Sequence record: OR259390.1
Reading direction: 5' to 3' (one strand)
DNA from: Staphylococcus phage vB_SauP_ASUmrsa123
DNA length: 17,155 nucleotides
Part shown: piece by piece, positions 1 through 17,155 of the stretch
Layout of the letters: each line of letters begins with the position of its first letter
How positions within the stretch are numbered: position 1 is the stretch's first letter
Made by a program: the position numbers and the translations under genes
The notes under the pieces: generated by a model
The model's database searches: none
The model's input: only the letters and a program-made list of their open reading frames with translations
Told to the model about the DNA's origin: nothing

Positions 1-63
1 CCCACCGTTTAAAATAAACGATTATAAAAATCAAAACTTATAAATCAACTTATCATTTCTTTA

Positions 64-237
64 CTAAACTTATAAATACTGTGTAACTTATATTCCACTT
101 ATATAACAACTTACATATTCATATATTATCAACTTATAATTTCTATACTAAAATTATAAATACAGTGCATTACATTATTAACACTTATCTAACCTATTAC
201 ATATTCATCAATTACATTTATTATATATCTATTGACT
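64..237. repeat. Degenerate direct duplication of ~87 bp in the non-coding left leader. It contains multiple ACTTATA(A) motifs, two copies of AAA(C/A)TTATAAATAC(T/A)GTG (about 66-85 and 152-170) and two copies of TTACATATTCAT (about 110-123 and 198-211).
   Basis: Read directly from the sequence. The two motif pairs are each ~86-88 bp apart. No ORF with a ribosome-binding site lies in 1..335, and the region is AT-rich. Confidence 0.55.
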
Positions 238-256
238 TTTATCAAAAGTTATGATT

Positions 257-335
257 TTGACATTTAATAAAAATTAATTTACTTATTTAAATATTCTATG
301 ATATAATTAGTTATAAAATATTTGGAGGTGTCTAA
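257..335 (+). promoter_or_regulatory. Candidate promoter for the rightward structural operon. TTGACA at 257-262. Extended -10 TGaTATAAT at 299-307. RBS GGAGGTG at 324-330, 5 nt before the ATG at 336.
   Basis: Sequence motifs only. The extended -10 is a perfect TGnTATAAT. The TTGACA is ~37 bp upstream of the -10, so spacing is non-canonical; a separate weak -35 may be used or none needed. Confidence 0.45.
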
Positions 336-706
336 ATGACAGAATTTGAGGAAATCGTAAAACCAGACGACAAAGAAGAAAACTTCAGAATCAACTGAAG
401 AATCAACTGAAGAATCAACTGAAGAATCAACTGAAGAATCAACTGAAGATAAAACAGTAGAAACAATCGAAGAGGAAAACGAAAACAAATTAGAACCTAC
501 TACAACAGATGAAGATAGTTCGAAATTTGACCCTGTTGTATTAGGAGCAACGTATTACTTCATTAGAACAACAAGTGACTACTTTTTTATCTTCACAAAT
601 GCAACAACCACAAACACAAACAACACAACCAGATGTTACAGAAGCAGATAAAGAAGATAAAGACTATTCTGATGAAGAATTAGTTGATAAGTTAGATTTA
701 GATTAG
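336..706 (+). CDS. Highly acidic small protein (~123 aa) with an internal (ESTE)x5 repeat and C-terminus ...DYSDEELVDKLDLD. Read in 3 frames in this sequence (ATG at 336 stops at 396-398; repeat frame open 361..651; C-terminal frame 545..706).
   Basis: Strong RBS GGAGGTG plus ATG at 336. Three consecutive open frames with E/D/T/Q-rich composition. The second frame switch falls in the T6 run at 583-588; the first lies between 361 and 396. The negative-strand ORF 279..488 (SSVD repeats) is the shadow of the repeat. Confidence 0.5.
388..447 (+). repeat. Perfect tandem repeat, 5 x 12 bp GAATCAACTGAA, in frame (Glu-Ser-Thr-Glu per unit).
   Basis: Five identical units at 388-399, 400-411, 412-423, 424-435 and 436-447. 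The next unit diverges (GAT...). Confidence 0.95.
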
Positions 707-718
707 GAGGAAAATATT

Positions 719-892
719 ATGTATGAAGGTAACAATATGCGTTCTATGATGGGAACATCATATGAAGATTCAAGATTAAACAAACGAACAGAATTAAATG
801 AAAATATGTCAATTGATGTAAATAAAAGCGAGGATGAGTACGGTGTACAAATTCACTCTCACTTTCAAAACAGTCTTTTAGTGGAGACGTAG
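719..892 (+). CDS. Small 57-aa hypothetical protein immediately upstream of the major head gene (MYEGNNMRSMMGTSYEDSRLNKRTELNENMSIDVNKSEDEYGVQIHSHFQNSLLVET). Possible scaffolding or assembly factor by position.
   Basis: RBS AGGAGG (705-710) 8 nt before the ATG at 719. It is too short for the >=60 aa ORF track. The scaffold role is inferred from position only, by analogy to phi29 gene 7 preceding gene 8. Confidence 0.4.
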   Translation: MYEGNNMRSMMGTSYEDSRLNKRTELNENMSIDVNKSEDEYGVQIHSHFQNSLLVET

Positions 893-909
893 AGGAGGAA
901 TAATAAATT

Positions 910-2136
910 ATGGCACAAGCGAGTACAAAAAATGAAACTGCCCTTTAGTTGCAAAATCTGCAAAATCTGCATTGCAAGATTTTAATCATGATTATTCAAA
1001 ATCTTGGACATTTGGAGACAAATGGGATAATACAAACACAATGTTTGAAACATTTGTAAATAAATATTTATTCCTAAGATTAATGAGACTTTATTAATCG
1101 ATATCGCCTTAGGTAATCGTTTTAATTGGTTAGCTAAAGAACAAGACTTTATTGGTCAATATAGTGAAGAATATGTAATTATGGATACTGTCCCAATCAA
1201 CATGGATTTATCTAAAAAATGAAGAGTTAATGTTAAAACGTAACTATCCACGTATGGCTACTAAGTTATATGGTAGTGGTATTGTTAAGAAACAAAAATT
1301 CACATTAAATAATAATGATACACGTTTCAATTTCCAAACATTAGCAGACGCAACTAATTATGCTTTAGGTGTATATAAAAAGAAAATTTCAGATATTAAT
1401 GTATTAGAAGAAAAAGAAATGCGTGCAATGTTAGTTGATTATTCATTGAATCAATTATCTGATACAAATGTGCGTAAAACAACATCTAAAGAAGATTTAG
1501 CAAGCAAAGTTTTTGAAGCAATTTTAAACTTACAAAAACAACAGTGCTAAATATAATGAGGTTCATCGTGCGTCAGGTGGTGCCATTGGTCAATACACAA
1601 CTGTGTCTAAGTTAAAAGATATTGTTATTTTAACAACAGATTCATTAAAATCTTACCTATTAGATACAAAAATTGCTAACACGTTCCAAATTGCTGGTAT
1701 TGACTTCACAGACCATGTCATTAGCTTTGACGATTTAGGTGGTGTGTATAAAGTAACGAAAGAATTTAAATTACAAAATCAAGATACAATTGACTTTTTA
1801 CGTGCTTACGGGGATTATCAGTCACAAATTGGAGACACAATTCCAGTTGGTGCAGTATTTACTTATGATGTTTCTAAACTTAAAGAGTTTACTGTTAATA
1901 TTGAAGAAATTAAACCAAAATCAGATTTATATGCGTTTATTTTGGATATTAATTCAATTAAATATAAACGTTATACAAAAGGTATGTTAAAACCACCATT
2001 CCATAACCCTGAATTTGATGAAGTTACACACTGGATTCATTACTATTCATTTAAAGCCATTAGTCCATTCTTTAATAAAATTTTAATTACTGACCAAGAA
2101 GTAACACCAAAGCCAGAGGAAGAAGCAACAGAATAA
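910..2136 (+). CDS. Major head (capsid) protein, ~408 aa, frameshifted in this sequence. MAQASTKNETAL at 910 stops after 13 codons. Fragments 1230..1550 and 1603..2136 continue the same protein in other frames.
   Basis: RBS AGAGGAGG 891-898 and ATG at 910. Contiguous coding signal across 3 frames over ~1.2 kb. The position directly upstream of the portal gene and the size match the major head protein of 44AHJD/P68-like phages (assignment from memory of that family, not a search). Confidence 0.7.
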
Positions 2137-2151
2137 AAAGGAGCGTAAAAT

Positions 2152-3126
2152 ATGAACAACGATAAAAGAGGTTTAAACGTTGAATTATCAAAAGAAATCA
2201 ACAAAAGAGTTGTTGAACATCGCAACAGATTTAAACGTCTTATGTTTAATCGTTATTTGGAATTTTTACCGCTACTTATAAACTATACCAATCGTGACAC
2301 GGTTGGTATAGATTTTATACAGTTAGAGTCTGCATTAAGGCAAAATATTAATGTAGTTGTTGGAGAAGCTAGAAATAAACAAATTATGATACTTGGTTAT
2401 GTAAATAATACTTATTTTAATCAAGCACCAAATTTTTCATCAAACTTTAATTTCCAATTTCAAAAACGATTAACAAAAGAAGATATTTATTTTATTGTAC
2501 CTGACTATTTAATACCAGATGAATGCTTACAAATTCATAAACAATATGATAACTGTATGAGTGGTAATTTTGTTGTTATGCAAAATAAACCTATACAATA
2601 TAATAGTGATATTGAAATTATAGAGCATTATACAGATGAATTAGCAGAAGTAGTTTTATCTCGTTTTTCATTGATTATGCAAGCTAAATTTAGCAAGATA
2701 TTTAAATCTGAAATTAATGATGAGTCAATAAATCAACTTGTATCAGAAATATATAACGGTGCGCCGTTTGTTAAAATGTCCCCTATGTTCAATGCTGATG
2801 ATGATATTATTGACTTAACAAGTAATAGTGTGATACCTGCTTTAACAGAAATGAAAAGAGAATACCAAAATAAAATTAGTGAATTAAGTAACTATTTAGG
2901 TATTAACTCTTTAGCTGTTGATAAAGAAAGTGGTGTTTCTGATGAAGAAGCAAAAAGTAATCGTGGTTTTACAACATCAAATAGTAACATTTATTTAAAA
3001 GGTCGAGAACCTATTACGTTTTTATCAAAACGTTATGGTTTAGATATTAAACCGTATTATGATGATGAAACAACGTCTAAAATATCAATGGTAGATACAC
3101 TTTTAAAGATGAAAGCAGTGATATAA
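2152..3126 (+). CDS. Portal / upper collar (connector) protein, 324 aa, intact.
   Basis: Intact ORF with RBS AAAGGAG 2138-2144. Size and position (between head protein and lower collar) as in phi29-like podoviruses (phi29 gp10 analogue). Confidence 0.75.
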   Translation: MNNDKRGLNVELSKEINKRVVEHRNRFKRLMFNRYLEFLPLLINYTNRDTVGIDFIQLESALRQNINVVVGEARNKQIMILGYVNNTYFNQAPNFSSNFNFQFQKRLTKEDIYFIVPDYLIPDECLQIHKQYDNCMSGNFVVMQNKPIQYNSDIEIIEHYTDELAEVVLSRFSLIMQAKFSKIFKSEINDESINQLVSEIYNGAPFVKMSPMFNADDDIIDLTSNSVIPALTEMKREYQNKISELSNYLGINSLAVDKESGVSDEEAKSNRGFTTSNSNIYLKGREPITFLSKRYGLDIKPYYDDETTSKISMVDTLLKMKAVI

Positions 3127-3884
3127 ATGGCTAGATATACAATGACTTTATATGATTTTATTAAATCAGAATTGATAAAAAAAAGGTTTCAATGAATTTG
3201 TAAATGATAATAAATTAACTTTTTATGATGACGAGTTTCAATTTATGCAAAAAATGTTGAAATTTGACAAAGACGTTTTAGCAATCGTTAATGAAAAAGT
3301 ATTTAAAGGTTTTTCATTGAAAGATGAGTTATCAGATTTACTTTTAAAAAAATCATTTACGATTCATTTTTTAGATAGAGAAATCAACAGACAAACTGTT
3401 GAGGCATTTGGTATGCAAGTTATTACTGTATGTATTACACATGAGGATTATTTAAATGTGGTATATTCATCAAGTGAAGTCGAAAAAATATCTACAAGCG
3501 CAAGGGTATACAGAACACAATGAAGATACAATAAGTAACACTGATGAAACATCGAATCAAAATGCGACATCTTTAGACAATTCAACTGGCATGTCTGCAA
3601 ACAGAAACGCTTATGCTTCATTACCTCAAAGTGAGGTTAATATCGATGTTGATAATACAACATTACAATTTGCAGATAATAATACGATTGATAATGGTAA
3701 AACAGTTAATAAATCAAGTAATGAAAGCAATCAAAATGCAAAACGTAATCAAAATCAAAAAGGTAATGCAAAAGGAACACAATTCACAAAGCAGTATTTA
3801 ATTGATAACATTGATAAAGCGTATGATTTAAGAAAGAAAATTTTAAATGAATTTGATAAAAAATGTTTTTTACAAATATGGTAA
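3127..3884 (+). CDS. Lower collar protein (~252 aa), frameshifted. The ATG at 3127 overlaps the portal stop. The frame breaks near the A-homopolymer at 3176-3184 and again at ~3460-3520. The C-terminal part is an N/Q/S/T-rich low-complexity region.
   Basis: MARYTMTLYDFIKSELIKKRFQ stops at 3192-3194 (tga) just after the poly-A run. ORFs 3245..3523 and 3456..3884 continue. Position matches phi29 gp11-like lower collar. Confidence 0.6.
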
Positions 3885-3897
3885 AGGTGGTTAAATA

Positions 3898-5840
3898 ATG
3901 GCATTTAATGAAAATGATTTTAAATATTTTGATGACATCCGTCCTTTTATAGACGAAATATATAAAACAAGAGAAAGATATACACCGTTTTACGATGATA
4001 GAGCAGATTATAATACAAATTCAAAATCTTATTATGATTACTTATCAAAGTTATCACGTTTAATTGAAGTATTAGCACGTCGTATTTGGGAATATGATGA
4101 TGAACTTAAAAAACGTTTTAAAAATTGGGATGACTTAATGAAAGCATTCCCAGACCAAGCGAAAGACTTATTTAGAGGTTGGTTAAACGATGGTACGATT
4201 GATAACATCATTCATGATGAGTTTAAAAAATATAGTGCAGGATTAACATCGGCATTTGCTTTATTTAAAGTTACTGAAATGAAACAAATGAATGACTTTA
4301 AAGCAGAAGTTAAAGACTTAATTAAAGACATTGACCTTTTCGTTAATGGCTTTGAATTAAATGAGCTTGAACCAAAGTTTGTGATGGGCTTTGGTGGTAT
4401 TCGTAACGCAGTTAACCAATCTATTAATATCGATAAAGAAACAAATCACATGTACTCTACACAATCCGATTCTCAAAAACCTGAAGGTTTTTGGATAAAC
4501 AAATTAACGCCTAGTGGTGACTTAATTTCAAGCATGCGTATTGTACAGGGTGGTCATGGTACAACAATCGGATTAGAACGTCAATCCAACGGAGAAATGA
4601 AAATATGGTTACATCATGATGGTGTAGCAAAGCTTTTACAAGTTGCATATAAAGATAATTATGTATTAGATTTAGAAGAAGCAAAAAGGATTAACAGATT
4701 ATACACCACAGTCACTTTTAAACAAACATTCATTTACACCGTTAATTGATGAAGCAAATGACAAACTCGTTTTAAGATTCGGTGACGGCACGATACAGGT
4801 GCGTTCAAGAGCAGACGTAAAAAATCACATCGATAATGTAGAAAAAGAAATGACGATTGATAATTCAGAAAACAATGATAATCGTTGGATGCAAGGCATT
4901 GCTGTTGACGGTGATGATTTATACTGGTTAAGTGGTAACAGTTCAGTTAATTCACACGTTCAAATTGGTAAATATTCATTAACAACAGGTCAAAAGATTT
5001 ATGATTATCCGTTTAAATTATCATATCAAGACGGTATTAACTTCCACGTGATAATTTTAAAGAGCCTGAGGGTATTTGTATTTATACTAATCCAAAAAAC
5101 AAAACGTAAATCATTATTACTTGCTATGACTAATGGCGGTGGTGGAAAACGTTTCAATAATTTATATGGTTTCTTCCAACTTGGAGAATATGAACATTTT
5201 GAAGCATTACGCGCAAGAGGTGCACAAAACTATAAATTAACAAAAGACGACGGGCGTGCATTATCTATTCCAGACCATATCGACGACTTAAACGATTTAA
5301 CGCAAGCTGGTTTTTATTATATTGACGGTGGTACTGCAGAAAAACTAAAAACATGCCTACAAATGGTAGTAAACGTATTATTGACGCTGGTTGTTTCATT
5401 AACGTATACCCTACAACACAAACATTAGGTACTGTACAAGAATTAACACGTTTCTCAACAGGTCGTAAAATGGTTAAAATGATACGTGGAATGACATTAG
5501 ACGTATTTACATTAAAATGGGATTATGGTTTATGGTCAACAATCAAAACAGACGCACCATATCAAGAATATTTAGAAGCAAGTCAATATAATAACTGGAT
5601 ATCTTACGTTACGACACCTGGTGAATATTATATTACAGGCAATCAAATGGAATTGTTTAGAGACGCACCAGATGAAATTAAAAAGTGGGTGCATGGTTAC
5701 GTGTTTCAAGTGGTAACGCTGTCGGTGAAGTAAGGCAAACACTAGAAGCTAATGTTTCCGAATATAAAGAATTTTTCAGTAATGTTAATTCAGAAACAAA
5801 ACATCGTGAATATAATTGGGTAGCAAAACATCAAAAATAG
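3898..5840 (+). CDS. Tail fibre / receptor-binding protein (~647 aa), frameshifted into at least 5 segments (3898..4749, ~4750..5060, ~5040..5350, 5353..5733, 5700..5840).
   Basis: RBS AAAGGTGG before the ATG at 3898. Continuous coding signal in alternating frames. Alternative-frame readings through the ORF-track stops give sensible protein (e.g. ...NFPRDNFKEPEGICIYTNPK... across 5040-5100). Total length is typical for the P68-type tail fibre. Confidence 0.6.
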
Positions 5841-5851
5841 GAGTTATATAA

Positions 5852-6598
5852 ATGAAATCACAACAACAAGCAAAAGAATGGATATATAAACATGAGGGTA
5901 CTGGTGTTGACTTTGATGGTGCATATGGTTTTCAATGTATGGACTTAGCTGTTGCTTATGTATATTACATTACAGACGGTAAAGTTCGTATGTGGGGTAA
6001 CGCCAAAGACGCTATTAATAATGACTTTAAAGGTTTAGCAACGGTGTATGAAAATACACCGAGCTTTAAACCTCAATTAGGTGACGTTGCTGTTTATATT
6101 AATTCTCAATATGGTCATATCAATGTGTAACAAGTGGTAATTTAGATTATTATACATGCTTAGAGCAAAACTGGTTAGGTGGAGGTTTTGACGGTTGGGA
6201 AAAGCAACAATCAGAACACATTATTATGATGGTGTTACACATTTCATTCGTCCTAAATTTTCAGACAGTAATAGTCAAGTATTAGAACAAAAAATTCAAG
6301 AAACAAATTCATGGAATAAAAATCAATATGGTACATTATATAATTCTGAAAATGGTACATTTACATGTGGTTTTTACCAATATTTGCACGTGTTGGAAGT
6401 CCTAAATTAAGTGAACCGAATGGTTATTGGTTCCAACCAAACGGGTATACACCATATGATGAGGTTTGTTTATCCGATGGACTAGTGTGGATTGGTTATA
6501 ATTGGCAAGGCACACGTTATTATTTACCAGTGAGACAATGGAACGGTAAAACAGGTAATAGTTATAGCATTGGTTTACCCTGGGGGGTGTTCTCATAA
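5852..6598 (+). CDS. Endolysin with N-terminal CHAP domain and C-terminal SH3b-like cell-wall-binding domain (~249 aa), split into 3 frames (5852..6130, 6195..6410, 6365..6598).
   Basis: CHAP hallmarks: ...GFQCMDLAVAY... (catalytic Cys) and ...VYINSQYGHI... (His). C-terminal ...NGYWFQPNGYTPYDEVCLSDGLVWIGYNWQGTRYYLPVRQWNG... is an SH3_5-type wall-binding domain. RBS TAGGAG before the ATG at 5852. Confidence 0.85.
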
Positions 6599-6659
6599 TG
6601 GGTATTTTAGGTTTTTCTTTGAGTTTAGTTGGAAAAGATACAAATAAGAGGTGTAAAAT

Positions 6660-7591
6660 ATGGCTGATAGAATCGTAAGAAGTTTAAGGGGTATTGATTC
6701 AGTAGATAAGTTAAACGACAATTTAGTAGAAGCAAATGACTTAATTACAACTAAAGACGATAACATATATATAAGACGTGATGAGGATTATTATAAGTTA
6801 ACCTTTAAAGATGAATTATTAGAAAAAATTAATACAAACACAAATTCAATTGATAAAAATAAAAATGATATCGCTACAAAATAAAAACAATATATCTCAA
6901 AATGCAACAGATATTATTCATATTAAAGAGGATAATATACAACAAGATAAAAATTAAAAATTTATCTGATACACAATCAAGAACATACAAATAAAATAAA
7001 CAATCACGATGACGCTATTTTGTTATTAGATGATGAAAATACAAAAAACAAATTAGCAATTGAAACGAATAAACAAGATATCATCGCTACAAAAGAAACA
7101 ATCGGACAAAATAAACAAAGTATAGAAAATTTAGCTTCAACGGTTTCAAACAACTTACAATTGAAACAAGTAAAAAAATCGAATCAACTAAAACAGAATT
7201 AATAGATAAAATTAACAATTCCAAAAACAAATGTAATTGATACAGGTTGGCAAGATATAACATTAGAAAGTGGTATTACTGCAAGTGATTCAAGTGGTGG
7301 TTATCCTTCTCCGCAATACCGTATTATTACAATTAATAATATTCGTACAATACAAATAAGAGGGTATTAAAAGGAATTAAGAAAAACGGAGATATTAAAT
7401 TAGGTAGTATTAATGCTAATTTAAAAACAACACATCACTATACACAATGTGCTATTGATACAAAAATGATAAATACAAGAATGTATTTAAATTTTAACAA
7501 CGAATTACATTTTGTTACATCATCGTATCAAGATAGTGAATTAACAAATGGTGATAAACGTTTTGTAATAGATACACAAATCATTGAATAA
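6660..7591 (+). CDS. Fibre-like structural protein (~310 aa). The N-terminal coiled-coil region carries repeated NK(N/Q)DI(I)ATK motifs and the C-terminal region is beta-rich. It is the most heavily disrupted gene in the window, with >=6 frame changes.
   Basis: RBS AGAGGTG 6647-6653 and ATG at 6660. Segments 6660..6884, 6885..6956, 6957..7202, ~7150-7245 and 7203-7370 then join to 7591 in different frames; each is open and compositionally coherent. The identity (head fibre vs tail appendage) is uncertain. Confidence 0.4.
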
Positions 7592-7601
7592 AAATGATAT
7601 A

Positions 7602-7637
7602 ATAGTCGTATAAATAATTTATACGACTATTTTTTAT
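7602..7637 (+). terminator. Rho-independent terminator or attenuator inside the late operon. Stem ATAGTCGTAT / ATACGACTAT (10 bp) at 7602-7611 and 7621-7630, 9-nt loop, then TTTTTAT.
   Basis: Perfect 10-bp inverted repeat followed by a T5 run, 11 nt after the stop of the preceding gene and just before the RBS of the tail-knob gene. Confidence 0.6.
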
Positions 7638-7648
7638 GGAGGTAAAAA

Positions 7649-9410
7649 ATGAGAAAATTAACAAATTTTAAGTTTTTCTATAACACACCGTTTACAGACT
7701 ATCAAAATACAATTCATTTTAATAGTAATAAAGAACGTGATGATTATTTTTAAACGGTCGTCATTTTAAATCTTTAGACTATTCAAAACAACCGTATAAT
7801 TTTATTCGTGATAGAATGGAAATTAATGTTGATTTGCAGTGGCATGACGCACAAGGGATTAACTATATGACGTTTTTATCAGATTTTGAGGACAGACGTT
7901 ATTATGCTTTTGTGAATCAAATCGAATATGTGAATGATGTTGTGGTTAAAATATATTTTGTGATTGATACTATTATGACGTACACGCAAGGTAATGTATT
8001 AGAGCAACTCTCAAACGTTAATATTGAACGTCAACACTTATCAAAACGCACGTATAACTATATGTTACCAATGTTACGTAACAATGATGATGTGTTAAAA
8101 GTAACGAATAAAAACTATGTGTATAACCAAATGCAACAGTATTTGGAAAAATTTAGTGTTATTCCAGTCAAGCGCTGATTTATCAAAGAAATTTGGTACG
8201 AAAAAAAGAGCCAAACTTAGATACGTCTAAGGGTACGATATATGACAATATCACATCACCAGTCAACTTATACGTTATGGAATATGGTGACTTTATTAAC
8301 TTTATGGATAAAATGAGTGCATATCCATGGATTACACAAAACTTTCAAAAAGGTTCAAATGTTACCTAAAGACTTTATTAATACAAAAGATTTAGAGGAC
8401 GTTAAAACAAGTGAAAAAAATTACTGGATTAAAGACGCTAAAACAAGGTGGAAAATCAAAAGAATGGAGTTTAAACGATTTATCATTAAGTTTCACAAAG
8501 CTTCAAGAAATGATGTTGTCTAAAAAGACGAGTTTAAACATATGATACGTAATGAGTACATGACGATTGAATTTTACGATTGGAACGGGAATACGATGTT
8601 ACTCGACGCTGGTAAGATTTCTCACAAAAAACAGGTGTTAAGTTACGTACAAAGTCAATCATTGGTTATCATAATGAAGTGCGAGTTTATCCAGTAGATT
8701 ATAACAGTGCTGAAAATGATAGACCGATACTTTCTAAAAATAAAGATATATTAATTGATACAGGTTCATTCTTAAATACAAATATAACATTTAATAGTTT
8801 TGCGCAAGTACCTATATTAATTAATAACGGAATTTTAGGGCAATCACAACAAGCTAATAGACAGCGTAATGCAGAAAGTCAATTAATCACAAGTCGTATA
8901 GATAATGTATTAAATGGTAGTGACCCCGAAATCACGTTTTATGACGCTGTAAAGTGTAGCAAGTAATTTAAGTCCAACTGCTTTATTTGGTAAGTTTAAT
9001 GAAGAATATAATTTCTACAAACAACAACAAGCAGAATATAAAGATTTAGCATTACAACCACCATCAGTGACTGAATCAGAAATGGGAAACGCATTCCAAA
9101 TTGCAAACAGTATTAACGGTTTAACGATGAAAATTAGTGTACCGTCACCTAAAGAAATTACATTTTTACAAAAATATTATATGTTGTTTGGTTTTTGAAG
9201 TAGAATGACTATAATTCATTTATTGAACCAATTAACAGTATGACTGTTTGCAACTATTTAAAATGTACAGGTACGTATACTATACGTGACATTGACCCCA
9301 TGTTAATGGAGCAATTAAAAGCAATTTTAGAATCGGGTGTGAGATTTTGGCATAATGACGGTTCAGGTAATCCAATGTTACAAAATCCATTAAATAATAA
9401 ATTTAGATAG
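7649..9410 (+). CDS. Tail knob protein (phi29 gp9-like, ~587 aa), frameshifted into many segments (e.g. 7649..7753, 7816..8178, 8317..8523, 8679..8966, ...9410).
   Basis: The N-terminus MRKLTNFKFFYNTPFTDYQNTIHFNSNKERDDYF and the following ...RRYYAFVNQIEYVNDVVVKIYFVIDTIMTY resemble the conserved N-terminal region of phi29 gp9 (…NDYKNTRWFTS…[32 protein letters not shown]…). RBS GGAGG 7638-7642. Coding signal continues in alternating frames to 9410. Confidence 0.65.
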
Positions 9411-9421
9411 GAGTTTTAATT

Positions 9422-9841
9422 TTGAATGAAGTAAAAGTAAGATTTACAGATACAGAAGCATTTCATATGTTTATTTATGCAGGAGATTTAAAATTATTAT
9501 ATTTCTTATTTGTATTAATGTTTATCGACATTATTACAGGTATAGCAAAAGCCATTAAGAATAATAATTTATGGTCAAAGAAATCTATGAAAGGGTTTGC
9601 TAAAAAATTACTCATTTTTTGTATTATTATACTAGCAAATATCATTGACCAAATTTTACAATTAAAAGGTGGGTTACTCATGATAACGATATTCTATTAT
9701 ATCGCAAATGAGGGCTTATCTATTGTTGAAAATTGTGCAGAAATGGATGTATTAGTGCCAGAACAAATTAAAGATAAATTAAGTGTAATTAAAAATGATT
9801 CTGAAAAGAGTGATAATAATGAACGACCAAGAGAAGATTGA
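9422..9841 (+). CDS. Holin, 139 aa, intact, phi29 gp14-like class with predicted transmembrane segments. Likely TTG start.
   Basis: Hydrophobic helices LKLLYFLFVLMFIDIITGIAKAI, LLIFCIIILANIIDQIL and GGLLMITIFYYIANEGL, followed by a charged C-terminal tail (…SEKSDNNERPRED). RBS TAGGAG 9407-9412, 9 nt before TTG at 9422. Confidence 0.75.
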   Translation: MNEVKVRFTDTEAFHMFIYAGDLKLLYFLFVLMFIDIITGIAKAIKNNNLWSKKSMKGFAKKLLIFCIIILANIIDQILQLKGGLLMITIFYYIANEGLSIVENCAEMDVLVPEQIKDKLSVIKNDSEKSDNNERPRED

Positions 9842-11204
9842 TAAATTTACGCATTCGTATATTAATGATGATTTCGGTTTAACGATAGACCAGTTAGTCC
9901 CTAAAGTAAAAGGGTATGGACGCTTTAATGTATGGCTAGGTGGTAATGAAAGTAAAATCAGACAAGTATTAAAAGCAGTAAAAGAGATAGGTGTGTCACC
10001 TACTCTTTTTGCTGTATATGAAAAAATGAAGGGTTTAGCGCTGGTTTAGGTTGGTTGAACCATACATCTGCACGAGGTGACTATTTAACAGACGCTAAAT
10101 TCATTGCAAGAAAAATTAGTATCACAATCAAAACAAGCAGGACAACCGTCTTGGTATGACGCAGGTAACATCGTTCACTTTGTACCTCAAGACGTACAAA
10201 GAAAAGGTAATGCAGATTTTGCTAAAAATATGAAAGCAGGTACAATCGGACGTGCGTATATTCCATTAACAGCAGCGGCTACTTGGGCGGCATATTATCC
10301 CCTAGGTTTGAAAGCGTCATATAATAAAGTACAAAACTATGGTAATCCTTTTTTAGACGGTGCAAATACTATTTTAGCATGGGGTGGTAAATTAGACGGT
10401 AAAAGGTGGCTCGCCTAGTGATTCGTCTGACAGTGGTAGTAGTGGTGACAGTGGTAGTTCACTGCTCGCTTTAGCAAAACAAGCTATGCAAGAATTATTA
10501 AAAAAAGTACAAGACGCATTACAATGGGATGTACACAGTATAGGTAGTGACAAATTTTTTAGTAATGATTATTTTACATTACAAAAACATTCAACAACAC
10601 ATATCATATTAAAATGACGATTGGGTTACTCGATTCATTAAAAAAACTGATTGATAGCGTGCAAGTAGATAGTGGGGGTAGTAGTTCAAACCCTACTGAT
10701 GATGACGGAGACCATAAAGCAATTAGTGGTAAATCAGTCAAACCAAACGGAAAAAGTGGTCGTGTGATTGGTGGTAACTGGACGTATGCACAGTTACCAG
10801 AAAAATATAAAAAAGCAATTGGTGTACCTTTATTCAAAAAAGAATACTTATACAAACCAGGTAACATATTTCCTCAAACGGGTAATGCAGGACAATGTAC
10901 AGAATTAACATGGGCGTATATGTCACAACTACATGGTAAAAGACAACCTACCGACGACGGACAAATAACAAACGGTCAACGTGTGTGGTATGTTTATAAA
11001 AAGTTAGGTGCTAAAACAACGCACAACCCTACTGTTGGTTATGGTTTTTCAAGTAAACCACCCTACTTACAAGCAACAGCATATGGCATTGGTCACACTG
11101 GTGTTGTTGTAGCTGTATTTGACGATGGTTCATTCTTAATTGCAAACTATAATGTACCACCTTACGTTGCGCCGTCACGTGTGGTGTTGTATACACTCAT
11201 GTAA
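9819..11204 (+). CDS. Virion-associated peptidoglycan hydrolase / tail spike protein with a C-terminal CHAP domain (~460-480 aa), frameshifted (9819..10049, 10104..10418, ~10420..10610, 10614..11204). The true 3' end may extend to ~11258 in another frame.
   Basis: C-terminal …GNAGQCTELTWAY… (Cys) and …GIGHTGVVVAVFDDGSFLIANYN… (His) form a CHAP-type motif. A Gly/Ser linker SDSSDSGSSGDSGSS is encoded at ~10420-10470. The ATG at 9819 overlaps the holin 3' end by 23 bp. Confidence 0.65.
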
Positions 11205-11354
11205 TGGTGTACCAGAAAATGCTGGTGATAATATTGTATTCTTTAGTGGTATTGCTTAATTAAATATGTTATAATGAACACATGCTAGTAATGCTAGTAA
11301 ATAAAATACAAAACATAATCAATTTTCGTACACATTTTTCATGTTATCTCAAAG

Positions 11355-11388
11355 AAAAAGGCAACTGTTATTTAACAGTTGCCTTTTT
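11355..11388. terminator. Bidirectional rho-independent terminator between the convergent arms. AAAAAGGCAACTGTTA-TTT-AACAGTTGCCTTTTT.
   Basis: 13-bp perfect inverted repeat with an A-run on one side and a T-run on the other. It overlaps the stop codon (11368-11370) of the negative-strand polymerase gene. Confidence 0.8.
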
Positions 11389-13658
11389 AATGTCATCGTG
11401 TTGCATTTTTAATATATTTAAATTTGATTTATTATGTACTGAACGTTCAACTGGAAATAAATCATTAAGTGAAAATGAACCAATGTCACTTTCAATATAA
11501 AGAATATCATCAAATTGACTATGGTCAAATTTTTCTCTAGCGTCTTTTAAGATAAATTCACGTTTTAAATTAAGTTCATCAGTAAAATATTCATCATATA
11601 CATTACCACATACAATTTCTGTTTTAGACGGATAAATCGAAATCGTACCTTGTTCATTATAGATACTTTTATTGTTTTCAATAATCGCGCCGTCAAAGAA
11701 TTGTTCACGTACAAAGGTTTCAAAATCGACGCTTGTATCAAAGGCGTTTTTCGGTATACCAGCAGAAGCAATTTTAATCTTTCCATTCACTTCATATGCA
11801 TATTTCTTATGATTCAGTACAAACATCTTATCTATCTGTTCGTTTTCAATATCCCATTTACCTAAGGCTATCGGGTCAAATAAATCGGGGTTTAACAAGG
11901 GCTTTACAACGGATTTCATATATACAAACTATCAGTATCGCAATAAATAAAATTGTCGTCAACTTCACTTTCCGTTAAGTATTGAAAGGTACTAATAAGT
12001 TATACAATGAACGTGATGTGACAAATGTAGAGAATAAAATATTACGTTCCGTGTTTTTATAACCGTTAATGATATTGTATAGTGCATTGTTATCATCTAA
12101 ACGAAATAAGTTAAAATGTGAACGTAAAGCGGGTATACCATATAAACCATTAAGTACTACTTTTGACAACATAACCTCCTCATTTGAGTATGGGTGTTCG
12201 TTGATGTCATCAGTGATATGATAGTCGTAAGGTGTTGTCATATTGATTTTATTCTTTAATTTACCTTGTGTTTTAATAAAATAGTTTTGAAATATAATAT
12301 CTCGTGCGTGGAAGTATTCACATTCATATACCACAAACGAATTAACACGTATATGCGTGCAATCAATACCCGTAATGTCTTGAATCATTCTTAATGTATT
12401 TGTATTGATATTAACGTAATCATTATCGTTATTATAGTATTTAACAATCATCTGACGTAATACGCGCGATTTGATTTTAATTAATACCTCATCGTTAAAT
12501 ACCTCTTTATCAATCTTATATAATGAAAAATAATTGTTATCATCTAAAAAAGTAGGGATTAACGTTGGTTCTGAATAGTGTTCATAAAAGTATAACCATG
12601 TCGGAATTTTCTCATGATACATCACATAAGGATAACTAGAATTAATATCAATTGAAAAACAAGGCTCATCAATGAGTTTGTTTTATGTATTTGGTGTTAT
12701 ACATATTCAAACCTCCACGGTAAAACGATTTGATATAGTCATAAAAATTCATATCATGGAATTGGTAATGTGTGTAAGATATCTTGATATCTTGATATTA
12801 GTTGAGTAATTGAAAACGTGTCATTTCGTTGTTCAAATAGGATTTCATGATATTTAGTGAGAATGTTAATTTGTTATAGTCAAAATTTGGAAAAATGTCA
12901 CTATAATGAATATGGCACATACCTAATATAATCACGTCATTATGAATGTAAGTTAATTGTTCAGATGTAAGATTATCATAACACTTAACAGCATAGTCAT
13001 AGGCTTCACTATCTGACATATCATTATCTTTATCAAAAATTGTATAATTAAAATCTGTTTTTAAGTTGGTTTTCTGTTAAATAACCTCCGTCAAGTAATT
13101 TCTTACCTAATATTGCTATTGATGTATTGGTTTTCATAAAGTTATCAATGATATTAAATTTAAAACCATTTAAAAACATCGTTAAATCTAAATTGATTGA
13201 AGATTTAACACGTTTTTCTAAAATCACATTTTGATTTTTGCTAAATAGTAACCTCTTGCATTTTTAGTGTTTGTTCATTTTCTTCTGCAGATTTTAAATA
13301 TATATTTTCACGTGTGATATTATCAAAATAACGCATAGTGTCTTTAAGTAAAAAAATGATTGTCGTACTTATTACAGTTATGTGCAATCATAATAATATC
13401 TGTTTTTGATTTTGTGATTGTATCACGACGGTTAACATACTTGTAAAAATCATCATAAAAGGCTTCAAAACTAGGGAATACTTCAACATCAATTTCGTAA
13501 CCATTAAACCAACCAATCGCAACAGAATACGTTACGTTTTTATATAGCGTTGGTTTATTACGTCCGTTTATTTTATTGTATGATAATGTTTCAATATCCC
13601 AATACAATATCATTTTGCTTTGATTTTTATGATATTTCATACACTCAAGTAATCCCAT
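11368..13658 (-). CDS. Protein-primed family-B DNA polymerase (phi29 gp2-like, ~760 aa), frameshifted >=6 times (fragments 13344..13658, 12798..13019, ~12660..12720, 11975..12659, 11924..11974 and 11368..11919).
   Basis: Motifs found in the expected order on the negative strand: ExoI LYWDIETL; ExoII IMIAHNCNKYDNHFF; ExoIII LTYIHNDVII; pre-motif-A SFYRGG; motif A DINSSYPYVMY; motif B KVVLNGLYG; motif C IYCDTDSLYI (only readable by shifting frame at ~11925-11975); KxY region VLNHKKYAYEV. Frame breaks occur at e.g. ~11925, ~11975, ~12655, ~12790 and 13020-13340. The likely true start is the ATG at 13658 with RBS AAAAGGTG. Confidence 0.85.
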
Positions 13659-13673
13659 AATCTTACACACCTT

Positions 13674-14921
13674 TTATAAACCGTATTGTTTCATTAAATA
13701 CTTCTTTGTATTTTCTATATAGTTATCTTCATATATTTTTTCTTTTCTTTCAAATTCGTTGATGTTTTTCTTCATTTCATTTTTTATATGAAATTTTATA
13801 ATTTTATTCATGTCTAAATATAAATATCTATCATTATCAACCACGTAATTTTTCGAATATGCATTGTCAAAATGTAAATTGCTTGGATTGTAATAATAAC
13901 GTTCATGTTTTCTTTATAAAACATATCTTCTCTTAGATAAATAACATTGTCGTCTATATCTTTGATTTTAGTACAAAACTCATATTGTTTTTGTATAAGG
14001 TATAACAATGATGTTAGCATTAAATGTATCAACATTATACATAATTTTTATATATTTATCGTCAGTTTTTAATATAGAAAAAATCACCGTTTTGGTTAAT
14101 ATGATTTCTTAAATTATCATCTGCCAAATTATATTCGTTAAATTCAAACTCGCCAGTTGTCATAGCGTCATCATTTGAATTAAACGCACGTGTATTACGC
14201 TTTTCATTGACGTAATCGTTTCGACGCATTTCTAAAAAATGTTTTTGTAAAGTCTTGATGTATTCATTTTATGTTTTTGTAATAAATTATAAATATTTAA
14301 ATTGGATAATATAGGACTTGAAAAGTTGACAGCATTACCTAGTAAAACAATTTTTGGAAAACCAATATAATCAACATTACCATGGTTACGGTCGATTGAT
14401 TCATAAATTGTTTTTAACTTATCCCACTCATCAATTAAATAGTCATCTTCAAGCGCTAAGAATTCATCATATATAATAATAGGGTAGTGTTTTAAAAGTT
14501 AGAATGATATTTTAAATCAGTAGCGCTATTCAAATCTGTAATCACACCGATTTCTTTATCTTGATAAATAATAGCTAAATAGTCCCTAGCGCTTCTGAAT
14601 GTGACACGCTTAGATTTGAATAGTGGGTTTTTGTCTATGATTTCCTCAATAAAATCACGATAAGCGTCACGTAATGTATAATGACGTGATAATAAAGTAA
14701 ATTTAATATCAAGTTTTATAGCTAAATAAATAAAGAATGAAACATAGTTGAACGATTTTCCGTCAGAACGGTTTGAAATAGATATATAATAGTCTATATC
14801 ATCATTCATGAGTTCATCAACTAATTCTATTTGATTATAGTTTTCTGGTATTTTTTTCCTTACATGATTGACCGCATTTTGATAATCTCTTACCATGTCT
14901 AAACGATTTTTGTTTCACCAT
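13674..14921 (-). CDS. DNA encapsidation (packaging) ATPase, phi29 gp16-like (~410 aa), frameshifted. The start ATG at 14921 has RBS AAGGAG. The fragment 14492..14896 carries the Walker-A-like motif. The 3' boundary is approximate.
   Basis: …[16 protein letters not shown]… is a P-loop variant comparable to phi29 gp16 [22 protein letters not shown]… starts in a frame offset from the 14896 fragment. Continuous coding signal runs down to the polymerase start. Confidence 0.55.
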
Positions 14922-15105
14922 GTTTTTGCTCCTTATAATAGTTTATAATGTCATTTACAGTATTAAAGTTATTCGTCAAATGTTGCATAATATAAAAAGT
15001 TATACCTCACATTGATATCATCTATTGTTGTTTTTTGATCTATCTGATTTTCCTATTTCAAAAAATAAGTTATCAATTTCTTTAATATATTTTGTAAGTG
15101 AAGAT

Positions 15106-15454
15106 TTATTTTTTCGGCGTGTAAATTATATAATGCATATTTATGCATTTTTGCATTTTGTTATTATCATTACGGTTATATATTTCTAGTATATGATTTA
15201 ATTGTTTATGTTTTTTACCACGAACTAATGAAACAGCGTTTACATAAGACACATTTTTTGTCTTTTGGTAAATGTGGTAAATGTGAAAAATGTTTCCATG
15301 CGTCAATATAAGCCTCTTGTAAATCTTTATCGTCAAATTTAAAATTGATACCGTTAAAATCATTTTTATATTTTTTTCTTCTCTTTCTTTTTCTAGCTTC
15401 TCTTTCTTTTTTCCATCTATCCATTGCAGACGTATGTCTAACCAATGTTATCAA
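15106..15454 (-). CDS. Small, very basic protein (…WKKEREARKRKRRKKYKNDFNGINFKFDDKDLQEAYIDAWKHF…), probably ~110 aa but split over two overlapping frames (15215..15454 and 15106..15363). Function unknown.
   Basis: Two overlapping ORFs on the same strand with consistent composition, and a run of K/R residues. Start codon is uncertain (TTG at 15454 directly abutting GGAGG, or the ATG of MDRWKK at ~15424). Confidence 0.35.
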
Positions 15455-15610
15455 CCTCCATATAAACCATATATAACCACTAAAAGATAATGTAGAATAT
15501 AATCAATGTAGTAAATAAAACACCAAATGACACACGTATATGCATTGTCATAAGTATTACAAGTGTAATTAAAAAATGCTAAAGAAAAATGATAATTATA
15601 TTAAGTAGGT

Positions 15611-16013
15611 TATTCATGTTCAATCACATTTCCGTTTTTATATATAACTTTGTTTTGATAAATAATCATTAATTCGCTTTCAATAGGTTTATCAAAATTT
15701 GATAATACGTCGTCTATTGTAACATCTAATAAAATTTCTTTTTAAATTCATTACTTAAATAATCTCTATAATAAAATACAAGCATATTAAAAACATGTTT
15801 TTTAATATCAATGTTGATATCTATCGTAAATAAATCATTATTATTTTTTGTATCACTATCATAGTATTCAATAGTAATTTCACCGTATCTAACAAAAACA
15901 ACACACTTTTCCACTTAGTGATGTAAATTTTGTTATTTTATTCATAAAACAATCTCTATTATCTAAAATATAATTAATTAATTTTTTGTGTTTAATGTTG
16001 TTGTAATATTCAT
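15611..16013 (-). CDS. Hypothetical early protein (~130 aa), frameshifted (MNITTTLNTKN… / …EKCVVFVRYGEITIEYYDSDTKNNNDLFTIDINIDIKKHVFNMLVFYYRDYLSNEFKKKFY / …LDVTIDDVLSNFDKPIESELMIIYQNKVIYKNGNVIEHE).
   Basis: RBS AAGGAG 7 nt upstream of the ATG at 16013 (negative strand). Three successive open frames on the negative strand, one of which is ORF 15726..15914. Confidence 0.3.
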
Positions 16014-16020
16014 TTTTATA

Positions 16021-16192
16021 TCTCCTTAATGTATTCTATGATATAGGCATATTTTTCTGTAAATGGATTATATTCATAATATGAATATAAAACTTTAGCG
16101 TCATATAAATCTTCAAACATTGCTATTTGATGTGGTAAATGACCTTTAATCTCATCACAATATAATAATACCGTTTTGTATTTACGTTCCAT
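16021..16192 (-). CDS. Small 57-aa hypothetical protein (MERKYKTVLLYCDEIKGHLPHQIAMFEDLYDAKVLYSYYEYNPFTEKYAYIIEYIKEI), intact.
   Basis: RBS GAGGTG 6 nt upstream of the ATG (negative strand, ATG = reverse complement of 16190-16192). Just below the 60-aa threshold of the ORF track. Confidence 0.45.
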
Positions 16193-16341
16193 TTAAGCAC
16201 CTCATAAAAATAGGGGATAAACACCTATGAAATTTTTATTAAAATGATACTTGACCAAAGTTGATTGAGTAACCTTTTTTGACCTTTTTTATTTTCATAT
16301 TCATAAAATTGAGAACACGACTTCGCCTTTATTAATAATGT

Positions 16342-16611
16342 CTACCTAACATCTTCATCTTGACGCATGTCTTTAATTAATTCAGTTAAGTGATTAGGTA
16401 AGTTTACGTTATAGTCATCAGTTACGATAACACCCTGTTCTCCGAATTTTGATTCTTTGTTTGTGAATAATGCTCTAACGATGTATTCTTTTTTTATTCC
16501 ATATTTTTCTACAAGTTCTGAAAGTTTGATAAATTCTCTTTCTTTTTCCTCAAAGTCAAATCTCGCTAATGTGTTTTGGTGTCTTGATAAAATATCTTTT
16601 ACGTTTGTCAT
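16342..16611 (-). CDS. 89-aa hypothetical early protein, intact. The first gene downstream of the repeat-containing early promoter region.
   Basis: RBS AAAGGAG ~9 nt upstream of the ATG (reverse complement of 16609-16611). Clean ORF. No recognisable motif by eye. Confidence 0.55.
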   Translation of the reverse strand: MTNVKDILSRHQNTLARFDFEEKEREFIKLSELVEKYGIKKEYIVRALFTNKESKFGEQGVIVTDDYNVNLPNHLTELIKDMRQDEDVR

Positions 16612-16628
16612 AATAAATAATCTCCTTT

Positions 16629-16737
16629 AATGTTTTTTGTGTGTCGTGTTGTTGATAAGTTATTTTGATTCAGCAATACTAATATTTAATAAGTCGTTAT
16701 AATACACTTGCATTGTTTTTGTGTGTCGTGTTGTTGA
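16629..16737. repeat. Pair of 27-bp direct repeats, TGTTTTTTGTGTGTCGTGTTGTTGATAAG (16629-16655) and TTGTTTTTGTGTGTCGTGTTGTTGAAAG (16711-16737), ~82 bp apart. They lie in the intergenic region upstream of the leftward early genes.
   Basis: A 21-bp identical core, TTTTGTGTGTCGTGTTGTTGA, occurs twice and is unusually GC- and GT-rich for this genome. It lies between two negative-strand genes, immediately 5' of the RBS of 16342..16611. Confidence 0.85.
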
Positions 16738-16784
16738 AAGTAATGTATATGTGTCTGGTAATAATTCTTTAGCTTGTTGCTTAG

Positions 16785-17155
16785 TTAAATGATACTCATG
16801 TAATGGGAAAAATTTTCAATATATTCATCTTTATCATCGAGATAATTAAGAATATAACCTTTAACACGTAAAGTAACAATCTCGTCAGGTTTCATTATAT
16901 CACTCCTTTCTAAAAACGTAAACGTTATATGTTTCATAAAAACTTTTATGCATATCCCATTGTTCCAAAGCGTCATCTGTAATGTATGATAGTACAGATG
17001 TTGGTTCAATTTCATTGTTAAGTTTGTCGTTTAAGAACTTAACAATATGTGTGTTATAGTTTAATAACAGTTGTTGGCAAGCTGAAACTAAATTGATAGC
17101 ATTATCAAATGTATAAGCTGGATTCCATTCAATTAACTTATTGAATAGTTGCAAC
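16785..17155 (-). CDS. Early gene truncated by the right window edge (>=120 aa if the 16900..17154 and 16785..16895 segments are one frameshifted gene). Alternatively a 36-aa ORF MKPDEIVTLRVKGYILNYLDDKDEYIENFSHYMSII with its own RBS.
   Basis: ORF 16900..17154 runs off the window. RBS AAGGAGTGA precedes the ATG at 16895 (negative strand), overlapping the stop of the upstream segment. Confidence 0.3.

Follow-up and report, generated by a model that had tools for sequence, protein, structure and literature searches.

The window, i.e. the whole 17155-nt stretch of record OR259390.1 analysed here, corresponds to a near-complete genome of a Rosenblumvirus (a P68/44AHJD-like Staphylococcus podovirus), colinear with its relatives, which bears out the P68/44AHJD-family affiliation implied in the initial annotation. 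Considering the records covering at least 80% of the window, 72 Rosenblumvirus records are colinear with it at 92-94% nucleotide identity and span 97-100% of its length, GRCS and vB_Sau-F2 being likewise colinear at 92-94%, while no record exceeds 95% overall identity. With GRCS, the identity reaches 92.4% across 100% of the window, for a genus threshold of at least 70%. The 20 GRCS, SCH1 or SA03 proteins falling within the window span are all colinear (20/20), with order and strands conserved, and the approximately 20 genes form two convergent arms, namely a structural/lysis arm on one strand and an arm with the polymerase, packaging ATPase and early genes on the opposite one (Table 1). The window is phage DNA from end to end, no host flank being present within it, and any flanks would lie beyond its ends. 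Compared with GRCS, ~30 nt are missing on the left and ~690 nt on the right, the latter comprising hyp1 and the right terminal repeat; no terminal inverted-repeat pair was found in the window but, as the sequence is incomplete on the right, this does not count against membership in Rosenblumvirus.

Table 1. Genes of the window, with the state of their reading frames as deposited.
Feature	Position	Strand	State of the reading frame
Inner core protein (hyp21)	336..703	+	2 frameshifts: A insertion near 379-381, G insertion at 544
"Arstotzka" small protein (hyp20)	719..900	+	CT dinucleotide insertion, 856-857
Major capsid protein	910..2133	+	4 frameshifts: 943 (T4>T3), 1072 (C3>C2), 1214 (A5>A6), 1534 (A4>A5)
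Portal (upper collar)	2152..3131	+	1 frameshift: T5>T4 at 3100-3104
Lower collar	3127..3881	+	2 frameshifts: A7>A8 at 3177-3184, A5>A6 at ~3483
Tail fibre / receptor-binding ("minor tail") protein, 647 aa	3898..5837	+	5 frameshifts: 4683, 5043, 5094, 5346, 5679
Endolysin (amidase)	5852..6595	+	3 single-base deletions: 6120, 6199, 6370
Tail protein, 309 aa (short form)	6660..7588	+	6 frameshifts: 6878, 6948 (A7>A5), 6980, 7155 (TT insertion), 7221, 7363
Tail knob (phi29 gp9-like), 587 aa	7649..9415	+	11 frameshifts: 7746, 8147, 8201, 8347, 8414, 8521, 8620, 8951, 9192, 9202, ~9409; extra hidden +1/-1 pair at 8924/8937
Holin	9422..9838	+	0 frameshifts (1.7 expected, P(0) = 0.19)
CHAP-domain tail-tip lysin	9819..11256	+	5 frameshifts: 10020 (A7>A6), 10111, 10400 (non-templated T), 10582, 11201 (non-templated G)
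Protein-primed family-B DNA polymerase	11375..13658	-	7-8 frameshifts: 11383, 11918, 11983, 12681, 13058, 13235 with 13244, 13350
DNA packaging (encapsidation) ATPase	13677..14921	-	6 frameshifts: 13903, 13988, 14066, 14236, 14493, 14907
hyp8, ~155 aa	14972..15445	-	At least 4 frameshifts: 15031, 15108, 15157 (TTTG repeat unit lost), 15254, 15388
hyp7 and hyp6 (small early genes)	15454..16013	-	Both frameshifted; hyp7: deletion at ~15481-15485, and +1/-1 pair at 15571/15581 making an in-frame stop; hyp6: 3 frameshifts at ~15742, ~15906, ~15988
hyp5, 58 aa	16019..16192	-	Intact
Single-stranded DNA-binding protein (SSB)	16242..16611	-	3 frameshifts: 16275, 16305, 16346
hyp3 and hyp2	16663..17154	-	hyp3: 1 frameshift at ~16808-16816; hyp2: none, 5' end removed by the window end

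The gene order and the convergent arms are shared with GRCS (NC_023550), vB_Sau-F2 (PP910832), SCH1 (NC_047788) and SA03-CTH2 (MK936475), as is the YCDTDS motif of the polymerase, and the nucleotide identity to these four phages rises to 100% in blocks. The window differs from its relatives in the missing right terminal ~690 nt (hyp1 and inverted terminal repeat), in a nearest relative that changes from block to block and, as the sequence is written, in the frameshifting of every gene longer than ~450 nt. The YCDTDS motif lies at 11928-11945 on the minus strand, a few nucleotides off the place first given for it, and the AT insertion at 11918 breaks the frame directly after it.

A 10-genome alignment of the window and nine relatives shows at least 68 indel events that are private to the window and found in none of the nine references; their lengths are never divisible by 3 and 58 of them are of 1 bp, whereas the finished relatives phage 66, phiAGO1.3, 351Saur083PP, GRCS and SCH1 carry 0-4 private events each. 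Against the locally closest reference the count is 84, a few being errors of the reference itself, and a frameshift-aware protein alignment gives 65 coding frameshifts in 17 of the 20 genes; the 30-40 indels initially estimated were thus far too few. Some 0.4-0.5% of positions are affected, at a density of about one indel per 220-250 nt. Further hidden +1/-1 indel pairs were also observed beyond the events counted. As initially described, the long genes are broken across frames, the longest stop-to-stop frames being of 325, 284 and 250 aa vs. 782, 648 and 597 aa in GRCS, and the reference proteins map colinearly onto the window as fragments in differing frames, so that the failure of colinearity named in the initial annotation as its own refutation did not occur. 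The span of 2-7 frame changes per gene has to be widened to 1-11, the upper end being reached in the 587-aa tail knob gene. The portal gene, once thought intact, has lost a T at 3100, 27 nt 5' of the stop, turning the last 10 residues from FKDESSDING into LKMKAVI. Nor are all the short genes intact: hyp21, hyp20, hyp8, hyp7, hyp6, the SSB gene and hyp3 are frameshifted, leaving only the holin gene, hyp5 and the edge-truncated hyp2 clean. For the holin gene and hyp5, this is accounted for by their shortness (for hyp5, P(0) = 0.5). Coding and intergenic DNA are hit at equal density, with 63 and 5 indels respectively for an intergenic share of 5% (p = 0.39).

The indels sit mostly at A/T homopolymers, as the initial annotation had it: 36 of the 58 single-base events fall in runs of at least 4, which make up 11.9% of bases (p = 2e-19), the other 22 lying outside such runs. 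The runs singled out at the time fared unequally: the A8 at 3177-3184 does hold an indel, the references having A7 there, but the T6 at 583-588 and the A5 at 12655-12659 read the same in 9/9 references and carry no indel, the true breaks nearby being the G insertion at 544 and a T3>T4 change at 12681-12684. The indel rate per A/T run increases monotonically over true lengths 1 to 7 (0.1, 0.2, 0.8, 4, 9, 23 and 45%); a dependence on homopolymer length alone would also be expected from real replication slippage. Insertions outnumber deletions at run lengths 3-5 (20:7), vs. 4:11 at lengths 6-7 (p = 0.004), i.e. short A/T runs are over-called and long ones under-called. This switch from insertion to deletion with increasing run length amounts to a regression of the called length, which signal-based length calling would be expected to produce. 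Five inserted bases are unlike either neighbour and, for those five, replication slippage offers no explanation. In a few cases the error concerns a dinucleotide or tetranucleotide repeat unit, and a few single-base insertions are non-templated.

The substitutions present a very different picture. Twelve 400-bp segments, totalling ~4.8 kb, have no substitution relative to one relative or another, most of them with 1-5 indels (about one per 250 nt), e.g. 801-1600, in the capsid region, and 3601-5200 vs. F2, 6801-7200 vs. GRCS and 13601-14000 vs. SCH1; along the tail fibre / receptor-binding gene, 0-1 mismatch per 400 nt separates the window from F2. For positions 4600-5400, the best match among 50,697 phage records reaches 99.4% identity, the differences being indels only. 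Non-triplet indels and private substitutions stand at 68:63 in the window and at 4:788 when the finished relatives are pooled (Fisher p = 9e-61), which puts the ratio of the window some 200-fold above natural divergence in Rosenblumvirus. In corrected frames and against three references, the substitutions distribute as 421, 112 and 55 over codon positions 3, 1 and 2, with 363 synonymous and 140 nonsynonymous codons. Of the 31 isolated private coding substitutions on the terminal branch, 17 are synonymous (p = 4e-4 against 25%) and 13 nonsynonymous, the latter being a greater share than on deeper branches, for which a few substitution errors, but also a slight relaxation of selection, could account. 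Judged from these patterns, purifying selection is still visible in the substitutions.

Once the private indels alone are removed, nearly all genes become single-frame, full-length matches, and the frame-corrected proteins are 92-100% identical to those of the closest relatives, with 17 of the 20 reaching at least 96%. The portal protein (326/326 aa) and the CHAP lysin (473/477 aa) match their closest relatives, the 309-aa tail protein that of GRCS (305/306 aa), and the packaging ATPase (410/412 aa) and the polymerase (728/757 aa) those of SCH1. One stop is left over after correction, namely a private nonsense substitution, CAA>TAA, at 12798-12800 in the polymerase gene; it may be real or a rare base-call error, and lies in a stretch without a near-identical relative.

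Taken together, the window very probably represents the assembled consensus of a genuine and functional Rosenblumvirus genome in which the indels are artefactual, and we infer that these are sequencing or assembly errors in the consensus rather than changes in the DNA molecule. The error sits at the level of the consensus and not of raw reads, since a near-zero substitution error combined with ~0.4-0.5% indels over 17 kb denotes an assembly-consensus error. A chemistry or workflow misjudging run lengths, e.g. low-coverage flow-based sequencing such as 454/Ion Torrent or an unpolished nanopore assembly, would let ~70-85 small indels enter the consensus while base identity stays almost error-free; short A/T runs would gain one base and long runs lose length, and each error would shift the reading frame in silico, so that all genes above ~450 nt would look shattered. 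Four marks of such an artefact are found here, namely private indels, indels in large excess over substitutions, a run-length-dependent rate and conserved full-length ORFs regained on correction. In phage assemblies, homopolymer indels were shown to split DNA polymerase and tail-fibre genes and to disappear upon polishing (PMC10438801), and homopolymer-associated indel errors were also reported for pyrosequencing reads (PMC3115854). As in the 454/Ion Torrent and nanopore homopolymer artefact (PMC10438801, PMC3115854), indels in the window far exceed substitutions, their rate climbs with run length and long runs are under-called; the polymerase and tail genes are likewise split into several apparent ORFs and homologue-guided correction clears the errors. 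The indel density in the window, with 65 coding frameshifts over 17 kb, is nonetheless far above that in PMC10438801, where a genome had one or two frameshifts, and the over-calling of 4-5-mers (16 insertions, 5 deletions) is prominent compared with known homopolymer artefacts.

In addition to indel errors, and not instead of them, the consensus could be a chimera drawn from mixed related Rosenblumviruses, for instance from a cocktail or environmental sample, which we regard as an outside chance. Among nine references, the closest relative switches in blocks, being F2-like at 401-1600 and 3601-6800, GRCS-like at 2401-3200 and 6801-8000, SCH1-like at 8001-8800, 10001-11200 and 12801-14800, and SA03-like at 16001-16400, often at 99-100% substitution identity, and the lack of any record above 95% overall also fits a mixture. 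Natural recombination among co-circulating podoviruses would give the same mosaicism, however, the detailed comparison was confined to those nine references, and blocks 8801-10000, 12001-12800 and 15201-15600 have no close match in known records, which a mix of known phages would not produce.

The initial annotation had ruled out a viable phage for the sequence as written and had left the choice between an error-rich read or assembly and a decayed, non-functional copy; the homopolymer-type error is supported, with the assembly consensus taking the place of the read, and decay is strongly argued against. In the latter case, the indels would be real slippage mutations accumulated without selection in a podovirus genome that is defective, host-carried or part of a mixed population. 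Coding and intergenic DNA struck equally is what absence of selection would give, replication slippage likewise depends on homopolymer length, the essential polymerase gene bears a nonsense substitution and the genome lacks its right end. Yet neutral decay fixing ~70 indels should bring many substitutions, mostly nonsynonymous, where ~4.8 kb has none; the indel-to-substitution ratio is ~200-fold too high for natural divergence in the genus, the synonymous bias persists on the terminal branch, and the switch from insertion to deletion together with the non-templated insertions is better explained by measurement error than by slippage. Host DNA flanks are likewise lacking within the window, and an exact-string search returned no match in 185,579 bacterial and archaeal genomes. 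The Rountreeviridae are strictly lytic, protein-primed phages for which no integrated form is known. With pseudogene decay, as in degenerating genomes or prophage remnants, the window shares numerous frameshifts, equal damage to coding and non-coding DNA and a nonsense codon, but not the substitution load, the relaxed synonymous bias, the large deletions, the insertion sequences or, within its span, the host flanks. It is the colinear fragments, the private indels, the zero-substitution segments, the equal coding and intergenic densities, the over-/under-call pattern and the purifying selection that favour error over decay, which we hold to be very improbable.

Even less credit can be given to indels physically present in a hypermutated, defective Rosenblumvirus in which slippage indels outpace substitutions, for example because its protein-primed polymerase is a slippage-prone variant, or because a helper phage propagates the defective genome. 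Many of the sites are A/T runs of 5-8, where slipping by ribosomes and RNA polymerases can occur, but programmed ribosomal frameshifting or transcriptional slippage restoring the frames of real and tolerated indels is vanishingly improbable, as it would have to correct shifts of both +1 and -1 at 65 sites spread over 17 genes, up to 11 times per gene, which at even 50% efficiency per site leaves essentially no full-length product, with 22 of 58 single-base events outside runs of at least 4 and with no site common to any of the nine relatives, whose ORFs are unbroken and whose flanking sequences are identical; this lack of conservation effectively refutes it.

With the indels read as consensus errors, the fragmented genes of this Rosenblumvirus would be a matter of data quality and not of biology, and the record needs re-sequencing or polishing.

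The fragmentation of the long genes is not a biological feature and, with every testable sequence-level feature pointing the same way, appears to belong to a known class, namely the homopolymer indel artefact. Identity, synteny and the polymerase motif together place the window as a member of Rosenblumvirus. Whole-window megablast against 50,697 phage records matched 105 records, 104 of them Staphylococcus phages, with a single colinear match covering at least 80% of the window in 72 of the 105; the top matches were GRCS (92.4% identity over 100% of the window) and vB_Sau-F2 (93.6% over 97%), and the 95-100% identity band was empty for the whole window in this search. The matching relatives are Rosenblumvirus (Rountreeviridae) phages whose 17-18 kb genomes carry some 20 genes arranged as two convergent arms. 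The window corresponds to positions 31-17179 of the 17,869 nt of GRCS, being short by about 30 nt on the left and cut inside hyp2 on the right, where some 690 nt are missing relative to GRCS 17180-17869 (the remainder of hyp2, together with hyp1 and the right inverted terminal repeat); the genome as deposited is incomplete. An inverted-repeat scan returned no terminal pair in the window, where terminal repeats are not demonstrable because the right end is missing. Host DNA was not found within the window, and neither the tRNA scan nor the Rfam scan gave any hit there.

The ORF map is fragmented, the longest stop-to-stop frames reaching 325, 284, 250 and 235 aa vs. 782, 648, 597 and 489 aa in GRCS. 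When GRCS proteins were searched by tblastn, they matched as colinear pieces in differing frames (seven for the polymerase, five for the tail knob and four for the endolysin), and when each gene was aligned with its closest relative, protein to DNA and allowing for frameshifts, 17 of the 20 genes showed breaks of this kind, 65 in all, which bears out the initial annotation as to long genes broken across frames. When the window was aligned with nine relatives in MAFFT, 68 indel events were private to the window (shared with none of the nine), all of them non-multiples of three and 58 of them single bases; the same alignment gave 0 private indels for phage 66, 1 each for phiAGO1.3 and 351Saur083PP, and 4 each for GRCS and SCH1. 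The figure of 68 is a lower bound, because this strict criterion misses events where the references vary in length (the 309-aa tail protein gene, hyp6 and hyp7) and makes neighbouring +1/-1 pairs look like clustered substitutions. Counted against the locally closest reference, the events number 84, a figure raised a little by errors that belong to F2 itself (4104, 5901 and 6708-6783). The actual total lies at about 70-85, some twice the 30-40 first proposed. A seeming 2-bp GC deletion at 13240 was rejected, as inspection resolved it into two separate 1-bp run deletions, and a stop at polymerase residue 139 was spurious, arising from gap-filling with GRCS bases at that place.

Frameshifts per gene, notable indel events and closest-relative blocks in the window
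Feature	Position in window	Frameshifts
Tail knob (587 aa)		11
DNA polymerase		7
309-aa tail protein		6
Packaging ATPase		6
647-aa tail fibre / receptor-binding protein		5
CHAP lysin		5
Capsid		4
hyp8		4
Endolysin		3
hyp6		3
SSB (single-stranded DNA-binding protein)		3
Lower collar		2
Inner core protein		2
Portal		1
hyp20		1
hyp7		1
hyp3		1
Five insertions unlike either neighbouring base	9202, 10400, 11201, 15906, 16654	
Repeat-unit events	856 (CT), 8620 (TC), 11918 (AT), 15157 (one TTTG lost)	
Repeat-unit events, two-base run losses	6948 (A7 to A5), 16223 (C4 to C2)	
Seeming substitution clusters, in fact +1/-1 pairs about 10 nt apart	8924/8937, 13235/13244, 15571/15581	
F2-like blocks	401-1600, 3601-6800	
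GRCS-like blocks	2401-3200, 6801-8000	
SCH1-like blocks	8001-8800, 10001-11200, 12801-14800	
SA03-like block	16001-16400	
Blocks only 91-95.5% identical to any relative compared	8801-10000, 12001-12800, 15201-15600	

With the true run length reconstructed for every 1-bp event, the rate of such indels per A/T run climbs through 0.1, 0.2, 0.8, 4, 9, 23 and 45% for lengths 1 to 7. Runs of at least 4 make up 11.9% of the bases and hold 36 of the 58 single-base events (p = 2e-19), A or T being involved in 50 of the 58, and the ratio of insertions to deletions is 20:7 at run lengths 3-5 vs. 4:11 at lengths 6-7 (p = 0.004). Assignment of a sequencing platform from this spectrum was rejected, the over- and under-calling of runs fitting flow chemistry and the di- and tetranucleotide unit errors fitting nanopore consensus.

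The individual breaks proposed initially are a mixed set. The run near 3176-3184 is indeed a lesion (A8 at 3177-3184, A7 in relatives), while T6 at 583-588 and A5 at 12655-12659 are the same in all nine relatives, the true lesions nearby being a G insertion at 544 and a T3 to T4 expansion at 12681-12684. The polymerase motif YCDTDS was found with a frame break adjoining it, an AT dinucleotide insertion at 11918-11919 directly after the motif, which itself lies at 11928-11945 on the minus strand rather than at about 11935-11952. The portal, taken to be intact, carries a T5 to T4 deletion at 3100 altering its C-terminus from ...DTLFKDESSDING to ...DTLLKMKAVI. As for the short genes, all of which had been thought intact, frameshift-aware alignment left just three without a break, namely holin, hyp5 and hyp2, the last truncated at the window edge; at the observed rate of about one frameshift per 250 coding nt, the probability of none is 0.19, 0.50 and 0.38, respectively, and their integrity is a chance expectation.

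Taken in 400-nt blocks, the closest relative changes along the window, often at 99-100% substitution identity, and this switching reflects either natural mosaicism or chimeric assembly. A chimeric consensus built from a phage mixture, which would add to the artefact and not replace it, fits the block-wise change among F2, GRCS, SCH1, SA03 and 351Saur083PP but is judged unlikely; natural recombination accounts for the change equally well.

Run-length dependence alone is not decisive between artefact and decay, because replication slippage has the same property; five other observations are decisive. In twelve 400-bp segments, adding up to about 4.8 kb, there are zero mismatches to a relative, yet most of these segments carry 1-5 indels. 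The stretch 4600-5400 has four indels, and indels are all that sets it apart from its best match among all phage records, at 99.4% identity. Private non-triplet indels and substitutions number 68:63 in the window, about half of these 63 being misaligned indel pairs, vs. 4:788 in five clean relatives pooled (Fisher p = 9e-61). Read in the frames of the references, the differences that are private to the window with respect to three of them fall 421/112/55 at codon positions 3/1/2, the codons concerned being 363 synonymous and 140 nonsynonymous. Among the 31 isolated coding substitutions private with respect to all nine relatives, 17 are synonymous, about 25% being expected if random (p = 4e-4); of these 31 on the terminal branch, 13 are nonsynonymous, a share compatible with a few errors among the substitutions. 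The indels show no sign of selection, 63 being coding and 5 intergenic in a window that is 5% intergenic (p = 0.39). Finally, once the private indels alone are deleted or filled, almost every gene aligns over its full length in a single frame, and the proteins read from the corrected frames share 92-100% identity with relatives.

A consensus with run-length miscalls would account for all five observations, i.e. the zero-mismatch segments, the indel to substitution ratio, the synonymous bias, the coding vs. intergenic distribution and the reversibility. A substitution error close to zero, with indels at about 0.4-0.5%, points to a consensus and not a raw read. Where the initial annotation offered an error-rich read or assembly or else a decayed copy, the evidence favours the miscalled consensus and neither the raw read nor the decay. 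That the indels are real and the genome a decayed copy is very improbable, since neutral drift fixing some 70 frameshifts could neither have stayed substitution-free over kilobases nor have preserved the synonymous bias; the window does not behave as a pseudogene in decay. Restoration of the frames by programmed recoding or frameshifting is next to inconceivable with 65 sites in both directions, none conserved in relatives. Homopolymer indels splitting the DNA polymerase and tail-fibre genes, and removed by polishing, are described in phage assemblies (PMC10438801), where the same artefact occurs on a smaller scale.

The sole non-indel lesion is a private G to A at 12800 (plus strand), which turns polymerase codon 287 from CAA to TAA (12798-12800, minus strand), G being present in all nine relatives. 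The window-specific 33-mer with this codon had no match in viral, genome and metagenome contig collections, and no near-identical relative of 12380-12860 was found. The TAA is either a rare base-call error or a real mutation, the two not being separable because the best match to these surrounding 480 nt reaches only 95.6%.

Regarding the relatives, PP910832.1 (vB_Sau-F2) also looks indel-rich, with the same kind of problem: 20 of its 21 private indel events are non-multiples of three, its annotation is without the 309-aa tail protein, hyp8, hyp6 and hyp1 genes, and its CDSs for the lower collar (start 3291), tail protein (start 4136) and endolysin are 5'-shortened. The tail protein gene 3' of the endolysin occurs in a short form of about 299-309 aa (window, GRCS, F2, Simurgh, phiAGO1.3, 351Saur083PP and SA03) and a long form of 481 aa with an extra, repetitive, coiled-coil-like insert of about 520 nt (SCH1 and Portland), the difference mapping to 6930-7000 of the window (matching columns in references L004, L005 and L007). 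The annotation of phage 66 divides the long form into two ORFs (6629-7306 and 7622-8074); the gene there has ACTTTAAG, which contains TAA, where SCH1 and Portland have ACTTGAAA. Within 9395-9425 of the window, the holin gene has TTG as apparent start, as in SA03-CTH2, where GRCS, SCH1 and others have ATG; the holin region of the window is closest to SA03 (93%), unlike the flanking regions.

The value of the result is practical, not biological. Annotation or reference use of the record would carry over some 65 false frameshifts, along with truncated proteins and spurious short ORFs by the dozen, and the same errors would enter protein families, phylogenies and receptor-binding or lysin constructs built from it, while gap-counting identity figures underestimate the relatedness of the window. 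PP910832.1 is likewise unsafe as an uncritical reference. The useful products are a caution on the record, a per-gene error map and an underlying phage worth clean re-sequencing. Beneath the errors, this phage is an ordinary, probably functional Rosenblumvirus and, at less than 95% identity to any deposited genome, may represent a new species-level lineage.

Follow-up and report, generated by a model that had tools for sequence, protein, structure and literature searches.

The non-coding leader of a P68/44AHJD-like Staphylococcus phage reads as the inner portion of a long inverted terminal repeat with a copy-variable tandem array, followed by a predicted structural-operon promoter

Inverted terminal repeats (ITRs) are a known and already published feature of the genus Rosenblumvirus. 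The ITR of phage CSA13 measures 234 bp (PMC6356323), and the resequencing of the ends of phiAGO1.3 from virion DNA revealed ITRs that are perfect over 116 bp and imperfect up to position 344 (PMC5920172). The 335-bp leader analysed here, which opens a 17,155-nt stretch of Staphylococcus phage vB_SauP_ASUmrsa123 (OR259390.1; this whole stretch is called the window below), is a member of this known element type: judging from its sequence, about 260 of its 335 nt are ITR, shared with the other genome end. It is homologous to the ITRs of Rosenblumvirus phages such as CSA13, phiAGO1.3, and P68 (80–96% identity), it occupies the same genome-end position, and its inner limit likewise falls immediately before the promoter of the capsid operon. 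Most Rosenblumvirus members carry one 85-bp unit, whereas this genome carries two diverged copies of it. We consider it quite probable that the whole leader is made up of the inner part of an ITR with a protein-primed origin region and an accessory array, followed by a unique promoter and ribosome-binding site leader of the structural operon. In the papers searched, no experiments on origin function, terminal protein, or transcription were found for this genus.

A megablast search with window positions 1–1200 matched 73 Staphylococcus phage records, the top one being vB_Sau-F2 (98% identity; F2 below), followed by PSa3, GRCS, PSK, 66, P68, and 44AHJD. Identity to F2 across the genome was 94.5%, and the window is, by these sequence matches, the near-complete genome of a P68/44AHJD-like picovirus (Rountreeviridae, Rosenblumvirus). 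Genes on the + strand run inward from the capsid end, the first of them being homologues of P68 ORF22 (gp22, inner core protein), ORF21 (gp21, the inner capsid protein “Arstotzka”), and ORF20 (gp20, major capsid protein), and the early genes, for SSB, encapsidation ATPase, and DNA polymerase, lie on the − strand and are directed inward from the opposite end. Annotated genes for DNA polymerase, SSB, and encapsidation ATPase are present in the records of the relatives, and in those of F2 and P68, with which the window is collinear, the polymerase is annotated beside the encapsidation ATPase. Position 1 of the window is the capsid-gene end, and it is no counterpart of the early/pRNA end of phi29. 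The window is truncated at both sides. Its positions 1–1200 correspond to F2 17716–16517 in a record of 17756 nt, so that the outermost 40 nt of the capsid end, TAAATATAATAGGGAAAAAGTTAGTATAAATTTACACCTC in F2, are absent, and its start lies 40 nt inside the deposited end of F2, PSa3, and S13'. At the other side, the last position of the window, 17155, aligns with F2 561 and P68 585, which leaves out ~560 nt of that end, including the terminal repeat.

Indels were frequent in the window, with 138 gap openings in the comparison with F2 (15.7 kb) and 161 in that with P68; thus, single-base details given below may contain sequencing errors, and exact spacings are uncertain. Structural genes appeared broken in the region 336–11200, for example at 336–400 and 1230–2136. 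The major capsid protein, of 408–409 aa in the relatives, was represented by ORFs of 106 and 177 aa, and the frame of the gp22 homologue stops at ~396, apparently because GAAGAAAAC stands in place of the GAAGAAACT of the relatives. These interruptions are probably the consequence of a noisy assembly and not of biology. The gene for the gp22 homologue also contained, at ~380–450, about five copies of a tandem 15-bp repeat, GAATCAACTGAAGAA (E-S-T-E-E), whose copy number varies among relatives; a 36-bp repeat difference in the gp22-homologue ORF has been described between phiAGO1.3 and phiAGO1.9 (PMC5920172). Peculiarities were also seen in other deposited records. The early end of F2 (PP910832; record flagged circular) shows a low-complexity poly-A/T stretch at ~425–508, where relatives encode ORF1, and in Pabna (MH972260) a reverse-complemented ITR unit occupies positions 1–130, ahead of the real terminus, suggestive of a mis-joined ITR. 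The record of Andhra (KY442063) contains the Illumina adapter GTGACTGGAGTTCAGACGTGTGCTCTTCCGATCT at both ends (segments 1–55 and 893–947), inside the annotated repeat_region, and the true end appears to start with AAATATTAAGGAAA.

The features of the leader, in window coordinates, are the following:
1–45: inner part of the terminal ITR block, near-invariant in 9–10 relatives
44–127, + strand: unit copy 1, with ACTTAT/ACTTA at 48, 68, 86, 97, and 109
128–213, + strand: unit copy 2, 80% identical to copy 1 and resembling the single unit of P68-type relatives
214–262: conserved inner ITR block, with CTATTGAC at 229–236 and the dyad TCAAAA-N7-TTTTGA at 242–260
278–307, + strand: predicted sigma-A-type promoter, with the −35 TTTACT at 278–283, an 18-nt spacer, and the extended −10 TGATATAAT at 299–307
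324–338, + strand: Shine-Dalgarno GGAGGTG at 324–330 and the ATG at 336 of the P68 ORF22/gp22 homologue

A repeat search detected two repeat pairs within the leader, one of 40 nt at 44–83/128–167 (90% identity, spacing 84) and another of 33 nt at 96–128/182–214 (82% identity, spacing 86), and a profile search built from the units delimited two full units of ~85 bp in tandem, at 44–127 and 128–213, which share 80% identity across 87 gapped columns. The local alignment of positions 1–128 against the remainder of the leader reached a score of 51, compared with 23.2 ± 3.2 (maximum 37) in 300 dinucleotide-preserving shuffles. BLAST alignments of P68, 44AHJD, and others begin at window position ~132. 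Two longer motifs, A(C/A)TTATAAATAC(T/A)GTG at 68 and 152 (84 apart) and TTACATATTCAT at 111 and 197 (86 apart), were each unique to these two sites within the window. The leader also contained 5 exact copies of ACTTATA, 8 of ACTTAT, and 9 of ACTTA, all of them on the + strand, for shuffle means of 0.35, 0.77, and 1.77, respectively, and the observed counts were reached in 0 of 2000 shuffles. In the other 16.8 kb, ACTTAT was found 11 times on the + strand and 10 on the − strand, which is near the expectation estimated from base composition. The + strand of positions 1–260 has only 10 G (3.8%), and its G-free runs at 21–80, 84–164, and 168–233 exceed in length every other such run in the window, so that the displaced strand would be almost devoid of secondary structure. 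The ITR of P68 is also poor in G (6%), but that of Andhra is not (16%).

An earlier sequence-only reading had described this leader as repeat-rich, with a degenerate ~87-bp duplication and no credible ORF. The elements are located where it placed them, and just small numerical corrections were needed: the units measure ~85 bp, and the motif pairs, which it had set ~87 bp apart, are real, with the spacings of 84 and 86 given above. The only ORFs overlapping the leader are one of 29 aa that starts with GTG and two in antisense, none of them credible. With respect to the ACTTATA motifs, of which it had claimed about seven copies, the array proved to be non-random and in one orientation, with 5 exact copies of this form. 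What escaped that reading is that the duplication, although real, is one state of a copy-variable array which most relatives carry as a single copy, as described below.

Sequence matching window positions 1 to ~260 was found, inverted, at both genome ends of six relatives, and therefore these positions correspond to the inner part of a long ITR. As the window stops ~560 nt before the opposite terminus, the ITR pairing was read from relatives with both ends deposited, and the ITR of this genome is deduced from F2 and the other five. The length of the ITR in these relatives spans from ~195 to 344 bp:
P68: ITR of ~201–212 nt, ends 100% identical over ~201 nt
66: ITR of ~195 nt, ends 99% identical
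PSa3: ITR of ~210 nt, ends 88% identical
GRCS: ITR of ~310 nt, ends 96% identical
F2: ITR of ~300–330 nt, ends 92% identical
phiAGO1.3: ITR to position 344 (published value), perfect for 116 bp

Window positions 1–267 were 95.5% identical to positions 40–302 of the early-gene end of F2, and positions 1–257 showed 79%, 83%, 85%, and 96% identity to the genome ends of phiAGO1.3, CSA13, P68, and F2, respectively. In end-versus-end alignments of P68, F2, and GRCS, the two genome ends cease to match at ~255–267. No DNA homology of positions 1–260 was detected outside S. aureus phages at blastn sensitivity, and a search for wider ITR diversity in IMG/VR returned the same isolates only. By comparison with these relatives, the ends of this phage are predicted to be identical, of ~300 bp, starting with AAATATAAT and with two units each. 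The assignment of the leader to a terminal non-coding region of a protein-primed phi29-like phage was correct in the sequence-only reading, and so was its view of the leader as the expected site of a replication origin, this being the terminal non-coding region of a P68/44AHJD-type phage. That reading missed the ITR, which was invisible in a window without its partner end, and the position of the terminus, 40 nt outside.

Conservation across the leader was not uniform. In the terminal block, the CCCACCG at 1–7 is the tail of a C-rich box, and AAACGATTATAAAAATCAAAACTTATAAAT follows at 16–45. A by-eye comparison revealed that the terminal layout AAATAT(A/T)...GG(G)AAA...C-rich box is common to Rosenblumvirus and Andhra, and the ACTTAT array was absent from the ITR of the latter. 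Therefore, the core origin is best sought in the terminal block, and the array would be a genus-specific accessory which this mode of replication can do without. The dyad at the inner boundary of the ITR appears in P68 as TTCAAA-N7-TTTGAA at the same place, and no equivalent was found in MSP15 and SA30-CTH2.

Positions ~261–335 are unique sequence outside the ITR, and they hold a predicted sigma-A promoter together with the ribosome-binding site of the operon for the inner core and capsid proteins (gp22, gp21, gp20). The promoter, with 10 of 12 matches plus the TG in a promoter scan, lies 28 nt ahead of the start codon (336). Across all the relatives it is practically invariant, with one spacer substitution, in S13'; taking promoter and ribosome-binding site together, only a few single-base differences were found, in single relatives. 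The sequence-only reading, which took the whole leader as a repeat and origin region, had overlooked that these last ~75 nt are an ordinary invariant promoter and ribosome-binding site. The dyad AAATATTCTAT/ATAAAATATTT (289–299/313–323), which brackets the −10 and is invariant apart from single substitutions in two relatives, could be an operator. At the other genome end, a separate promoter, TTGACA-18-TGCTATACT, was read by eye after the ITR copy. Additional promoters within the ITR were considered and discarded, as consensus matches (6, vs 8.7 in shuffles) showed no excess, and so was the TTGACT at 231–236 as a −35, given that its spacer to TATGAT is only 12 nt. The comparison with the termini of relatives that the sequence-only reading had proposed showed a near-invariant terminal block and promoter, unit blocks that are kept, and a variable number of units.

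The 85-bp unit was found once in ten of 14 relatives, listed here with the other states of the array:
One unit: P68, 44AHJD, 66, PSa3, S13', 436A1, SAPYZU_11, MSP15, SA30-CTH2, and Pabna
1.5 units: PSK
Two units: the window, and F2 at both ends
Two identical units and a partial third (~2.4): GRCS

Phage phiAGO1.3 has one 85-bp unit, yet a different segment of ~50 bp (TAAACGATTATA...CTTTAC) is amplified in it, with 2 copies at the capsid end and 3 at the early end. Thus, the number of units was equal at both ends in F2 and GRCS, whereas the copies of the phiAGO1.3 segment were unequal. These differences in unit number, together with the phiAGO1.3 segment, indicate that the interior of the ITR is a variable tandem array. 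The alignment of 18 distinct units yielded the consensus AT..ACTTATcATTTCT.tACTAAAcTTAT.AAA.ACTGTg(~20 variable)AcTTAT.TAAcctaTtAcATATTCAT, in which conserved blocks surround a hypervariable centre of ~20 nt. In a by-eye comparison, the GRCS unit resembled the start of window unit 2 fused with the end of unit 1, and the junction CATATATTATCAACTTAT is common to the window, GRCS, and the early end of F2. On the basis of these sequences, the pattern is consistent with a single ancestral duplication that was later reshaped by unequal crossing-over, and with one or more independent events in phiAGO1.3. Since most relatives have one unit, the extra one is probably tolerated but not required, and it is most simply explained as neutral copy-number variation.

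Whether the duplication means anything for the phage was weighed from several sides. That it is an artefact of a noisy, repeat-collapsed assembly might be thought of on account of the indels of the window (138 gap openings vs F2) and its truncated ends, but this is very improbable, because the copies are 20% different, including indels, which is not something that assemblers create, the two-unit structure and the junction CATATATTATCAACTTAT recur in other, independent records, namely GRCS and the early end of F2, and F2 has two units at both ends. A neutral by-product, in which the extra 85-bp copy is functionless, tolerated, and generated in an ITR interior that its own short repeats make prone to recombination or slippage, has in our opinion about an even chance of being right. 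The variation of copies among close relatives (1, 1.5, 2, and ~2.4), the different ends of phiAGO1.3, the single copy of 10 of 14 relatives, and the by-eye resemblance of the GRCS unit to a unit 2/unit 1 recombinant, as expected from unequal crossing-over, all favour it. It explains the copy number but not the existence of the unit, though, and it has to face the fact that the blocks within the units were kept over 18 distinct copies, that those of the window retain them despite being 20% diverged, and that the expansions observed are all located in the segment with the motifs, leaving the terminal and inner blocks untouched. A function for these blocks is offered by the possibility that they are phased binding sites for an early protein of the phage (an analogue of p6) or for a host nucleoid protein, where the nucleoprotein complex formed would stimulate initiation at the genome ends, regulate the neighbouring promoters, or do both. 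The ~10-fold excess of ACTTAT over shuffles, its confinement to the ITR in strictly one orientation, and the conserved blocks with a variable spacer between them point in this direction, as does the fact that the same array, being part of the ITR, precedes the early promoter as well as the structural one. The phasing of ACTTA at 10.5 bp (R = 0.70) is suggestive when the period is preset (P ~0.013) but not significant after scanning periods (0.19), and it varies among relatives, being weak in F2 and phiAGO1.3. In addition, P68 ORF1–8 gave no informative hits in Pfam or PHROGs apart from SSB, with neither a candidate binder, a p6 homologue, nor any recognisable dsDNA-binding protein among them, and the absence of the array from Andhra also speaks against a role essential to the replication mode. 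All in all, we regard these binding sites as possible but rather doubtful. A still more speculative version, in which the ACTTAT blocks are a Rosenblumvirus accessory origin/control array at both ends, recognised by a putative early protein that is a non-homologous counterpart of p6, with the number of copies (1 to ~2.4) tuning replication initiation or promoter timing and with a functional scarcity of G, seems to us unlikely.

The remaining explanation is that the leader contains the gene for a packaging RNA (pRNA) of the phi29 type, a possibility raised by the sequence-only reading from the left end of phi29, or for some other structured non-coding RNA. It did not survive the analysis. Its basis is an analogy of position, as the phi29 pRNA gene lies near one genome end, to which can be added some + strand sub-windows with z of about −2 to −2.7, though with trivial energies (−8 to −14 kcal/mol). 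Rfam gave no match at gathering score, nor at E ≤ 10 in positions 1–500 or in the whole window, while the same tool found the phi29 pRNA (RF00044), used as a positive control, at 145.4 bits (E 1.5e-37). The fold z of positions 1–335 was near 0 (−0.66 on the + strand and −0.34 on the −), in comparison with −2.74 for the phi29 pRNA (−52.7 kcal/mol), and sliding windows of 120–170 nt on the + strand yielded between −4 and −14 kcal/mol, with a minimum z of −2.66 in 32 tests. RNAalifold found 0 compensatory pairs on either strand in nine single-unit relatives. No conserved outward promoter was detected: promoter-like sites are at chance level (6 found, 8.7 expected), and the two consensus matches on the − strand have hexamers that differ, by eye, in P68-type sequences. 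Strain-specific tandem duplications with different breakpoints also cut through the region. A very divergent or non-homologous RNA encoded elsewhere would escape these tests. No report of a pRNA in 44AHJD-like phages was found in the literature searched, and a 2024 review restricts it to phi29 and related Bacillus phages (PMC11476376). We therefore rejected a phi29-type pRNA or structured RNA, which we hold to be extremely unlikely here.

By analogy with phi29, Cp-1, and adenovirus, the leader most likely serves as an origin region for protein-primed replication, with an accessory array specific to the genus. The terminal block AAATAT...GGGAAA...C-rich box, whose outer 40 nt lie outside the window and whose inner part occupies positions 1–45, would be the core origin, at which a complex of terminal protein and DNA polymerase would initiate at each end. 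Between the terminal and the inner blocks, the array would provide genus-specific short conserved blocks (ACTTATCATTTCT, ACTAAACTTATAAATACTGTG, ACTTATCTAAC, and ATATTCAT), sharing one orientation on a strand almost without G, which plausibly are sites for a putative DNA-binding protein that aids origin opening or controls the adjacent promoters. The array would expand and contract via unequal recombination or slippage, the window representing a two-unit state, and the long ITR would let the displaced strand anneal its ends and would keep the two ends alike via recombination or repair.

The main value of this analysis is for annotation. Rosenblumvirus genomes are used in phage therapy, and many of the deposited records are truncated or mis-joined at the ITR repeats; the “non-coding leader” of these genomes should be annotated as an ITR plus a structural-operon promoter. 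The ITR itself was already described in the genus, and the variable tandem array within it is a modest new descriptive point, which provides a natural series of one-unit and two-unit genomes useful for studying origin function in a poorly characterised replication system. No major question is opened by the leader; a pRNA would have been interesting, but it was not supported.

Compared with other protein-primed systems, the phage resembles phi29 in its linear genome, in its phi29-type DNA polymerase and encapsidation ATPase, and in its A-rich terminus (AAA...) and AT-rich non-coding end. Phage phi29 has a 6-bp ITR, p6 binding regions, and a pRNA gene at 147–320, whereas here the ITR is of ~300 bp, with neither a detectable pRNA nor a p6 homologue found, and the genes are transcribed inward from both ends. 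Andhra (Andhravirus), of the same subfamily, shares the terminal layout, including the C-rich box CACCCCACC, but it has neither the ACTTAT array nor the 85-bp unit, and its ITR is of ~113 nt after discounting adapter sequence. Long ITRs are also found in Streptococcus phage Cp-1 (236 bp) and in adenoviruses (~100–165 bp, with sites for auxiliary factors). They show no sequence relationship with the window, and textbook accounts of either of them are not known to include a variable tandem array within the ITR. In the long ITRs of Cp-1 and adenovirus, a short, conserved core origin at the terminus is accompanied by accessory sequence further in, and such ITRs permit the end-to-end annealing of displaced strands and the repair of one end from the other.
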